NCBI GenBank assembly: GCA_017307785.1
Contig: JAFKGI010000012.1
Location: forward strand, 64,001 to 128,000
Direction: 5' to 3'
DNA: 64,000 nucleotides
DNA from: Vulcanimicrobiota bacterium
GTDB lineage: Bacteria > Vulcanimicrobiota > Xenobia > Xenobiales > JADMJV01
Of this stretch, positions 1 through 64,000 are shown piece by piece. The translations under genes were made by a program, and so were the position numbers. Each line of letters opens with the position of its first letter. Position 1 is the first letter of the stretch. Under the pieces are notes generated by a model that was not told the origin of the DNA, ran no database searches, and was given only the letters and a program-made list of their open reading frames with translations.

Positions 1-22
1 AGGAAGCTGAGCCGAGAACGCG

Positions 23-931
23 ATGCTTGAAGTGGCCTATTCCCTGATTGGCGTGATGCTGCTCTGGTTCGCCCTCTTAACGGCGCGTGACCAACAACAT
101 CCTAAACCCCTCTCGACAGGCGCCTTCTGGCTCATCCTGGGGCTGCTTTTTGGGATCGGCGGCCTGCTCCCCCACTGGCTGGCGGGAGCCATGGTGGTCG
201 GCCTGGTCGTTCTCGACGGCCTGGGCCTGGTTCGAGCAGGGCCTCCCCTGGCCAGCTTGGAGAACGGCTCCGCTCGCCTCACCCTGCCCATCCTGCTGAT
301 GCCGGCCACCATTCTGGTGGCCAGCCTGGTGTGCCGTTGGCGGGGCTGGGATCTTTCCCAAGGAGCCTTGATGGGACTGTCGCTGGGCAGCCTGCTGGCT
401 CTCTTCAGCGCCTGGCGAACGACGGGCGCCAGCCTTGCGGAAGTAGGCCACGCAGGCAGACAACTCAACGACACTTTAGGAGCCTTGAGCCTGCTACCGC
501 AACTGCTAGCCTCGCTCGGGGTCGTTTTTGCTCAGGCGGGAGTGGGAGACTGGTTGGCCGGAGGAGTTCTCCATTTCATCGCTCCTCATCAACGTCTGGC
601 CCTGGTGCTGGCCAATTGTCTGGCCATGGCCGGCTTGGCGGCTCTCACCGGCAATTCTTTCGCGGCCTTTCCGGTGATCGCGCAGGGCATCCTGAGTCCG
701 CTGCTGCTGAAACCTTTCGGAGCGGACCCCAGCGCGCTGGCGGTTCTGACTCTGGCCGTCGGGGCCAGCGGCACCCTGATCACCCAGATGGCGGCCAATT
801 TCAATCTGGTGCCGGTGGCGCTGCTGGAGTTGAAAAGCCCGCTGGCGGTCATCCGCCTGCAGCGACCGGTAGCCCTGGCCCTCTGGATCTCTCAGGTGTT
901 GTTGATGATCTACCTGACCACACCTTACTGA
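23..931 (+). CDS. polytopic inner-membrane protein of unknown function
   Basis: ATG at 23; 302-aa ORF with many hydrophobic Gly/Leu/Ala-rich helices (MLEVAYSLIGVMLLWFALL...). No catalytic motif recognised; the overlapping reverse-strand ORFs look spurious. Confidence 0.5.
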   Translation: MLEVAYSLIGVMLLWFALLTARDQQHPKPLSTGAFWLILGLLFGIGGLLPHWLAGAMVVGLVVLDGLGLVRAGPPLASLENGSARLTLPILLMPATILVASLVCRWRGWDLSQGALMGLSLGSLLALFSAWRTTGASLAEVGHAGRQLNDTLGALSLLPQLLASLGVVFAQAGVGDWLAGGVLHFIAPHQRLALVLANCLAMAGLAALTGNSFAAFPVIAQGILSPLLLKPFGADPSALAVLTLAVGASGTLITQMAANFNLVPVALLELKSPLAVIRLQRPVALALWISQVLLMIYLTTPY

Positions 932-1296
932 TTCAAAGTTTCCACAAAGCGAAGGCGGTCCAGCTTGACACTCTTGGTCTCTTTCTTGATGGTCACGAAC
1001 TGGCGAAAAATGGAGATATGCTTCTCCCCTTTGCTCAGGCACATCAGCTCGATCTCCAGCTTCTCGTTTGGGATGCGACCTTTCAGGGTGGCCCGAAACT
1101 CTTTCGGTCCAGCTTTATAGTAACGGTGATCGGAAACGTCGCTTTCATCATCCGCCAGGGAAACATGGATGGTCTGGGTCCATTTCGGCGGAAAGTTCGC
1201 CTGCGGTAACGGAACCACCACGATGATGCTACGCGGCCTGGCCGACCCCAGAGTGGTCAGACTCAAGGCCAGCAGGAGCCAGAACAACTTTCTCAT
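925..1296 (-). CDS. small secreted hypothetical protein
   Basis: ATG at 1296-1294 (MRKLFWLLLALSLTTLGSA, a signal-peptide-like N-terminus) inside the longer ORF 925..1443; about 123 aa. No homology recognised. Confidence 0.4.
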   Translation of the reverse strand: MRKLFWLLLALSLTTLGSARPRSIIVVVPLPQANFPPKWTQTIHVSLADDESDVSDHRYYKAGPKEFRATLKGRIPNEKLEIELMCLSKGEKHISIFRQFVTIKKETKSVKLDRLRFVETLNQ

Positions 1297-1368
1297 TGGA
1301 CTCGGTCTTCGCAACCGCGCGCGGAAATTCCTGAAGGCCCCGACCCTCGAAAAAAAGAATGCGATGGT

Positions 1369-3015
1369 ATGAATGTGAAGCCGATTTTGATCGCCGGAGC
1401 AGGCCCGGTCGGTCTGACCCTCGCCTGCGAACTCGTCCGCCACGGCGTTCCCGTGCGAATCGTCGACCGCAATGCGGAACCGACCGATAAATCCAAAGCT
1501 CTGGTCGTCTGGCCGCGCACGCTGGAACTGCTGGAAAAGACCGGAGTAGCCCAGCGCTTCCTGGAATCCGGGGTGCCGCTACGAGGCATGAGCATGTACG
1601 AGAGCAAGGAAAAGCGCATCGCTCACGTGACTTTCAGCGACCTGGAAACCCCCTGGCCTTTCGTTCTGGGACTGCCTCAAAGCGCTACCGAGGCCCTCCT
1701 CATCGAGCATCTGGCCGCTCAGGGCGTTCAAGTCGAACGTCAGGTCGAGGTGGTGGGCCTCAAGCAACACGGGAGCCACGTCGAGGTAGAATTGCGACAC
1801 GCGGACGGCCGCACGGAAATCACCTCGACCCACTGGCTGCCCGCCTGCGACGGAGCCCGCAGTTCGGTTCGCCACAGCCTGGGAGTCTCGCTGGAAGGGG
1901 ACACGGTCGCTCAGGAATTCTCCATGATCGACTGCGACGTGGCCGGCCTTCCCCTGAACGACGAGGTCGTGGCTTACAACACCGCCAACGGCCTGGCCGC
2001 TTTCTTCCCCATTCGAGACTCCAGAATGCGCGTCATTATCATGCGCAACGAGTGTGGAGAGGGCGCCACTCCCGCACCACCGACCCTGGAGGAAATGCAG
2101 AGCGAACTGGAGTTGCGAGGACTGGACCACATTCGCTTGAGCGATTCCCATTGGCTGGCAGCCTTTCGCATCAATGAGCGCCATGCCAAAAGCTACCGAC
2201 ACGGACGAGTCTTGCTGGCGGGCGACGCCGCCCATGTACACAGTCCCGTCGGCGGACAGGGCATGAATACCGGCATGCAAGACGCCTTCAATCTGGGTTG
2301 GAAGCTGGCGCTCATCGAAAAGGGGAAAATTGCCGCCGAGCCTTTCCTCGACTCCTACTCCTTGGAACGACAACCCATCGGAGCCTCGGTCGTCCAGCAA
2401 ACCAGCCGGGCCCGCAAGGCGATCACTCTGCGCAACCCCCTGGCCAAAGGCTTACGTAACGCTCTCCTGAGCTTCGCGGCCTCCTTTGAATTCGTTCGCC
2501 ACAAAATTGCCGAGCAAGCCTCCGAACTGGCGGTACGCTACCCCAAGAGTCCACTCAACCGTGAAGTCCACCCGGGTAACGCAGCCTGGCTTTTGGGCCA
2601 CGGTGTGCATCCCGGCGACCGGGCTCCCGACGGCCACTTGCTGAAAGACGAGAACGAAGCCCATCTTTTTGGCCTGATGTCGGATACTCGTTTTCATCTG
2701 CTGGTTCTCTCCGGGCTGGCTCCTGGAGAAGCCAATCCGGCGGCCCTGGAATGCGCTCGCTGGGCCAACGACGAGCTGCACCAACTGGTCGGGGTCCACT
2801 GGATCGGCTTTGACCCCCACCATCTCCCATCGCAACTCCCGTCCGCCTGGTGGGATGAGGGCAGCCTCATCCACAAGCGCTACGGAGCTGTGGAAGCAAC
2901 CCTGTACCTGGTGCGACCGGACGGCTATGTGGCCTTCCGCAGCCAGCCGGCCGTGCGCGCCGACCTGGAAAAATACCTGGCCGACCTTGGCCTTTATCGA
3001 CCCGTAACGGCCTGA
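1369..3015 (+). CDS. FAD-dependent aromatic-ring monooxygenase (PheA/TfdB-like)
   Basis: N-terminal GxGxxG dinucleotide fold (ILIAGAGPVGLTLACEL), the DG..S..R motif and the GDAAH...G FAD fingerprint (LLAGDAAHVHSPVGGQGMNTGMQDAFNLGWKLA); 548 aa. Confidence 0.85.
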   Translation: MNVKPILIAGAGPVGLTLACELVRHGVPVRIVDRNAEPTDKSKALVVWPRTLELLEKTGVAQRFLESGVPLRGMSMYESKEKRIAHVTFSDLETPWPFVLGLPQSATEALLIEHLAAQGVQVERQVEVVGLKQHGSHVEVELRHADGRTEITSTHWLPACDGARSSVRHSLGVSLEGDTVAQEFSMIDCDVAGLPLNDEVVAYNTANGLAAFFPIRDSRMRVIIMRNECGEGATPAPPTLEEMQSELELRGLDHIRLSDSHWLAAFRINERHAKSYRHGRVLLAGDAAHVHSPVGGQGMNTGMQDAFNLGWKLALIEKGKIAAEPFLDSYSLERQPIGASVVQQTSRARKAITLRNPLAKGLRNALLSFAASFEFVRHKIAEQASELAVRYPKSPLNREVHPGNAAWLLGHGVHPGDRAPDGHLLKDENEAHLFGLMSDTRFHLLVLSGLAPGEANPAALECARWANDELHQLVGVHWIGFDPHHLPSQLPSAWWDEGSLIHKRYGAVEATLYLVRPDGYVAFRSQPAVRADLEKYLADLGLYRPVTA

Positions 3016-4478
3016 ATACGCCCCTCCAGCCGAGGGGAAACGACCTTGTGACGGTGCAGATATTCGATCAGGGCCACTCCCTCGGCGGGGGCGTCGTGCG
3101 GTTCCACCAGCAGTCTGGCCTTGGGCAGCATTTCGTAACCACAGCCGCCCTTGCGGATAAACTCACTGCAGGCGAACGTGTAAGAGCCGTCGGGCTGAAG
3201 CGGTTTGCCGCCCACCCTCAGTTCTTGCACTCGCTGGCCCACCGGGCGGGTGGGATCATACCGTAGTTGCAACGCGGACACCTGAGGAAAAGACGAGTTT
3301 TCCGGTCCAAGCGAGCTGACGGAATGCTCCACCACCGCAAGCAGTTCTCGACCGCTAAGCCGCACCTTAACCACTCCATTTTCATAGGGCAAAATCATCA
3401 TCGCCTGGCGGCGAGTCAACACGCCGGCCGGGACCACTTTGTCGACTCGGATGCTGCTCCCGGTAATCAACGCGCAGTCCGCTCCTGCCTGTTCGCGCAT
3501 GGCGTCCGCCACCAGGTTGCCCAGGTTGGTTTCCTGCTGGCGGCACACCGACGAGCGCCCCTCCAGGTCCACCCCCACCCGCACCAGAGGCTCGTTTAGC
3601 TGGGCCGCCAACTGCTTTTCGTAGCGAGCGGCCAGTGCCGTCACGGTGGGGTCCGGCACCACCGTCTTGCCGACCGACTGGCCTTGCCAGTCCATCTCCA
3701 CCACCCGACCCTGGTCCACCTGGAGGTCCACCTTGCCGAGGATGCGCGCATCACTTCCCCATTTGAAGATCGGAGTGTGGGCCACCAGCGACTCGGAGGG
3801 CTCGTGCTCGTGTCCGCCCAGGATAAGGTCGAGCGGCACCTCTCGAGCCAACCGCTTGTCCTCAGCCAGACTGAGATGAGTCAAGGCCACCACCACCTGG
3901 GCCCCCTGAGCTCGCATGCGAGGCACCAGGGACCTGGCGGCCTCCACCGGGTCCTGAAAGACAACCTCCGGCCCGCAACTGGAAGTCTCGGCCGTATCGA
4001 CGGTCAGCAGTCCAAAAATGCCGAGCTTCACCCCACCCACTTCGCGCATCACAAACTCCGGCATCTTTCCAAAAGACGCCCCGGAGCGGTCGCGCACGTT
4101 GGCCGCCAACCAGGGAAAGTGAGATTCCCCCATGCGCTCGCGCAACACGTCCGGCCCAAAGTCGAATTCGTGATTTCCCAACGTGGCCACGTCGAGGTGG
4201 ATGGCGTTCCACATCTCCACCATCTGACGTCCGCGAAAGAAACTGGAGGCCACCGACGGGCTCAGGGTATCTCCCGAGAAAAGAAAGAGGGTGTTGGGAT
4301 TGGCGGCTACGGCCTGTCGGCGCAAAGTCTCCAATCGTGCAAAACTGCCTTTGCGACCATCGTCCACGCTGGCATATTCATAGACGTCGTTCAGGTGAAG
4401 CAGGGTGATGTGAGTGGGCTCAGCGAGGGCCGGGACTGTCAACCCCAGGCCGAGCAAAAACAGGACTTTTCTTAGCAT
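2994..4478 (-). CDS. bifunctional metallophosphatase/5'-nucleotidase (UshA-like), secreted
   Basis: Signal peptide MLRKVLFLLGLGLTVPALA; calcineurin-like metallophosphatase motifs (LHLNDVYE, GNHEFDFG) plus a 5'-nucleotidase C-terminal region. The ATG at 4478-4476 overlaps the upstream gene's TGA (TGATG), implying translational coupling. Confidence 0.85.
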   Translation of the reverse strand: MLRKVLFLLGLGLTVPALAEPTHITLLHLNDVYEYASVDDGRKGSFARLETLRRQAVAANPNTLFLFSGDTLSPSVASSFFRGRQMVEMWNAIHLDVATLGNHEFDFGPDVLRERMGESHFPWLAANVRDRSGASFGKMPEFVMREVGGVKLGIFGLLTVDTAETSSCGPEVVFQDPVEAARSLVPRMRAQGAQVVVALTHLSLAEDKRLAREVPLDLILGGHEHEPSESLVAHTPIFKWGSDARILGKVDLQVDQGRVVEMDWQGQSVGKTVVPDPTVTALAARYEKQLAAQLNEPLVRVGVDLEGRSSVCRQQETNLGNLVADAMREQAGADCALITGSSIRVDKVVPAGVLTRRQAMMILPYENGVVKVRLSGRELLAVVEHSVSSLGPENSSFPQVSALQLRYDPTRPVGQRVQELRVGGKPLQPDGSYTFACSEFIRKGGCGYEMLPKARLLVEPHDAPAEGVALIEYLHRHKVVSPRLEGRIQAVTGR

Positions 4479-5353
4479 CAAGCCTGGAAGATGCCCCATT
4501 CGCCCCAGGAATGAAACCAACTCTGCAACTCGGGGGCACCAACCGTCGGATACTTACGCACAACCCGCTCGATGGCCTGGCTCAGCTTTTTCCCCGCGAA
4601 GAGGTCCTTCAGCATGAAGAAGCTGCTCTCGGGCAACACCACGCGGTTCATTTGGAAACCCTTGCGCATGATCAGCACACGCTGGGGGGACCGGGCTGGC
4701 TTACTCGGGCTCAGTTCGCCATCCACCTGAAAAAGATAATGCGAAACGGGATAGTCGAACTTGAGCAAGCGCGAGGTGGGTCTGGGGCGCAAAATCAGCT
4801 CATCCCAAGCAGCCGGTGGGAGCGACTGCAAGTCTTCAGCCTGCAGCGCCGGCAGCTCCGGCTCGTCGAACACCTGGGCCAAATTTAGCTCCAGCGTGGC
4901 CAGTTGTTGTAAAAAGGTCCGGCCCCGCAGGGAGCTGCGCGCGAGGAAAGCGGGAAAGTGCATTCCCAGATGATTGAGCGTCCAGCTGCTGGAGGGATGC
5001 TCCTCGACATAGCTCATCACCAGCTCTTCGAAAGCTTCGGGCCCCAGAGTGTAAGCCACTCCCGGAAAATCGATCTGCAGCGATTCGACCATGCGAATGG
5101 GAAACATACTGCGGTAGATCCAGAGGCGACTCTCGGGGTCGAGCCCGTAGCCCTCTTTGATAAAATCTGAGGTTTGGGCCATCGCGTTCTCGAGCCGTTC
5201 GGGCGTACAGGTCACCACTTGCTGGAGCCAGGCTTGCTGCTCACGCAAACTCTGGGCCCCTTGCTTGGAACCGCGGGCAATGCGCACGGGTGACGGGGAG
5301 CGTTCGGGCAACACCATTCCTTTGGCATTCGAGACCACTTCGCGCTCAGCCAA
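4478..5353 (-). CDS. DUF2063-family protein, partner of the DUF692 enzyme
   Basis: A 291-aa protein immediately downstream of, and overlapping, the DUF692 gene. Family assignment rests on the conserved DUF692-DUF2063 gene pairing plus general sequence character; the start is ambiguous (TTG at 5353 or ATG at 5317). Confidence 0.55.
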   Translation of the reverse strand: MAEREVVSNAKGMVLPERSPSPVRIARGSKQGAQSLREQQAWLQQVVTCTPERLENAMAQTSDFIKEGYGLDPESRLWIYRSMFPIRMVESLQIDFPGVAYTLGPEAFEELVMSYVEEHPSSSWTLNHLGMHFPAFLARSSLRGRTFLQQLATLELNLAQVFDEPELPALQAEDLQSLPPAAWDELILRPRPTSRLLKFDYPVSHYLFQVDGELSPSKPARSPQRVLIMRKGFQMNRVVLPESSFFMLKDLFAGKKLSQAIERVVRKYPTVGAPELQSWFHSWGEWGIFQA

Positions 5354-6195
5354 CGGAAGTCACCACCGGTTTCCGGCAAGCAGCCGCCTTGAGCACCTCG
5401 GCGTGAACCACCTCGAAGGGAGGAATCTCGGCATCCCATTCCACCATCGTGCTGCGTCCGCCCATTCGCTGATAGCATTGGGTGTAGAGCGCCCAGACTT
5501 CGTCGATGACGTGGTCATCGTGGGTGTCGACGATGTAGGTGCCATTGTTGGTATGACCGGAAAGGTGATGATAGACCACGTGCTGGGCGGAAATCTTCTG
5601 GATGTATTCTTGGGCCGAGAAGCCGTGATTATAGGAACTGACATAAACATTGTTGACATCCAGCAGCAAACCGCAATCGGCTTCGGCCGTGAGGGCGTTC
5701 AGATAATCCCATTCGGTCAACTGGTCCTGAGCCCACTCCAGATAAGTGGACGGATTCTCTAGAACCAGCGGAACTTCGAGAAAGTCCTGGATGACTTTCA
5801 CCCGTTGGGTGACGTGCGTCAGACTCTCCTCCGTCAGCGGCATGGGCAACAAGTCGTGGGTATTGCGACCCAAAATCCCGGTCCAACACAGGTGATCGGA
5901 GACCCAGCGAGCCTTCACCAGGTTAATCAGGTTCTTGAGCAGCTTGAGGTACTCAAAATCCACCGGATCGGTGCTGCCGACCGATAGAGAGACCCCATGC
6001 AACATGACCGGGTAGCGCTCGGCGATCTGCTCGAGCATATAGATGGGACGCCCGCCTGATCCCATGTAGTTCTCCACGATGATCTCAAAGAAATCAATCG
6101 CCGGCCAATGCTGCAGGATGTGGCTGTAGTGCACGGTGCGCAGACCCATCCCAAATCCCAAATCCGGGAATCCCCACTTGTTCGCAATGCTCATG
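5346..6195 (-). CDS. DUF692 (UPF0276) multinuclear non-haem iron oxidase (MNIO, MbnB/TglH-like)
   Basis: TIM-barrel-like DUF692 signature stretches (GLGLR-type start MSIANKWGFPDLGFGMGLR, FFEIIVENYMG, VMLHGVSLSVGS, SDHLCW, LVLENPSTYL). ATG at 6195 with a GGGAAAG ribosome-binding site upstream; the ORF track extends it to a GTG at 6242. Confidence 0.75.
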
Positions 6196-6276
6196 CCGAG
6201 TTCTTTCCCGCCAGGGCCTCGACCCCCCTTGCAGTCCGGCACAAGGAGTTGCCCTGGGCAGAGCTAACCTTGGGCG

Positions 6277-6741
6277 ATGTCGATGGTTTGCCAGGCTTGC
6301 GGTGTGGAAGCCCCCACTCGCAAAGTCCAGTTTCACAAACACACCGGTATGTTGATCATGATGCAGCATGGTCAATTCGGGGGGAATCTCTGTAAGCGCT
6401 GCATCGGAAAGTACTTCACCAAATTTACGGGTTGGACGGCGGTGGCCGGGTGGTGGGGAATGATCTCTTTCTTCATCACGCCCTGCGTCTTGCTCTGGAA
6501 CACCGGGCTCTATCTGAGCACTCTCGGTTTGCCAGCGCCGGCTCCCGGAGCGGAACCACCGCGCCTGACCCAGGAAGCCGTGGACAAGCTAGAGCCTTAC
6601 GCCGACAGGCTTTTTTCCGCCCTGAATTCCGGCAAGCCTCACAAACAGGTCGCCGACGAGATTGCCGCCCTGGCCGGCGTAACGCCGGTGCAGGTTCTGC
6701 TCTATGTATCGGCAGTTGTCGAGTCTTCCAAGGACGGCTGA
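6277..6741 (+). CDS. membrane protein with N-terminal double CxxC zinc ribbon
   Basis: ATG at 6277; CQAC...CKRC motif followed by Trp-rich hydrophobic segments (WTAVAGWWGMISFFITPCVLLW). Divergent from the DUF692 gene. Confidence 0.4.
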   Translation: MSMVCQACGVEAPTRKVQFHKHTGMLIMMQHGQFGGNLCKRCIGKYFTKFTGWTAVAGWWGMISFFITPCVLLWNTGLYLSTLGLPAPAPGAEPPRLTQEAVDKLEPYADRLFSALNSGKPHKQVADEIAALAGVTPVQVLLYVSAVVESSKDG

Positions 6742-6844
6742 TGTTAACGAAGTGACGGGTGAATTCACGATTTGGTAATGCCGTTCACCCGCCTGTAACG
6801 AATCCCACCCTCCCAAAGCTCTCAACACCCCTTACGATTTCTTT

Positions 6845-8593
6845 ATGAGAGGCTTTCCGGGATTCGTGAACCAGAAGATGGGCGGAGCGCCCTCCGCTCC
6901 CTCGTTGCCGTCCCCCGCCTCGTTGATGCCCAAGGCGCCGCTACTCAGCCCGCCCAGCCTACCCCAGGTTCCGATGCCGGCCCGCCCGCTCGTGACCTTG
7001 CCCAGCATTCCGGTCGCGCCTGTGGTGGTGGTGCCCGTCGTCCGCACCGTCACGGTGGCCACCGTGACCCGCAATTTGATGGCCGCCCTGGGCCCCGAAG
7101 CTCCGCCCCCGGCCCCCACCAGACAAGGATTTCCCGGCTTTGTCTCGCGCAATTTCAATCAGGTCAGCCAGCATCGGCCCGGCGCCAGCAGCGAGAATCA
7201 CCTGGATGGATTGGCCAAACTCTTCAATAGCCCCATCCCCGCTCCGCCCGAACGGCGTCAGGCCAATCGTGCGAGTGCTCCGGAGCGTCCGCAGGTCGCC
7301 ACCAGAACTGCCGCCCCGCCCGCCAAACCGCCCGTGGCCGCCCCAGTGTCGGTACGGAAACCGGAAGCTCCCAAAGCGCCTTTGGTCCCGAACAAACCCG
7401 CTGAACCGGTCAAGCAACCCCTGCTTGAGCAACGCAAACCGGCGCCGCCACAGCAAGTCCCCAAGCCCACAGTTCCACCTGCCCCCGCGCAAGCGCCCGT
7501 GGCCAAAACGCCCGAAGCCCCTAAACAACCCCTCGCGCCCGTCAGGCCTCAACCGGAGTTGGAGAAGAAAGCAGCCCCCGTAGGAACGGACCAGGCTGGG
7601 AAAGCTTCCACTAAACCGGTGTCCCCGAAAGCCGAAGTGCCCCCGGCCCGAGTTGCCGCCACAACCACGCCCGAAGCCCCCAAGAACGAAGGGAAAGTCG
7701 AGCCCAAGGCTCCGGTTGCCGAGACGCGCCCGGTGCGCGAAGCCGAACCAAACAAGCCTGGTCAGGACGCGAAACCCTCCGAGCGAGTAGAAGCGCCGGC
7801 AGGGGTGAGTAAAGAGCCGGTCGCCGTCCCGACCTCGGCGGCGCGAGTGTTGCCTGCTGCCACCCTGGAGAAAGTGGCCCAGGTACGCCCCGAAGTCAAC
7901 GAAATGAAAATTGGCGAGGCCCAGCGACAGCAGGTCAACTCTCTGCAGGCTCCCGTGAGCCGCGAACAAATGGCCTTGATCCAAGAGAACGGCGCGGGCC
8001 TTTCGGCCGGTGGCGGTTCCGGCCAGGGCGGCGGAGGCGGCCAGCAAGGTCGTCAACGTCGGCGTCAAAATGGCGAAGAAGGCCTGGACGAGGTTGGCGG
8101 CGCCGAACCTCTGGGCGGCGACGACCAGGTCCAGTGGTGGCATCTGCGTGGAGAGGACAACCTGCGCGCCCTGTCCTCGGAACTGCGCGAGGCCATGTTT
8201 TTGCTGCGCACTCCGCAGCGCCCCCTGGGAACCGACTTTCAGCAAGCCCGGACCTCCAAGTCTCTCCGCGAAAAAGCTCAGGTTGAGCAGCCTCAGCGGC
8301 AGGTCCTCCAGCAGGAAACGCCCCAGGAAAAAGGGGACGGAGTCGACCTGGCAGACGGCGAATTTTGCTCCAGATGTAACGAAGAGCTGGGCGGAGTCGA
8401 TCCTCGCCGCTGCCCCGTCTGCCTCCACGAAAGCGCCCAGGCGATGTTGGCTCTGCTGCAGCAAGACGGCCAGTTTCTTGCCTACCGCCTCTTCCTTACG
8501 GCCTGCCGTCAGGTGGTGGCTTCTCGCGCCGTCTACCGCCTGCGCGACTTCAGCAGTTTGCCGAGCGGCGCCTACTGCGTGCAGGCGGCTTAA
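6845..8593 (+). CDS. proline/alanine-rich low-complexity protein with C-terminal zinc ribbon
   Basis: ATG at 6845. Duplicated GFPGFV(N/S) motif at residues 3-8 and about 94-99, a long KP/PxxP-rich spacer, a Gly/Gln-rich tract, and a C-terminal CSRC...CPVC ribbon. The antisense 501-aa ORF is Gly/Arg-rich and judged spurious. Confidence 0.5.
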   Translation: MRGFPGFVNQKMGGAPSAPSLPSPASLMPKAPLLSPPSLPQVPMPARPLVTLPSIPVAPVVVVPVVRTVTVATVTRNLMAALGPEAPPPAPTRQGFPGFVSRNFNQVSQHRPGASSENHLDGLAKLFNSPIPAPPERRQANRASAPERPQVATRTAAPPAKPPVAAPVSVRKPEAPKAPLVPNKPAEPVKQPLLEQRKPAPPQQVPKPTVPPAPAQAPVAKTPEAPKQPLAPVRPQPELEKKAAPVGTDQAGKASTKPVSPKAEVPPARVAATTTPEAPKNEGKVEPKAPVAETRPVREAEPNKPGQDAKPSERVEAPAGVSKEPVAVPTSAARVLPAATLEKVAQVRPEVNEMKIGEAQRQQVNSLQAPVSREQMALIQENGAGLSAGGGSGQGGGGGQQGRQRRRQNGEEGLDEVGGAEPLGGDDQVQWWHLRGEDNLRALSSELREAMFLLRTPQRPLGTDFQQARTSKSLREKAQVEQPQRQVLQQETPQEKGDGVDLADGEFCSRCNEELGGVDPRRCPVCLHESAQAMLALLQQDGQFLAYRLFLTACRQVVASRAVYRLRDFSSLPSGAYCVQAA

Positions 8594-8655
8594 GAAAAGC
8601 CTCAGTCGATCAGGTAGGGCCTGACGAGGTCGAGCGAGAAACGCTGCCTTGGCCC

Positions 8656-9666
8656 ATGAGACATCAATCCACTGAAGAGACCATCAAGGCTGATGAAGCC
8701 TTTAGCAAACGCAACTGGAAGGACGCGGAAGACTCCTTTCAGCGCATCCTGACTCGAGCTCCCGAGCATATCGAGGCTTATCTCGGTTTGGCCGAGACGC
8801 AGGCGGTGCTGGGGCACTTCACCAGTACCATTCAGACGCTCTGGCAGGCCGTGGAAATGTGCGAACAGACTGGCCAGCTCGAGCAGGCCCTGCAGATCAT
8901 CGGCCGCATCCTGGAGCTCAAGCCCGAGCACGAACTCTCTCTGGTCAAGCGGGTTGACTTGCTGTTCAGCAATCAGCGGAATGCCGATGGCGTTGCCTAC
9001 TCCCGCGAACTGGCTCAATGGTATCTAGAGAATGACAACGTGGACGCGGCTATCCGGGTCCTCCTGCGCGCCTTCCAGATCAATCACGACGACCTGGAGC
9101 TGACGCTGGTGCTGGCCGAGGCTTATTTGACCAACGGCCAGATGCGCGAGGCCACCGGTCTCTTCCGCCAGGTCATTCCTCACTTCTTGGAAGCCCAGGA
9201 ATGGGAGAAGGCGGCAGGCATCATGCGCCGCCTCAGCCTGATGGACCCCAAGGACCCGAAGAACTTCCTGGAGATGGGCGACCTGTATATCAAGCTGGAG
9301 CGCTACCAGGAGGCGGACCAACAGTTTCGCGCCGTGTTGCGCATCGACCTCAATCACCGCGAAGCCCTGCTAAAAATCGCCGAAGTCTCGCTGATTCGCA
9401 AGCTATTTCGCGACGCCTCGATGGTCTACAACCGCTTGATCACCCTGAGCTCCGACGACGCGGAAGCTCACGAAGGCCTGGGACTGGTCTATAAAGGCCA
9501 GGGGATGCAGGCCGATGCCGCCAAACACCTGCTGATGGCAGGCCTGGCCTATGCCGACAAAGAGAGCAAGGAGCTCGCCCACCGATGCTTCGCGGCCGTA
9601 CTGGAGATCGATCCGGCCAACAATATTGCCTCGCGACAAATGAAAATTCTGGCTCCGGGAGTCTGA
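8656..9666 (+). CDS. tetratricopeptide (TPR) repeat protein
   Basis: Repeated 34-residue helical repeats with the W-LG-Y/A-G-A-P pattern (AYLGLAETQAVLGHF, ALQIIGRILELKPEH, AHEGLGLVYKGQG). Confidence 0.8.
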   Translation: MRHQSTEETIKADEAFSKRNWKDAEDSFQRILTRAPEHIEAYLGLAETQAVLGHFTSTIQTLWQAVEMCEQTGQLEQALQIIGRILELKPEHELSLVKRVDLLFSNQRNADGVAYSRELAQWYLENDNVDAAIRVLLRAFQINHDDLELTLVLAEAYLTNGQMREATGLFRQVIPHFLEAQEWEKAAGIMRRLSLMDPKDPKNFLEMGDLYIKLERYQEADQQFRAVLRIDLNHREALLKIAEVSLIRKLFRDASMVYNRLITLSSDDAEAHEGLGLVYKGQGMQADAAKHLLMAGLAYADKESKELAHRCFAAVLEIDPANNIASRQMKILAPGV

Positions 9667-9671
9667 CGGAA

Positions 9672-10514
9672 ATGAAACTACCCAAAGGCACCACTTTCAT
9701 GCCCGAAGGACTGCTGGTCAGTGGTCCCGACCTCCAAAATATGCTGGAGAATCTGCAGCAAGATCACTTCTCCGGTTACCTGCGAGTGGATTTCTCGAAT
9801 GCTAAAAAAGGATTTATTTTTCTCTCTCGCGGCCAGATGCTGCGAGCTTTCGAATGGACTCCGGAATCCACCAAGCTGTATACGCCGGAACGACTGCTCG
9901 CCAAGGCCGGGGACGGAGCCGCCACATCCTCTTACGTGCTGACTGCGGAAATGTCGGAAACGCTGGCCACCTCCTTTGGCCTGGAGTCCAAGCCCGCCAG
10001 CAACTGGAGGGAGTCCATCCAGCAAGGTCGCCAGACTGGCTTTGTGGAGTTCAGCCAGCCCTTCGCCGGAGCCGTCCTCTATAGAAGAGGCGAGCCTATC
10101 CAGGAAAGCATGACCGGCCGCTACGGCGAGGTCATCTGCGGGCGAGAAGGACTTGGCCAGCTTCTCAAGGAGGGCACTCCCAGCCTGGTTTTTGCGGGTG
10201 ATCCGGCCGAGTTGGACGAGAAATTCCGAAAGGCCCACCAGGACCTCGAGGCCATGCGCGAAGCCAAGCTGAAGTCCGTTTCCGGCTTCTTCGCCACCAA
10301 AGATGCCCTGAAAGTGGAAGCCGAGTGGATCAGCGGCTGGGGAGTGAACCCCAAGGGTTTTAGTCTGGTCGTGGAAACCCCCGAGGGCAAGCGCCTGGGC
10401 AGTTTCAAGGCTATCACCGGCTGCAAAAAGCCCGGCGTCGTGGAAATTCCCCTGAAAATCCTTCAGGAATGGGGAGCCTCCGAGGACCAGGACGTGATGG
10501 TTTACCCGGAGTAA
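9672..10514 (+). CDS. hypothetical protein with two DUF4388-like repeats
   Basis: ATG at 9672 inside ORF 9585..10514. Two copies of a G.L...dL..mLe.LqQ...G.L.v pattern (GLLVSGPDLQNMLENLQQDHFSGYLRVDF ... GFIFLSRGQM; GFVEFSQPFAGAVLYRRGEPI). The DUF4388 assignment is from memory of that family's pattern. Confidence 0.35.
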   Translation: MKLPKGTTFMPEGLLVSGPDLQNMLENLQQDHFSGYLRVDFSNAKKGFIFLSRGQMLRAFEWTPESTKLYTPERLLAKAGDGAATSSYVLTAEMSETLATSFGLESKPASNWRESIQQGRQTGFVEFSQPFAGAVLYRRGEPIQESMTGRYGEVICGREGLGQLLKEGTPSLVFAGDPAELDEKFRKAHQDLEAMREAKLKSVSGFFATKDALKVEAEWISGWGVNPKGFSLVVETPEGKRLGSFKAITGCKKPGVVEIPLKILQEWGASEDQDVMVYPE

Positions 10515-10517
10515 GGC

Positions 10518-11240
10518 TCAGGCCTTAAATTCCGCCTCCAGAGCCCGGGCCAGAATCTCGCGTTGAGCCGGCTTCAGCTTGTTCAAGCCGTCGATGGCCG
10601 CGTTGATTCTCGGCTGGGCTTCTCGCGGAATCGTCCCCTTGCGGACTTCCCCCGCGATCTGGTCCTTGAGTTGGCCGAAAATATTGATCACAAAGAAGTG
10701 CCCTGAAACGAAAGCTTTGCGGTTCTTGACGTTGCCAAAAACCGTTTCGGTCTGGCCGTCGACCCTGCCGGCCACCCATCGCCGAGCGCCGCTATCCAGA
10801 TCGACATAGCTCTTCTGGGTATCCTGGGGCAGGCCACTGAGCAGGCTGCGAACTTCCGGCTTGAGTCGAGCGAGGCGTTCTTCCACGGTGCCGGCGGGGA
10901 TTCTACCGGTCACCAGACTGCTGGCCACCAACTGGCGCACCGCGGGGTCCTTGCTCGGAACCAGACCGCGGTTCTGCAATTGGGCTGCTGCGGCCGTGGG
11001 AATGCCGGCCATCATTCCGGCCACTCCCGTCGTGGTCAGACACGCGGTCACCAGCGCCTTGCGCACGAGGTGCTTCCCCTGGCTGGCCAGAGGAGCGGTG
11101 GGTGCTTCCGCGGCGCTGAGCGCATCCAGATTGCTGGCGGAAAATTGATCCTGAGGCTCACGGACCTCCTCTGCCACAGTCCGAGGTGGGGCGGCGCTGC
11201 GCAGGGGACTGGAGAGGCTGGAGCTCACGGAAGTAATCAT
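10518..11240 (-). CDS. hypothetical protein
   Basis: 240-aa ORF with ATG at 11240; no recognisable motif. Confidence 0.4.
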   Translation of the reverse strand: MITSVSSSLSSPLRSAAPPRTVAEEVREPQDQFSASNLDALSAAEAPTAPLASQGKHLVRKALVTACLTTTGVAGMMAGIPTAAAAQLQNRGLVPSKDPAVRQLVASSLVTGRIPAGTVEERLARLKPEVRSLLSGLPQDTQKSYVDLDSGARRWVAGRVDGQTETVFGNVKNRKAFVSGHFFVINIFGQLKDQIAGEVRKGTIPREAQPRINAAIDGLNKLKPAQREILARALEAEFKA

Positions 11241-11426
11241 TTCTTTAAGTTCGGGAGCTGAGGGGGGAAAACCCTGCCGATTGGTGCCGGACGGTCAAGA
11301 CTTAAGTCCTACGATTCCAAAATCAGTTGAAAAAAACGCGATCGGATTAACAAATCTTTTACGTCCGCCGTAGTATACTGTCACTACAGAAAGTCTCTTA
11401 TAAACGATGGAGTGGAGAAAACTCAC

Positions 11427-12038
11427 ATGCGCTTGTCCGTCACCGTAGGTTTCGTAGCTTGCCTGGTAGGAATGGCCGCCGCCCAGCCCTCCTACCCGAC
11501 TTATCAGCAGAGCAACTACTCGAACCCCGCCAACAGCTACTCGATGCAGAATTCGCTGCCGGATCCCTACGGGCGCAACATCGCACCCTACTTCAACAAC
11601 CAGGAAGTTCGCCTGCCGAATCAAGCCTGGTCCGGCCACGTCGGCGAACTGGTACGCCAGGCCGACGGAGGGCTGTGGATCGTCAACACCAGCGGCCTCA
11701 TGCCCAAGGGTAGCACGGTCTCCATCATGCGAAACGGCCTGATGGTCAATGGCGGTCAGGTTGTGGAATCAGGGCAGGGAACCGCGCTCATCAAGCCCTG
11801 GGCCAGCAGCGACGTAAAGGGCGGGGACAACGTTTACCTCCAGTCCGTCGCGCCGGTAGCGGTGGCGCCCGTCTATGACAAGTTCCAGGTGAACCGGCCC
11901 AGCATGCAGGACCCCACCTATCTCTACTGGACCGATTATATGCACCAGGAGCACCCGGGCCAGATGACCTCGTTGTTCAGCAACTACAACGGCTGGGGCT
12001 ATAACCCCGGCTTCAACAACTACTACTACCGACGCTAA
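11427..12038 (+). CDS. secreted Asn/Tyr/Gln-rich hypothetical protein
   Basis: ATG at 11427 preceded by GGAGA (8-nt spacer). Signal peptide MRLSVTVGFVACLVGMAAAQP; the N- and C-termini are N/Y/Q/S-rich low complexity. Confidence 0.45.
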   Translation: MRLSVTVGFVACLVGMAAAQPSYPTYQQSNYSNPANSYSMQNSLPDPYGRNIAPYFNNQEVRLPNQAWSGHVGELVRQADGGLWIVNTSGLMPKGSTVSIMRNGLMVNGGQVVESGQGTALIKPWASSDVKGGDNVYLQSVAPVAVAPVYDKFQVNRPSMQDPTYLYWTDYMHQEHPGQMTSLFSNYNGWGYNPGFNNYYYRR

Positions 12039-12124
12039 CAAAGCGCAAAATTCTTTCGAAATTCGCTGTCCACGAGGCGAAATCGCCGAAGGACTCGGGC
12101 ACGCAAACGACCAAAGCCGAGAAT

Positions 12125-15100
12125 ATGAACTCGGCGCCAGTTAAAATCTCGAAGGCCGCCCGATTGCTAGCGGAATTGCTAGCAGTCAGCGGCCTTTCTC
12201 TTTCCAAGCCGGCCTGGAGCACCGGACTACGGGCTTACGCGCGCACAGCCGATGCCACCCTGCCGAGCGGCGACCTCGACCCGGTGTTGCAGGAATTGAT
12301 CGACCACAACCTGGTCGTGCGCAGCAACGACCAGGTGAAATTGCTGGATCGATTCTATGAAGACATCATCCTGCAGATCCGGAAAGAACGAAGAGCCGGG
12401 CTCGCCTCCAGCGCGCTCTTCGACCACGTATTCCCATTACTCAGCAGCCCGTTTGATAAAGCCCAGGTCAATTTTCGCACCAGCCTGCTTTTCGGCACCG
12501 CCCGCTATGTCAATCAGAGCTATCATCAATTTGAAGGGGCGGCCGGCAAACCCCGCGAGCTGGCCCAGATCGCCCGCGGCTGGCTTCACGCCGAATCCTT
12601 CCAGCAGGTAGACTCGCGGTGGCACCAGGCCTTGCTGGAGAAGTCCCTGGAATGGGCGGTGGAACATTGCGAGGAGGCTCCTGGAGCGGTCGCTTTCTGT
12701 GAGCGCCAATCGCAACTGAACAACCAGGTCCTGCTCTACCTCGGCCTCTACTGGTTTATGCGAGGCAACGACGAGCAGACCAAGAGATTTTTGCAAGCCG
12801 CCAACCGCATACCCAGCCTTCCGGGACTGGTAGCCTTTGACCTGAAGCGCTACGACATCGCGGTAGAGTCGTTTGCTCAGGCCGCCAGTCGCACCGAGAA
12901 CCCCGTCCTTTACCTACCCGTGACCCGGCTGACGCGCGTGCTCTGCCTGCTGCGCAAGGGGGACGCTGCCCAGGCGCAAACTTGCTGCGGGCCCGACAAC
13001 CAGGGAGTTGACCCCTGGCTGCGCTGGCTCTGCGACCAACGGCAGGGCAAGGCCCGTCACTCACGTCCCTCCTACAGTGCGGCGGAAATGACCAGCTCCC
13101 TGTGGCTGACGGTCGCCAGCTGTGCTTTGACCGTCAACGACCGGGAACTGCAATCCCAGCTCCGCGAAAGCGGCGAGCAACTCGCTCAACAGGCCCAATC
13201 GCAAGGCTTTCTATGGGTCGAGCGCCAGGTTCGACGCTTCCTTCACAAGTTTGATCACGCTCGAGCCGAGTGCAGCCCCTGGGACTGCGTGGTGCCCGAA
13301 CAGCCCTGGAAGTTACGCCTGAAACAGCTGATGGACCTGGCCCAAAAGCCACGTATCGAACCAGAAGAGCGCATCATCTGGACGGTCAGACCGGTGGCGG
13401 CCGGCTGGGAAGCCGTTCCCAAACTGCAGAGTCAGGCCAAGCGCGGCGGATGGTCCAAGGGTCGCCAGCTAGAATTGTTCCGCACCCCGCCTCCCTGCGC
13501 CGATGAATACGACCTGCGTGTTTTCCGCCAGGCACTGGCGCGCAACTTCACCTTGAGCGATGTCTTTCATTCCCTGGTCGGCCATCCTCGCGTCTTTCAC
13601 GAAGACACGGGCCAGCAGATCGAGGTGGTGGAAGGCCGCCCCGAATTCCAGGTCAACAAGGGCCCCAACGGTCTGGCCGTGCGTATTTTGCCCAGTTGCC
13701 TTGACTCCAGTGGTCAGGTCTTGGAAATGGTGGGACACACCAGCCTGAAAGTCTACCGGTTTGATCCGCTTCTCCGGGAGTTTAGCGAGATTCTCGGCGA
13801 CGGCCTGGAAGTGCCCGAAAGCGAGCAGGCCGCCGTGCAGTTACTGCTCGACAAGCTCCCCGCCGAATTTGCGATTGCCTCCGACCTGGCCAGCGACGCC
13901 GTTCAGGAAGTAGCCGCCGACGCGACCCTTTATCTCCGAATCCGTCCGCTGCGTGAAGGCCTGGAGCTCAACATGCTGGTGCGTCCTCTGGGCAGCGACG
14001 GTCCCGAATACCCGCCGACCCACGGGGGTCAGCGAGTTCTGCTGCGGCAGCACGGACGTCGTGTGCAGGGAGTGCGCAACCTGGAGTTGGAAAGCCAGGC
14101 TTGCCAGGCGGTCCTGGACGCCTGCCCGGGCTTTGGTCCAGAGCAGGGAACGGCTCACTGGGTTACCACCGATCTGTCGGCCAGTCTCGAGGTGCTGGAA
14201 CAGGTCGGACGCCTGCCACCCGAAGCCCTGACGGTAGAGTGGCCTGAGGGCCAGTCCATGCGCATCCGCCACCGTGTCAGCGGAGAGAATCTGCGCCTGC
14301 AAGCCGAAACCCAGGGGGAATGGTTCAACGTTCAAGGCCAGCTGGAGTTGTCGGCCGAGGAACATTGGCACCTTCAGGAACTGCTCGAACGAATGCGCAA
14401 CCAGACGAGTCGCTTCATCGCCTTGGGCTCAGGAGAGTTCCTGGCGCTGACCGAAGAACTGCGTCGCCGCCTGGAGGAATTGACCAACCTGGTCGAGCCG
14501 TCCAAAGGCAAGGCCATCAAGGTCCACGGCCTGCTGGCCGGTGCCCTCCAAGAAGTGGCCCCGACGGAGGGCGACGAGTTTTTTCAGCAACGCCTGGCCA
14601 GGCTCAACGACAGCCAGTCGATCAAGCCTCCGCTGCCCAAGACCTTTCAGGCCGAGTTGCGTGGTTATCAGCAAGAAGGCTTTGAATGGCTCAGCCAGCG
14701 CGCCCACTGGGGCGTGGGAGCCTGTTTGTCAGACGACATGGGCCTGGGTAAAACCCTGCAGACGCTGGCTTTGCTGGTGCATCGAGCTCCTCTAGGACCC
14801 GCCCTGGTGATCGCCCCGACCTCCGTTTGCGGCAACTGGCTGGAGGAGGCACGCCGCTTCGCGCCTACCCTGCGCGTACACTGGCTGCTCGACGGAGAAC
14901 GCCAGACGATCGTGGAAAAAGCGGAAGCCTTCGACGTCTTGCTGGTGAGCTACGGAGTGGTGGTGCGCGAAATGAAGATTCTCAGCGCCCGCACCTTTGC
15001 CACCCTGGTGGTGGACGAGGCCCAGGCCATCAAGAATCACGCCACCCAAAGATTCCAAGCGGTGCTGAAGATCCCCAGCGACTTCCGCGTGGTGACCACT

Positions 15101-16012
15101 GGAACTCCAGTAGAGAATCGCCTGGAAGAACTGTGGGCGCTGTTTCGCTTTCTCAATCCCGGCCTTCTGGGCAGCCTCGAACGCTTCCGCGAGCGCTTCA
15201 TCGCCCCCATCGAGGCGGGTCAGGCACAGGCTCGCCAGCATCTCAAAAAGTTGGTGCATCCGTTCCTATTACGCCGAACCAAGACGCAGGTTCTCCATGA
15301 ACTACCGGCACGCACGGACATCACCCTGGAAGTACCTCTCAGCCCTGCGGAACGAACCTTCTACGAAGCTCTGCGCACCCGTGCTCTGGAAAAACTGAAC
15401 GGCAGCGAAATCGAAGCCATGCAGGTATTGGCCGAACTGACCCGCCTGCGCCGTGCCTGCTGCCACCCCTCGTTGGTGGAGCCGAAGAAAAAAGCGGGTG
15501 AAGGCTCCAAGCTGGAGGCCGTGCGGGAATTACTCCATGACATGCGTCAGGGTGGTCATCGAGCCCTGATCTTCAGCCAGTTCGTAGACCATCTCCAGCT
15601 CCTGCGCCAGGAACTCGACCAGCAAGGACTGAGTTACCAGTACCTGGATGGCACCACCCCGGCTCAGGAACGCCTGCGTCGGGTCAAGGCCTTCCAGGCC
15701 GGTGAGGGTGACGTGTTCCTCATCAGCCTGCGAGCCGGTGGCTTCGGGTTGAATTTGACCGGCGCCGACTACGTGATTCACATGGATCCTTGGTGGAACC
15801 CGGCGGTGGAAGATCAAGCGTCGGATCGAGCCCATCGAATCGGCCAGCAGCGACCGGTCACCGTCTACCGACTGGTGGCCAAAGACACGGTGGAAGAGAA
15901 GATCCTGGCGCTGCACAGGCAGAAACGAGAATTGGCTCACGGTTTGTTAGAGGGAGCCGAAGAAGGAGTGCGTTTGAGCGCCGGCGAGTTGCTGGCTCTG
16001 ATGCAGGCATAG
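12125..16012 (+). CDS. SNF2-family DNA-dependent ATPase/helicase with bacterial SNF2-associated domain (paralogue 1)
   Basis: DEXD motifs (LSDDMGLGKTLQTLALLV, VVDEAQAIKN, TGTPVENRLEELW) and a helicase-C region (ALIFSQFVDHL, LDGTTPAQER, ISLRAGGFGLNLTGADYVIHMDPWWNPAVEDQASDRAHRIGQ). The middle region (VEWPEGQSMRI...GEWFNVQGQLEL) resembles the bacterial SNF2-associated domain; 1295 aa. Confidence 0.85.
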   Translation: MNSAPVKISKAARLLAELLAVSGLSLSKPAWSTGLRAYARTADATLPSGDLDPVLQELIDHNLVVRSNDQVKLLDRFYEDIILQIRKERRAGLASSALFDHVFPLLSSPFDKAQVNFRTSLLFGTARYVNQSYHQFEGAAGKPRELAQIARGWLHAESFQQVDSRWHQALLEKSLEWAVEHCEEAPGAVAFCERQSQLNNQVLLYLGLYWFMRGNDEQTKRFLQAANRIPSLPGLVAFDLKRYDIAVESFAQAASRTENPVLYLPVTRLTRVLCLLRKGDAAQAQTCCGPDNQGVDPWLRWLCDQRQGKARHSRPSYSAAEMTSSLWLTVASCALTVNDRELQSQLRESGEQLAQQAQSQGFLWVERQVRRFLHKFDHARAECSPWDCVVPEQPWKLRLKQLMDLAQKPRIEPEERIIWTVRPVAAGWEAVPKLQSQAKRGGWSKGRQLELFRTPPPCADEYDLRVFRQALARNFTLSDVFHSLVGHPRVFHEDTGQQIEVVEGRPEFQVNKGPNGLAVRILPSCLDSSGQVLEMVGHTSLKVYRFDPLLREFSEILGDGLEVPESEQAAVQLLLDKLPAEFAIASDLASDAVQEVAADATLYLRIRPLREGLELNMLVRPLGSDGPEYPPTHGGQRVLLRQHGRRVQGVRNLELESQACQAVLDACPGFGPEQGTAHWVTTDLSASLEVLEQVGRLPPEALTVEWPEGQSMRIRHRVSGENLRLQAETQGEWFNVQGQLELSAEEHWHLQELLERMRNQTSRFIALGSGEFLALTEELRRRLEELTNLVEPSKGKAIKVHGLLAGALQEVAPTEGDEFFQQRLARLNDSQSIKPPLPKTFQAELRGYQQEGFEWLSQRAHWGVGACLSDDMGLGKTLQTLALLVHRAPLGPALVIAPTSVCGNWLEEARRFAPTLRVHWLLDGERQTIVEKAEAFDVLLVSYGVVVREMKILSARTFATLVVDEAQAIKNHATQRFQAVLKIPSDFRVVTTGTPVENRLEELWALFRFLNPGLLGSLERFRERFIAPIEAGQAQARQHLKKLVHPFLLRRTKTQVLHELPARTDITLEVPLSPAERTFYEALRTRALEKLNGSEIEAMQVLAELTRLRRACCHPSLVEPKKKAGEGSKLEAVRELLHDMRQGGHRALIFSQFVDHLQLLRQELDQQGLSYQYLDGTTPAQERLRRVKAFQAGEGDVFLISLRAGGFGLNLTGADYVIHMDPWWNPAVEDQASDRAHRIGQQRPVTVYRLVAKDTVEEKILALHRQKRELAHGLLEGAEEGVRLSAGELLALMQA

Positions 16013-16015
16013 ACA

Positions 16016-16450
16016 ATGAAGAGGTTCCTGATTTTACTATTGCTTGTCGCGCAGGCCGCGCTGGCGGAAGAACCTCCCAAGGATCAGTTGACGGAGCTGT
16101 ATTCCAAACTGGGAGCCGTGTCGCCTAAGGTGGTCAAAGCCGGCTACACCATCTTGCACGTGGAGTTTGACCGCCTGGCGCCTGGGGGCGAATACTCCCT
16201 GCGACGTGACCTGTCCGCCAAAAATAAATACAAGGTCGTCGGCGTTGGGGCCAAAGGCATCACCGACCTGCAGGTGCGCGTGATCGACCCCAAAGGCCAG
16301 GGAGAAACCAACGACCGCCAGGTGGACAGCGTGGCTATCATCAATATGGTTCCGAAGACCAGCGGACTCTACACGATCAAGGTTGGGGCCGGCAAAATCA
16401 ACGCCGACCATCCTTACTTCTTCTGTTTGATCGCGAGTAAACCAAAATAA
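16016..16450 (+). CDS. small secreted hypothetical protein
   Basis: ATG at 16016; signal peptide MKRFLILLLLVAQAALA; 144 aa with a predicted beta-rich body and no known motif. Confidence 0.45.
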   Translation: MKRFLILLLLVAQAALAEEPPKDQLTELYSKLGAVSPKVVKAGYTILHVEFDRLAPGGEYSLRRDLSAKNKYKVVGVGAKGITDLQVRVIDPKGQGETNDRQVDSVAIINMVPKTSGLYTIKVGAGKINADHPYFFCLIASKPK

Positions 16451-16543
16451 AACAGGGACCCCGTTGGCCGCTGGGATGTAAACGAATGCACCCACAACTG
16501 TTACGAAATTTTCAACGTTTCCGAGACCATTTCACGAATGTCT

Positions 16544-16559
16544 ATACTCCGCGGAGTAT
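16544..16559. promoter_or_regulatory. perfect 16-bp palindrome ATACTCCGCGGAGTAT in a promoter region
   Basis: Lies 43 nt upstream of the ATG at 16602, in the intergenic region between the two genes interposed between the SNF2 helicases. Contains a TATACT -10-like hexamer. Confidence 0.4.
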
Positions 16560-16601
16560 CCTCTAAGCAGACCCACACCAGGGAAGGCTTGGAGGCAAAA
16601 A

Positions 16602-17795
16602 ATGGCGATCAGTCTCGGTTCAATTGGCAGCTTTTTCAACCGCGCGGTCGGCTTATCAAATGCTCCAGGCACCAATCAGGGCGCCCCTGGTTTTGCTCCG
16701 GTTAGCGGTTCCGACGTCGCCAATTTCTCCGACGAAATGCTGGAGGGGATGCAAAATCCCCTGGTGGATTCGATGGCCCAGACGTTGCAACAGGTCCAAC
16801 TGGCCCAAAGCTTCGGTGCCGATGCTTCGACTTCACTGCAGCAACTCCAGCAAGAATATCAGGCGGCCCAGAGCCAGGGGGTAGCTCTCCCCACCGAACT
16901 GCAGCAAGCCGTCGAGCAAGTCTTAAGCCAGGCCGGCCTGCTTCCCGGACTGGGCCAGGACCCTTCGCTGCCGGGGGCATCCCAGCCGGGTAGCGGAGAG
17001 GGCTCCGGAGGAACCTCCCCCCAGGCAGCCTCGGATGGTGGCGGTCAAACAGCGGCCGCCCAGGCCGTTGCGCCCACCAGCGCTGGCGGCGAAACCTGGA
17101 GTCAAGCCGCTCTCTTCGATCAAGCGATGGCGAACGAGCCGGCCGACTTCCGCAATCCGGAAGCCTGGGCGCAAGGTGATAGCGCCGGCAATTGCTCGGC
17201 CGTCGCCGTCATCAAGGCCGCCACCGCCGAGAGCGGCAACGCGATTTTCGAAAGCGTGCGCAAGACCGAAACCGGCTATGTAGTGACCACCCAGGACGGC
17301 CGCACCGTCACCGTCAGTCAGGCCGAACTGGCCGCAGCTCAAAAGACGAGCGATTTCGAAGGTCCAGACAGCCCTGCCAAGGCCCAGGCGGTGATGGCTG
17401 CCGGGGTCATCGCCAAAAGTTACCAGAGCGAACATCCCGGAATGACCTACCAACAGGCACTTCATGCCACCAACGGTGTGTATGACCAGAAGTCCAACCC
17501 CAAGGCCGAAGGAATCTATCCGGAGGATGCCGCCCGCCTGCTGGGCATTCCCTACTCTCGAACCAGCGTGCAGACTGCCGTCCAAGATGTGAAGAACGGC
17601 CGTGGAAGCGAGGCCGCCATCCTGTACAACGGCCGCCACGCCGAAGTGGTCACCGGCAATCGCCAGGGCGGCGCCAAAGTCGACGACTACGGACGCAGCA
17701 CCAATACCAACGGCCAGATCAGCAAGAATGGTCAAACCAGCCAGGCGACCAACGGTATCGAATTGCACAGCAAGCCGAAACCGAAAGCCGCCTGA
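16602..17795 (+). CDS. hypothetical protein; Gln/Ala-rich N-terminus, C-terminal Cys/His-containing globular domain
   Basis: ATG at 16602 with GGAGG 6 nt upstream. No signal peptide. The C-terminal region has a single Cys in GDSAGNCSAVAV followed by conserved-looking His residues (HPGMTY, GRHAEVVTG), which fits a papain-like or other Cys-His hydrolase fold but is unproven. Confidence 0.4.
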   Translation: MAISLGSIGSFFNRAVGLSNAPGTNQGAPGFAPVSGSDVANFSDEMLEGMQNPLVDSMAQTLQQVQLAQSFGADASTSLQQLQQEYQAAQSQGVALPTELQQAVEQVLSQAGLLPGLGQDPSLPGASQPGSGEGSGGTSPQAASDGGGQTAAAQAVAPTSAGGETWSQAALFDQAMANEPADFRNPEAWAQGDSAGNCSAVAVIKAATAESGNAIFESVRKTETGYVVTTQDGRTVTVSQAELAAAQKTSDFEGPDSPAKAQAVMAAGVIAKSYQSEHPGMTYQQALHATNGVYDQKSNPKAEGIYPEDAARLLGIPYSRTSVQTAVQDVKNGRGSEAAILYNGRHAEVVTGNRQGGAKVDDYGRSTNTNGQISKNGQTSQATNGIELHSKPKPKAA

Positions 17796-17844
17796 CGCTC
17801 CTCTCCTGAAGGCCCCACGGGCTCGGCTGTAGCATAGAAAGGGG

Positions 17845-20800
17845 ATGAGCTCGAAGAATGCCTCGGGGGGAGTGGCGGAGACACCTGTGCCCTCGGCGCG
17901 CTACAAGGCGTTGGGCTCCCTGATCCACGGTTTGCTCGAACGCCTCGAAGATCACAACCGGATCCTCTCTCAACTGAAAAGCGCCCACTGCAATCCAAAG
18001 ACCGTCTATTGGGAATTGCCGGCCTTCGTCGCTCCCCTGCTGGGCCAGCTGGCCATGGAACTGAAGGCCGCCACCGAAGAACTCGGTGGCTGGCTTTTTG
18101 TCGAAGAGCTGGCCAGAGCCATTGCCTCCGAGAAGAATGTGGTGGGCAATCTCATTCGGTTGGCCTCGCTACTGCAGGCTTTTGGCTGTCGACTGGCCGA
18201 GGGCAAAGTCATCTGCACCGACGCTTCTCGTTTGGAATTGATTGACCACCTGCGAGCCAGTGGGCAGGTACCCGGACCTCTGAGTCATTTAGAAGCCAGC
18301 AGCAGAGCTTTTTTCGGTCGCCAGGTAGACGAGAAGACTCTGGCTTCCCTGATTGGACAGACACTCTCTCCGGGTGTGGTAGCGGAGGTGGACCGGAAGC
18401 CGGTCGTCTTCAGCCTGGACCGTCCCCCATCGTGCCGCGATCTTTTGCTCGGCTGTCTACGTCTCTGGAAAGGTCCCCTCAGCTTACGGGAGTTGTTGAC
18501 ACGGCTCAAAAGGCTGGAAGCCTTCCAGGCCACCGCCCTGGAACTGGAAATGGAAGTCCACGGCCTCAAAGCCGAAGGGAAAGTCGGCGAGCGCGAAGGC
18601 CTTTTCTTCTTAGAAGACAGCCATCCCGACCCATCGGACCCGCAAAGCCCGGCCGAAGTAGCTGACCTGGTCTTCCAGACCTTGTTTGAGATCGCCACAG
18701 CCGATGGTGTCGTCCGGCCTGAAGAGATGACTTTGATTGGCAACCTGCTGGCGGTCGAATTCGAACTACCCGCCGACGTCCGTGAACCCTTCGAGACCTT
18801 GCTGGGGATGGCGGTCCATCGTTCTCTCAATCATCGGCAACTGGGGCAGTCTCTATCGGCCAAGAAGCTGGCTAGCTTTTCTCAAGAGTTGCGAGACCAC
18901 GTGTTCCGCGGCGCGGTTGCGGTTGCATTCGTGGACCTGGAGATTCACGAACACGAGCGGCAGGCTCTGGAGGTGGTGGCCAAACGCCTGCGTACCTCCC
19001 TGCCGGCCCCGGCGGTGGTGGAGCGTTTCGGGGAGATGTGCCGCCCACCTTACGTGGACTACGCTTACTTCGGCATTCTCCCCGACCGCTACGATCCTGA
19101 TCGCTTGCATCACAAATTGCTGATTTTACAGAATCACTACCTGGAGAAGCTGGCCGGAGACAACCGACCCCCCGCTCAAGAGGTGGAACGACTGCAGGCT
19201 CTGCTGGCGGAGTTTTATCGCGGGATGCCTTCTTTGCCGGCCCCGTGGCTGGTGGGCCTGGACCTGAAAAACCCCGTCCTGCCGCTTCACAGTCTGCGGC
19301 CGCTGCACTGCTTTTTGCGCGTGGCCCGCAGCGACGGGCCTCTGAACTCGGTCGAGTCGCAAACGATCGCGCGGTTGGTCCGAGGCAGCTTGCACGACCT
19401 TCAGGATCGCGCCCTCTGGAATCTGCAAACCCGCCCTCTGGCGGAGCTGCACATTCCCGCCCCGGAACCGGAAGAACCGGACCTGCGGACACTCAGCTTC
19501 AGCCTGGTGGTGGCCCTTTGCGATGGTCCTCTGAACGTGGAGAAATCCCGCGAATTGCTGTCCCTGGCCAGCGACCTGGGGGTGTCCGAGCGCAGCTTTC
19601 AAGTCCTGCATCAACTGGAGCAGGCCGCCAGGCGTCACCTGCAGGAAGACCCGGGACTGGAGCAGCTCCAGCGTTTGGAGCTGGCTCTCGAGGCGGCCGA
19701 GCGTCTGCCTCGAGACTCGGCCCCACCTTCGGCCGTAGCCACTCCCCTGGTCCTGCCGGATTTACAGCCCGGGGGCCATCCTTACCTGGTCGTCATCCGT
19801 CCCTCGGGTCGGCACAATTTTATTGTTCACCTGCGCGTCCGTTCCGAACTCAATGACGTGCCCTTCCTGCAAGAGCAGCTGAACGCGGCAATCGAGGCTC
19901 GTCCCTGGTTACGCGACCAGTGCGCCGGTAGAAGTTGGTTCCTTTGCAAGGGAGTCAGCAACTGCCTGAGACTATTGCAAGAAGTAAAAGAGAGCCCCTT
20001 CGAAGTGCAGTGGCCTCACGGTCAGCCTTTCCAGGTCCTGGGAAAAGCCGGCCTGCACAACTTGAGAGCCACCATCGGCCAGAAACAGGGATGGTTCGAG
20101 ATCGGCGGCAAGCTTCAGCTAGGACAGGGCCATCAGATCGGTTTATTGGACCTGCTCGACCGCGTCCGGCAGAACCCCGAAGCCATCGCCGTAGCTCCCG
20201 ACACCTTCGTCCAGCTTGACGACGCGCTGCGTTCCCAACTGGAGAAACTCAACTCGCTGCTGCCGGAGGGACTGCACGCGTCCACCATCGACCCCTTGAG
20301 GGCACGCCTGGTGGCCGGCCAGGTCCACTTCTTTGAAGATCAGACCAACAATCACGAGTTCTCGCGCCTGGCGGCCCTGATCGAGGAAGCCGGAGAACTG
20401 AAACCCGATCTCCCGGCCGAGCTTTGGGAGAGACTGCGAGACTACCAGAAAGAGGGTGTGGAGTGGATGCTGCGCACCCTGCACGCCGGATTGGGAGCCT
20501 GCCTGGCCGACGACATGGGACTGGGCAAGACTCTGCAAACGCTTTGTGTGCTCTATCACCGTCGCGCCCAGGGGCCCAGTCTGGTGGTGGCGCCCACTTC
20601 GGTCACCTACAACTGGAAAGAGCAAGCGCAACGCTTCCTGCCGGATCTGCGCGTGTTGCTCTACGAAGGTCCTGGCCCTGTCCGTCACCTGGCCGCCGAA
20701 AAGCTGGATGAATACGAAGTGGTCGTGGTCAGCTACGGGATTTTTCACAAAGACCACGCTCTACTCGGAGCTCGCGACTGGAACTGCCTGGTGTTGGACG

Positions 20801-21780
20801 AAGCCCAAAAAATCAAAAACCCCTCCTCAGCCACGGCTCGTAGCGCCTTTGACATGAAAGCGCGGGCACGCCTGGCCACGACCGGAACTCCCATCGAAAA
20901 TCACCTGGTGGAACTGTGGAGTTTGATGAACTTCCTCAACCCGGGATTGCTCGGCACGCAGAATCATTTTCGCCAGACCTACCTGACGCGCGGAGACGAT
21001 GCGGCCGAGTCCGACCGCCTCAGCAGACTGCGATCTCAGGTCGGCCATTTCATTCTGCGTCGGCGGAAACAGATGGTGGCTCCGCAACTGCCGGCCAAGC
21101 TGGAGACCGTCCACCGCATCGACCTGAGCAGCGAGGAAAGGGAGTTCTACAACCAGATCCGGCGTGGTGCCCTGCAAATGCAGAAAGAGGACCGCATCAG
21201 CCTGCTGACCGCCTTGACCCGATTGCGCCAGGCCTGCTGCGATCCGGCCCTGGTGGACGAACAATGGACCTCGCCCAGCTCCAAGATTTCAGCGGCGGTG
21301 GAAATTCTGGCCGAAGTCAGTGCGGAGGGGCACCAGATTCTGGTGTTCAGTCAGTTTGTCTCCCTGCTCAATCGTCTCGCCCGCCATCTGGATGAGGAAG
21401 GGCTCCCCTATCGCAGCCTCTACGGATCCACTCCAGTCGAAGAGCGAAGAGCGCTGGTGGACGACTTCCAACAGGGGAAATTCCGAATTTTCCTGATCAG
21501 CTTGAAAGCCGGCGGCACGGGCCTCACTTTGACGCGCGCGGATTACGTTCTCCACCTCGACCCCTGGTGGAATCCGGCCGTAGAAGACCAGGCCACCGAC
21601 CGGGCCCACCGCATCGGGCAGACCCAGACGGTCAATGTCTACCGTCTGATTGCCCGCGAAACGGTCGAGGAAAAAGTGCTGGAACTGCATCAAAGCAAAC
21701 GCGAACTGGCGGAATCGGTGTTGGCCCAAGACGGTTCGCCCAGCCTCCTCAGCGTCGAGGACCTGAAAGCTCTACTGTAA
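17845..21780 (+). CDS. SNF2-family ATPase/helicase with N-terminal TerB-like repeats and SNF2-associated domain (paralogue 2)
   Basis: ATG at 17845 with GAAAGGGG upstream. Four TerB-like segments (FEIATADGVVRPEEMTLIGNLL; FVDLEIHEHERQALEVVAKRL; LRVARSDGPLNSVESQTIARLV; VVALCDGPLNVEKSRELLSLASDLGV). SNF2-associated-like region (EVQWPHGQPFQV...GWFEIGGKLQL). DEXD motifs (DDMGLGKTLQTLCVL, LDEAQKIKNP, TGTPIENHLVELW) and helicase-C (LKAGGTGLTLTRADYVLHLDPWWNPAVEDQATDRAHRIGQ); 1311 aa. Confidence 0.85.
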   Translation: MSSKNASGGVAETPVPSARYKALGSLIHGLLERLEDHNRILSQLKSAHCNPKTVYWELPAFVAPLLGQLAMELKAATEELGGWLFVEELARAIASEKNVVGNLIRLASLLQAFGCRLAEGKVICTDASRLELIDHLRASGQVPGPLSHLEASSRAFFGRQVDEKTLASLIGQTLSPGVVAEVDRKPVVFSLDRPPSCRDLLLGCLRLWKGPLSLRELLTRLKRLEAFQATALELEMEVHGLKAEGKVGEREGLFFLEDSHPDPSDPQSPAEVADLVFQTLFEIATADGVVRPEEMTLIGNLLAVEFELPADVREPFETLLGMAVHRSLNHRQLGQSLSAKKLASFSQELRDHVFRGAVAVAFVDLEIHEHERQALEVVAKRLRTSLPAPAVVERFGEMCRPPYVDYAYFGILPDRYDPDRLHHKLLILQNHYLEKLAGDNRPPAQEVERLQALLAEFYRGMPSLPAPWLVGLDLKNPVLPLHSLRPLHCFLRVARSDGPLNSVESQTIARLVRGSLHDLQDRALWNLQTRPLAELHIPAPEPEEPDLRTLSFSLVVALCDGPLNVEKSRELLSLASDLGVSERSFQVLHQLEQAARRHLQEDPGLEQLQRLELALEAAERLPRDSAPPSAVATPLVLPDLQPGGHPYLVVIRPSGRHNFIVHLRVRSELNDVPFLQEQLNAAIEARPWLRDQCAGRSWFLCKGVSNCLRLLQEVKESPFEVQWPHGQPFQVLGKAGLHNLRATIGQKQGWFEIGGKLQLGQGHQIGLLDLLDRVRQNPEAIAVAPDTFVQLDDALRSQLEKLNSLLPEGLHASTIDPLRARLVAGQVHFFEDQTNNHEFSRLAALIEEAGELKPDLPAELWERLRDYQKEGVEWMLRTLHAGLGACLADDMGLGKTLQTLCVLYHRRAQGPSLVVAPTSVTYNWKEQAQRFLPDLRVLLYEGPGPVRHLAAEKLDEYEVVVVSYGIFHKDHALLGARDWNCLVLDEAQKIKNPSSATARSAFDMKARARLATTGTPIENHLVELWSLMNFLNPGLLGTQNHFRQTYLTRGDDAAESDRLSRLRSQVGHFILRRRKQMVAPQLPAKLETVHRIDLSSEEREFYNQIRRGALQMQKEDRISLLTALTRLRQACCDPALVDEQWTSPSSKISAAVEILAEVSAEGHQILVFSQFVSLLNRLARHLDEEGLPYRSLYGSTPVEERRALVDDFQQGKFRIFLISLKAGGTGLTLTRADYVLHLDPWWNPAVEDQATDRAHRIGQTQTVNVYRLIARETVEEKVLELHQSKRELAESVLAQDGSPSLLSVEDLKALL

Positions 21781-22563
21781 CAACCTCGACTGCAAGAAGG
21801 CCACCACTCGGTTAAATTCCGCCTCCAGCTCCGGAAGATGCTCCTTTTCCAAAGCTTTCTCTTGCTGTCCAAGCATTTCGGCGAGTCGCATCGCGCCGAC
21901 CATTCCGGCACTTCCTTTGAGCGAGTGCAAGGTATGAGAGCTGTAGTTGAGAGCCAGACTACCCAACTGACGCCGTCCTTCGGCCGTGAACGTCTCGATC
22001 AATTCTCGCTCGAATTCCGCGTCGTCCATACAAGAACGGTTGAGCGCGTCCAAATCGACCGGTGATCCGACCATTTCCTGTTGCTGAGCCAGACAAGGGC
22101 AACGAAACAACTCTCCGGGCGAAAAGCGCGCTCCCACCTGAGCCGCCAGATAGTCGACCAGAGGTCCCCGAACCCGCTCTCGACCCTGCGGCAGGGTGCT
22201 CAGGAAAACCAGCTCGGAGTCGTCCCCCTCAATCGAAATAGCGATGGAAATCGAGGGAGGGGTTTCTCCAAAGGCCTGCCAGTTAAGGGCCACCAGAAGA
22301 TATTCCAGCGCCTGCGGATGCCCCCAGCGCAAAGAAACCAATCCTTCCCGCGGCTGCAGCAGCAGGCCCCGGCGACGGCCCACATCGACAGCCCAGGCCT
22401 GCACTTCAAAAAGCTGCGGCCCCCCGTCTCGACGGGCGAACTCGCAAGCCAAGTTCCCCTGGCGAGCCAGCCAGCGCAGTTCGGACAACGAGGCCGGCTC
22501 CTGCAGGCCCCTATCCAGATCCGACCAGAGCTCTTCCCAGACTTCGAGAGGGAAGGAACTCAC
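21772..22563 (-). CDS. Hpt (histidine phosphotransfer) domain protein
   Basis: C-terminal Hpt signature HSLKGSAGMVGAMRLAEM; 263 aa. The start overlaps the stop of the upstream receiver gene by 4 nt. Confidence 0.6.
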   Translation of the reverse strand: MSSFPLEVWEELWSDLDRGLQEPASLSELRWLARQGNLACEFARRDGGPQLFEVQAWAVDVGRRRGLLLQPREGLVSLRWGHPQALEYLLVALNWQAFGETPPSISIAISIEGDDSELVFLSTLPQGRERVRGPLVDYLAAQVGARFSPGELFRCPCLAQQQEMVGSPVDLDALNRSCMDDAEFERELIETFTAEGRRQLGSLALNYSSHTLHSLKGSAGMVGAMRLAEMLGQQEKALEKEHLPELEAEFNRVVAFLQSRLLQ

Positions 22564-22949
22564 TGGACAACCACTTTCGCCATCAAAGACTTAACCCGTT
22601 GCACCAATTCGGCCGGGTCGAAAGGCTTCGGCAAGAAGTCGTCCGCGCCGGCGCGTCGGGCTTGTTCCGCGATGTCACTTTCCGTGATCGAACTGAAGAT
22701 CAGCAGCGGGATATGCTTGAAATCCAGATGGAATTTGAGCAGACGGCACAGCGCCATACCGTGCAGGGAAGGCAAAATCAGGTCCATCAGCAGCAGGTCA
22801 GGCTTCTTCATCTGAATGGCGCGGTAAGCTTCCAGGCCATCGTGAAAGAGTGTTACCTTCACTTCGGGTAATTGTAAGAGAGCGCGCTTGACCCCCAACG
22901 CCTGGGTAGGACTGTCTTCGACCACGTAGATTTGAAGGAGTTCGCTCAT
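22560..22949 (-). CDS. single-domain response regulator (CheY/PilH-like receiver)
   Basis: ATG at 22949 (MSELLQIYVVEDSPTQ...). Conserved receiver Asp pocket (VVEDS), phospho-acceptor D in LLLMDLILP, and T/K equivalents (IFSS...KPF). Confidence 0.8.
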   Translation of the reverse strand: MSELLQIYVVEDSPTQALGVKRALLQLPEVKVTLFHDGLEAYRAIQMKKPDLLLMDLILPSLHGMALCRLLKFHLDFKHIPLLIFSSITESDIAEQARRAGADDFLPKPFDPAELVQRVKSLMAKVVVQ

Positions 22950-23042
22950 CCTGGGGGCCGTTCGCGCTCGCTCAGGCATTTCCCCGTGGTCCCAGGACCA
23001 GCCGCAAATTAGACCGAAAACCGGTCCAGGAGAATTCAAAAC

Positions 23043-24248
23043 TTGGCCAGATTTACCTATGAGGCGCAGGACGCTCAACAACATACCGTAACGGGTACGC
23101 TGCAGGCCGCCGATCGCGATGCGGCCCTACAGACGTTGTCGGAAAAATACCCCCTGGTCACCGAATTGACGGAACTCAAAACCAAGCAGTCGCTGCTGGG
23201 AATGTTTCGTCGCGGACCGAGCGCGGAGCAAATTCTGGCCGTTTACCAGCAGTTGGCCGTCGCCACCAATGCCGGGGTACCTCTGAAGCAGAGCCTGGAT
23301 ACCATGGCGGAGGATTCAGACAGCCCCCGCCTCCAGGCGGTGCTCTTTCAAATGTCAGCCTCCCTGTCTTCGGGCTCGACCTTGAGTCAGGCCATGAGCG
23401 AACACCCCGAAGTCTTCGCCGCCTATCAGCCGAAACTGGTCCAGGCTGGCGAGGTTTCCGGTAAGATGTCCGAAGTGCTGATCCAGCTCGCGGCCGATAT
23501 GGAAGGTCGCGAGGCCCTGACCAGCCAGGTCCGCTCCGCCATCGCCTACCCGATTTTCGTCATGGTGGTGGCCGGGCTACTCTCGGCCGGGATGTTGGGC
23601 TGGGGTGTGCCCCAGATCAAGGGCGTTTTCGATGCAATGGGGGCTGAGCTGCCGCTTCCCACCCGGTTTCTGGTCTTGATCGGTCTGAGTCTATCGCAGA
23701 ATTGGTGGATGTGGATTTTGGGTCTGGCGCTGGCCTTCTATCTCTACCGGCGACTCTCGAAGAATGCGCGAGTTCGCCATTTCGTGGAGCGAGTGGTGCT
23801 CGTCAGCTGGCCTTTCGGAGAAGTGTATCGACTGCTCAACGTCTCGCTGTTCGCGCGCACCCTGGGACTGCTCTACCGCAGCGGACTGCCGCTGTCCACA
23901 GCCCTGGAGGTCCTCGGGGAGGCGACTTCCAGCCTGCGCATGGTCGACGTCGTCAACACGCTGAAGCGCCGCGTCACCCACGGAGAATTACTCTCCTCGG
24001 CGATGCGCGGCACAGGATTCTTTCCTTCGATGGCCATCGAGATGGTCTCCACCGGGGAAAGTTCCGGCTCTCTCGACAAGATGCTGACCGAACTGGATCG
24101 GTTCTACACCCGCCGCTGCGAACACTCGATCAAGGCCCTCACCAGTCTGATCGAACCCGCCCTGACGGTGGTGGTGGGAATTCTGCTGGGCGGCGTAATT
24201 CTAGGATTGGCCCTGCCTTTCCTGAATCTGCCGGCTTTGATGATGTGA
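23043..24248 (+). CDS. type II secretion / type IV pilus platform protein GspF/PilC family
   Basis: TTG start at 23043. Typical GspF N-terminus (FTYEAQDAQQHTVTGTLQA), two T2SSF repeats and three TM segments; 401 aa. Confidence 0.85.
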   Translation: MARFTYEAQDAQQHTVTGTLQAADRDAALQTLSEKYPLVTELTELKTKQSLLGMFRRGPSAEQILAVYQQLAVATNAGVPLKQSLDTMAEDSDSPRLQAVLFQMSASLSSGSTLSQAMSEHPEVFAAYQPKLVQAGEVSGKMSEVLIQLAADMEGREALTSQVRSAIAYPIFVMVVAGLLSAGMLGWGVPQIKGVFDAMGAELPLPTRFLVLIGLSLSQNWWMWILGLALAFYLYRRLSKNARVRHFVERVVLVSWPFGEVYRLLNVSLFARTLGLLYRSGLPLSTALEVLGEATSSLRMVDVVNTLKRRVTHGELLSSAMRGTGFFPSMAIEMVSTGESSGSLDKMLTELDRFYTRRCEHSIKALTSLIEPALTVVVGILLGGVILGLALPFLNLPALMM

Positions 24249-24249
24249 A

Positions 24250-24616
24250 AATGCAAAGAGGCTTTCTGCTCATTGAGGTCGTGGTGGCCTTCGCACTGCT
24301 CTTTATCAGCGGAGTTTCCATGTTTACCACCCTCTCCAAGAGCGACCTGGGCTATACGCAGGCCATCCAAACCCGAGTAGCCCTGAGACTCTGTGGAGAA
24401 AATCTGGAATCCTTGCGAGCCGGGACGCTCAAGGCGACGGTCGGGACCCAAACGCTCAGCACGGTTACACAGACGGCGGGCAAATCCGGCACTCTCTACA
24501 CCCCCAAGTTGGTGGTCAGCACCAGCGGAACGTTGCTACTGGTTCGTTCGCAGGTCAGCTGGACCGAGGGACGCCGCACTCACCTTGTGGAGCTCAAAAC
24601 CCTTGTCGCGCCATAA
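24250..24616 (+). CDS. prepilin-type N-terminal domain pseudopilin
   Basis: ATG at 24250 within ORF 23702..24616. Class III signal-peptide-like MQRGFLLIEVVVAFALLFISGV, with the GF-x-x-x-E prepilin cleavage/methylation motif. Confidence 0.55.
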
Positions 24617-24623
24617 GCGGGGA

Positions 24624-25181
24624 ATGACCCTGATGGAGACCATCGTCGCCTCTTTCCTGCTGGGCATCACCTGCACGTTAATGATGACCTTCTTTGTCTA
24701 CGCCCTGCGCCAAACCCAACGCAATATGTTGCGCCAAGAACTGATCATCGGTGGAGAGAAAATCGTCGACCGCGTCCTCGCCAGCTACGCGCCCAGCCGC
24801 GACACTCTATTGCTGGCCAATACCTCGATCAACGGGGTCTTGATTCCGCAGGCCTCCACCGTGAACTCCAGCAAGCTGGTCTTTGACTCTTCCGGCAACC
24901 TGGTCTGGAGCAGCTGGAAAGCCTTTGGCTACGACACCACCAATCGACAGGTGTGGCAGGCCTGGCAGGCCTTCGTCACTCCCGTCACCAGCGGAGGAGA
25001 ATTGACGACTGGCCCCACCACCACCTCTCCCGCCAACTGGACCCGGAAGGTCATTGCCAAGAACGTAACCCTGTTCAGCGTGACTGGACCTAACAATGGT
25101 GTCATACGTGTGCGCGTAATTCTCAGCGACAGCAGCGGCTACAAGGTGGAAATCGCTTCTTCGGGGGACTCGCTCAATTGA
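24624..25181 (+). CDS. prepilin-type pseudopilin
   Basis: ATG at 24624 (MTLMETIVASFLLGITCTLMMTFFV). Prepilin-like N-terminus with Glu at +5 of the hydrophobic segment; the stop overlaps the next gene. Confidence 0.5.
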   Translation: MTLMETIVASFLLGITCTLMMTFFVYALRQTQRNMLRQELIIGGEKIVDRVLASYAPSRDTLLLANTSINGVLIPQASTVNSSKLVFDSSGNLVWSSWKAFGYDTTNRQVWQAWQAFVTPVTSGGELTTGPTTTSPANWTRKVIAKNVTLFSVTGPNNGVIRVRVILSDSSGYKVEIASSGDSLN

Positions 25182-26425
25182 GACGCCGCCGACAAGCTTT
25201 CATCCTTCCTCTGGCCGTTTTGCTCTGCTTCTTGATGTTGCTCATCGCCTTCGTACTGCAGGATCAAAGCCGCAAGCAGATGCGCTTTGCTTCGCTGCAG
25301 GTACGCGCCGAGCAGGCGGCCAATGCGGCGGACGCGGGTCTCGTCATCGCGCTGCAACAGCTGGCCAGCAACCCGGCCTACACGGGCGTAAGCACGCTGC
25401 AGACGCTGGCGGAAGGTCCAGAAACCTATAAAATTGCCATTCTGCAGGCCGGAGCCAGCATGCCCGACGGACAAACCGTGCCCAGCGGCAATCTGTTCGC
25501 ACTGGCCAGCGGTTACAGTCTGGGCAACGCCAACGCCAGAAGCGGAGCCCTGGTCAAGGTCGGCACGAGCGGTAGCAAAGGTCTACCCGGCGTCTACGGT
25601 AGCAGCGTGCGACTTTCTGGTGGCGCCTTCGTGGATTCTTACAACAGCACCAAGGGCGCCTACTTGATCGGCTCCAAGAACGGCAGCGTCTTGACCAATT
25701 CGACCAGCGCGGGCTCGGTCATCATCGAAGGCGCGTCGCAGATCTACGGCCCGGTTTCCATCGGTCCCAAGGGGGTCCTGGATCCAAACAGTTCGGGCGG
25801 TACGACCATGAATAGCGCTTATACGGTCTGGCGCGACTGGAGCACCAGCTATGTTTCCTCGAGTCTGCAGACCAGCGCCAAGGACATGCCGGCCGTCACC
25901 CTTCCGTCGGCGGTCGGCAAAACCAGCGTCTCCATGAGTTGGGGAACCAACACGCTGGCACCCGGCAACTATGACTCCGTCTCCATCGGCAATGCGGGCA
26001 CCCTCACGCTCAAGGCGGGTGTCTATGTGATGAACAGCTTCAGCATTGGAGGTGGCGCCAACATTCAGGTCGCCGGCGATGGCCCGGTTCAGATCTACGT
26101 TGCCAAGTCGTTCAGTCTGAACAATGGCGCCGTGGTCTCCAATTCCAAGGTCAGTCCATCCCTGCTCCAGATCAATATGGCCGATGGTTCCACCTACGAC
26201 CAGCAAGGCGGCACTCAGCTGACGGGAGTCGTCTATGGGCCCAGTGCCACCGCCAACTTGAGCAATGGCTCCACCATCTATGGGTCCCTGTCCGGAAACA
26301 GCGTGAAGATCGCGGGCGCTTCCTGGGTTCACTACGATGAGGCGCTCAGTGAATTCTCGCTGGGCGGCAGCAGCTCCAGCGGCAGCACCTCCGGGCTTAC
26401 CGTACTCTTTCGCCAGCGCTGGTAG
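25178..26425 (+). CDS. large minor-pseudopilin/pilus-associated protein (GspK/PilX-like)
   Basis: N-terminal TM anchor (AFILPLAVLLCFLMLLIAFVL) followed by a Gly/Ser/Thr-rich extracellular beta-rich domain; 415 aa. Assigned by context within the pseudopilin run. Confidence 0.4.
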   Translation: MRRRRQAFILPLAVLLCFLMLLIAFVLQDQSRKQMRFASLQVRAEQAANAADAGLVIALQQLASNPAYTGVSTLQTLAEGPETYKIAILQAGASMPDGQTVPSGNLFALASGYSLGNANARSGALVKVGTSGSKGLPGVYGSSVRLSGGAFVDSYNSTKGAYLIGSKNGSVLTNSTSAGSVIIEGASQIYGPVSIGPKGVLDPNSSGGTTMNSAYTVWRDWSTSYVSSSLQTSAKDMPAVTLPSAVGKTSVSMSWGTNTLAPGNYDSVSIGNAGTLTLKAGVYVMNSFSIGGGANIQVAGDGPVQIYVAKSFSLNNGAVVSNSKVSPSLLQINMADGSTYDQQGGTQLTGVVYGPSATANLSNGSTIYGSLSGNSVKIAGASWVHYDEALSEFSLGGSSSSGSTSGLTVLFRQRW

Positions 26426-26457
26426 GGAAGCCTCAGTTCCAATCCGAAGCACAGGCG

Positions 26458-27459
26458 GTGCTTTGGGGCAAGAAAATCCAACTGGGAATCGACGTCGGAA
26501 GCGACTCTATCAAGGTATGTACCTTAGAGAGCAACGGCACTTCTTGTAGCGTAGCTTTGCATCCGCTACTACCACACCGTTCCAGCCAGGAACAGATGCT
26601 GGAGGGGCCGGCTCTGAGTCAACGGCTGAGCTCTCTGGCCGCTGAGCTCAAGGCGAAGGGCAAAGGGAAGGCCCATCTTTCCCTGCACGCTCCCACCACG
26701 GCCAGCGGTTACCTGGAACTCCCCAAACTGAGCATGGATAAGCTACAGGTAGCCATTCCCTCGGCGGTCGCCCGCGAGATTCCCCACTCGCTTCAGGAAG
26801 TCAACCTGTTCCCGATGCCGGTCCCGAGTTTGGGCGACACCACCATGCAGGGCATCTTCTTTGTGGCCGTTCCCAAGACGATTCAGGATGCCCAAACCCG
26901 GTCTTTCACGCAAGCAGGCTTTGAGGTCGGCAGCGGCGAGCCCGGCCTGCTGGCCTGCCTGCGGGGACTCACCAAGAATGTGGCCCTTCCGGCCGAGCAA
27001 GTCACCGCTCTCGTCCTGTCCGGTTACCAGCGCACTTCGGTTGTCCTGCTCAAGGGTCCTCACCCTTACTTCTGCCGCGAGTTCCGACTGGCCGGCAGCG
27101 ACTTTACCTACGCCTTCCAAATGGGAGACCAGGTCGATTGGGCCGAGGCGGAACGCCGCAAGCTGCAGTACGACGTCGGCGAAAAGGACTTCAAGGTGGA
27201 ATCCTTCGTGCAGCGTTGGCTGGGTGACGTGCAGCGCTCGCTGACCTACGCGTCTCAAAAGCACGCCCAGCTGGTGCCCACCCAGGTCATACTCAGCGGG
27301 GGCACCGCCCTCTGGAGGGGTCTGGCGGAACGCTTGAGCGAGTTCCTGAACCTGCCCGTGCAGCGTCACCAATGGGATCGCCTGAAGTTGAGCGGCAGCA
27401 GCGGTCCGAGCGAGATCGCGCTCTATGATGAAGCCATCGGCCTGGTGTGCCGCTCTTGA
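26458..27459 (+). CDS. PilM/actin-like pilus assembly ATPase-fold protein
   Basis: GTG start. N-terminal LGIDVGSDSIKV phosphate-1 motif of the actin/Hsp70-like PilM family and C-terminal ILSGG(TA) phosphate-2-like motif (VILSGGTAL). Confidence 0.55.
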   Translation: MLWGKKIQLGIDVGSDSIKVCTLESNGTSCSVALHPLLPHRSSQEQMLEGPALSQRLSSLAAELKAKGKGKAHLSLHAPTTASGYLELPKLSMDKLQVAIPSAVAREIPHSLQEVNLFPMPVPSLGDTTMQGIFFVAVPKTIQDAQTRSFTQAGFEVGSGEPGLLACLRGLTKNVALPAEQVTALVLSGYQRTSVVLLKGPHPYFCREFRLAGSDFTYAFQMGDQVDWAEAERRKLQYDVGEKDFKVESFVQRWLGDVQRSLTYASQKHAQLVPTQVILSGGTALWRGLAERLSEFLNLPVQRHQWDRLKLSGSSGPSEIALYDEAIGLVCRS

Positions 27460-29093
27460 GCTGGCTGGAACGGCTCAATCTGGACGAAGATCAGCTGCAA
27501 CAGCTGCGCCAGGCCGTCGAGCCTCTGGAAATGGTTTTGGACCGCAAGTGGGCCACGGAATGCGAGGCCTTTCAGGCCGCCTCTCTGCACTACAACTGCC
27601 CGGTGCTTTCGTTAAGACGTTATCAGCCGGATCCGGAAGCGGTGCGCCTGCTCAGTGAGCAGCAGGCCCGCCGCGTGCGCTCCGTGCCACTCTTCCGCGT
27701 AGGCAATCGCCTCTACCTGGCGGTCGCCGATCCCGAGAATCTGCAAAATCAGGACTTTGTGGCCCAATTGACCGGCTGCGTCATCGAGCCCGTGCTGGCC
27801 CTGAGCAAAGACATCGACGAAGCGTTGAACCGGTCGATGATTACCGATGAACGTTCCAGCCAGACGCTGGAAGCGATTACCGCTGACGTAGTGGGCGAAA
27901 CAAAGATCATCCAGCAGTCGGCGGTCATCGAGGACCGAGACGTTCCCACCGTCAAGCTGGTGGACCACATCATCATGCAGGCCATTCGTCTCGGCGCTAG
28001 CGACCTGCATCTGGAAGCCTTTCCCCACAAAGTTCTGCTCCGCTACCGTATCGACGGTCAACTCCGAGAATTTCCCGCGCCCCCGAAAGCGATTTACGCA
28101 GCCGTAGTCTCCCGCATCAAGATCACCTCGAGCCTGGACATTGCCGAACGACGATTACCGCAAGACGGACGCGCCAGCATCTACGTCGACGACAAAAAAT
28201 ACGATCTTCGTGTGTCCATCATTCCCAACGTTCACGGCGAAGGCATCGTCATCCGCATTCTGAATCCACACGCGGTTTCCATGAACCTCACCGCTCTCGG
28301 TTTCGAACGCGACATTCTGGAGCGCTACGAACGCATTCTGGCCCGGCCTCACGGAGTTGTGCTGGTCACGGGACCCACCGGTTCGGGTAAATCGACGACG
28401 CTTTATGCGACCTTGAACGGCATCAGCGGAATTGCCAAAAAGATTATCACCTTGGAAGACCCCGTCGAGTATCAGCTCGCCAACATCACCCAGATCCAAA
28501 TTCAGCCGGAAATTGGCTACACCTATGCCCAGGGCTTGCGCGCCATTCTACGTCACGATCCCGACGTAGTGCTGATTGGTGAAATCCGCGACCTGGAGTC
28601 GGCTCAAATCGCGATCCGTGCGGCTCTCACGGGCCACCAGATGTTCTCCACTCTGCACACCAACGATGCCCCGCAAGCTGTAACCCGCCTGCTGGATATG
28701 GGCATTCCGTTTTATCAGCTGCAGGCCGCTTTGAACGGCATTCTGGCCCAACGGCTGGTAAGGCGACTTTGTCCCAGGTGCCGCCGGCCCGACGAGGGTT
28801 CGCTGGACGCTTTGCTCGACCTGGGCCTGCGAGCCGACCAGGAGACGTTCGCCGGGGTGGGCTGTCCCGAGTGCAACAACATCGGCTACAAAGGCCGCGT
28901 GGCGGTGCATGAACTGCTCGACTTCACGCCCAGTCTGCGCCGGCTGCGCGGAGACCAGATCAATGCGGAAGACATCGCCCATCAGGCGGCCTCGGAAGGC
29001 GCCTTCTTCACCATGGCGGACAGTCTCCGTCGCAAGGTCCTATCTGGCGTAACCAGCGTGGCGGAAGCTTTAGAACTTCTTCACGTAGACTGA
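27447..29093 (+). CDS. GspE/PilB-family secretion ATPase
   Basis: Walker A VLVTGPTGSGKSTTLYA, Asp box, Walker B (VVLIGEIRD), His box, and a C-terminal tetracysteine motif (CPRC...CPEC); N-terminal GspE-N-like domain. 548 aa. Confidence 0.9.
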   Translation: MPLLSWLERLNLDEDQLQQLRQAVEPLEMVLDRKWATECEAFQAASLHYNCPVLSLRRYQPDPEAVRLLSEQQARRVRSVPLFRVGNRLYLAVADPENLQNQDFVAQLTGCVIEPVLALSKDIDEALNRSMITDERSSQTLEAITADVVGETKIIQQSAVIEDRDVPTVKLVDHIIMQAIRLGASDLHLEAFPHKVLLRYRIDGQLREFPAPPKAIYAAVVSRIKITSSLDIAERRLPQDGRASIYVDDKKYDLRVSIIPNVHGEGIVIRILNPHAVSMNLTALGFERDILERYERILARPHGVVLVTGPTGSGKSTTLYATLNGISGIAKKIITLEDPVEYQLANITQIQIQPEIGYTYAQGLRAILRHDPDVVLIGEIRDLESAQIAIRAALTGHQMFSTLHTNDAPQAVTRLLDMGIPFYQLQAALNGILAQRLVRRLCPRCRRPDEGSLDALLDLGLRADQETFAGVGCPECNNIGYKGRVAVHELLDFTPSLRRLRGDQINAEDIAHQAASEGAFFTMADSLRRKVLSGVTSVAEALELLHVD

Positions 29094-29159
29094 GGAAATA
29101 AAAATGAGCCGCCTCGCTCCAGCTGCGAGACGACTCAAGAGGAAAATTTATCAGCGGAT

Positions 29160-29324
29160 CTAGGCCGTGCGGGCCATCCGGAAAATCAGGCCCAGCACGA
29201 AGACCACCAGGAAGACCTGGAGCAGCAGGTTACCCGCTCCAGCGGCGGTGCCGGCGACGCCACCGAATCCCAGGAACGCGGCGATGATGGCGATTAGAAA
29301 GAAAGTAATTGCCCAGTTTAACAT
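29160..29324 (-). CDS. DUF1328/UPF0391 small membrane protein
   Basis: ATG at 29324 ([48 protein letters not shown]), the typical two-helix UPF0391 pattern. Confidence 0.6.
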
Positions 29325-29452
29325 AGTGAATGTCTCCAATTCTTTGGCGGACATCCGGTCCGCGTTGGACTTAGAGTAAAGCATTCAGCCCGAGGTCACG
29401 AGAAATACTCGTACGTTTGCTGCCGGATCGGTATACCCGCCTCGGCAGGACT

Positions 29453-30568
29453 CTAGAATTTATAGCTCTGTCCCAAAAAGAAAGTGTTCTGTTGGCGAAC
29501 GCTGCGACCAGCCCGGTCAAAAACCGCCCGGTCGGCGTGGTCAAAGCGGAAGTCCATGCGAACCACCCAGTCTTCGGTGATGCGATACTCTGGAGTCACC
29601 GTAAAGCCACTGTAGTGAGCCCCGGGCAAAATACGGGCTCCGTCCGGATCGTTGAACCACTCCTGGCGAAAATTGAGAGAAAACTGGTCGCTCAGTCGGT
29701 TCGTCCAATACAGTACCAGGGAATTCCAATGAGCGGTGCCGCCGTCCCATCTCAGGCCTTGCTCGCGCGCCCGCATCACCTCGGCCCCCAGGGTGATTTC
29801 TTCGGTCACCTTGTAATTGGCAATCAGCTCCCAAAGCTGACGCTGGTTCCGATCATTACGGATCTGTTCGGCCCCCTGATAAAAGTTGGCCACCAACGAA
29901 AAATCGTCGGTCGGGTGAAAGTTGACCTGCGCCCCTACTGACAGGGAGTTGTTGGTGTCCTGAAAGCTATCCGCTCCCAAGACCAGCAGGCCGGTCACCG
30001 AGACGGTGTCGTCGATGGGATAGGTCGCCCTCACACCGGTATGAGTGAAAGGGGAATAGGTAAATGTCAGGGCTCGAGTAGCGTTCGGATTGCGCCCATC
30101 GACCCCGTCCATCACCTCGTAGCCCACGTGACTGGCGAATTTGCCCACGTCCACGCGCAATCCGTTAGCGAAGGTGTGGCTGACGAAGGCCTGGCGAATG
30201 TCAAAATCGGTGTTACTGTATCCGGAATAAGCATCGCGGAACAGTCCTGAGGCAGCATCGACTCGCGGCATGCTGCCGCCGCCCGTGACCTCCAACCGAA
30301 AACCGGTCCGGTCCGCCTCATCCAGCGCGTATTGTAAATTCAGGTCGAGGACATCCAGGCGCAAGCGATCCGTGCGTTCATCGTAGCCGTGGTAAAGGTT
30401 CCGGCCGTCAGCGGGCCGGTTGAAGTTGGTACTGAAACTACTCTGCACATAGCCGTTGAACTTCAGCTCCGGCTCGATCTCCGCCGGCTGGGCCACCTGC
30501 GTGGGAGCCTCAGGGGGTGCTTGCGCGGCGACCGGAATCGTTAGTAGCAGGAAAAGCCCGTTGCGCAT
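29453..30568 (-). CDS. outer-membrane beta-barrel protein (porin-like)
   Basis: Signal peptide MRNGLFLLLTIPVAAQA, alternating amphipathic beta-strand pattern, and a C-terminal aromatic-x-aromatic terminus ...GQSYKF. The start overlaps the stop of the upstream BNR gene. Confidence 0.55.
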   Translation of the reverse strand: MRNGLFLLLTIPVAAQAPPEAPTQVAQPAEIEPELKFNGYVQSSFSTNFNRPADGRNLYHGYDERTDRLRLDVLDLNLQYALDEADRTGFRLEVTGGGSMPRVDAASGLFRDAYSGYSNTDFDIRQAFVSHTFANGLRVDVGKFASHVGYEVMDGVDGRNPNATRALTFTYSPFTHTGVRATYPIDDTVSVTGLLVLGADSFQDTNNSLSVGAQVNFHPTDDFSLVANFYQGAEQIRNDRNQRQLWELIANYKVTEEITLGAEVMRAREQGLRWDGGTAHWNSLVLYWTNRLSDQFSLNFRQEWFNDPDGARILPGAHYSGFTVTPEYRITEDWVVRMDFRFDHADRAVFDRAGRSVRQQNTFFLGQSYKF

Positions 30569-31692
30569 CAGTATTTGCCGCTACCCACCGGCAGTTTCGG
30601 TTTCCGCGGCAGAGACTGACGAGCCAATTTTAGAACCAGCTGGCCGGCCTCTTGCTCCTGCCAGACGATTACGTACTGTTCCTGGTTCCAGACCATGGTA
30701 GGCAGACCCGATGGACCTGGAGACTGGCTGATATTCTGAGGGACGGTAAAAGTCGCGCCGCCGTCGCTCGACTGAACGAGGAAGATGTCCGGGTTGGAGC
30801 CGCTCTGGCTGGAATCCACCCAGGCCACCGCCAGACGGTCCGATTCGGCTGAGGCAAGACAGGGGTCTGTGGACTCGGCGGGGGTATCGAAAAAGATAGG
30901 GGCAGAAAAAGTCCCGTCGTTCTGGGAACGGGAGAAGTAGATGTCCCAGACGGAACTGGAGCGCGAATTGTCCATCCAGGCCAGGTAGACCTGATGGGAT
31001 CCGCTGACCAGAATCGCAGGGGACTGCGACCGCCCGGCCGTTCTGCTGACGTTCCGCGGAGCGCTCCAGCCGCTCGGAGCTCTCTCCGTCGCGAAGACGT
31101 CCGGGCGTTGATTTCCCGAGGTCGTGTCCAACCAGGCGACCTGCACCGAGGCGTCCGCACCAGCGGATACGGTTGGTTGGCTGGAGACCCCGGGGGTTTT
31201 CGAGAGATTGAGACCTTGACTCCACACGAGACTCTGCTGATTGGAGTAGCTGTAAAAAACGTCGGGGGATGCGCTCGAACGCTCCACCCAGACCGCGTGC
31301 AAACCGTCGTCCTGGTCGATAGCAAGATCCGGGCTGTCGGCCCTGCCGGCAAAAACCGTGGTCGGCGGGGCGAAAGTGCGGCCATCAGCCGAACGAGAAA
31401 AAACAACCTGACCATCTTCGAGCCAGAGTACCTCAGGAGTGCCCTTGCTATCCACCACCAGGCTAGCCTGTGTGGAGGTTGCCGGCGAGTGGCACACAGC
31501 CGCTTCCTCAGTCCAGCTCTGACCGTTGTCCTGACTGGATCGCAGCCAGATGTCACCGTCTCTTTCGTAAGCCAGCCAGAGTCGACCGCTCCCATCGCGG
31601 CAAAGGTCCGGATTCTGCCCCCGGCCGATCGGGACCGAATCCGCGAGGGCCAGTCCAGATAGGAGCAGCCAGACGACCAGGCTCTTTCTCAT
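30568..31692 (-). CDS. BNR/Asp-box repeat beta-propeller protein (sialidase-like fold), secreted
   Basis: Signal peptide MRKSLVVWLLLSGLALA; multiple S-x-D-x-G-x-(T/S)-(W/F) Asp-box motifs (SQDNGQSW, SADGRTF, SSDGGATF). Confidence 0.65.
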   Translation of the reverse strand: MRKSLVVWLLLSGLALADSVPIGRGQNPDLCRDGSGRLWLAYERDGDIWLRSSQDNGQSWTEEAAVCHSPATSTQASLVVDSKGTPEVLWLEDGQVVFSRSADGRTFAPPTTVFAGRADSPDLAIDQDDGLHAVWVERSSASPDVFYSYSNQQSLVWSQGLNLSKTPGVSSQPTVSAGADASVQVAWLDTTSGNQRPDVFATERAPSGWSAPRNVSRTAGRSQSPAILVSGSHQVYLAWMDNSRSSSVWDIYFSRSQNDGTFSAPIFFDTPAESTDPCLASAESDRLAVAWVDSSQSGSNPDIFLVQSSDGGATFTVPQNISQSPGPSGLPTMVWNQEQYVIVWQEQEAGQLVLKLARQSLPRKPKLPVGSGKY

Positions 31693-33161
31693 GGCTTGAT
31701 CAAGTAATAGAGATCCGTTTCCCAGAGCTGCTGCTCCTGGGGGAAGGTAACTCGGTAGACTCCCCAGGGAGCTTCATCGCATTGCAGGCGTTGCTCGACC
31801 GCCCAATGACGCATTTCTTCATAGCGCTTGGGTAGATTCTGGTAGTCCGCGCCTTTGTGGGTCAGGGTAATGACCTGACCCTCAGGGAGGCTTCCCGCTT
31901 CAATTCTGCCGCCGGGAGAGGGCATCTTTTTGGGTAAAACCACACCCGCCTCGATATCGGCCTCGGTGTTGGAAAACTTATGCCAGCGTAAGTAACCCGG
32001 CGCCTGAATGCCGGCGGCCCTGGTGTAGTCAGCAATCTCGGCCGACATACGGCTGACCGCGGTCTCCAGCTCGCCCAACTGGGACACCTTCTCGCGTAGA
32101 AACCAGGTCGGCCGGGCCGGCTCGCCCACCACGCGAATGGTTGCCGGCGGTAAACCGTCGGGGTTGAGATGGGGAGAGGGAGTCGCACGAACGGAAGGGG
32201 TCGGCGTTGGGCTGGCCGGAGAGAGACTGTGGAGCAGAGGTTTCACGCCGATCAGTCCCAGACCCAGAAGCAAAACCCCGGCGGTCCCGGCTCTTTTGGG
32301 CCAGGGATTGGGCCGAGCCGGCGCAACATAAGGGCGAGTCAAAAAATCCCGCATCTCGGCGGCATTCTGGAAGCGCTGGTCGGGGTCCAGGCTCAGCACC
32401 TTGTCCACCGTCTCGGCAAGCTGAGGCTCGATATCTCCTCGCAACGCCAGCACCGGAATGTATCTTCCCATTTGAATAGGCTGCCCGGTCAGCAGCAAGT
32501 AGAGCGTAGCTCCCAAAGCATAAAGGTCGGAGCGGACGTCGGCTTTCCCAAGCATTTGCTCGGGCGGGCAGAACATCAGAGTGCCCGCCGTGGTCTGGGT
32601 GTGCTCCGAGGTCCCGCGAGCCAGTCCGAAGTCAACCAGGTAGAGTTTCCCGTTCTCGGTATCCCGAATGATGTTGGCCGGTTTGACGTCGCGGTGAATG
32701 ATCGGGGGGGCCAGAGAGTGCAGATACTCGAGCACTCCCAACATCTCCAGCGCAATGCTGCGCGCCAGCGAGCAGTCGATGCCCTTTTTCTCCGCTTTCA
32801 GGGCCAGTTCTAACTCGTGATGGAGAGTCACCCCCTGGATAAAATCCATCACGATATAGCAGAGGACACCTCCCTCTCGCTCCAACTGAAAGAAATCGCG
32901 CACGCGGGGGATGTTGGGATGCTGCAACTGACTCAGTAAGTTGGCTTCTTCGCGGAAGCGGCGGCTCACCCAGGTGTCGTCGGTGGGATGCATCTCCTTG
33001 ATAGCGCAGGGGCCGTCCAGGTTCTCGTCGTGGGCCAGATAGATGGATCCCATGCCACCGGACTTGAGCACGGTGTTGACGTGATAGCGCTGCTGCAGGA
33101 CCTCTCCGGACTTCAAGGACACGCTCCCCCGTTCGCGACCGCATAGCGAATTACTGCTCAA
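31689..33161 (-). CDS. Ser/Thr protein kinase with C-terminal GyrI-like ligand-binding domain
   Basis: Hanks kinase motifs (GGMGSIYLA, AIKEM, HRDVKPANII, DFGLA, GT..FCPPE). The C-terminal ~150 aa resemble GyrI-like/AraC effector-binding domains (GVVLPKKMP...GQVITLTHKGADYQNL...WGVYRV). 490 aa. Confidence 0.8.
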   Translation of the reverse strand: MSSNSLCGRERGSVSLKSGEVLQQRYHVNTVLKSGGMGSIYLAHDENLDGPCAIKEMHPTDDTWVSRRFREEANLLSQLQHPNIPRVRDFFQLEREGGVLCYIVMDFIQGVTLHHELELALKAEKKGIDCSLARSIALEMLGVLEYLHSLAPPIIHRDVKPANIIRDTENGKLYLVDFGLARGTSEHTQTTAGTLMFCPPEQMLGKADVRSDLYALGATLYLLLTGQPIQMGRYIPVLALRGDIEPQLAETVDKVLSLDPDQRFQNAAEMRDFLTRPYVAPARPNPWPKRAGTAGVLLLGLGLIGVKPLLHSLSPASPTPTPSVRATPSPHLNPDGLPPATIRVVGEPARPTWFLREKVSQLGELETAVSRMSAEIADYTRAAGIQAPGYLRWHKFSNTEADIEAGVVLPKKMPSPGGRIEAGSLPEGQVITLTHKGADYQNLPKRYEEMRHWAVEQRLQCDEAPWGVYRVTFPQEQQLWETDLYYLIKP

Positions 33162-33291
33162 ACTTTTGTCTCGGTCTCTACCGGGACGGGCAACCTGCCT
33201 TTGGGTATCGACTTACCTGGAGCGAAACGGCCAGGCGGCGTAATCTGAGGGCAAGCAAAACGACACAAAACGTTTTCACACACAGGAGGTA

Positions 33292-33705
33292 ATGATTATG
33301 CGAAAGTTTCTTTTAAGTGCTGGACTCTTTGCTACGATGGCCGCTTCGGCGTTCGCCCAGGGTGGAGGCATCCTGCAGCCCGGTAGCACCATGTATCCTG
33401 GTCAGGTAGCCTGGTCGCCCAACGGCGCCTACCACCTGAACTTCCAGGAAGACGGCAACCTGGTGCTCTACAACAACGGCGGCGCCGTGATGTGGGCCAC
33501 CGAGACCAACGGCGCTCCAGCCACCGAGCTGCGTATGCAGACCGACGGTAACCTGGTGATGTATGGCAACGGTCAGACCCTGTGGTCATCCAACACCGCC
33601 GGCCACCCGGGCGCTCAGTTCCGGATCCAGAATGACGGTAACATGGTGCTTTACAGCCCTCGTCAGCGCGTTCTCTGGGCTTCTGAGTCCAACGGCAACG
33701 GCTAA
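33292..33705 (+). CDS. secreted B-type (bulb-type, mannose-binding) lectin domain protein
   Basis: AGGAGG ribosome-binding site; signal peptide; three Q-x-D-x-N-x-V-x-Y subdomain motifs (QEDGNLVLY, QTDGNLVMY, QNDGNMVLY) with conserved W/N spacing. Single domain, 137 aa. Confidence 0.8.
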   Translation: MIMRKFLLSAGLFATMAASAFAQGGGILQPGSTMYPGQVAWSPNGAYHLNFQEDGNLVLYNNGGAVMWATETNGAPATELRMQTDGNLVMYGNGQTLWSSNTAGHPGAQFRIQNDGNMVLYSPRQRVLWASESNGNG

Positions 33706-33723
33706 CGCACTCTTTGAATCACC

Positions 33724-33752
33724 GGCCCCCTCTACGGAGGGGGCTTTTTTCG
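33724..33752 (+). terminator. rho-independent terminator
   Basis: GCCCCCTC-TACG-GAGGGGGC perfect 8-bp GC stem followed by TTTTTT, directly after the lectin stop. Confidence 0.7.
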
Positions 33753-33771
33753 TTTGCGAGAAGCGCTGGCC

Positions 33772-34203
33772 ATGGGCGACGACAAGTGGCTGGCTACAAT
33801 CAAGGAATTTTTTGAAGAGCGCATTGCTTTCGACAAGCATCTGGGCCTGTGCATCCAGGACATCCGGCCCGGCTGGGTCCGGGTTCGCCTGCCTTTCAAA
33901 CCCGAGTTCCTCGGGGACCCTTTCCGTCAGGCTCTGCATGGAGGCGTCATCTCCACGGTAGTCGACGCGGCTGCCGGAGCAGCCGCGCTGTCCACTCTCC
34001 CCTATGGTAGTCGCTGCAGCACGGTGGACATGCGTGTCGATTACCTGCTTCCCGCGCAACCGGAGGAGCTTGTGGCGGAAGCGACGGTGGTCCGTTCGGG
34101 AAATCAGGTAGCCGTCATCGATGTGGAAGTTTTTCAAGGTGCAAACCAGCGCATCGCCAGCGGGCGAACAGTCTACAGTTTGAAGGCGGCAACTCCCCAA
34201 TGA
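33772..34203 (+). CDS. PaaI/hotdog-fold thioesterase family protein
   Basis: ATG at 33772. Hotdog thioesterase pattern (HLGLCIQDIRPGWVRVRLPF...LHGGVISTVVDAAAGAAA...SRCSTVDMRVDYL...GNQVAVIDVEV). Confidence 0.7.
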   Translation: MGDDKWLATIKEFFEERIAFDKHLGLCIQDIRPGWVRVRLPFKPEFLGDPFRQALHGGVISTVVDAAAGAAALSTLPYGSRCSTVDMRVDYLLPAQPEELVAEATVVRSGNQVAVIDVEVFQGANQRIASGRTVYSLKAATPQ

Positions 34204-34961
34204 AACAATGGATTCTCATCGCACTCCTGAGCAGCCTGGCCTGGAGTCAACCCATTCAGGTAGACCCGAAGGAGGCTCAGTCGGCCGGATTGCGGGTGTG
34301 GAAGAATGAATGTTCCGGCACGGTCGAGGGATTGACCTCCTGGAATTACGGCGAAGAGTTTCCCTCATTGGGAATCGGACACTTCATCTGGTATCCCGAG
34401 GGCCGCAGCGGTCCTTTCCAGGAAAGCTTTCCCCAACTGATCGCCTTCTTGCGCGAACGCCATTCCGACGTTCCTAAGTGGATCCCGGCCGCCTGTCCCT
34501 GGCCGGACCGTCAGTCCTTTCTGGCCGACTATAACGGCGCCAAACTGAAAGAACTGCGGCGCTATCTGGCTTCTCGGGTGGGAGATCAGACCCAGTTCAT
34601 GGTTGCTCGGCTTCAGGAAGCCCTCCCCAAGATGATGGAAATCGGCCGCAATCCAGATCAGATCAAGCAACGTTTCCATACATTACTGAAAACGCCGGGC
34701 GGAACCTACGCCCTGCTGGACTACGTCAACTTTAAAGGTGAGGGAATCAAAGATACTGAGCGATACGCCGGTAAAGGCTGGGGACTTCTTCAGGTACTGG
34801 AGGAATGCGACGCAGGAACATTCGCTCGCAATCCTCTCGCCGCTTTCAGCAAATCGGCCGAACTGGTGCTGCGCCGCCGCGTGCGAAACTCCCCGCCCGA
34901 CCGGGGAGAACAGCGCTGGTTGACGGGATGGATGAACCGGGTTCACGGCTACCAACAGTAG
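34200..34961 (+). CDS. secreted hypothetical protein
   Basis: ATGA overlap with the upstream thioesterase; signal peptide MKQWILIALLSSLAWS; 253 aa, no motif recognised. Confidence 0.45.
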   Translation: MKQWILIALLSSLAWSQPIQVDPKEAQSAGLRVWKNECSGTVEGLTSWNYGEEFPSLGIGHFIWYPEGRSGPFQESFPQLIAFLRERHSDVPKWIPAACPWPDRQSFLADYNGAKLKELRRYLASRVGDQTQFMVARLQEALPKMMEIGRNPDQIKQRFHTLLKTPGGTYALLDYVNFKGEGIKDTERYAGKGWGLLQVLEECDAGTFARNPLAAFSKSAELVLRRRVRNSPPDRGEQRWLTGWMNRVHGYQQ

Positions 34962-35076
34962 TATAAATGTCTTAAGACAATCTTCAGAAAAATCGGGAAA
35001 TGGCTTCAGCCTCCGGGGCTATTCTGTGAATGAAGAAATTCACAGGAAAAAGAAAAAAGACGGAGGAAAATTCAAG

Positions 35077-35442
35077 ATGAAAAAGATGATTTGTGCAGGA
35101 CTCGTCGTTCTGGCCAGCCTGGCCGCCTCCGCGGCCCCGGTCACCAGTGGAATGGTCACCGGCACCACACGCAACGGCGTCTACCTGGCCAACAATCAGG
35201 GGGTCACTTTCATCCCCTACTCGCAGGCACAGTTTCGCCTGAACGGTCGTCGCATCGCTGACCGCCAGGTCGTGGACGGGATGCGCGTGACGGTCTACCC
35301 GCAAGGAAACTTCCAAACCCAGTACGTGCCACAGGCCTTCTACAACAGCCACCGGAACTGGGACTGGAACCAGCAGCAGACCGGCTGGAACCAGGACCGC
35401 AGCCACTGGCGCCAGGACCGTATGGGCTGGCACCGCTACTAA
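35077..35442 (+). CDS. small secreted hypothetical protein
   Basis: ATG at 35077 with GGAGGA upstream; signal peptide MKKMICAGLVVLASLAASAAP; Trp/Asn/Gln-rich C-terminus. Confidence 0.5.
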   Translation: MKKMICAGLVVLASLAASAAPVTSGMVTGTTRNGVYLANNQGVTFIPYSQAQFRLNGRRIADRQVVDGMRVTVYPQGNFQTQYVPQAFYNSHRNWDWNQQQTGWNQDRSHWRQDRMGWHRY

Positions 35443-35670
35443 AAATTCCCTCGGCTCTTCCCGGCAACCCCTCTCGGCCTGGAAGGGCCTTTTTTAGTAT
35501 CCCCATACCGCGCCCACAGGGATCCCCATACCTCCCCTCTAGAGAATGTCATTCGTATGATGGGATAGGAAGACAGCCAGGAGACGAACAAAATCGTACG
35601 CGATTCGATGCGGGTCCCGAACTGGTCCCTCGGGCAGTATCACAGTTCTTGGAAACTCTTCGGACTCTCT

Positions 35671-35740
35671 GGTGTCACAGGGCTCTGACAAATGTCAGGG
35701 CCCTGCTCCTTTTCCGGAAAGGTTGTCACCCACCTGACAC
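35671..35740. promoter_or_regulatory. operator-like array of TGTCA/TGACA half-sites upstream of the two-component operon
   Basis: GGTGTCAC-N8-TGACA (35671-35690), a further TGTCA at 35693-35697, and GTTGTCACC-N6-TGACACC (35722-35741), ending about 20 nt before the regulator's ATG at 35759. A TTCCGGAA palindrome sits at 35712-35719. Confidence 0.4.
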
Positions 35741-35758
35741 CTAAGGCGCTTACCGTTT

Positions 35759-36412
35759 ATGATGTTGGACACGATTTTAATCATCGAAGACGACCCTTCG
35801 ATCGCAGAACTCCTCACCCTGACCCTGGAACAAGAAGGATTTCGCAGCCTTTGGGCCAGTGACGGAGGCCTGGGCTGGGAAATGTTCCAGAGCGAGAGCC
35901 CCGCGGCGGTCCTCCTCGACCTGCGCCTTCCTCGCCTGAGCGGTCTGGAAGTTCTGCGCAACATTCGCAAGCAATCGGAAATACCGGTGCTCATCATGTC
36001 GGTGAAGGACCAGGAATCCGACAAAGTGGCAGGCCTCGAACTCGGTGCCGATGATTACGTCACCAAGCCCTTCTCGCCGCGAGAGCTTATGGCGCGGCTG
36101 CGACGGAATCTGCGCAAAGGCAAGCTGACTCAGACCCAGATGGGCCACCTGCGCGTGGACTGGCAGCGGGCCGACGTATTCCGAGACGAAGCTCGCGTAC
36201 TGTTGACCGCACGAGAATTTGAAGTGCTGCGTGTCCTCTACGAGAACCGAGAACGCGTTTTGGAACGAGACTCCCTGCTCGAAAAGGTGTGGGGATACGA
36301 CTTTGAAGGCGACGCGCGAGTGGTCGACACCACCATCAAGCGCCTCCGTGGCAAGGTGGGCCAGAATTTGATCGAGACGGTTCGCGGCCTGGGATATCGC
36401 CTGGCCTTGTGA
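35759..36412 (+). CDS. OmpR/PhoB-family response regulator
   Basis: Receiver domain (ILIIEDDPS...LLDLRLP...KPF) plus a winged-helix trans-regulatory C-terminal domain (RVDWQRADVFRDEARVLLTAREFEVLRVL...YRL). Confidence 0.9.
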   Translation: MMLDTILIIEDDPSIAELLTLTLEQEGFRSLWASDGGLGWEMFQSESPAAVLLDLRLPRLSGLEVLRNIRKQSEIPVLIMSVKDQESDKVAGLELGADDYVTKPFSPRELMARLRRNLRKGKLTQTQMGHLRVDWQRADVFRDEARVLLTAREFEVLRVLYENRERVLERDSLLEKVWGYDFEGDARVVDTTIKRLRGKVGQNLIETVRGLGYRLAL

Positions 36413-37773
36413 AACGACCGCCTTCCTGGCTGCTGGCCGTCCTCTTCCTGGTTGCACTGGGCAGCTTCATCTCTCTATTGCTCAGTCGCTTCGAAACTCA
36501 ATCCCTGAATGAACTCGAAGGTTACATGCTGTCGGTGGGACGCCCGGTGGCCGAGTTCGCGGGCCAGGGCCTGGAATCCGACAAACTACCAAACCTGGAG
36601 CGCCTGGCTCGGGCGACCCAGACCGCCAGTGGTTGCCGCATTCGCATTCTGGACCGGGAACGTCGGCTGCTGGTGGACTCGTTAGGGGCCGGCCCGCAGC
36701 AGAACAGCGTTGCCTTTCGCGTCGAGGTCAGCGAAGCCCTGAAAGGCCACTATAGCGGCTACACGCGCCTTAGCGACGAAAGCCCGATGTCGCTGGCTCT
36801 GTATACGGCGATTCCCATCAACATCGCCAATCGCGTGGCGGGAGTAGTCTACGTCTCTCATACCACCGACGAAATCCTCCAGCGCCTGGGCGACCTTCGT
36901 CGCATGCTCCAGCGGATCGTGGTCCTGCTGGCCCTGTCCGCCTTCGTGATGTCGCTCTACTATTCGGGCCAGTGGAGAGGCAGCCTGAAACGACTGCGCC
37001 AGCGCGCCGGCCAGTTGGAGGGAGGAGACGACGTCGAAGCCATCGGTCAGGGCATCGACAAACTGGTCGCCTCGCTGCAGACTCAGGTGGCCCAGCTCGA
37101 AGAGGAGAAGTTAAAGACCCGCCTGTTCCTCGAGGATGTTGCTCACGAACTGAAAACACCGATCACTGGGGTCAGCGGTTCGGTGGAATCCCTGCTTGTC
37201 GAGAAGGACGATGATCGCCGTCTGCGCCTGCTGCACACCCTGGACCGTGAAACCCGGCGCCTTTCGGAACTGGTCGGTCGTCTGGTGGAACTACAGAACC
37301 TGGATTACTACGAACTGCGCTGCCAGTCGCTGGAGCTCTGCTCCCTGCTTCAGACGGTCGTCGATACCTTTGAGGGCGAAGCCGAGAAGAAGCAGATCCG
37401 GCTGGGCCTGGAGGGCATCGACGAAGAGGAAGAGCCGCGTTTGTGCGTCTGGGGCGACGCCGACAAACTGCTGGTGGTGCTGGGCAACCTGGTGGACAAT
37501 GCGTTGCGCTGCTCACCGCAGCAAAGCCGCGTGGACGTAACCGTCACGCGCGAAGGCGATTCGGTGACCGTAGCCGTGCTGGATGAAGGACCGGGCTTCC
37601 AACACTCGCTCATCGCCCGCCGGCAACGCGCCGGCGACTCGTCCAATCTGGGCAGTTCCGGTCTGGGCCTGGCCATCGCCAGCCGCATCGTGGCCCTGCA
37701 CGGGGCCGAACTCGATGTTCGCTCCCGGCCCGAAGGAGGCTCCTGCGTGCAGTTCCGGCTGCGCGTCAGCTAG
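36409..37773 (+). CDS. sensor histidine kinase
   Basis: GTG start overlapping the regulator's stop. Two TM segments and a periplasmic domain; H-box HELKTPITGV, N-box LGNLVDNALRCS, G-boxes DEGPGF and GSSGLGLAIA. Confidence 0.9.
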   Translation: MKRPPSWLLAVLFLVALGSFISLLLSRFETQSLNELEGYMLSVGRPVAEFAGQGLESDKLPNLERLARATQTASGCRIRILDRERRLLVDSLGAGPQQNSVAFRVEVSEALKGHYSGYTRLSDESPMSLALYTAIPINIANRVAGVVYVSHTTDEILQRLGDLRRMLQRIVVLLALSAFVMSLYYSGQWRGSLKRLRQRAGQLEGGDDVEAIGQGIDKLVASLQTQVAQLEEEKLKTRLFLEDVAHELKTPITGVSGSVESLLVEKDDDRRLRLLHTLDRETRRLSELVGRLVELQNLDYYELRCQSLELCSLLQTVVDTFEGEAEKKQIRLGLEGIDEEEEPRLCVWGDADKLLVVLGNLVDNALRCSPQQSRVDVTVTREGDSVTVAVLDEGPGFQHSLIARRQRAGDSSNLGSSGLGLAIASRIVALHGAELDVRSRPEGGSCVQFRLRVS

Positions 37774-37800
37774 CCAGGGAAGTTCCGATAGGCCAGGGAA

Positions 37801-38517
37801 GTGACGGCGGCTATGATGAGCTTTCTGCAAGCCGTGGGCGTGCTGCCCTTCCTCTTTCTCGCGGCCTTTACGGCCGGGCTGGCGCTGGCCCCGGCCATGC
37901 ACGCCTACCACATCATGACGTCTTATCTGGTCGGGTGGGCTCCCGGTTGGCACTACGCGGGCGTGGGAGTGGCCATGGCTCTCTCCTATCTGGTCTATGG
38001 CTTCTCGCTCATTTTGATCGCCCCCCTGGTCAACCTGTTGCTGGGCGGTCGCCTGCAACCCTGGCGTGGCAAACAAGTCTCCCCGGGCGCGCTGCGCTGG
38101 TACGTGCACGCGACCATGACTTTGCTGCCCCGCCTGTCGTTTCTAGATTTTATCTCGGCCACGCCCTACATTACCCTCTACTATCGGCTGATGGGGATGA
38201 AGGTTGGCCACAACGTGACCATCAATACCACCGCCATTGCCGACCCCTCCCTGATTGAACTCGGCGACAAGGTGACGCTGGGCGGGTCTTGTAGCTTGCT
38301 GGCCCACTACGCCCAGGGCGGATACCTGGTCATCGCCCCCGTCAAAGTCGGGCGTGGAGCCACCATCGGCCTGCGCGCCATCGTCATGGGCGGGGTCACC
38401 ATTGGCGAGAAAGCCAAAGTCCTGGCGGGCTCGTTTGTTCTTCCCAAGACCGTCATTCCCGACGGAGAAACCTGGGGCGGTATCCCCGCCGTGAAAGTGG
38501 AGCTACATCACGAATGA
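37801..38517 (+). CDS. membrane-anchored hexapeptide-repeat (left-handed beta-helix) acyltransferase-like protein
   Basis: N-terminal TM helices, then imperfect hexapeptide repeats (VGHNVTINTTAIADPSLIELGDKVTLGGSCSLLAH...VKVGRGATIGLRAIVMGGVTIGEKAKVLAGSFV). Confidence 0.5.
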   Translation: MTAAMMSFLQAVGVLPFLFLAAFTAGLALAPAMHAYHIMTSYLVGWAPGWHYAGVGVAMALSYLVYGFSLILIAPLVNLLLGGRLQPWRGKQVSPGALRWYVHATMTLLPRLSFLDFISATPYITLYYRLMGMKVGHNVTINTTAIADPSLIELGDKVTLGGSCSLLAHYAQGGYLVIAPVKVGRGATIGLRAIVMGGVTIGEKAKVLAGSFVLPKTVIPDGETWGGIPAVKVELHHE

Positions 38518-39131
38518 CTCTCAACATCTTTTTTCGCCTTCTCGGTGTGGTCGTACTCATCGGCATCTGGCATCTGACCCAAAGCATCCTGGGTAAGCGC
38601 GGACTTCCGGATGACGGTAAGATTGGGGACAAAGTGCACATCTGGATGGCCCCTCTCCACGCCTATCTGTCGCGAACGCCCTGGGCTGTCTCGGCCTTGC
38701 TCATCACCAGTTCGCTCGGCATCGACGTGCTGGGCCTGTCGGTCCTCTACCTGGGCATCTTCGGTCCCAGCTTCCGACCCATCATCGGTCTGGTGGCCCT
38801 GCTGATGCTTCGTCAGTCCGCCCAGTACCTGACGGCTCTACCCGCTCCTGAGGGAATGATCTGGCGGAACCCCGGCTTCCCATCTCTGTTCGTCACCTAC
38901 GGTGTAAGCAACGACCTGTTCTTCTCCGGGCACACCGGCCTGGCTGTATACGGCTCGCTGACGTTGGCCAGCCTGGGAATTCCCTGGCTGACCGCCATCG
39001 TGATCCTCATCGGCCTGTATGAAGTCTTCGCCGTGCTGGCCCTGCGTGCTCACTGGACGATGGATGTCTATGCCGGCCTGGTCAGCGCCATTCTCTGCTG
39101 GGTCGTTTCAGGGATCTTTCCAAACTTCTAG
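38514..39131 (+). CDS. PAP2_C / sphingomyelin-synthase-like phosphotransferase-family membrane protein
   Basis: ATGA overlap with the upstream gene. Multi-TM protein with an S-G-H-T motif (FFSGHTGLAVYG) and an H-(Y/W)-T-x-D-V motif (AHWTMDVYAGL), which characterise the SMS/PAP2_C lipid phosphate transferase family. Confidence 0.55.
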   Translation: MTLNIFFRLLGVVVLIGIWHLTQSILGKRGLPDDGKIGDKVHIWMAPLHAYLSRTPWAVSALLITSSLGIDVLGLSVLYLGIFGPSFRPIIGLVALLMLRQSAQYLTALPAPEGMIWRNPGFPSLFVTYGVSNDLFFSGHTGLAVYGSLTLASLGIPWLTAIVILIGLYEVFAVLALRAHWTMDVYAGLVSAILCWVVSGIFPNF

Positions 39132-39249
39132 CCATAATGGGCGAGTGAAGATCGGCCCATCCTTTCCAAAGCTCAGCTTTACCGCTTGCCTGAATCGCCA
39201 GGCTCAGGCGGATTTCCAGCCCCAGTCGGTGGAGCAGGCAGTCGACGGT

Positions 39250-40260
39250 ATGGTTTTTTCCAAGGCCTTGAAGACGGCGAGGCCCGAAACCGATCGGACT
39301 CTCAAAAGCGACCGCCTCAATCCCGCTTCGGATGCTCTGCTCCTCAACTTGATCGACAAACTTCCCAGGTCGCTGGCCAGTATGACCTGGTCTGCCATCA
39401 AGCGCTGGGTCCACAAGGGGGACGCCACTCCTGAGCCGCTGAAAGACAAACAGGGTGCTGACTTCCAAGTAGGCAAACAGGTCCCCATCCGGCTGGACGC
39501 CTTGATGGACACCCTCAAGACGACCATGACCGACTTTACCCCCAGCATTGGAGCGGAGCACGTCTGGAGCAAGGACGCCAAAGGCTATCAGGGGCTGGGT
39601 TTCTGGAGCCGGGTCGGCTCCTTCGTCAAAGGGGAGCGCCCCTTTCCCTTCCCCACCTTCGGCCGCAGCAAGCTGATTTGCGCGCTGGGACTGGGGGCAA
39701 CGGCCGTGGTCATGCCAACCGGCCAGGAAAAGGGATTGCGCGAATGGATGCTCCAACAGCAAAAGGGTTCCATTGAACTCCATCAACTCTTCGGTCAAGC
39801 CTACAAACTGAATCAGGGCGATCTTTACAGCACCCTGCTATGCGCCGAAAACGTGCTGAGTGAGGGCCTCTACGACCCCAATCGTCAGGATCGAGAAGTC
39901 ATCTCCAAGCTCAGCTACCTGCGCAGCGACTCGGCGCCCCTCGGAGACAATTTCGGCGGATGGTATCATCTCTTCGGCGCTGCCCTTTACAGCCTGATGC
40001 GCCCGGAATGGAAGTCCGACGTCTGTCTCAAGGTCGAAGACATGGGAAGCTTCATTCTGGAAGGCAAAGACCCTCAGGAAGACCACATCAACCAGTTGGG
40101 CAAGCAGTTGGGCATCGAACTCAAAAAGATCGCCCGCGAGGGTCTGGAGCCGGGCGCTGGAGCCCGCCCCTACCTGAATTTGCAAGAATTCGGATGGAAT
40201 CGTAAGTCAGTCGTCGTGACTGGCGCTGGCACTGCCGGTGATAGGAATGGCCGGTCCTAG
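39250..40260 (+). CDS. hypothetical protein
   Basis: The long ORF 39019..40260 overlaps the previous gene; the first ATG downstream of that gene's stop is at 39250. No motif recognised; the start is uncertain. Confidence 0.35.
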   Translation: MVFSKALKTARPETDRTLKSDRLNPASDALLLNLIDKLPRSLASMTWSAIKRWVHKGDATPEPLKDKQGADFQVGKQVPIRLDALMDTLKTTMTDFTPSIGAEHVWSKDAKGYQGLGFWSRVGSFVKGERPFPFPTFGRSKLICALGLGATAVVMPTGQEKGLREWMLQQQKGSIELHQLFGQAYKLNQGDLYSTLLCAENVLSEGLYDPNRQDREVISKLSYLRSDSAPLGDNFGGWYHLFGAALYSLMRPEWKSDVCLKVEDMGSFILEGKDPQEDHINQLGKQLGIELKKIAREGLEPGAGARPYLNLQEFGWNRKSVVVTGAGTAGDRNGRS

Positions 40261-40884
40261 AAAAGCCGGGTCTGGACGCAGCAGGTACACGTTGAGAACC
40301 GCTTTACACCGGGCCAGAAACTCCCGCTGCTCGTTGTAGTTCGCATCCAGGTACTGGCGCCTGTCGGCCACTACTCCCTGAGCCTCGATTCCGGCGCTGC
40401 GTGCCAGAAACACCGAGCGATCCAGATGAAACCCGTTGGTCACCACTACCGCGTTTTCGACCAGAAAGACTTTGCGGGCTCGAACCATCGTGTCGTAGGT
40501 ATTGAAGCCGGCATGATCCGTAAAGATCCGGTCGTCGGGAACGCCGTGATCGCGCGCGTAATGTCTCATCGCGTTGACTTCATCGTAGTTGGACTGCCCG
40601 TGGTCTCCACTCATCAGCAGGCGCTCCACCTTGCCCGCCTTATAGAGGGCAATGGCCGCGTCCACTCGATCTTCCAGGACCGGGCTGAGACGTCCACTTT
40701 TGCCGTAGACCAGTGCTCCCAAAACGATGCCGACCTGGGCGTGCTGAACTTTCTCGGCCGGCACCACATAGGGCCGGGCCTGGCGGTGCACCCACCAGTT
40801 CATCAGGGGGGCTACCGCCAGGGCGGCAAAAAACAGCAAGAAGAACAACCAGAGCATTTTCCGTCCTCGCGGCCAGTTTCTCAT
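40207..40884 (-). CDS. sanA: SanA/YdcF (DUF218) family protein
   Basis: N-terminal TM helix, then a DUF218 core (VGIVLGALVYGKSGRLSPVLEDRVDAAIALYKAGKVERLLMSGDHG...EVNAMRHYARDHGVPDDRIFTDHAGFNTYDT). Confidence 0.75.
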   Translation of the reverse strand: MRNWPRGRKMLWLFFLLFFAALAVAPLMNWWVHRQARPYVVPAEKVQHAQVGIVLGALVYGKSGRLSPVLEDRVDAAIALYKAGKVERLLMSGDHGQSNYDEVNAMRHYARDHGVPDDRIFTDHAGFNTYDTMVRARKVFLVENAVVVTNGFHLDRSVFLARSAGIEAQGVVADRRQYLDANYNEQREFLARCKAVLNVYLLRPDPAFLGPAIPITGSASASHDD

Positions 40885-40993
40885 CGATGTGCATCATAGC
40901 AGGACAACCATACCCGCGGCGAGGTACCCCCTTGCCCTGCCCGATCAGGTTGGGTGGCCTACGATAGAGTCAGACCCAAGATGGGAGAAGGCG

Positions 40994-41389
40994 ATGATGA
41001 AAAACCAACTTATGATTCTTTTGGCCACGGCCGCACTGGCTGTTGGATGCTCGCAAGCCGAGCGCAACGATATGGCCAACAAGGCCGACCAGGAGATGAG
41101 ACAGGCGGGCCAGACCGCCAAGCAAGAGATGAAGAAGGCCGGTCAGGCCATGGACGAAGGAGTCAACTCGACCCGCATCAAGTCCGCCCTGCTCTCCAGC
41201 AAGAAACTGGACGCCAGCTACATCAACGTGGACACCGAGCAGAAAACCGTCTTTCTGCGCGGCAGCGTAAAAACCGCCGACCAGAAGAAGTTGGCCAACG
41301 ATCTGACCAATAACATGATCGCGCCCGATCAGAAGCTGGTGAACGAGCTGAAAATCGCCGCAAACCCCGATGAACATCCACCCCAGTAG
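40994..41389 (+). CDS. BON-domain lipoprotein (OsmY-like)
   Basis: ATG at 40994 with GGGAGAAGG upstream. Lipobox LAVGC; BON-like segment (IKSALLSSKKLDASYINVDTEQKTVFLRGSVKTADQKKLA). Confidence 0.55.
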   Translation: MMKNQLMILLATAALAVGCSQAERNDMANKADQEMRQAGQTAKQEMKKAGQAMDEGVNSTRIKSALLSSKKLDASYINVDTEQKTVFLRGSVKTADQKKLANDLTNNMIAPDQKLVNELKIAANPDEHPPQ

Positions 41390-41414
41390 TTGAATAGTGC
41401 GGGAGGGTAACACG

Positions 41415-41558
41415 ATGACGGAGCCAATTTTCGAAGTTCGTTTTCAAGAGTTACTGGGAGAGCGGCCGGTCCGCCAAGAAAGCCGCGCCGCGGTCATTTT
41501 TCTGCAGGCCCTGTTTGACGAAGCGGGCCAGTTCTACGAAGAGGAAGAAGCGGCTTGA
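41415..41558 (+). CDS. candidate 47-codon small ORF overlapping the DUF72 start
   Basis: This ORF is absent from the six-frame track because it is under 60 aa. ATG at 41415 is preceded by GGGAGGG with a 7-nt spacer; it encodes MTEPIFEVRFQELLGERPVRQESRAAVIFLQALFDEAGQFYEEEEAA. Its TGA (41556-41558) overlaps the TTG start (41555) of the DUF72 gene. Confidence 0.3.
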   Translation: MTEPIFEVRFQELLGERPVRQESRAAVIFLQALFDEAGQFYEEEEAA

Positions 41559-42442
41559 TCTTAGTCGGAACGGCCAGCTGGGCCGACAAAAGTTTGGTGG
41601 ATAGCGGGAAGTTCTATCCTCCTGAGGTGAAAAACGCCGAAGAGCGGCTGCGCTACTACGCCGACCACTTTCCCCTGGTGGAAGTGGACTCCAGCTATTA
41701 TGGACTTCCTTCGCCTGCCATGGTGCAGGCATGGGCCGACCGGACTCCGGTCGGCTTTTTGTTTAACGTCAAGGCTTTTCGACTGTTCACCGGTCATCAG
41801 GCTCTGCCCAAGGTTCTCCCCAAAGACTTGAGGGAAGCACTGGGGGCCGACCCGACCCGAAACGTCTATCTCAAGGACCTGCCGGGGGAAATCCGCCAGG
41901 AACTTTGGAAGCGGATGCGCGAAATCGTAGAACCACTGAGATCTACCGGCAAATTTGGCGCCTGGCATTTTCAGTTCGCCCCCTGGCTGGCCTTTCACCC
42001 CGAGAACATGGAGCTGCTGGCCGAGTGCTGCACGCAGCTCCCCGGCGACCAGCTGGCCGTGGAATTTCGCAACGCCTCCTGGTGGACCGAGAAACACCTG
42101 GAACGCACCCTAGAGCTGCAGCGAGAGTTGGGAGTCAGTCACGTCGTGGTCGACGCCCCCCGGGGAGTCAAGCCGGAAATTCCCACCGTTTGGGCCACGA
42201 CCGACTCGAGGCTGGCGCTCCTCAGACTGCATGGTCGAAATGCCGAGACGTGGAACAAAAAAGGCCTCAAGACATCCTCCGAGCGCTTCAACTACGACTA
42301 TTCCGAAGAGGAACTGGAAGAGCTGGTTCCCCATCTTCGAGAATTGGAAAAGCACGCCCAACAAGTGGACGTGCTTTTCAATAACAATCACGAAGACCAG
42401 GGGCAACGCAACGCCAGGACCCTACGGCGGCTGCTCGACTAA
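41555..42442 (+). CDS. DUF72 (UPF0759) family protein
   Basis: TTG start. Characteristic N-terminus (I)LVGTASWADKSL...FYP and conserved blocks (FPLVEVDSSYYGLPS, HFQFAPW, HVVVDAP, ALLRLHGRN). 295 aa. Confidence 0.8.
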   Translation: MILVGTASWADKSLVDSGKFYPPEVKNAEERLRYYADHFPLVEVDSSYYGLPSPAMVQAWADRTPVGFLFNVKAFRLFTGHQALPKVLPKDLREALGADPTRNVYLKDLPGEIRQELWKRMREIVEPLRSTGKFGAWHFQFAPWLAFHPENMELLAECCTQLPGDQLAVEFRNASWWTEKHLERTLELQRELGVSHVVVDAPRGVKPEIPTVWATTDSRLALLRLHGRNAETWNKKGLKTSSERFNYDYSEEELEELVPHLRELEKHAQQVDVLFNNNHEDQGQRNARTLRRLLD

Positions 42443-43614
42443 ATCGCCAACGCCACCGGCTCCAGACTGTAGCGGTATTCTTCCATCAAATGGTGGATAA
42501 CAGCTTTGAGACTACGATTGCGCCGATAGACCTGGCGCTGGCGCTGGGTACTGTTGCCGCGCTCCAAGGTCAGATGCGCGCGGTGCAGATGGTGAGCGCA
42601 GCCCAAACGCTGAGCGTGGCTCTCCAGCTTGTGAAAGAGATCGTGAAGCTCGTGACCCAAACAGGCGACCGTCCCGTGTTCGTCGGTAATCACCTCGGCT
42701 TCCAGGCCCCAGCGGATCGCCCGCCATTTGTTCTCTCGCAAGGCCCATTCCGAAGCGGTTGCCGGGAGCAGTCCCGACTGGCGCTGCTCTTCCAGGTAAG
42801 AAAACAAGCTTTGCACCACCGCGACCAGGGCCATCGTGTCGCTCAAATTGGCCTGACCATCGCAAATGCGTAATTCCAGCGTGCCGAAGTGCGGGCAAGG
42901 GCGGATGTCCCAGTGCAGATCCTTGAGGCTGCCAATCGCACCACTACGAAGCATCCGGCGGGTCAGGTCGAGATAGTCGCTCCAATCTCGCATGAGCGGA
43001 GCGGGACCTGAGATCGGCTGGCTCTCGAAAACAGTGGCCCGGGCGCTGGCCAGGCCGCTGTCTTGACCGTGCCAGAAAGGCGAACTGGCCGAGAAAGCCA
43101 GCAGGTAAGCCAGGTAGGGCCTGGCCGCATTGAGCAGTTCGATGGCCTGTTGACCGCTGGTCATTCCCAGATGGATGTGCAGACCGAACAGGTTCTTGTT
43201 TTTCCCAATCCACTGGTTTTTCTTAAGAAGCCGGCGGTAGCGACGATCCGGATAAAGATGCGCCTCCTGTCCCAGTCCCGCGAACGGGTGAGTGCCGACA
43301 CCAGCGATCCCAATATTGCTCCGTTGGGCGACCTCCAGTAGGCGAGAGCTGGACTCTCCAAGCTCACGCTCGGCTTCGTCTACCGTTTTACAAACCCCGG
43401 TGACCATCTCCAGCATGGTTGAATAAAATTCAGGTTTGAAGGCCGACGAATCGCCCAGCGCGGCCAGCAATCTCGGCGAGACGGGAGCCAGGTCGAGCGT
43501 CCGCTGATCCAGCAGCTGAACTTCAACCTCAACGCCCAGAGTCAAAAATTCTGAAGGATGAAAGTCCTCATTTTGAGTGGCTAGCTGTAGCATAGATTCG
43601 CTCCAATCTGGCAA
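42439..43614 (-). CDS. ybdK: carboxylate-amine ligase YbdK / glutamate-cysteine ligase family 2
   Basis: GCS2 pattern: N-terminal LTLGVEVEVQLLD, central GTHPF...HIHLG, C-terminal conserved Arg/Glu blocks. 391 aa. Confidence 0.8.
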   Translation of the reverse strand: MPDWSESMLQLATQNEDFHPSEFLTLGVEVEVQLLDQRTLDLAPVSPRLLAALGDSSAFKPEFYSTMLEMVTGVCKTVDEAERELGESSSRLLEVAQRSNIGIAGVGTHPFAGLGQEAHLYPDRRYRRLLKKNQWIGKNKNLFGLHIHLGMTSGQQAIELLNAARPYLAYLLAFSASSPFWHGQDSGLASARATVFESQPISGPAPLMRDWSDYLDLTRRMLRSGAIGSLKDLHWDIRPCPHFGTLELRICDGQANLSDTMALVAVVQSLFSYLEEQRQSGLLPATASEWALRENKWRAIRWGLEAEVITDEHGTVACLGHELHDLFHKLESHAQRLGCAHHLHRAHLTLERGNSTQRQRQVYRRNRSLKAVIHHLMEEYRYSLEPVALAI

Positions 43615-43854
43615 GAATGGACGGCTTCCACCTACCGTCTCTTTAGAAAGCTTAAGAGGGTATAGGCAAGTCGGGTTAGGTACTCCAGTATGGGTCCTAT
43701 AGTTGCCTGTCGCTTTTTGCGAAATTTATGCAAACAGCCGTTTGAGGCGATATTCCGGGCCTCAAGCAAGCCTCTAACCCCAGGACGGGAGTTGAGCTGC
43801 ATGAAGCGAGTTGTCCACTTCCGTCCTGTCAGGCCCGGGTCATTCGTCCCGCAA

Positions 43855-43890
43855 TCAAAAAAGGCGCCGGTAGAACCGGCGCCTTTTCAA
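43855..43890. terminator. bidirectional rho-independent terminator
   Basis: AAAAAA-GGCGCCGG-TAGA-ACCGGCGCC-TTTTCAA: a perfect 9-bp GC stem flanked by an A tract and a T tract, immediately 3' of the nuclease gene on the minus strand. Confidence 0.7.
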
Positions 43891-43905
43891 TGGACTTGGG
43901 ATCTG

Positions 43906-44943
43906 TTAGGTGCCCTGGGGGGCGTCGTGGATGTCGCCGAAGTTGATGTGGGTCAAGTCTTCGAGCTGCTTGATGGTGACGCGGAACTGGTCGAAGTTGG
44001 TCAACTCGACGTGGTTCTGCCCGCCGTTGCCCTCTTTGCCGATCAGGTCGTCCTGATGCATCACGTAGGCTGCGCCCTGCAGGCCACCCTTGCCGTCCGG
44101 CTCCACGGCGACCTTATAGAAAGCGCGCGGCATCTGCGTGGGCGGATCGACTTTGCCCTTGTTGTCAAATTTCGGATCATCTTCCAACAAGACCGGACCG
44201 GTGAAGACGGTAATCTTCTTGTGGTCATTGATGGCGCCGTTGAGAACGTGGTTCTCCAGGTCCAGCCAGTTCTTCTGGTTGAGTTCAGAGTGCTGCAGAG
44301 AAGCGTTGGTATAGACGAAGGTGTCATCTTGCCCCTTCTCTCCGTCGGGTCCCCACATCGGGTCGCGGCGGCGCACCATGTGCCCCTTGTCGATCGAGTT
44401 GTTGGAGTAAACTTCGTTGCCGAGCTGATACTTACGGTCGATGCGGGAGTCAAAGACCCATTTGCCGTCACGCTCGTGCTCGACATACTGGCTGCCGTCG
44501 ACATTGACGGCGGTCAACAGGGGAGTGCGACGCTCCTTGTGCTGGATCACCGAGAAATGGGTGTATTTCAGTTCGTGGCTGCTGGGGTCGTCCTTGAGCG
44601 TGGCGGCCTTGGCTTCAAGCTCCGGGTCCAGGGTGGGCAGCGGCAAATTCACGCCCAAGAAGTTGGCCTGGTAGCCTTCGCGATTGGGGAAATCGCGGAA
44701 CATTTCGTTGCCCATTTGATGGGGCGCTTCATTTTTAGGAGTGCGATTCTGGCCTTTGGCAAAATCGCGCAAACGATTGGAATCCTGTGAAGTCTGGTTG
44801 CGGTCCTCCCGCTCGTAGCGATCGTTGTGACGCTCGTTCTTGGCCTGCCACTGTTTGTGGTCATTGCGCGAAAACGTTTGGGTGTTTTGATTTAAGCGGG
44901 TAATCATGTGTGCTGTAACCTCTCCGGTGTCTGATCGGAGCAT
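43906..44943 (-). CDS. DNA/RNA non-specific endonuclease (NucA/Endonuclease_NS family), apparently leaderless
   Basis: Catalytic D-K-G-H-M motif (SIDKGHMVRRRD; family DRGH consensus) and downstream conserved N (TNASLQHSELN). The N-terminal ~90 aa are highly polar/charged with no hydrophobic signal peptide. Confidence 0.75.
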   Translation of the reverse strand: MLRSDTGEVTAHMITRLNQNTQTFSRNDHKQWQAKNERHNDRYEREDRNQTSQDSNRLRDFAKGQNRTPKNEAPHQMGNEMFRDFPNREGYQANFLGVNLPLPTLDPELEAKAATLKDDPSSHELKYTHFSVIQHKERRTPLLTAVNVDGSQYVEHERDGKWVFDSRIDRKYQLGNEVYSNNSIDKGHMVRRRDPMWGPDGEKGQDDTFVYTNASLQHSELNQKNWLDLENHVLNGAINDHKKITVFTGPVLLEDDPKFDNKGKVDPPTQMPRAFYKVAVEPDGKGGLQGAAYVMHQDDLIGKEGNGGQNHVELTNFDQFRVTIKQLEDLTHINFGDIHDAPQGT

Positions 44944-45019
44944 ATACGGTCCCGGAGGTTACAACTGTTACAAAAACATGAACAGCCCGGAGGGTGGCGG
45001 AAATGATTTCAGCTGCTTT

Positions 45020-46672
45020 TCAGGATAAAGCGATTTCGGCGCGATGATACAACTCTAAAAGCTCCAGAGTGGGCTCCACGCCAAAGTCGCTCTGTAGAGC
45101 CGCTTTAACTTCTCGAAAGCGCTTGACCACCTGCTCGGGCCGGCCCAGTCGCAACCAGGAGCGAAACAAGACGGCCACCAACTCCTGGCGTTCCCAGCCT
45201 TCCTCCCCGACCAGCTCGGCGGCCCGCGCGCTCTCTTCGAAGTCTCCGCGGGCAAAGGCTAGATTGGTCAGACGACAGGCCAGTTGCAAATAATCCTCGT
45301 GGAGCTGGTCGCGTCGTCGCAGAGCCCAGTCTTCGAAGCCGCCTTCGAGGTAGGGCCCACGATAAAGAGCCAGAGCGCGCTTCAGGTCGCTCTCTTCCAA
45401 GGCGTCGGTAGGAACGGAACGGAACTCGGCCACATCCGACCAGAGCGGAAATTGCCGCGGCATCACGACGAAACCGGCTTGTCGCTCCAGCGGGTCCTGA
45501 CTGCAGCCATCGGGCCGCAAGATCGTGCGCAGGGTGCTCAGAGCCCCGCGCAGACTTTTGCGAGCCGAGTCGCCGCCCTGAGGCCAGAACTCGTCCATCA
45601 AGACTTCCTCGCTGCAGCGCAGGTCGCGCGAGCCCAGCAAGTAGGCGAGCAGCATTCGTACCTTCTGTGACTTGAACCGGCCCGCGGCAACCTGCTCGCT
45701 GCCAACCCAAACCTCGAAGGGCCCGAAACTGTGCACGCGCACTTTCGGCTGCTCCACGCTAAGGCTCGTTCCCGAACTGGCCGAAAGTTTCTCCTGGAGC
45801 AAATGCTGCACCTGATCGGCTGCCAGATCGGTGGCGGGAGGTTCCAAAATGCAGGCCCTTCCACCGGTTTGGGATAGCAGATTGGAGGCAAGGGCCGCGG
45901 CTCGTTCCGCATTGGCTTCCGCCAGCACCATCAAAAACTGATTCTCGGAGAGACGGCCCAGGGCCTGATAGGGAGCCAGCTGACGTCGCAGTTCCTCGGC
46001 CTTGGCCCGAGCCTCTTCCAAGTCGCCGACTTCGGTTTCCAGCAACAAGACCATGAGCGGTCGGCCATGTTCGGCGCTGCGCAGGCTCTCGCGACGCAGA
46101 ATATCCAGAATCGCGGGAGAGGACCAGCTGCGTGTGGGCAGGTCGACCAGCGAACGTCGGCTCTCGGAGTCGGCCGATTCCCACACCGCCTGCTCACTAC
46201 TGCTCCAGGTCGAGGCCCGCAGCTCGGTTTCCGCGCAGGCGGCCAGGTCTTGCAGGGCGGCCATGTCGGTTTCGCTGAACTCGCGAGGTTTCTGGTCCAA
46301 AATGCAGAGCGTGCCAACCAGCTTGCCTTCAGGCGCCCGCAGCGGCACGCCGGCATAGAAACGCACGTGCGGGTCGCCACAGACGATGGGATAGTCGCAG
46401 AAACGTTCATCCTGATCGAGATTGGAGAGAACCAGCGAGCGACCGGCCCGCAATGCGTGCACGCAAAAAGAGATTTCCACGGGCGATTCGATCAAAGTCG
46501 TCCCCTGAGCCGATTTGAACCATTGCCGGTCGGGTGTAATCAAGGTGAGCAAAGAAACCGGTACCGAAAAACACCGTCGAGCCAACCGGGTCAGACGGTC
46601 AAACCGCTCTTCCGCGGGACTGTCCAAAATGGCTTCACAGGTGGGACCCAAAAGGCTGCCGAGCTCATCCAT
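45020..46672 (-). CDS. GAF-domain transcriptional regulator with C-terminal OmpR-type winged helix and BTAD (SARP/AfsR-like)
   Basis: N-terminal GAF-like region (ISFCVHALRAGRSLVLSNL...FYAGVPLRAPEGKLVGTLCILD). C-terminal winged helix (VRVHSFGPFEVWVGSEQVA...KVRMLLAYLL) followed by a BTAD-like helical region (ALALYRGPYLEG...WALRRRDQLHEDYL). Confidence 0.6.
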   Translation of the reverse strand: MDELGSLLGPTCEAILDSPAEERFDRLTRLARRCFSVPVSLLTLITPDRQWFKSAQGTTLIESPVEISFCVHALRAGRSLVLSNLDQDERFCDYPIVCGDPHVRFYAGVPLRAPEGKLVGTLCILDQKPREFSETDMAALQDLAACAETELRASTWSSSEQAVWESADSESRRSLVDLPTRSWSSPAILDILRRESLRSAEHGRPLMVLLLETEVGDLEEARAKAEELRRQLAPYQALGRLSENQFLMVLAEANAERAAALASNLLSQTGGRACILEPPATDLAADQVQHLLQEKLSASSGTSLSVEQPKVRVHSFGPFEVWVGSEQVAAGRFKSQKVRMLLAYLLGSRDLRCSEEVLMDEFWPQGGDSARKSLRGALSTLRTILRPDGCSQDPLERQAGFVVMPRQFPLWSDVAEFRSVPTDALEESDLKRALALYRGPYLEGGFEDWALRRRDQLHEDYLQLACRLTNLAFARGDFEESARAAELVGEEGWERQELVAVLFRSWLRLGRPEQVVKRFREVKAALQSDFGVEPTLELLELYHRAEIALS

Positions 46673-46704
46673 GCGGGGCCTCTTCTCGCCTGCTCAAATC
46701 AGAC

Positions 46705-47916
46705 CTACGTGGGACTCTGACCGGTGGTCAGTCGGTAAGCGGCGCGGGCCGTACTTTTGAGACCTTCCAGCTGGCCCTCCACCGCTTCGGCCGGCAGGTT
46801 GCCAAGAGCCTGACTCAGCATCTCGAACTGACGGGCGTTGGTGTGAAAACGCTGAGCCATGGCCGGATTCCAGTTGGCCAGCAGGCGCTCACGGTCCGGT
46901 AGCTCTACACTTCCCAGGCCCATTTGGTCAGCCAGCTGACGATCAAACTGCGTATCGTTGCCCACCCCAGCCAGAAAGGTGGGAGTGAACTTAAGGGTTC
47001 CGGCCAACCCGCTGTTCAATTCTTTGGCCAGGCCTTGCACCGAGTCGACCGCCATGTCGAAGCTATTGGCATAAAATCCGGCCTGATCCGCGAAGCGCAG
47101 AGCCAGCCCATCGCGCAGAACCTCGACTTGCTTCTCCTGGGGCAATTGTTGCAGTAGCTCCTGATAGACCTGAACGGAGCTCTGGCCATCATAGCGGGTT
47201 CCCATAGCCGCTTTCGGCTTGTCATCGAAGGGAAAGTCGGTGCGGGCCACCAGCGCTTTGGCTTCCACAAATTGCTCCGAACTCCAACCAAAGCGCTGAC
47301 TCAGTTCCGTTTTCTGCTGCTCCATCCACTCCAGCGTCACCTGAGCCCGAGCCGGAGTGCCGGTCTTGACCTCACCGCTGTCGACCTGAGTGCGGTCGTC
47401 CGCATCGTGGAGCAAGGCCACCTGCTGAATAAACTGCTTGCGCTCCGGCGTCCAGCCCAGGCCGGGAGCGAACTTTCCGGCGGCATCGGCCACGACCAGC
47501 GGGTGCTCGAAGTTATGGTAGCTGCCTGAATTGAGCGCCTGGAATTCGGTGGTGCTGAAGTAGCGGGCAGCCAGTTCGGCCACTCCCGAACAGGCGCTTC
47601 CCTGCCAGGTTGCCTCGGTGCCGCGAGCCAACTGCTCCGCCTTGGGATTGACCAGCGAGGCTGCCGGCTCCCAGCGAAGAGCTTTGGGAGTGAGTTCGGG
47701 AGCCGGCGCGCTCAGGGCCAGACCATCCGGCGGCGGCGCTTCAACCAGAGCTGCCTTTGCCAGAGGGGCCGCCTTGGAGGGGGCGGCAACCGGGGCAAAG
47801 CGGGGCAGGTTCTGAATGATGGCCATGAGTTCGGGCTCCTTCGTCGGGTTCGTGTGACTGAAGTTTGCCGGAAGAGCGCCGCGAGATCGCAAACTGCGGG
47901 CCCGTGATGTTAACAA
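46705..47916 (-). CDS. hypothetical protein (possible HD-like metal-dependent hydrolase motifs)
   Basis: 403 aa; H...HD spacing (NFEHPLVV...ALLHDADD) is suggestive only. Confidence 0.35.
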   Translation of the reverse strand: MLTSRARSLRSRGALPANFSHTNPTKEPELMAIIQNLPRFAPVAAPSKAAPLAKAALVEAPPPDGLALSAPAPELTPKALRWEPAASLVNPKAEQLARGTEATWQGSACSGVAELAARYFSTTEFQALNSGSYHNFEHPLVVADAAGKFAPGLGWTPERKQFIQQVALLHDADDRTQVDSGEVKTGTPARAQVTLEWMEQQKTELSQRFGWSSEQFVEAKALVARTDFPFDDKPKAAMGTRYDGQSSVQVYQELLQQLPQEKQVEVLRDGLALRFADQAGFYANSFDMAVDSVQGLAKELNSGLAGTLKFTPTFLAGVGNDTQFDRQLADQMGLGSVELPDRERLLANWNPAMAQRFHTNARQFEMLSQALGNLPAEAVEGQLEGLKSTARAAYRLTTGQSPT

Positions 47917-48018
47917 TTTGCGACAGTACTCCGATACTACCCCGGAGTGACCGTCCGGTCTGGGCCAGCGGTCAGAGAGCGGAGAGAATAAGGAAAAAGG
48001 GGCCCGGAGGAATAGGGA

Positions 48019-48330
48019 ATGGTGAAGCGCTGGAAGGAAGAAATCGTACTGGGATTAGTTTTGCTCGGTTGCTCCGCCTTTGGCGGCTTTTTTGGAGCCA
48101 AGTTGGCCCAAATGGACACGCCGAAACCCACCGCGACTTTCGAAAGTTCGCAAACCTTTGGAGCTCTGCCCCCACCGCCAGATTCTCGACCGATGAGCAG
48201 CCTGCAAGGCGCCCCCGTGATCGTGATTGTAGTCGACGAATCCAATCGCGCTACCAGTCAGCCCCAAGGCGCGTTTTATGCATCTCCCAAGCGGTTGAAT
48301 CCGATTCAGAACCCCGTGAATTTCATTTAA
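48019..48330 (+). CDS. small membrane-anchored hypothetical protein
   Basis: ATG at 48019; N-terminal hydrophobic segment (IVLGLVLLGCSAFGGFFGA); 103 aa. Confidence 0.35.
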   Translation: MVKRWKEEIVLGLVLLGCSAFGGFFGAKLAQMDTPKPTATFESSQTFGALPPPPDSRPMSSLQGAPVIVIVVDESNRATSQPQGAFYASPKRLNPIQNPVNFI

Positions 48331-48496
48331 GAATAGCGGCTTTTCCACTTATTCACAATTTATACCCAGGCCCGAATGGCCCAAATGTCTCGCACCTGTG
48401 TTCGACCTCGTGGTGCATAAGCACCAACCCTCAAGTATTATTAATAGACTAGACACTGCGTCCTGAGACCTGTATCATATTGTTCTTATACTTTTC

Positions 48497-48724
48497 ATGG
48501 GTCTACATTTTAAAGGGGGAAATTTGGAACCACTCAACGGCGGACCGGCACTCGGTCCCAGCAAAATTCCGGCCCGGAAACGCAAGCCCAGTCCCGAATT
48601 TCTCACGGCCCTGAATCTTTTGGCCGATAGTTACGTGGTTTCGACGCCCGCCAAAGGCACTATGGAGCCCCCGAGAAGCGTAGCTTCCGTCATGTCGGAA
48701 GCCACTCCCTCCTCCCAACGCTGA
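48497..48724 (+). CDS. small hypothetical protein downstream of an AT-rich island
   Basis: ATG at 48497, immediately after a ~160-bp AT-rich stretch; 75 aa, Lys/Arg/Pro-rich. Could be real or a regulatory leader. Confidence 0.3.
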   Translation: MGLHFKGGNLEPLNGGPALGPSKIPARKRKPSPEFLTALNLLADSYVVSTPAKGTMEPPRSVASVMSEATPSSQR

Positions 48725-48731
48725 AACAGAA

Positions 48732-50882
48732 TTACGGGTAGTCCCGGGTCAGTCTGGTGCCTTTTCTACGAATGACGATTTGGCAGGAGCTGGACGGCTC
48801 GAGCGTCACCTGATCATCCTGCCAATGGAGCACTTGATCCCCGCGGCGAGCCGTGCCTTTCCTTTCCTCGGGAAAGATCCACCAGATTCTTTGCTGCACC
48901 GGATGCTGGGTGGATAGGCGTGGGGAATCCAGGGGAATGGCCCGCCCGCCACGCAAGAAGGTGGGCATCTTCCCGAGCGGCGCTTGCCAGATCTCAAAGG
49001 TCGGCCCTTCCACCACTCGCTCAGACCAGAAATCATACCAACTCCCGGCCGGAAAATAGACCTGCCGATGGGTATGTCCTGGGCGCGTGATGGGAGCGAT
49101 CAAAATGGCGTCGCCCAACATGGCCTGGTCTTCGTGCAGTGCGCTTTCGGGATCTTCCGGAAACTCATAAAACAACGGCCGAAGAATCGGGCTGCCCTGC
49201 TCGTGAGACTGACGCGCCAGCTCTTCCAGGTAGGGCAACAGCTGGTAGCGCCGCTGGATATGCTCTCGCACCCGCTGCTCCACCTCCGGGCCGAAGGCCC
49301 AGGGCTCCTGCGCCCGCGTTCCCAATGCTGAATGATTGCGCATAAAGGGGTAAAAGACGGCCTGCTCCATCCAGCGTTCAAAGAGCTCCGCGTGGGTACT
49401 GCCAAAAAATCCGCCGATATCCACACCCACCAGCGGTGCTCCACTCAGCCCCATGCTGGTCAATTGGGGCAAAGTAAGGGCCAGGTGCTCCCACCAGGAA
49501 TGGTTATCCCCCATCCAGGAAATGGCCCATTTTTGTGTGCCCACGAAGGCTGAGCGAGTCAACACCCACGGAGTCTCTTGGGGTCGTGATTTCAGCAATC
49601 CTTGATGGGTCGCCTGGGCCATTTGATGGCCATATAAATTATGCACCTCCGCGTGGACGGTCACATCATCCCCAGCCCCGCTGGGAAGTCCCAGAGGAAT
49701 GGGCAATTGCGAGGAAAATCCCTCGGAGAACGGGCTGGCGAATGTGGCCGGCTCGTTCATATCGATCCACACCCCCGCGATCCCGCGATCTTGCAAGAAG
49801 CTCTGCTGCTCCCCCCACCATTCTCGGGCGCTCTCCTTCGAGTAGTCCGTAAAGAGGGCGGCGTCGGGCCAGCAATAGGCGCTAAACGGCGAGCCGTCCC
49901 GATTGCGCAAAAAGTGCCCGCCGGAACTCCCCTGACGTGCCACTTCATAACCGCTGTGCAAATCGAAGCGGATGCCGGGATCGATAATGGTCACCAAACG
50001 CACGCCTTGAGCTCCCACCTCTTCGGCCAGGCCTTTGGGGTCGGGAAAACGTTCCGGATGGAAGCTATAGCTGCGGAAGTCGTCCATATAGTCGATATCC
50101 AGGTGAACGACATCGAGGGGGATCTGACGACGTCGAAACTGAGAGACCAGTTCCGCGATTTCCGTTTGTTCCCGGTAGCCCCAACGCGACTGATGAAAGC
50201 CCAGGGACCAGAGCGGCACCTGCATGGGAAAGCCGGTCAACTCGGCCAGGCGCCGATTCAGTTCGGCCGGAGTTTGCGCCACCAGCGCAAAGAGTTCGGC
50301 CTCACCACCCAGAGTACAAATGACGATTTCGTCTTCGTGCTCCAGGCCCAGGTCGAAGCGCGAGAACCAGGTGGAATTTAAGAACAGTCCCAAAGCCATT
50401 CCAGGACGATGCAACATCAGGTAAGGATGAGCCTGATACATCGAGGCGATCCCGCGGTGGTGCCCACTGTTGGGCGGGTCCACGGTCCAGTTACAGAAAC
50501 TGCCGGGGTCTCGACGCATGGGTCCCATACGCTGGCCCAGGCCGTAGTATGCCGCCGCTTTGTCCCGGCGTAGCCGCAAGCGGATTTCGTGCGAGGCGGG
50601 CCCAGGGGGCAACTGGTCGCCGGGTCGGGCCAGCAATTGACCGTGATAATCGGACAGCTGGGCCTCACGACCATCTACAGGGGCCACCAATTCCAGCAGA
50701 GGCCCCCACTCGGGGTGACTTAGAACATTTCCGTCCCATCGGAAGTCCGAGGAAACCTGCTGGGTGAGTTCCACCACATTCCAGCTGCGAGGCGCGCGGA
50801 ACTCCCCCAGCGCGTAGTGCAGACGGTAGATGTGGGAATGAACGGCGTGATGGCGGTGATGCGGGGCGTTGGTCCAAGTCAT
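48732..50882 (-). CDS. glycoside hydrolase family 31 alpha-glucosidase-like
   Basis: GH31 catalytic blocks (GVWIDMNEPATF nucleophile region; GVDIGGFFG) and overall length of 716 aa. Confidence 0.85.
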   Translation of the reverse strand: MTWTNAPHHRHHAVHSHIYRLHYALGEFRAPRSWNVVELTQQVSSDFRWDGNVLSHPEWGPLLELVAPVDGREAQLSDYHGQLLARPGDQLPPGPASHEIRLRLRRDKAAAYYGLGQRMGPMRRDPGSFCNWTVDPPNSGHHRGIASMYQAHPYLMLHRPGMALGLFLNSTWFSRFDLGLEHEDEIVICTLGGEAELFALVAQTPAELNRRLAELTGFPMQVPLWSLGFHQSRWGYREQTEIAELVSQFRRRQIPLDVVHLDIDYMDDFRSYSFHPERFPDPKGLAEEVGAQGVRLVTIIDPGIRFDLHSGYEVARQGSSGGHFLRNRDGSPFSAYCWPDAALFTDYSKESAREWWGEQQSFLQDRGIAGVWIDMNEPATFASPFSEGFSSQLPIPLGLPSGAGDDVTVHAEVHNLYGHQMAQATHQGLLKSRPQETPWVLTRSAFVGTQKWAISWMGDNHSWWEHLALTLPQLTSMGLSGAPLVGVDIGGFFGSTHAELFERWMEQAVFYPFMRNHSALGTRAQEPWAFGPEVEQRVREHIQRRYQLLPYLEELARQSHEQGSPILRPLFYEFPEDPESALHEDQAMLGDAILIAPITRPGHTHRQVYFPAGSWYDFWSERVVEGPTFEIWQAPLGKMPTFLRGGRAIPLDSPRLSTQHPVQQRIWWIFPEERKGTARRGDQVLHWQDDQVTLEPSSSCQIVIRRKGTRLTRDYP

Positions 50883-50907
50883 GGCGGCGAGTTCGCCCCC
50901 TTGCGCG

Positions 50908-52871
50908 CTAGCTTCCTGTTACCACCAGCTTGTCCAGATAAAATCCGTCCTGGCACACGTCCTCATCGGTTTTCATACGGAAACGCAAGCGCAGGTCGCC
51001 GCCGCAGTAAGGAGTGAGATCGTAGCTCCGCTCTTCCCAACCGGTCAGACCTTCGTAGGCGTCCAGTTTGTCCCATTTTTCGCCGTCCCGAGTGACTTCC
51101 AGGGTCACCGAGTCAAAGACTTTCTCCAGATCGTAGCGGCATTCAAAGTCCACCTTTGCTGCCTGGAAGTCTTTCAAAGAAAAGACCCGAGAAGTGATGG
51201 AACCCTTGGCGCCCAGAGCGTACTCCCCGTTGGGACTATCCGTCCACACGGCGCCACGCCCGGGCACTTGCTGCAGACCCCAACCGCCGACTGCCGTCCA
51301 CTGGTCGACTCCCGCGTCCGCGTCTCCCGAGAAGGCAACGTTCGCGGCAGGTACCGAGACCTGGACCTGACCGATGGGGCCGCGCTGGCCGACATTGTCC
51401 ACGGCGCGGGCCGCTACGTACAAAGTGTGATCCTGACCCCGTGGTTGAACCTTGAGGGTGAGCTCCTGCAGTTCTCCCGCTTCGGCAGGCGCCGGGCTGG
51501 TCACCGGCCTGGCCGCCGCAAACTCCTCTTCGCTGGTTATAGGCCGACTTGAATAGCGCAATTCATAAGCGCTGGCCCGACCCAGGTCCCCATCGTCGCC
51601 GGTTGCCCGCCAAAACAGCGGAACCGTGAAGGGAGTCACCCCTTCAGCCCGGAGATCGCGCAATTCTCCGGGAGCAACCGTATCATGCTCCACCGCTTTG
51701 GCGGCATTCAGATGACCGCCGGAAAAAATCTTACCATGCAGTTCCGGACTGCGGTCCACCGCGAAGAAAAGTCGGTCTTTCAGCTCCTGATTGCTGATTT
51801 CTGGAAACTCGGTGACGACCAGCGCAGCCACACCGGTGACCCCGGGAGCCGCCATGGAGGTGCCACTTTTGAAGCCATACTGATTGCCGGGAAGGGTGGA
51901 GTAGATCTTGTCACCGGGCGCGGCCACATGCACGCTGTCCAATCCAAAATTGGAAAAACTGGCCAGTTTGCCTTCGGCGTTGGTCGCCGCTACCGACACC
52001 AAATTGGGAAGGTTATAGCCAGCCGGTAGACGGCCCGCACGTCATTGTTGAAACTATCGTTGCCGGCCGCACAGATGTGCAGAGCCGGGGAAGCTTCCAG
52101 GGCATCAAAAAGAGCTTGACTGTAATTGATCCCGCCCCACGAGTTGGAGGTGATGCGCGCCCCCATCTTGGTGGCATACAAAATTCCCTCAATGGCATCG
52201 GCGGTGTCACCATAGCCCTGGGCCAAAAACTTGACGGGCATCAAATTGGCTTCCCAATTGACGCCGACCACGCCCTGGCCGTTGTTGCCCACTGCTCCGA
52301 TGGTGCCATGCACGTGAGTGCCGTGGCTCCCGTCGTCCATCGGGTCGCCGCTCCTGGCGGCCGCGTTGAAACCGTGTACATCATCGATGACGCCGTTGCC
52401 GTCATCGTCGATACCGTTGCCGGGAATCTCTCCCGGGTTGGTCCAGATGTTGGCGGCCAGATCGGGATGGTTGTAGTCCGCCCCCGAATCCATGATAGCC
52501 ACCAGCGGTCCTCTGGCCTTGCTCCCGTGAGTCACATCCCAGGCGGCTGGAGCATTGAGTTTCTCCATGCCGTAGAGCTTCGGGTCTAAATCATCAGGCT
52601 GAGCGAATTCTTGCAGCAGATAGTTGGGCTCGGCGTACATGACGCGAGGGTCCTTCTTGAGTTCGGCCAGAGCCTGATCCGTCTGGTCAACTTTCAAGCG
52701 CAGAATGGCACCGTCCGAGCGCGCTCCCGGTAAGTCATAGCGACGCAGCAACCGGGCGCCGTGGTCCTGGCAAAATTCACCCAGTTGTACGCGGTCGGAC
52801 TGAACGCGCACCAATACTTCGCCCTCGCGCCGCTGGGAAGCCGGCGCCGGCAAAGAAGACGTGATCTTCAT
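50908..52871 (-). pseudogene. subtilisin-like S8 serine peptidase with N-terminal propeptide and C-terminal beta-sandwich domain, split by a frameshift
   Basis: The upstream ORF (51990..52871) carries the catalytic Asp (IMDSGAD) and His (HGTHVHG) and ends ...ICAAGNDSFNND. The downstream ORF (50908..52002) carries the catalytic Ser (GTSMAAPGV). Translating the adjacent frame recovers ...PAGYNLPNLVSVAATN, so a single-base indel lies near 52024-52044 in a GC-rich run (cggcccgcacg). Confidence 0.7.
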
Positions 52872-52957
52872 CCGGCTATTTTAGAAGCCCACCCTGAAAA
52901 ATATTTACAACCTGGCACTTAAGCCTCAGGCCGGCTGTCTGCTAAGCTGCAGCCGTC

Positions 52958-53641
52958 ATGATCAATGTCAGCTCTTGCTTCTGGTTCAAGCCACAGTCTC
53001 CGCGCGGTGCCCGCCCGGAGATCCCCTCCCGCGACCTCCCCGTCGAAGACCGTTTTGCCTACTACCAGGGCATCCTGGAATCCAACCACGGCGTCTTTGA
53101 ACCCGGCACTCCGGCGCTCTTAGGACTGCGCGGTTTGGATCCCAACAATCAGCGCCACGACTCCGCGCAAAACATTGGTCCCTACAATGACACCCTGGTC
53201 CTGCTGCACCGTCAGGCCGACGGCACCCCACTGCTCAAGGAGTTTTTGGGTTCGACCCACGCCGGCCAGAAGAGTTCCAATCTCTCCCCGAATGGAGTCG
53301 CTCAGTTGCGACCCGGCAACTATCAGACCATCGATCACGGGAACCACAACGACATGCCTTCCTGGCATTTCGTGACCATGGGAGGCGAGGACACCGTGCC
53401 CGCCTGGCGCGACGTCAACAAGGACGGCTACATTTCCAGCAAAGAAAAAGAGAAGGCCGAACGCGAGGGCTGCACGGCCACAGCGATCTTGCTGCACAAC
53501 GGAGTCAACGACGATCACGGGCGCTCCATCGGCTGTCAGACTTTGCCCCCTCGATCCATGCAAGAGTTCATCGACACCATTGGAGAGCACACGCCCTTCA
53601 AATACACTCTGGTCGACGCCAACCAACCGACTCCCCGATGA
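52958..53641 (+). CDS. hypothetical protein with possible L,D-transpeptidase-like catalytic motif
   Basis: ATG at 52958. The C-terminal HNGVNDDHGRSIGCQTL resembles the His...Ser-x-Gly-Cys signature of YkuD/Tlde1-like (DUF2778) folds. Weak, motif-level only. Confidence 0.35.
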   Translation: MINVSSCFWFKPQSPRGARPEIPSRDLPVEDRFAYYQGILESNHGVFEPGTPALLGLRGLDPNNQRHDSAQNIGPYNDTLVLLHRQADGTPLLKEFLGSTHAGQKSSNLSPNGVAQLRPGNYQTIDHGNHNDMPSWHFVTMGGEDTVPAWRDVNKDGYISSKEKEKAEREGCTATAILLHNGVNDDHGRSIGCQTLPPRSMQEFIDTIGEHTPFKYTLVDANQPTPR

Positions 53642-54213
53642 AAGATTTGTGGATCCGAACCGACCGATTGGTCCTGCGCCCCTGGGAAGAAAGCGATGCC
53701 CATCGACTGGTGCTTATGACCCAGGACCAGCAGTTCCAGGCACGCTGGGGCGACTTCCGCGAGCCCATGGACGCGGACCGAGCTCTGGACTGGGTACGCA
53801 AAGTCCGCAAGTCTGTGGAATCCGAAGGCTTAGGCTCCTGGGCAATCGTGGAAAATGCACAGGTAGTCGGCTGCGCCTCGCTGGTCTCTCGTTGGCCTGA
53901 TTTGGAAGACCATCCGATGATGGCGCTGGAATATCGTCTCCTGCACTCCGCCCAGGGCCGCGGCCTGGGAACCGAGGCCCTGCTGGGGCTGATGGAATTT
54001 GGGCAAAATCAATGCGGCATTGAGGAATTCCACGCCTTTGTGACGCCGGAGAACACCCAGGCCAAGAATGTGGCTTTCAAGGTCGGCATGCAGTACTGGC
54101 GGATGGGCCGAATCGAGGGCGTGGTGGTGGAGATCTACCGGACTCACGCTCACCCCGGACAGCCGGCCACGCGCCGCAATCAGCAGCACCGGGACCAGGA
54201 AGAAGTCGCCTAG
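53638..54213 (+). CDS. GNAT family N-acetyltransferase (RimJ/RimL-like)
   Basis: ATGA overlap with the upstream gene. RLVLRPWEESDA N-terminal pattern typical of Acetyltransf_3 and a Q/R-x-x-G-x-G/A block (AQGRGLGTEAL). Confidence 0.8.
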   Translation: MKDLWIRTDRLVLRPWEESDAHRLVLMTQDQQFQARWGDFREPMDADRALDWVRKVRKSVESEGLGSWAIVENAQVVGCASLVSRWPDLEDHPMMALEYRLLHSAQGRGLGTEALLGLMEFGQNQCGIEEFHAFVTPENTQAKNVAFKVGMQYWRMGRIEGVVVEIYRTHAHPGQPATRRNQQHRDQEEVA

Positions 54214-56174
54214 ATTTCTAGCTGCGTCCCCAGTTCGACCACACAGTCGGGCGGAATGCTAAAAAAGGAAGTGGCGTTGAGGGCGTTGCGCGTCATGGCT
54301 GCGAAGACGGTCTCGCGCCAGTAGGGCATGACGCCACCGTGGCGGGGAATTACGGTCTCGCGGCCGACAAAGAAGCTGGCCCGTTCGGGACAGAGCGGTT
54401 GTCCCTCCAGGCTGACCTCGCGCAGGGGACCCATGACGTCGGGTTTTTCGCGGAACCCGAAGCGCAACTGAATACGATAAAACCCGGCCTCCAGAGGGGT
54501 CACCACCACTCGCTCGGCCGGCTCGACGTAAGGGAAACCGGTCACCTCGACCGAGAGGATCACCACCTTATCGGGCAGGGTGTGGTTGTGACTCAAATTG
54601 GCCAGCAGGGCTGGCGGTGTGCCCTCGGGATTGCCATACATAAAGACTCCCACGCCCTCGTGACGATGGACTTCTTCTTCCTTGAGTCGCATCAACAACT
54701 GCTTGAGAGGGACGGTGCGACGCTGCAGCAGTTGGAAAAGGCAGGCGCGCCCCAATTTCCAGGTGCTCATCAGCAGATAGACGCCGGCTCCCACCACCAG
54801 CGGAAACCAGCCGCCCTTGAAAACTTTGACGATGTTGGCCGAAAAGAACGTGGTCTCTATCAACAGGAAGAAGCCGCAAATCGCCAGAGCCTTCGGGCGC
54901 GACCAGTTCCAGCCATGGACCAGCAACATCCCGAACAAGACCGTGGTAATGAGCATGGTGGCCGTGACCGCGATACCGTAGGCGGCCGCCAGGTTGCTGG
55001 AAGTTCGAAAGCCGACCACCAACGCGAGACAGGCCGCCATCAGCACCCAATTGACGGCAGGAACGTAGATCTGACCCTTCTCCGTGTCCGACGTATGCAG
55101 AATCTGCATGCGCGGCAGGTAGCCGAGCTGAATCGCTTGCACCGTGAGCGAGAAGACTGCCGAGATCAAGGCTTGCGAGGCGATGATGGTGGCCAGTGTG
55201 GCCAGACCCACCACCGAGTAAAGCGCCCAACCGGGGGCCATCAGAAAGAAAGGATTGTGGATGGCCTCTGGATTTCGTAGCATCAGAGCGCCTTGCCCCA
55301 GATAGTTAAGTAAAAGCGCGGGAAAAGCTACGAAGAACCAGGCCAACTGAATGGGCTTGCGGCCAAAGTGGCCCATATCAGCATAGAGGGCCTCGCCGCC
55401 GGTGACCACCAGAAAGACCGAACCCAGTACCAGAAAGCCGGTCCAGCCATTGCGCCAGAAGAACGTGAGCGAGTGCCAGGGGTTGAAAGCAGCCAGCACC
55501 GCCGGCTGCTGGACCAACTGGAACAAGCCCAGCAGGGCCAGAACCGAGAACCAGACCAACATCACGGGGCCGAAAAGCTTCCCAACAGAGTCCGTGCCTT
55601 TGTATTGCATCGAGAAGAGACCGACCAGAATGGCCAGGGTCAAGGGAACAATATAGGGCTGGAAGGCCGGGGTGATCAGCTCGAGGCCCTCCACGGCCGA
55701 GAGCACGGAAATCGCCGGAGTAATGATCCCGTCCCCGTAAAGCAACGCCGTTCCGAACAGGCCCAGCGAAAGCAAGATTCCATAGCCTTTAACATTGCGG
55801 CATTTGCTTTCGCCCACCAGGGCGGTCAGGGCCAGGATTCCCCCCTCCCCGTGATGGTCTGCACGCATGACCAGCAACAAATATTTAAGGCAAACCACCA
55901 GCATCAAGGACCAAAAAATCAGCGACACCACGCCCAAGATGTTTTCCGGGTTGATGGCCAGGCCGCCGGTGTGCAGAGCTTCGCGAATAGAATAGAGCGG
56001 AGAAGTCCCGATATCGCCATAGACGACTCCCAGGGCTCCCAGGGCGAGAGAGCGCAAATAGGCCCCTTGCAGAGGCTTGTGAGAGGATTCGTGAACTGGA
56101 GTTGGAGCGGGTGCGGCTTCGGCCGGCACGGGAGTAGCTAAGACGGTCATTGAGCTGAGGCTAGCAGCGCCCAA
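54210..56174 (-). CDS. kup: KUP/HAK/KT potassium uptake transporter
   Basis: N-terminal GDIGTSPLYSIREA signature, 12 TM segments, and a cytoplasmic C-terminal domain; 654 aa. Confidence 0.9.
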   Translation of the reverse strand: MGAASLSSMTVLATPVPAEAAPAPTPVHESSHKPLQGAYLRSLALGALGVVYGDIGTSPLYSIREALHTGGLAINPENILGVVSLIFWSLMLVVCLKYLLLVMRADHHGEGGILALTALVGESKCRNVKGYGILLSLGLFGTALLYGDGIITPAISVLSAVEGLELITPAFQPYIVPLTLAILVGLFSMQYKGTDSVGKLFGPVMLVWFSVLALLGLFQLVQQPAVLAAFNPWHSLTFFWRNGWTGFLVLGSVFLVVTGGEALYADMGHFGRKPIQLAWFFVAFPALLLNYLGQGALMLRNPEAIHNPFFLMAPGWALYSVVGLATLATIIASQALISAVFSLTVQAIQLGYLPRMQILHTSDTEKGQIYVPAVNWVLMAACLALVVGFRTSSNLAAAYGIAVTATMLITTVLFGMLLVHGWNWSRPKALAICGFFLLIETTFFSANIVKVFKGGWFPLVVGAGVYLLMSTWKLGRACLFQLLQRRTVPLKQLLMRLKEEEVHRHEGVGVFMYGNPEGTPPALLANLSHNHTLPDKVVILSVEVTGFPYVEPAERVVVTPLEAGFYRIQLRFGFREKPDVMGPLREVSLEGQPLCPERASFFVGRETVIPRHGGVMPYWRETVFAAMTRNALNATSFFSIPPDCVVELGTQLEI

Positions 56175-56228
56175 GTCAAGGGTTCGTCAAGTACCGTCAA
56201 GACAGGGTCAAGAAAACCTCAAGAGCGG

Positions 56229-56590
56229 CTACTCACCGGCCATCCACCACTCTGCCTTGAGCACCTTCTCGCCCAGGCAGTGGAAGAACAGATAATCGTG
56301 GCGTCCTCGCCAGTAATAAAGCCAGTTTGAGCCCTCCCGCGCATCGGGCTCGCCCATGATCTCCAGCAGGGTCCGGGTGCTCCCCTCCCCCAGCCGCTCC
56401 CCCAACTCGACCATAACTTGATGCTTGCGGCCATCCCAACGGTCCAACGCCGCATTCCAGTCTCCCCCGCTGAAATGCCCCCTCTGCTTGCGGAATTCTT
56501 GATATTCCTGACCCAGGTCATAAAGTGGCGCGGGTTCAGCCCAAATCAGGCCGGTCAAGCACAACCAGAGAAAGAAGCGACGCACAACTT
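56229..56590 (-). CDS. hypothetical secreted protein
   Basis: The C-terminal part of ORF 56229..56693 downstream of the phosphatase gene; hydrophobic signal-like segment FFLWLCLTGLIWA. Start uncertain (possibly GTG). Confidence 0.3.
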
Positions 56591-57099
56591 CAGGTTGGCT
56601 GAAGCCAGTGGCGCACAAACTCAACCTGGGCGTCGGTCTGGGGTGAGCGCGGAAAACGCACGATTTTCTCCATCGTGGTCCAGCGCTGGGCAATGTGGTC
56701 GAGTGCCTGGTCGGCGCTCATCCCCTGTTCGATCAGGTGGCAGGCAACCACCGTGCCGGTGCGGCCGATGCCGCCCCAACAGTGAACGTAAACCTTATGG
56801 CCCTGGTCGAGTCGCAGCTTCAAGTGATCTAAAATCTGGCGCATCGTTTGAAGGCTCGGGACGTCCATGTCACGGATGGTCATACGACGGTGGCCAAAAG
56901 GCTTCGAAGCCTCGATGGTTTCATAAGGGGCCAGGCCGTCTGCCGGGTCGGTCAAGTCGAGGAACTCCGTGATGCCCGCATCGAGAATCCCCTGCAGTTT
57001 CCGCCGGCCCGCCTCGAGTTCGCGCACAATGGGATACTCGCCGGCCATCAATTGGGGCGTGACCCAATAGCAGTTGTGATGAGGACGGCTGGACTCCAT
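56590..57099 (-). CDS. dual-specificity/tyrosine protein phosphatase
   Basis: CX5R P-loop VHCWGGIGRTGTVV with an upstream Asp-containing loop; 169 aa. Confidence 0.8.
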   Translation of the reverse strand: MESSRPHHNCYWVTPQLMAGEYPIVRELEAGRRKLQGILDAGITEFLDLTDPADGLAPYETIEASKPFGHRRMTIRDMDVPSLQTMRQILDHLKLRLDQGHKVYVHCWGGIGRTGTVVACHLIEQGMSADQALDHIAQRWTTMEKIVRFPRSPQTDAQVEFVRHWLQPT

Positions 57100-57968
57100 T
57101 ATTGGAACTGGACGCGCATCTTGACTTTGGGAGAGACTTCGAACTTCTTATCCTGATTGCCGTGCAGATCCGGTCCCACGATCGCACTGACCACGGCCGA
57201 ACGCCCGAAAACCTTCATGGGATAATCGCGGCGCACTCCCACCAGAAACGAGTAGCCGTACTGGGTGGATGGCTGGTCGGCATTGCTACCGGCCACACGC
57301 TGGCCCACGTGCTGGCGTCCTTCGACATGCCAGCTCAAGGGCTGGTCGTGAAAGGTAAAGTTGCCACCTTTGAGTTCCTGATAGGCCTGCACTCCTACAC
57401 TGGTGGTGTTGTGAATCAGGTCCTGGTAGGCTCCTCCGCTGACTTCAAACTTAGCGTAAAGGCCGGGCTTGAAACTGCCCTCCCAGCGCTTGAAGCCCTC
57501 GAGATTCAGACTGCTGTTGACATCGCCATAGGTGCTGATGTCTCCGTGGATGCGCCCACGCAGACCCTGGGTGCGAGACCACCCCTCGCCGAGACTCTCG
57601 GTCTTGCTCAGTTCCGCATCTAAAAACTCGCCTCGGACCCGTAAACCGGGAGTCATTCCCGAGAGCCGCGGAGTGACGTTGATGTCGGCCGGCCGGAAAT
57701 GCAACGTGTAATCACCAACCTGAGTGGAACTTTTGGTGAAAACGTCGGCCAGGTCCGGATTCGCCTTGACCACAGCTTTACCGACGTTGGCCGCCTGGGC
57801 AACCTGCGGCGCCAGACTCATCCCGGTCAGGGCAGCCAATCCGGCAGCCCCGACCAGCCCCTTGGAAACCTCATTTCCTTTTTGCTCCACCGGTTGAGAG
57901 CCGCCGCCCAGTTGGCGGTGCGGTCCGACAAAGGCGGGAGCGGTGTGCAGTGGCGACAGGTTTCTCAT
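57099..57968 (-). CDS. secreted/outer-membrane beta-rich hypothetical protein
   Basis: Signal-like N-terminus ending AQA and an alternating beta-strand pattern; the stop overlaps the phosphatase start. Confidence 0.4.
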   Translation of the reverse strand: MRNLSPLHTAPAFVGPHRQLGGGSQPVEQKGNEVSKGLVGAAGLAALTGMSLAPQVAQAANVGKAVVKANPDLADVFTKSSTQVGDYTLHFRPADINVTPRLSGMTPGLRVRGEFLDAELSKTESLGEGWSRTQGLRGRIHGDISTYGDVNSSLNLEGFKRWEGSFKPGLYAKFEVSGGAYQDLIHNTTSVGVQAYQELKGGNFTFHDQPLSWHVEGRQHVGQRVAGSNADQPSTQYGYSFLVGVRRDYPMKVFGRSAVVSAIVGPDLHGNQDKKFEVSPKVKMRVQFQ

Positions 57969-58001
57969 AGGCTCAGGTTAGCCGGGCAGACTGAAAAAAA
58001 A

Positions 58002-58781
58002 CTATTTCTTGAGCAACTCCAACAGACGCTGCCAGCCGTCTTTGCAGGCCTGGGCATTGGCGTCGGAAGCGTCGGGGGCAGCGCCCGCCCGCATAAATCC
58101 GTGACCCGCACCCAGATGAATTTTGGGCTCGAAGGTCTTTCCAGCGGTCTTCATGGCTTTCTCCGTGGCTTCCAAGGTCTGATTGATGCGAGCGTCGTTC
58201 TCGGCGTAGAAGCCATAGACCGGACAGACGACCTTTTCGGGATTCTCGGGCGGCGAGCCATAGAAGACGAAGGCCCGCTTCAGTCCGGCTTCGGTGGTGG
58301 CGAAGCGAAAGCTCTGGGAACCGCCCCAGCAGAAACCGGCCACCGACAGCTCCGGGGCGGCGGCCGGCAGCGTCTTTGCGTAAGCAGCGGCGGCGTGCAG
58401 GTCCGAAGTGACCTGCTCGGGCTTCAGCGTCCCGACCGCCTTGCGCGCTGCGTCATCGCCTCCGAACTCGGCCGTTCCTCCACCCTTCGGACCCATCTCG
58501 GAAAGCAAGTCGGGGGCGATGACCACATACCCGTGAGCGGCCAGTTCATCAGCCACCATGCGCACCCAATCGGTCAGACCGAAGATCTCGTGGATGAGCA
58601 CGATGCAAGGAGCTTTCCCCTTGACTTCCGGGTAGGCCACGAAACACTCGACCGTGCGGGAGCCGGCCTTGACCTTGACCCACTCCAGATGGCGTGGGGA
58701 CTTCTCCAGTCGAGCCTTAGCCCAATCCTGAGCCAACACGGGGGTACAAAGTAAAACGAGCAACAACAGAATCTTTCGCAT
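58002..58781 (-). CDS. dienelactone hydrolase family protein
   Basis: Signal peptide. DLH pattern (IVLIHEIFGL...HGYVVIAPDL...AGFCWGG nucleophile elbow...GAGHGF). Confidence 0.8.
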   Translation of the reverse strand: MRKILLLLVLLCTPVLAQDWAKARLEKSPRHLEWVKVKAGSRTVECFVAYPEVKGKAPCIVLIHEIFGLTDWVRMVADELAAHGYVVIAPDLLSEMGPKGGGTAEFGGDDAARKAVGTLKPEQVTSDLHAAAAYAKTLPAAAPELSVAGFCWGGSQSFRFATTEAGLKRAFVFYGSPPENPEKVVCPVYGFYAENDARINQTLEATEKAMKTAGKTFEPKIHLGAGHGFMRAGAAPDASDANAQACKDGWQRLLELLKK

Positions 58782-58793
58782 GAAGATTCCTTT

Positions 58794-59804
58794 TTATGGC
58801 AGCGGGAATTTCCCCCCGGGGTCGCCGTTCAGAAACTTTTGGATCCGCTGAGAACCATCGACCACGTTGTGGTGGAAAATGTAGTCCGGAGAGTGATAGT
58901 GGCGAACCACATTGATATTTTTACCTTTGACCATCTGGTAGAGATAGCGCGTAGTATCCACCGCAAAGCCGACAGCCGAGCCGATACTGAGCGGTCCAAG
59001 ATAGTTGCGAAAGACGCTGTAGACCGGATCACTCTTACTGCCGGTATAGTAAATATTCTCGGCCTTGACTCCCGCCTTGGTGAAGTCTTTGAAAGCGGCC
59101 GCCGAGGCCATCGAGAGGATTCGCACGTTGTCAGCCACTTGCTGCTTCATTCCCTGGCGGGACAATAAGGTCAGAGCGGCCGCCGTCTCTGCGCCTCCCC
59201 CACTATGAGTGACCAACTGCACTTTGCGTCCGGCTAGCAACGACTGTTTGACCTCGTCGTGGACCGACTTGATGGCCGGATCGATCTTGAAAAGCTTTTT
59301 ACTGGCCCACTCCAGCGGGACGACGTGGTTCTGGACTAACTTGAGCATAAACAGGGCTTTGCCGATCCGCGCCACGTCGTGAACGCCGGACTTGCCGGCT
59401 CCTTCGTGGATACCAATCACGCTCTGCCCGACATCTGCGCCGGTACTGGCCTGACCGTGAAAAAAGCAACGGATCTGGCGTTCCTGCTCAGGCAACTCCT
59501 GGTGGATTCCGTCCACGTAGATCACGACGCGCCCGTCCGCATTGACGGCTGACTGGGGGATGTCGGCGGGCAATTCCGGCCTGGTCTCACCCGACAGCTT
59601 GAGGACGTTGGTCTCTCCTTTCGGAGTCTGCTCGTAGACAATGCCCTTCAGATGAGGCGGCTCTTGCTGAGTGGTTTCTTGAGCCTGCACATAGTCGACG
59701 CTGATTCCGATGTCTTCCGGAAGATCGGAAGGAGGCGGCGGAGCGGGCTTGAGCAGTGGCTTGGGAGTGAGCGGACGTTGGGGGGCCTGGATTTTCACCC
59801 CCAT
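58794..59804 (-). CDS. alpha/beta-hydrolase-like protein with Pro-rich N-terminus
   Basis: Nucleophile-elbow-like VTHSGGG motif and a conserved His near the C-terminus (VRHYHSPD); no signal peptide. Confidence 0.4.
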   Translation of the reverse strand: MGVKIQAPQRPLTPKPLLKPAPPPPSDLPEDIGISVDYVQAQETTQQEPPHLKGIVYEQTPKGETNVLKLSGETRPELPADIPQSAVNADGRVVIYVDGIHQELPEQERQIRCFFHGQASTGADVGQSVIGIHEGAGKSGVHDVARIGKALFMLKLVQNHVVPLEWASKKLFKIDPAIKSVHDEVKQSLLAGRKVQLVTHSGGGAETAAALTLLSRQGMKQQVADNVRILSMASAAAFKDFTKAGVKAENIYYTGSKSDPVYSVFRNYLGPLSIGSAVGFAVDTTRYLYQMVKGKNINVVRHYHSPDYIFHHNVVDGSQRIQKFLNGDPGGKFPLP

Positions 59805-59890
59805 AGCATGGGGTATCGGAGAGACGGCGTCAGGACATGAATTGTTACAACTTGGGAAGGCGCCCCTAGTTGGCGAAAGAAGTCTCCCCT

Positions 59891-60829
59891 ATGCTCCCGC
59901 TCCTGGAGGCTCTGGAACCCTGCCAGCGGATCCTGATCGCCGGTGCCGGCGGGGGTTTCGACGTGGTGGCCGGCGTCCCGTTATACGAATACTTGAGAGC
60001 GCAAGGCAAGCAAGTCTGGCTGGCCAGCCTTTCCTTCTCCGAGCTGTCCAAGGCCCGAGGGCGCAAACGGGGCACCTACATCCTGGAAGTCGATGCCGAC
60101 TCGGGGGGTGACGAGGACTATTTCCCCGAGCGCTATCTCAGCGAATGGTTCTGGCTAGGCGGGGAGTCGGTCCCGGTTTATTGCTACAAAGCGGCCGGAC
60201 CGATGGTGATGCTGGAAATCTATCAACAGATGGTCCGCGATTTTCAGCTCGACGGCCTGATTTTGGTGGATGGTGGAACCGACATCTTGATGCGCGGGGA
60301 TGAACCGGCTCTGGGGACTCCCCTGGAAGATATGTGCAGCCTGGCTGCCGCCGAGATGCTGGAGGTAGCGCACAAATTTGTTGTCTGCCTGGGATTCGGG
60401 GTGGATGCCTTTCACGAAGTCTGCCATCACTACGTCTTGGAGGCAATTGCGGACTTGAATCGCCACGGCGACTACCTGGGCGCTCTCTCTCTCACGGGCG
60501 ATATGCCCGAGTTCCAGGCCCTGACCGAGGCGGTGGAATACGTCTGCTCGCGCACTCCCGGCAAAGAAAGCATCGTCATGACTTCCGTGGTCGCCGCAGG
60601 TCGCGGGAATTTCGGGAACTTTCACCCGACCGTTCGCACCTCGGAGAGTCAGCTGTTTCTCAATCCGCTGATGTCCATGTATTTCTGCTTTCGACTGGAC
60701 GGTCTGGCTCGGCGATGTCTCTATTTGGACTACCTGAAGGCAAAATACGGACGCTGGGAGGTTCACCGCGGCATCTGCAACTTTCTCAGCACGATTACTC
60801 CACGAGAATGGAAGCGTTTGCCCTTGTAA
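59891..60829 (+). CDS. hypothetical protein with N-terminal glycine-rich G-A-G-G-G-F-D motif (possibly DUF1152-like)
   Basis: ATG at 59891 (a TTG alternative at 59870). ILIAGAGGGFDVVAGVPLY N-terminal motif; the DUF1152 assignment is from memory of that family and uncertain. Confidence 0.4.
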   Translation: MLPLLEALEPCQRILIAGAGGGFDVVAGVPLYEYLRAQGKQVWLASLSFSELSKARGRKRGTYILEVDADSGGDEDYFPERYLSEWFWLGGESVPVYCYKAAGPMVMLEIYQQMVRDFQLDGLILVDGGTDILMRGDEPALGTPLEDMCSLAAAEMLEVAHKFVVCLGFGVDAFHEVCHHYVLEAIADLNRHGDYLGALSLTGDMPEFQALTEAVEYVCSRTPGKESIVMTSVVAAGRGNFGNFHPTVRTSESQLFLNPLMSMYFCFRLDGLARRCLYLDYLKAKYGRWEVHRGICNFLSTITPREWKRLPL

Positions 60830-60845
60830 TGGAGAAGGCGCGCCC

Positions 60846-62213
60846 ATGTCCGCTCCGCAACTCGAATTTTACTCTTCCATCGTCGTCCTCACCGGCTCCG
60901 GTCTCTCGGCTCGGTCGGGCGTCCCCGTGGACCCCGAAATGGGTAGAGATGGCGATTGGACGTCCCTCTATCCCGTCCACATGCTGGCCCTACAGGCCCA
61001 GCCAAACGATTGCCATCTGGCTCTGGCTGAGTGGGAAAAACGCGTGCTGGAGCGCCGTGGCCAGTTCACCCTGCTGACCCACAATACCGACGGACTGCAC
61101 CAACGGGCCGGGAGTCAGAACGTGGTGGAGTTGGCGGGCTCCATGCACAGGCTGCGGTGCGATCAGTGTGACTGGAATGAAGACCGTTTTTGGGAGTTGC
61201 CGCTTCCTGAGTGTCCCAGCTGCGGAGGAGCCACTCGTCCCGACATTCATTGGTTCGGCCAGAGTGCGCCTACCCAGACCGAGTGGTTGGCCCAACGAGC
61301 TCTACGACGCTGCGATCTTTTTCTGGCCCTGGCGGTCACGGAATCGACACCACGGGTGGTGGATTTCGCCAATCTGGCCCGCTTCGCCAAGGCACGCAAT
61401 GTACTGGTCAGTCTGGATCACACTGCCCATCTGGCTGACGAATTCGACCAGGTGCACGACGTCTCGGCGGAAGATTTTATCGAAGAGATTTGGAAAAGCG
61501 CCCAGGCCCTCAAGCAGCCCAACCGCCTGCTGCCGCTGAGTCCGCCGGACAGCCCCAACGCCCCCCACGAGACCGCTGATCTGAAGCCTCTGCAGAAGTC
61601 TTTTACCTCGGGCTATCTGGCCATCTACGACATTGCAGACTTCAAGACCCGAAACCACCTGCTCGGTCACGCCCAGGGCGACCAGGACCTGGAGGAGTTC
61701 AGTCAAGTTGCCCAAGCGGTGGGTGTACAGGCCTGCATGCGCTATTCCCAGGATCAATTTGTGGTCTTGAGCCCCAGGATGGAAACGCTGGAAGCTCTCC
61801 AGGTCACCTACGCCAAAGAGCAAGAAGTACGCTCCGGTTACCGCGCTCTGGCCTGCCGCGAAGGAACTTTACGCAGCAAGGTCGTGACCCACAGCCTGCG
61901 CCTGCGACGCGGCGTCCGAGTCGCCTACGTGATGGTCTTTCGCGGCCAGGCTCTGGATGACGCCGCCAGACAGGTTGCCGAGCGGGTCAAACTGGCCACC
62001 GTCGACCATCTGGTCGCTCTCAACGAAATACAGGACGGCCCCTACCGACCCTGGTCCGCCTTGAGCGGAGAGTTTTCCGTTCTGCAATGCCCTTTCTGCG
62101 AAGGGAGCGAATTCGACTGGAGCTCGGAAGACGTGGCTCACTTCGGGCGCGAGGGCAAATGTCGCCAATGCGGTAGTGAAGTCGAGTTCGAGAACTTTAC
62201 GGAAAGCGAGTGA
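60846..62213 (+). CDS. sirtuin (Sir2)-like domain fused to a GGDEF-like domain and C-terminal zinc ribbon; both signature motifs degenerate
   Basis: The Sir2-like N-terminal half is read by alignment to CobB (GSGLSARSGVP; THNTDGLHQRAGSQNVVELAGSMHRLRC; four-Cys zinc site CDQC...CPSCGG). The C-terminal half is read by alignment to the PleD GGDEF domain (LAIYDIADFKTRNHLLGHAQGDQDLEEF ... CMRYSQDQFVVLSP). A final CPFC...CRQC ribbon follows. The degenerate positions are detailed in the hunt finding. Confidence 0.65.
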   Translation: MSAPQLEFYSSIVVLTGSGLSARSGVPVDPEMGRDGDWTSLYPVHMLALQAQPNDCHLALAEWEKRVLERRGQFTLLTHNTDGLHQRAGSQNVVELAGSMHRLRCDQCDWNEDRFWELPLPECPSCGGATRPDIHWFGQSAPTQTEWLAQRALRRCDLFLALAVTESTPRVVDFANLARFAKARNVLVSLDHTAHLADEFDQVHDVSAEDFIEEIWKSAQALKQPNRLLPLSPPDSPNAPHETADLKPLQKSFTSGYLAIYDIADFKTRNHLLGHAQGDQDLEEFSQVAQAVGVQACMRYSQDQFVVLSPRMETLEALQVTYAKEQEVRSGYRALACREGTLRSKVVTHSLRLRRGVRVAYVMVFRGQALDDAARQVAERVKLATVDHLVALNEIQDGPYRPWSALSGEFSVLQCPFCEGSEFDWSSEDVAHFGREGKCRQCGSEVEFENFTESE

Positions 62214-62653
62214 GGCTGCTCCTTTTCGTCTTCTTCTGCCACGCCTGCGGCCATTTTTCCGCCCGCCTGGCCCTACCCGGTCTGCGCGACTGGTTCTGCC
62301 ATCTCAAAAAGCCCGAATGGCATCCTCCCGCCTGGGTGTTTGCCAAAGTCTGGCTGCTGCTCTATACCCTCATGGGGATCGCGGGTTGGCGGCTCTACCC
62401 TGCTCATTCCTGGTTGCTCTGCCTGTGGCTGGCCCAACTGGGACTCAATCAACTCTGGACCTACCTGTTCTTTGTGCGCAGGTCGCCCGGCCTTGCTCTT
62501 ATCGACAACCTCTGCCTGTGGGCCACCTTGGGCCTATATGTCGTCCTGTGCTGGCCTCACGACCCGTTGGCCGCTGCCCTATTGGTGCCGGAATGGCTCT
62601 GGATCGGCTTCGCCAGTTCCGTCAACTACGCCACTTGGAAGCTCAACCGTTAA
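62210..62653 (+). CDS. tspO: TspO/MBR tryptophan-rich sensory protein
   Basis: GTG start overlapping the upstream TGA. Five-TM Trp-rich pattern (PPAWVFAKVWLLLYTLMGIAGW...LWLAQLGLNQLWTYLFF...PEWLWIGFASSVNYATW). Confidence 0.75.
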   Translation: MRLLLFVFFCHACGHFSARLALPGLRDWFCHLKKPEWHPPAWVFAKVWLLLYTLMGIAGWRLYPAHSWLLCLWLAQLGLNQLWTYLFFVRRSPGLALIDNLCLWATLGLYVVLCWPHDPLAAALLVPEWLWIGFASSVNYATWKLNR

Positions 62654-62690
62654 GAGGTATTTAGGGAGCAGGTCGGAATCTCGGCCATCC

Positions 62691-63617
62691 ATGATTTCAT
62701 CGGCGGACCCGATCGCGGCCTCCTTCGAGTTCGTGCAACTGCGGGAGTGCCCGTTGTGCGGGCATCCGGAGCGTTCACCAGCCTACCAGCGACGCTACCA
62801 GGGAATGGAGATTCGCTGGGAACGTTGTCAGGCTTGCCGTTTCGTTTTCCAGAACCCGAAACTGAGTCGCGAGTCCCTCAACTCCATTTACCGTTCCTCC
62901 ACCTACTGGAACGTGCAGAAAATGGAGACCCAAAGCGGCTTACGCCTGGGATACAGCGACTACGCCAAAGGAGAAGCCTACCGCTTGCGCCAGTCGCAAT
63001 GGAGGCTGAAACAGATTCGACGCTTCGCTCCTGAGGGCGCCCGCTGGTTGGATGTGGCCTGCGCAACCGGATTTTTTGTAAAGACGCTGGTGGACGCGGG
63101 CTTCCAATCCTGGGGAGTCGAGTTGTCCTCCCAAATGGCTCAGTTCGGCAAAGAGCGCTACGGCGTCGATATCGAGGCCTGCGACTTCGATCAGTATGTT
63201 CCACCCGGCGGTCCCGTGCAAGCGCTCTCGATCTGGGGAGCGGACTCCAACTTCTACGACCCGGTCCAAACCTATCAGCACGCCAACCGCATGCTGAGTG
63301 ACGACGGCTGGTTGTTCTTCAACTTCTGGGATTTTGACCATCCGATTCGGCCACTGCTGGGCGAGTTCAAAATCGGACTCAACGGCCTCTACCAACTGAA
63401 CCGCAAAAACATCCATCTGCTGCTGGCCAAGTCCGGATTCCGGGCCGAACTCGTGAAAATGGAGTGGTCCTTTGCTTCTCTGGAAGCCATCCTGTCCCTG
63501 ACCGGCCGCTTCCTACCGCTCCAATGGCTGGGAGGCCTCGGCCTGGCCCGGGCTATTTTTCAAGTGCCCACCTTCAGCGGCTTCCTGGTGGCCGCCCGCA
63601 AAGTCCACTCCGTCTAG
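62691..63617 (+). CDS. class I SAM-dependent methyltransferase with N-terminal zinc ribbon
   Basis: ATG at 62691 inside ORF 62340..63617. CPLCG...CQAC ribbon followed by a SAM motif I (WLDVACATGFFVKTLV) and motif II/III-like blocks. Confidence 0.7.
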   Translation: MISSADPIAASFEFVQLRECPLCGHPERSPAYQRRYQGMEIRWERCQACRFVFQNPKLSRESLNSIYRSSTYWNVQKMETQSGLRLGYSDYAKGEAYRLRQSQWRLKQIRRFAPEGARWLDVACATGFFVKTLVDAGFQSWGVELSSQMAQFGKERYGVDIEACDFDQYVPPGGPVQALSIWGADSNFYDPVQTYQHANRMLSDDGWLFFNFWDFDHPIRPLLGEFKIGLNGLYQLNRKNIHLLLAKSGFRAELVKMEWSFASLEAILSLTGRFLPLQWLGGLGLARAIFQVPTFSGFLVAARKVHSV

Positions 63618-63646
63618 GGGCGGGAGAGACACTCTCCTCAAGCAAG

Positions 63647-63680
63647 AAAAGACCGGCCTGGAGGCCGGTCTTTTCTTTCA
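63647..63680. terminator. bidirectional rho-independent terminator
   Basis: AAAAGACCGGCC-TGGA-GGCCGGTCTTTT: a 10-bp GC stem flanked by A and T tracts, lying between the convergent methyltransferase and S8 peptidase genes. Confidence 0.7.
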
Positions 63681-63693
63681 GTGCAAGGGGGGC

Positions 63694-64000
63694 TTAAGCG
63701 GCGGTTTTGGCTTTTTCCTTGGCGGCAGCGGCTTCGCGACCCATTTGCAGGGCGCGCTTGACGGCGGCGGCAGGGTCGACCAGGCCGGCTCCACCCAGAA
63801 TGCCCGGGGTGTCTTTCATTCCCTCGGCGGTTTCGATCATGACCTGCTTGACCTGAGCCGGGGTCAGATCCGGGTTGGCCTGCATCACCAGAGCAGCGCA
63901 ACCAGCCGTGGTGGGCGTGGCCATGCTGGTGCCGGACAGCAGGCAGTAGTAAGGCGGAAGCTTGGTGACGTCGGCGTCCTGCAACTCGGAGTGGGGAGCC
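63694..64000 (-). CDS. S8 subtilisin-like peptidase, C-terminal fragment (gene runs off the window)
   Basis: Catalytic Ser block GTSMATPTTAGCAALV and the downstream subtilase tail; TAA stop at 63696-63694. Confidence 0.7.
   Translation of the reverse strand, partial: APHSELQDADVTKLPPYYCLLSGTSMATPTTAGCAALVMQANPDLTPAQVKQVMIETAEGMKDTPGILGGAGLVDPAAAVKRALQMGREAAAAKEKAKTAA

What the first reader, a model, noticed from the sequence alone, without database searches (positions are those of the whole stretch)
59891..63617. Operon: DUF1152-like protein, Sir2-like/GGDEF-like fusion with degenerate signature motifs in both domains, TspO, zinc-ribbon SAM methyltransferase
Four same-strand genes with 16-nt, -4-nt and 37-nt junctions are closed by a strong bidirectional terminator. 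In the Sir2-like half of the fusion protein, the dinucleotide motif GSGLS and the four-Cys zinc site are retained. The family catalytic His of the (V/I)ELHG block is Ala (VVELAGS), and the GIPxFR loop is GVPVDP. The C-terminal half aligns well to a GGDEF domain, but GG(D/E)EF is SQDQF and there is no RxxD I-site. A final CPFC...CRQC ribbon follows. This is an atypical, likely non-canonical or regulatory use of two nucleotide-handling folds. It is co-transcribed with a tetrapyrrole-binding TspO, a methyltransferase, and a glycine-motif protein of unknown function. Sir2-like domains are prominent NAD-depleting effectors in antiphage systems, so a role as a sensor/effector module is conceivable, but the architecture does not match any system I can name.
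Basis: partly seen in the sequence, partly recalled or inferred. Interest (0 to 1): 0.7.

Follow-up and report, generated by a model that had tools for sequence, protein, structure and literature searches.

The report
Dead sirtuin fused to GGDEF-like module
A small group of uncultured Eremiobacterota (Xenobia) carries a well-conserved protein that joins a sirtuin domain lacking its catalytic residues to a GGDEF-like/zinc-ribbon module lacking the cyclase motif, so it is most likely a non-catalytic sensor or adaptor and not the "diguanylate cyclase", "deacetylase" or antiphage effector its domains suggest.

Summary
Four same-strand genes (DUF1152, a Sir2/GGDEF-like fusion, TspO, a methyltransferase) have 16, -4 and 37 nt junctions and end at a 14-bp bidirectional hairpin. 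The sirtuin catalytic His is Ala here and A/N/C/Y/K/R in orthologues. The FR loop, the Q of TQN, GTS and the VN Asn are also lost. GG(D/E)EF is SQDQF.

New findings:
- The Sir2 half is CobB-type, not a defence SIR2, and PADLOC finds nothing.
- The C-terminal half belongs to an uncharacterised family of standalone ~220-aa "GGDEF-like + Cys4 ribbon" proteins (consensus xGDxW). They keep the guanine-binding Asn/Asp but not the catalytic Glu.
- A distant collinear homologue (P0208) has an intact sirtuin site, so catalytic loss in Xenobia is secondary.
- Both halves are under strong purifying selection.
- Across 8 lineages, DUF1152 lies directly upstream in 7, TspO follows in 5, and the methyltransferase in 3.
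- DUF1152 is widespread elsewhere without these partners.

Best reading: a conserved pseudoenzyme acting as a ligand-binding regulator coupled to DUF1152. The ligand and output are unknown. I rate it a new variant of known kinds, of moderate interest.

The parts
59891..60829 (+). Gene 1: DUF1152 protein, 312 aa (alternative TTG start at 59870). Invariant motifs GAGGGxD, DGGTDxLxRGDE and GxGxDxxHxVCH. Probable metal- or nucleotide-binding enzyme of unknown function.
60858..61511 (+). Gene 2 (60846-62213), residues 5-222: CobB-type sirtuin domain with a dismantled active site. The Cys4 zinc site is retained. It also lacks about 20 residues of the helical module.
   Evidence: PF02146 1e-24. NCBIfam CobB models all score far below their cut-offs. 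Foldseek to Sir2-Af1/Af2/Sir2Tm gives TM(target) 0.70-0.77. Site table.
61134..61136 (+). Codon 97 (Ala), the position of the sirtuin catalytic His.
   Evidence: Aligned to the catalytic His of the HLHG block of Sir2-Af1. This column reads A5 N2 C2 Y2 K2 R1 in 14 fusion proteins and H in 28 of 29 CobB-like proteins.
61512..61580 (+). Residues 223-245: poorly conserved, low-confidence interdomain linker.
   Evidence: pLDDT <50 for residues 223-240. This is the most variable segment of the alignment and has the highest dN/dS.
61581..62045 (+). Residues 246-400: GGDEF-like domain. SQDQF (61746-61760) replaces GG(D/E)EF.
   Evidence: PF00990 5e-7. Alignment to SadC GGEEF. The equivalents of PleD D327, K332, N335, D344 and R366 are invariant (the mapping to PleD is from my own knowledge). 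The AF2 secondary structure is consistent with an alpha/beta palm-like fold.
62046..62213 (+). Residues 401-455: C-terminal Cys4 zinc ribbon (CPFC...CRQC). It forms part of the same evolutionary module as the GGDEF-like domain.
   Evidence: The four Cys are invariant in the 13 orthologues and in 42 members of the standalone family. Weak Lar/zinc-ribbon Pfam hits.
62210..62653 (+). Gene 3: TspO/MBR tryptophan-rich sensory protein, 147 aa. Its GTG start overlaps the stop codon of gene 2.
   Evidence: PF03073 2e-35 over the full length. Full-length matches to solved TspO structures 8E7X, 4UC1, 4RYI and 2MGY. Identical to MBN9416310.1.
62691..63617 (+). Gene 4: class I SAM-dependent methyltransferase with an N-terminal CxxC...CxxC ribbon, 308 aa. 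It is a recent addition to the cluster.
   Evidence: Methyltransf_23 8e-9. Only generic PDB methyltransferase matches. Present only in the window, L005-L007 and L010.
63642..63682 (.). Bidirectional intrinsic-terminator-like hairpin between the convergent methyltransferase and S8-peptidase genes.
   Evidence: Sequence read. 14-bp stem, -31.2 kcal/mol, z = -5.1.

Best explanation
**What gene 2 is.** It encodes a conserved pseudoenzyme. It descends from a rare fusion of a CobB-type sirtuin with a pre-existing 'GGDEF-like domain + Cys4 zinc ribbon' module. That module otherwise exists as a standalone ~220-aa protein family.

**What happened to the sirtuin half.** In the Xenobia (Eremiobacterota) clade that includes this window, the sirtuin active site was dismantled stepwise.
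- The catalytic His was lost in all members.
- The F-R of the cofactor loop, the Q of TQN, GTS and the Asn of VN were then lost in the derived members.
- The fold, the zinc site and most of the surface stayed under strong purifying selection.

**What the GGDEF-like half keeps.** It never had a cyclase motif: the family consensus is xGDxW, and here it is SQDQF. It does keep the residues that in diguanylate cyclases hold the guanine base, the phosphates and a metal.

**Inferred mechanism.** The protein does not deacylate proteins and does not make c-di-GMP. It acts as a ligand-binding sensor or adaptor. The C-terminal module probably binds a guanine nucleotide. The dead sirtuin domain acts as a docking surface, or as a reader for a protein, acyl-lysine or NAD-related ligand.

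**Inferred partners.**
- It works with the product of the tightly coupled upstream gene, DUF1152, a widespread and highly conserved putative metal-dependent enzyme.
- In most genomes it may also work with the membrane tetrapyrrole-binding protein TspO.
- The methyltransferase is a late, lineage-specific addition.

**Shown versus inferred.** Shown: the architecture, the motif losses, the selection, the distribution and the synteny. Inferred: ligand binding, partnership with DUF1152/TspO, and the regulatory role.
For: **Motif registers.** Confirmed against solved sirtuins and diguanylate cyclases.

**Site table, 14 fusion proteins against 29 CobB-like proteins.**

| Site | Fusion proteins | CobB-like |
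|---|---|---|
| Catalytic His | A/N/C/Y/K/R | H in 28 of 29 |
| Arg of FR | P/A/S/L | R in 27 of 29 |
| Gln of TQN | H in 13 of 14 | Q in 26 of 29 |
| Gly of GTS | A in 11 of 14 | G in 29 of 29 |
| Asn of VN | S in 11 of 14 | N in 25 of 29 |

The residues flanking the lost His (N92, V93, E95, L96, G98, S99, H101-C105) are invariant. The scaffold is therefore constrained but that site is not.

**Selection.** dN is 0.06-0.20 and dS is saturated (>1.4, or not computable). dN/dS is about 0.02-0.16 in both domains for the seven within-clade pairs with a computable dS; the clade-to-P0013 pair (window-L003) has dN 0.32-0.43 and dN/dS about 0.2.

**Secondary loss.** P0208 aligns collinearly over the whole protein (32% identity, E 4e-52) and keeps GAGIS, TQNVDGLH, ELHG and GTSGTVAPA. 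P0013, the most divergent orthologue, still has YR and TQN but lacks the His.

**The standalone module family.**
- About 50 representatives cover profile positions ~20-215.
- Consensus and near-invariant N35, D44, R64, G67, W70 and four Cys.
- 25 of 42 members hit Pfam GGDEF, and none hits PADLOC.

**Coupling to neighbours.**
- DUF1152 lies directly upstream in 7 of 8 distinct lineages, with overlapping or 16-nt junctions.
- TspO overlaps the fusion's stop codon in 5 of 8.

**Precedents from the literature.**
- Degenerate GGDEF domains act as nucleotide receptors or regulators (PMC3974145).
- CobB and c-di-GMP signalling are functionally linked in E. coli (bioRxiv 10.1101/362293).
Against: - No ligand binding, interaction or expression data exist.
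- The GGDEF-like Pfam match covers only half of the profile.
- Pseudoenzyme calls from motifs can fail if catalytic residues have migrated. His101 is invariant and lies 4 residues after the lost His.
- Sirtuin His mutants keep partial first-step chemistry (my own knowledge).
- DUF1152 occurs in hundreds of genomes without this partner. The fusion occurs without DUF1152 in L003 and L090. The partnership is therefore not obligatory.
- Standalone module genes show no shared neighbourhood that could hint at a ligand or output.
Confidence: 0.6

Rival explanations
1. The protein is still an enzyme with non-canonical chemistry. Either the Sir2 half uses other residues (for example the invariant His101) for NAD cleavage or ADP-ribosyl transfer, or the GGDEF-like palm domain with SQDQF makes a nucleotide product other than c-di-GMP.
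For: - Strong purifying selection on both halves.
- GxGxS, N80, D82 and the zinc site are retained, and His101 is invariant.
- The metal-binding Asp, the Lys/Arg and the guanine-binding Asn/Asp of the palm domain are retained.
- First-position variants SGDEF and AGDEF can be active cyclases (PMC3974145).
Against: - Five separate NAD-contacting motifs are altered, and the former catalytic position is hypervariable.
- His101 is also present in P0208 alongside the true catalytic His, so it did not arise as a replacement.
- The second Gly and the fourth-position Glu of GGDEF are both replaced. In the wider module family the fourth position is unconstrained, and the first metal-binding Asp is often Asn.
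- Only first-position GGDEF variants are reported as naturally active, and the paper used an AGDEF-to-AGDAF change to test active-site dependence.
Confidence: 0.2
2. The cluster is an antiphage defence system. A nucleotide-cyclase-like sensor is fused to a Sir2 NAD-depleting effector, with accessory genes.
For: - Sir2 domains and GGDEF/palm-type cyclases are building blocks of known defence systems (my own knowledge, and the mCpol/Panoptes papers listed).
- The methyltransferase has a weak PADLOC mad2 hit (1e-6).
Against: - No PADLOC hit for DUF1152, the fusion or TspO, and none for 42 module-family members.
- The Sir2 half is CobB-type (PF02146) and lacks the catalytic His that NADase activity would need.
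- The gene is inherited in conserved chromosomal synteny across 54-89% identical orthologues, with saturated dS and low dN. It is not patchily distributed in variable islands.
- No phage or plasmid record covers 80% or more of the protein.
- No mobile-element or other defence genes are adjacent.
Confidence: 0.04
3. The fusion is the cytoplasmic signalling partner of TspO. Porphyrin, oxygen or light status sensed by TspO is relayed through the dead-sirtuin/GGDEF-like protein.
For: - The TspO start overlaps the fusion's stop codon in the window, L005-L007 and L004, and is within a few nt in L001 and L009.
- TspO is a bona fide full-length family member.
- TspO is not next to DUF1152 in any of the 79 DUF1152 loci without the fusion, nor in L010, which has the fusion. 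Its presence therefore tracks the fusion.
Against: - TspO is absent next to the fusion in L008, L010, L003 and L090.
- No interaction data exist.
- Standalone module proteins are not linked to TspO.
Confidence: 0.12
4. The gene is a decaying pseudogene or an assembly or annotation artefact.
For: Loss of catalytic motifs in both domains. All data come from metagenome assemblies.
Against: - The ORF is intact in at least 13 clusters of 54-89% identity from independent samples and assemblers.
- dN/dS is about 0.02-0.16 within the clade and about 0.2 for the pair with P0013, with dS saturated.
- About 140 columns are invariant.
- The AF2 model is confident for both domains.
Confidence: 0.02

Closest known systems
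CobB / class III-U sirtuins (PF02146; Sir2-Af1 1ICI/1M2N, Sir2Tm 2H4F, E. coli CobB 1S5P/6RXM, SIRT5)
   Same: - Rossmann plus Cys4 zinc-module fold (TM to target 0.70-0.77).
- 27-39% identity to CobB-like proteins.
- Retained GxGxS, N80, D82, LHQRAGS, RPD and FG(E/Q) blocks.
   Different: - The catalytic His is absent and its position is hypervariable.
- The F-R of the cofactor loop, the Q of TQN, GTS and the Asn of VN are replaced.
- About 20 residues of the helical module are deleted.
- All NCBIfam CobB models score far below their cut-offs (121.6 against 243 for the best).
- It is fused to a C-terminal module.
- The natural A and Y at the His position match the laboratory mutants H116A and H116Y of Sir2Tm (PDB 2H59 and 2H4H, titles).
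Degenerate GGDEF domains used as receptors or regulators (PopA, PelD, CdgA, FimX, CdpA, YybT; reviewed in PMC3974145)
   Same: - GGDEF-fold domain with a non-canonical signature.
- The metal-binding Asp and the guanine-binding Asn/Asp are retained.
- The likely role is non-catalytic.
   Different: - There is no RxxD I-site, so the known c-di-GMP receptor mode of PopA and PelD does not apply.
- It belongs to a separate family defined by xGDxW plus a C-terminal Cys4 ribbon.
- It is fused to a sirtuin rather than to EAL, REC or PAS domains.
Standalone 'GGDEF-like + Cys4 zinc ribbon' proteins (P0172-P0218; uncharacterised, named 'GGDEF domain-containing protein' by JGI)
   Same: The C-terminal 220 residues of the window protein align end to end with them (E 1e-25 to 1e-10). 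This includes the near-invariant N, D, R, GW and RxxRC positions and the four ribbon Cys.
   Different: - The window protein deviates at two near-invariant family positions: G67 to Q and W70 to F, giving SQDQF rather than xGDxW.
- It carries the sirtuin domain at its N-terminus.
P0208 (700 aa, metagenomic contig L090): Sir2 + GGDEF-like/ribbon fusion with an intact sirtuin site
   Same: Collinear over all 455 residues (32% identity, E 4e-52). It has the same shortened helical module and the same His at +4. Its Pfam SIR2 match also starts at profile position 56.
   Different: - It keeps GAGIS, YR, TQN, ELHG and GTS.
- It has an extra ~260-aa N-terminal region.
- Its GGDEF-like signature is even more degenerate.
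- DUF1152 and TspO are not adjacent.
Defence-type SIR2 effectors (Thoeris ThsA, DSR1/2, SIR2-HerA, SPARSA) and the mCpol/Panoptes palm-domain cyclase
   Same: They use the same two broad folds: a Sir2 Rossmann fold and a GGDEF/Cas10-type palm.
   Different: - No PADLOC match.
- The Sir2 half is CobB-type rather than SIR2_2-type.
- The catalytic His is missing.
- The locus is stably inherited in the chromosome, and no partner genes of those systems are present.
- mCpol was not tested directly.

Membership tests
Sirtuin / NAD-dependent protein deacylase (CobB) | Sir2 fold: Rossmann domain plus zinc-binding module with four Cys | tested here: met
   PF02146 1e-24. Foldseek TM(target) 0.70-0.77 to Sir2-Af1/Af2/Sir2Tm. 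C105/C108/C123/C126 invariant.
Sirtuin / NAD-dependent protein deacylase (CobB) | Catalytic His of the (V/I)ELHG block | tested here: not met
   Ala97 aligns to the catalytic His of Sir2-Af1. This column reads A5 N2 C2 Y2 K2 R1 in the fusion clade and H in 28 of 29 CobB-like proteins.
Sirtuin / NAD-dependent protein deacylase (CobB) | NAD-contacting motifs: GIPxFR loop, TQN, GTS and VN | tested here: not met
   FR becomes DP (variable). Q79 becomes H (13 of 14). G163/T164 become A/V. N189 becomes S (11 of 14). N80, D82 and GxGxS are retained.
Sirtuin / NAD-dependent protein deacylase (CobB) | Score above the NCBIfam equivalog/subfamily cut-off | tested here: not met
   The best model, NF001753, scores 121.6 bits against a cut-off of 243. 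NF040867 scores 104.6 against 320.
Diguanylate cyclase (GGDEF domain) | GGDEF domain above the Pfam gathering score | tested here: met
   PF00990 30.0 bits against 23.8, but only profile positions 31-106 of 161 match. TIGR00254 scores 25.9 against 37.4, below its cut-off.
Diguanylate cyclase (GGDEF domain) | GG(D/E)EF active-site hairpin | tested here: not met
   SQDQF aligns to the GGEEF of SadC and is nearly invariant in the clade. Only first-position variants are known to be active.
Diguanylate cyclase (GGDEF domain) | Substrate and metal residues (PleD D327, K332, N335, D344, R366) | tested here: met
   D262, K267, N270, D279 and R299 are invariant in 13 orthologues. Register; the mapping to PleD numbering is from my own knowledge.
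Diguanylate cyclase (GGDEF domain) | RxxD inhibitory site (common but not defining) | tested here: not met
   The sequence upstream of the signature is AVGVQACMRY, with no RxxD.
Antiphage SIR2 systems (Thoeris, DSR, SIR2-HerA, SPARSA) | Match to defence-system protein models, with partner genes present | tested here: not met
   PADLOC gives no hit at E <= 1 apart from noise for genes 1-3. The neighbours are DLH, an unknown protein, an S8 peptidase and a PTP.
mCpol / Cas10-type palm cyclases (Panoptes) | Profile or structural match to mCpol and an adjacent 2TM effector | not tested
   No mCpol profile is available in the libraries used. All sequence matches are to GGDEF diguanylate cyclases. 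TspO (5 TM) is not the Panoptes effector.
TspO/MBR | Full-length match to PF03073 and to solved TspO structures | tested here: met
   2e-35 over positions 1-144 of 145. 8E7X, 4UC1, 4RYI and 2MGY match at 1e-10 to 1e-16 over the full length.
DUF1152 (PF06626) | Pfam match above the gathering score | tested here: met
   79.1 bits against 27. 3307 homologues.
LmbE / PIG-L deacetylases (considered for DUF1152) | Fold similarity | tested here: inconclusive
LmbE / PIG-L deacetylases (considered for DUF1152) | Zinc motifs (A/P)HPDD and HxxH | tested here: not met
   The invariant DUF1152 motifs are GAGGGxD, DGGTDxLxRGDE and GxGxDxxHxVCH. There is no HPDD. This comes from reading the sequence, not from a structural superposition.

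The most novel reading that the evidence does not exclude
The 'GGDEF-like + zinc ribbon' module is a previously unrecognised nucleotide-sensing domain family that recruits or regulates a sirtuin, which is still active in P0208. In Xenobia the sirtuin became a non-catalytic acyl-lysine or NAD-metabolite reader. It now hands its target to DUF1152, which would be a new, NAD-independent, metal-dependent deacylase or hydrolase. TspO would tie the pathway to tetrapyrrole or redox status. This would assign a first function to the widespread DUF1152 family.
Probability: 0.08. Interest if true: 0.75.

Novelty: new variant of a known kind. Interest (0 to 1): 0.4.

Why it matters
**Annotation.** Public databases name this protein 'diguanylate cyclase' (NCBI) or 'NAD-dependent deacetylase' (JGI). 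Both names rest on domains whose catalytic motifs are missing, so metabolic and signalling inferences for Eremiobacterota genomes that use these names are wrong.

**Biology.**
- It is a clean natural example of stepwise conversion of a bacterial sirtuin into a pseudoenzyme, with an active relative (P0208) available for comparison.
- It exposes an uncharacterised family of small GGDEF-derived proteins with a zinc ribbon.
- It gives one of the few genomic handles on DUF1152. That family has thousands of members, is highly conserved across many phyla, and has no literature or solved structure.

None of this yet answers a long-standing question.

Tried and rejected
- **Antiphage reading.** Rejected after PADLOC gave nothing, the Sir2 half proved to be CobB-type, and tblastn found no phage or plasmid record with the architecture.
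- **Conserved DUF1152 partners.** 80 loci from many phyla were clustered by neighbour ORFs. No conserved neighbour was found, and the fusion appears only in Xenobia.
- **Contexts of standalone module genes** (P0212, P0175, P0323, P0173). No shared neighbours.
- **Third protein search with A5.** It returned only 5 proteins.
- **afdb50 fold library.** Unavailable.
- **Riboswitch or leader RNA.** Rfam found nothing credible in 58700-64000.
- **Sigma-70 promoter scan.** No sites. The same scan missed the terminator because its A- and U-tracts pair with each other.
- **Literature.** No paper mentions DUF1152. No paper describing a Sir2-GGDEF fusion was found.
- **His101 as a migrated catalytic residue.** Made unlikely by its presence in P0208. 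Its geometry could not be inspected because model coordinates are not exposed.
- **Pseudogene or artefact.** Rejected by the conservation and dN/dS results.

Full report
**1. The observation**

The region holds four + strand ORFs:
- 59891-60829, with an alternative TTG start at 59870;
- 60846-62213;
- 62210-62653, with a GTG start overlapping the preceding TGA;
- 62691-63617, inside a longer mechanical ORF.

Pfam calls DUF1152 (4e-22), SIR2 plus GGDEF (1e-24 and 5e-7), TspO (2e-35, full length) and Methyltransf_23 (8e-9).

Downstream, between the methyltransferase stop (63615-63617) and the stop of a convergent S8-peptidase gene (63694-63696), lies a perfect 14-bp hairpin at 63645-63676. Its flanking A- and T-tracts pair with each other. 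It folds at -31.2 kcal/mol with z = -5.1. The simple terminator scan missed it because of that pairing.

The four proteins are identical to MBN9416308.1 to MBN9416311.1 from a 'Candidatus Eremiobacteraeota' MAG contig of 184 kb. NCBI names the fusion 'diguanylate cyclase'.

**2. The motif claims**

*Sirtuin half.* A profile of the 13 full-length orthologues was aligned to solved sirtuins. It places the family's variable residue 97 (Ala here) opposite the catalytic His of Sir2-Af1 (HLHGS). It places GVPVxx opposite GIPTFR, and THNTD opposite TQNVD.

I tabulated each functional column in 14 fusion proteins and 29 CobB-like homologues:

| Site | Fusion proteins | CobB-like |
|---|---|---|
| Catalytic His | A5 N2 C2 Y2 K2 R1 | H in 28 of 29 |
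| Phe of FR | seven different residues or a gap | F/Y in 29 of 29 |
| Arg of FR | mostly Pro | R in 27 of 29 |
| Gln of TQN | H in 13 of 14 | Q in 26 of 29 |
| Gly of GTS | A in 11 of 14 | G in 29 of 29 |
| Thr/Ser of GTS | V in 13 of 14 | T or S in 26 of 29 |
| Asn of VN | S in 11 of 14 | N in 25 of 29 |

Retained features are GxGxS, N80, D82, the LHQRAGS block and all four zinc Cys. The residues on either side of position 97 are invariant. The scaffold is therefore constrained while the former catalytic position drifts freely.

About 20 residues of the helical module are missing. The Pfam match starts at profile position 50. All NCBIfam CobB models score far below their cut-offs.

The AF2 model (mean pLDDT 82, with the linker at residues 223-240 disordered) superposes on Sir2-Af1, Af2 and Sir2Tm with TM(target) 0.70-0.77.

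*GGDEF half.* A profile alignment to the SadC GGDEF domain (4WXO) puts SQDQF opposite GGEEF. By my own mapping to PleD numbering, the invariant D262, K267, N270, D279 and R299 correspond to D327, K332, N335, D344 and R366. These are the metal, phosphate and guanine contacts. There is no RxxD.

Only first-position variants of the signature (SGDEF, AGDEF) are documented as naturally active. The same paper probed active-site dependence with a fourth-position change, AGDEF to AGDAF (PMC3974145). Here the second Gly and the fourth-position Glu are both replaced.

**3. What the protein is**

Among 5.8 billion protein clusters, only 13 are full-length homologues (54-89% identity). Everything else is a plain ~250-aa CobB-like protein at 39% identity or less. 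Contig names and record titles place the homologues in Xenobia/Vulcanimicrobiota, that is Eremiobacterota.

I searched 1.84 billion representatives with a profile of the C-terminal 220 residues. This showed that 'GGDEF-like domain + Cys4 ribbon' is a module in its own right.
- About 50 representatives are standalone proteins of 203-249 aa, most of them 214-233 aa, that cover the whole profile.
- A few are fused to other, unannotated regions.
- The consensus is LPGxLAxFNxADxKRRNxHLGHxxxDxDI ... RVxGDxW ... GW ... RxxRCxY ... WxC ... CPFC ... CxxCGAxVxF.
- The signature is xGDxW, the fourth position is unconstrained, and the first metal-binding Asp is often Asn.
- The Asn and Asp that read the guanine base in cyclases are nearly invariant.
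- 25 of 42 members hit Pfam GGDEF, and none hits PADLOC.
- The window protein deviates even from this family at two near-invariant positions (G to Q, and W to F).

One representative, P0208 (700 aa), is collinear with the window protein over all 455 residues (32% identity, E 4e-52). It shares the shortened helical module but keeps GAGIS, YR, TQNVDGLH, ELHG and GTSGTVAPA. The Sir2-module fusion is therefore older than the Xenobia clade, and the catalytic loss there is secondary.

The most divergent Xenobia orthologue, P0013, still has YR and TQN but already lacks the His. This suggests the His was lost first and the NAD-contact motifs eroded afterwards.

It is therefore not a replacement that arose after the loss.

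Nei-Gojobori estimates give dN of 0.06-0.20, with dS saturated (above 1.4, or not computable), in both domains for within-clade pairs. The ratio is about 0.02-0.16 where dS could be computed. The pair with the divergent P0013 lineage (window-L003) has dN 0.32-0.43 and a ratio of about 0.2. The gene is clearly maintained by selection.

**4. The gene cluster**

The table covers eight distinct lineages.

| Lineage | DUF1152 directly upstream | TspO | Methyltransferase |
|---|---|---|---|
| Window | yes | yes | yes |
| L005-L007 | yes | yes | yes |
| L010 | yes | no | yes |
| L001/L002 | yes | yes | no |
| L004 | yes | yes | no |
| L009 | yes | yes | no |
| L008 | yes | no (unknown 512-aa gene instead) | no |
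| L003 | no (DUF1206 upstream) | no (unknown 135-aa gene) | no |

- DUF1152 lies directly upstream in 7 of 8 lineages, often with a 4-nt overlap.
- TspO follows in 5 of 8.
- The methyltransferase follows in 3 of 8, and only in the closest relatives.
- P0208 has none of these neighbours.

DUF1152 is widespread and highly conserved.
- It has 3307 homologues.
- A scan of one genome per species gave 559 confirmed hits. They span Myxococcota, actinomycetes, cyanobacteria, Planctomycetota, Acidobacteriota, Abditibacteriota and others, at 42-62% identity apart from one close Xenobia relative at 86%.
- In those 80 loci no neighbour family is conserved. The only one carrying the fusion is L010, the close Xenobia relative, and none carries TspO next to DUF1152.

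The cluster is therefore a recent, lineage-specific assembly built on an old housekeeping-like gene. The whole block, including the divergent DLH and 336-aa genes, is inverted relative to its flanks between the window and L005.

**5. DUF1152**

No paper mentions it, and no solved structure matches by sequence. The AF2 model is confident (pLDDT 94). Its best structural matches are LmbE/PIG-L-type deacetylases, but only weakly:
- Foldseek E ~4e-3, TM 0.37-0.46.

The LmbE zinc motifs are absent. The invariant motifs are GAGGGxD, DGGTDxLxRGDE and GxGxDxxHxVCH. They suggest a phosphate- or metal-binding active site in a Rossmann-like fold. I treat 'metal-dependent hydrolase' as a lead, not a finding.

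**6. Mechanism**

*Shown.*
- A CobB-derived domain lacks its catalytic His and most NAD-pocket motifs.
- A GGDEF-derived module lacks the cyclase signature but keeps base, phosphate and metal contacts.
- Both halves are under strong purifying selection.
- The gene is tightly coupled to DUF1152.

*Inferred.* The protein is a pseudoenzyme that senses a ligand and docks onto a partner or substrate.
- The palm-like module most plausibly binds a guanine nucleotide.
- The dead sirtuin domain provides the docking surface.
- It thereby regulates or assists DUF1152 and, where present, TspO.

*Precedents.*
- Degenerate GGDEF domains act as receptors and regulators.
- In E. coli, c-di-GMP binds CobB and CobB deacetylates the cyclase DgcZ/YdeH.

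*Rivals.*
- Residual or novel catalysis (0.2).
- A TspO-centred relay (0.12, not exclusive of the main model).
- Antiphage defence (0.04).
- Pseudogene or artefact (0.02).

**7. Comparison and novelty**

The protein works like known degenerate-GGDEF regulators and like pseudoenzymes in general. It fails the defining catalytic features of both sirtuin deacylases and diguanylate cyclases, so it should not be filed as a member of either enzyme class. It shows no defence signature.

I did not find any of the following described in the literature:
- the sirtuin/GGDEF-like fusion;
- the standalone xGDxW-ribbon family;
- the DUF1152 link.

I rate it a new variant of known kinds with moderate interest (0.4). 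It is a clear correction of public annotation and a tidy natural pseudo-sirtuin with an active comparator, but the function is not yet resolved.

Noticed in passing
window 58002-63617 compared with L005 5156-10793: The block DLH / 336-aa unknown / DUF1152 / fusion / TspO / methyltransferase is inverted relative to its flanks between the window and the 88%-identical relatives L005-L007. The flanks are the S8 peptidase on one side and the 288-aa unknown, PTP phosphatase and Kup transporter on the other.
   Followed up: partly
window 58794-59804 (- strand): A divergently transcribed 336-aa protein has no Pfam hit, a proline-rich N-terminus and a THSGGG (GxSxG-like) motif. A counterpart of 269-367 aa sits in the same position upstream of DUF1152 in L001, L002, L004, L005 and L008. 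It may be a lipase/esterase-like protein, and it lies next to a dienelactone hydrolase (58002-58781).
   Followed up: partly
P0172-P0218 (standalone); loci L091 7001-7720, L092 7001-7657, L093 1331-2023: An uncharacterised family of ~220-aa 'GGDEF-like + Cys4 zinc ribbon' proteins has the signature xGDxW. About 50 representatives at 50% identity were found, with no conserved gene neighbourhood. JGI labels some of them 'GGDEF domain-containing protein'.
   Followed up: partly
P0185, P0192, P0314, P0177 (metagenomic proteins): The same GGDEF-like/ribbon module is fused at its C-terminus to shared regions of 250-500 residues with no Pfam match. One of these regions resembles a degenerate protein-kinase-like segment by eye (HPxLVFVD...).
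   Followed up: no
L090 8001-10103 (P0208): A 700-aa protein from an unidentified organism has an N-terminal ~260-aa Cys-rich region, an apparently intact sirtuin domain and the GGDEF-like/ribbon module. It is the only found relative of the fusion with a complete sirtuin active site.
   Followed up: partly
window 59891-60829 and loci L010-L089: DUF1152 has thousands of homologues and is unusually conserved, at 42-62% identity across phyla (one close Xenobia relative is at 86%). It has three invariant Gly/Asp/His/Cys motifs. It has no literature, no solved structure and no conserved neighbours.
   Followed up: partly
window 60846-62213: Public annotation names this protein 'diguanylate cyclase' (NCBI MBN9416309.1). 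JGI names its homologues 'NAD-dependent deacetylase'. Both names are probably wrong because the catalytic motifs are absent.
   Followed up: yes
window 63645-63676: The consensus terminator scan did not report the strongest hairpin in the region. Its A- and T-tracts extend the stem, leaving too few unpaired T residues for the scan's rule.
   Followed up: yes
window 56590-57099 (- strand); L004 3356-3853; L005 11695-12201; L008 234-1382: A DSP/PTP-type phosphatase (Pfam Tc-R-P / PTP-SAK) recurs within a few kb of the cluster in several Xenobia loci. In L008 it is fused to an Exo_endo_phos domain.
   Followed up: no
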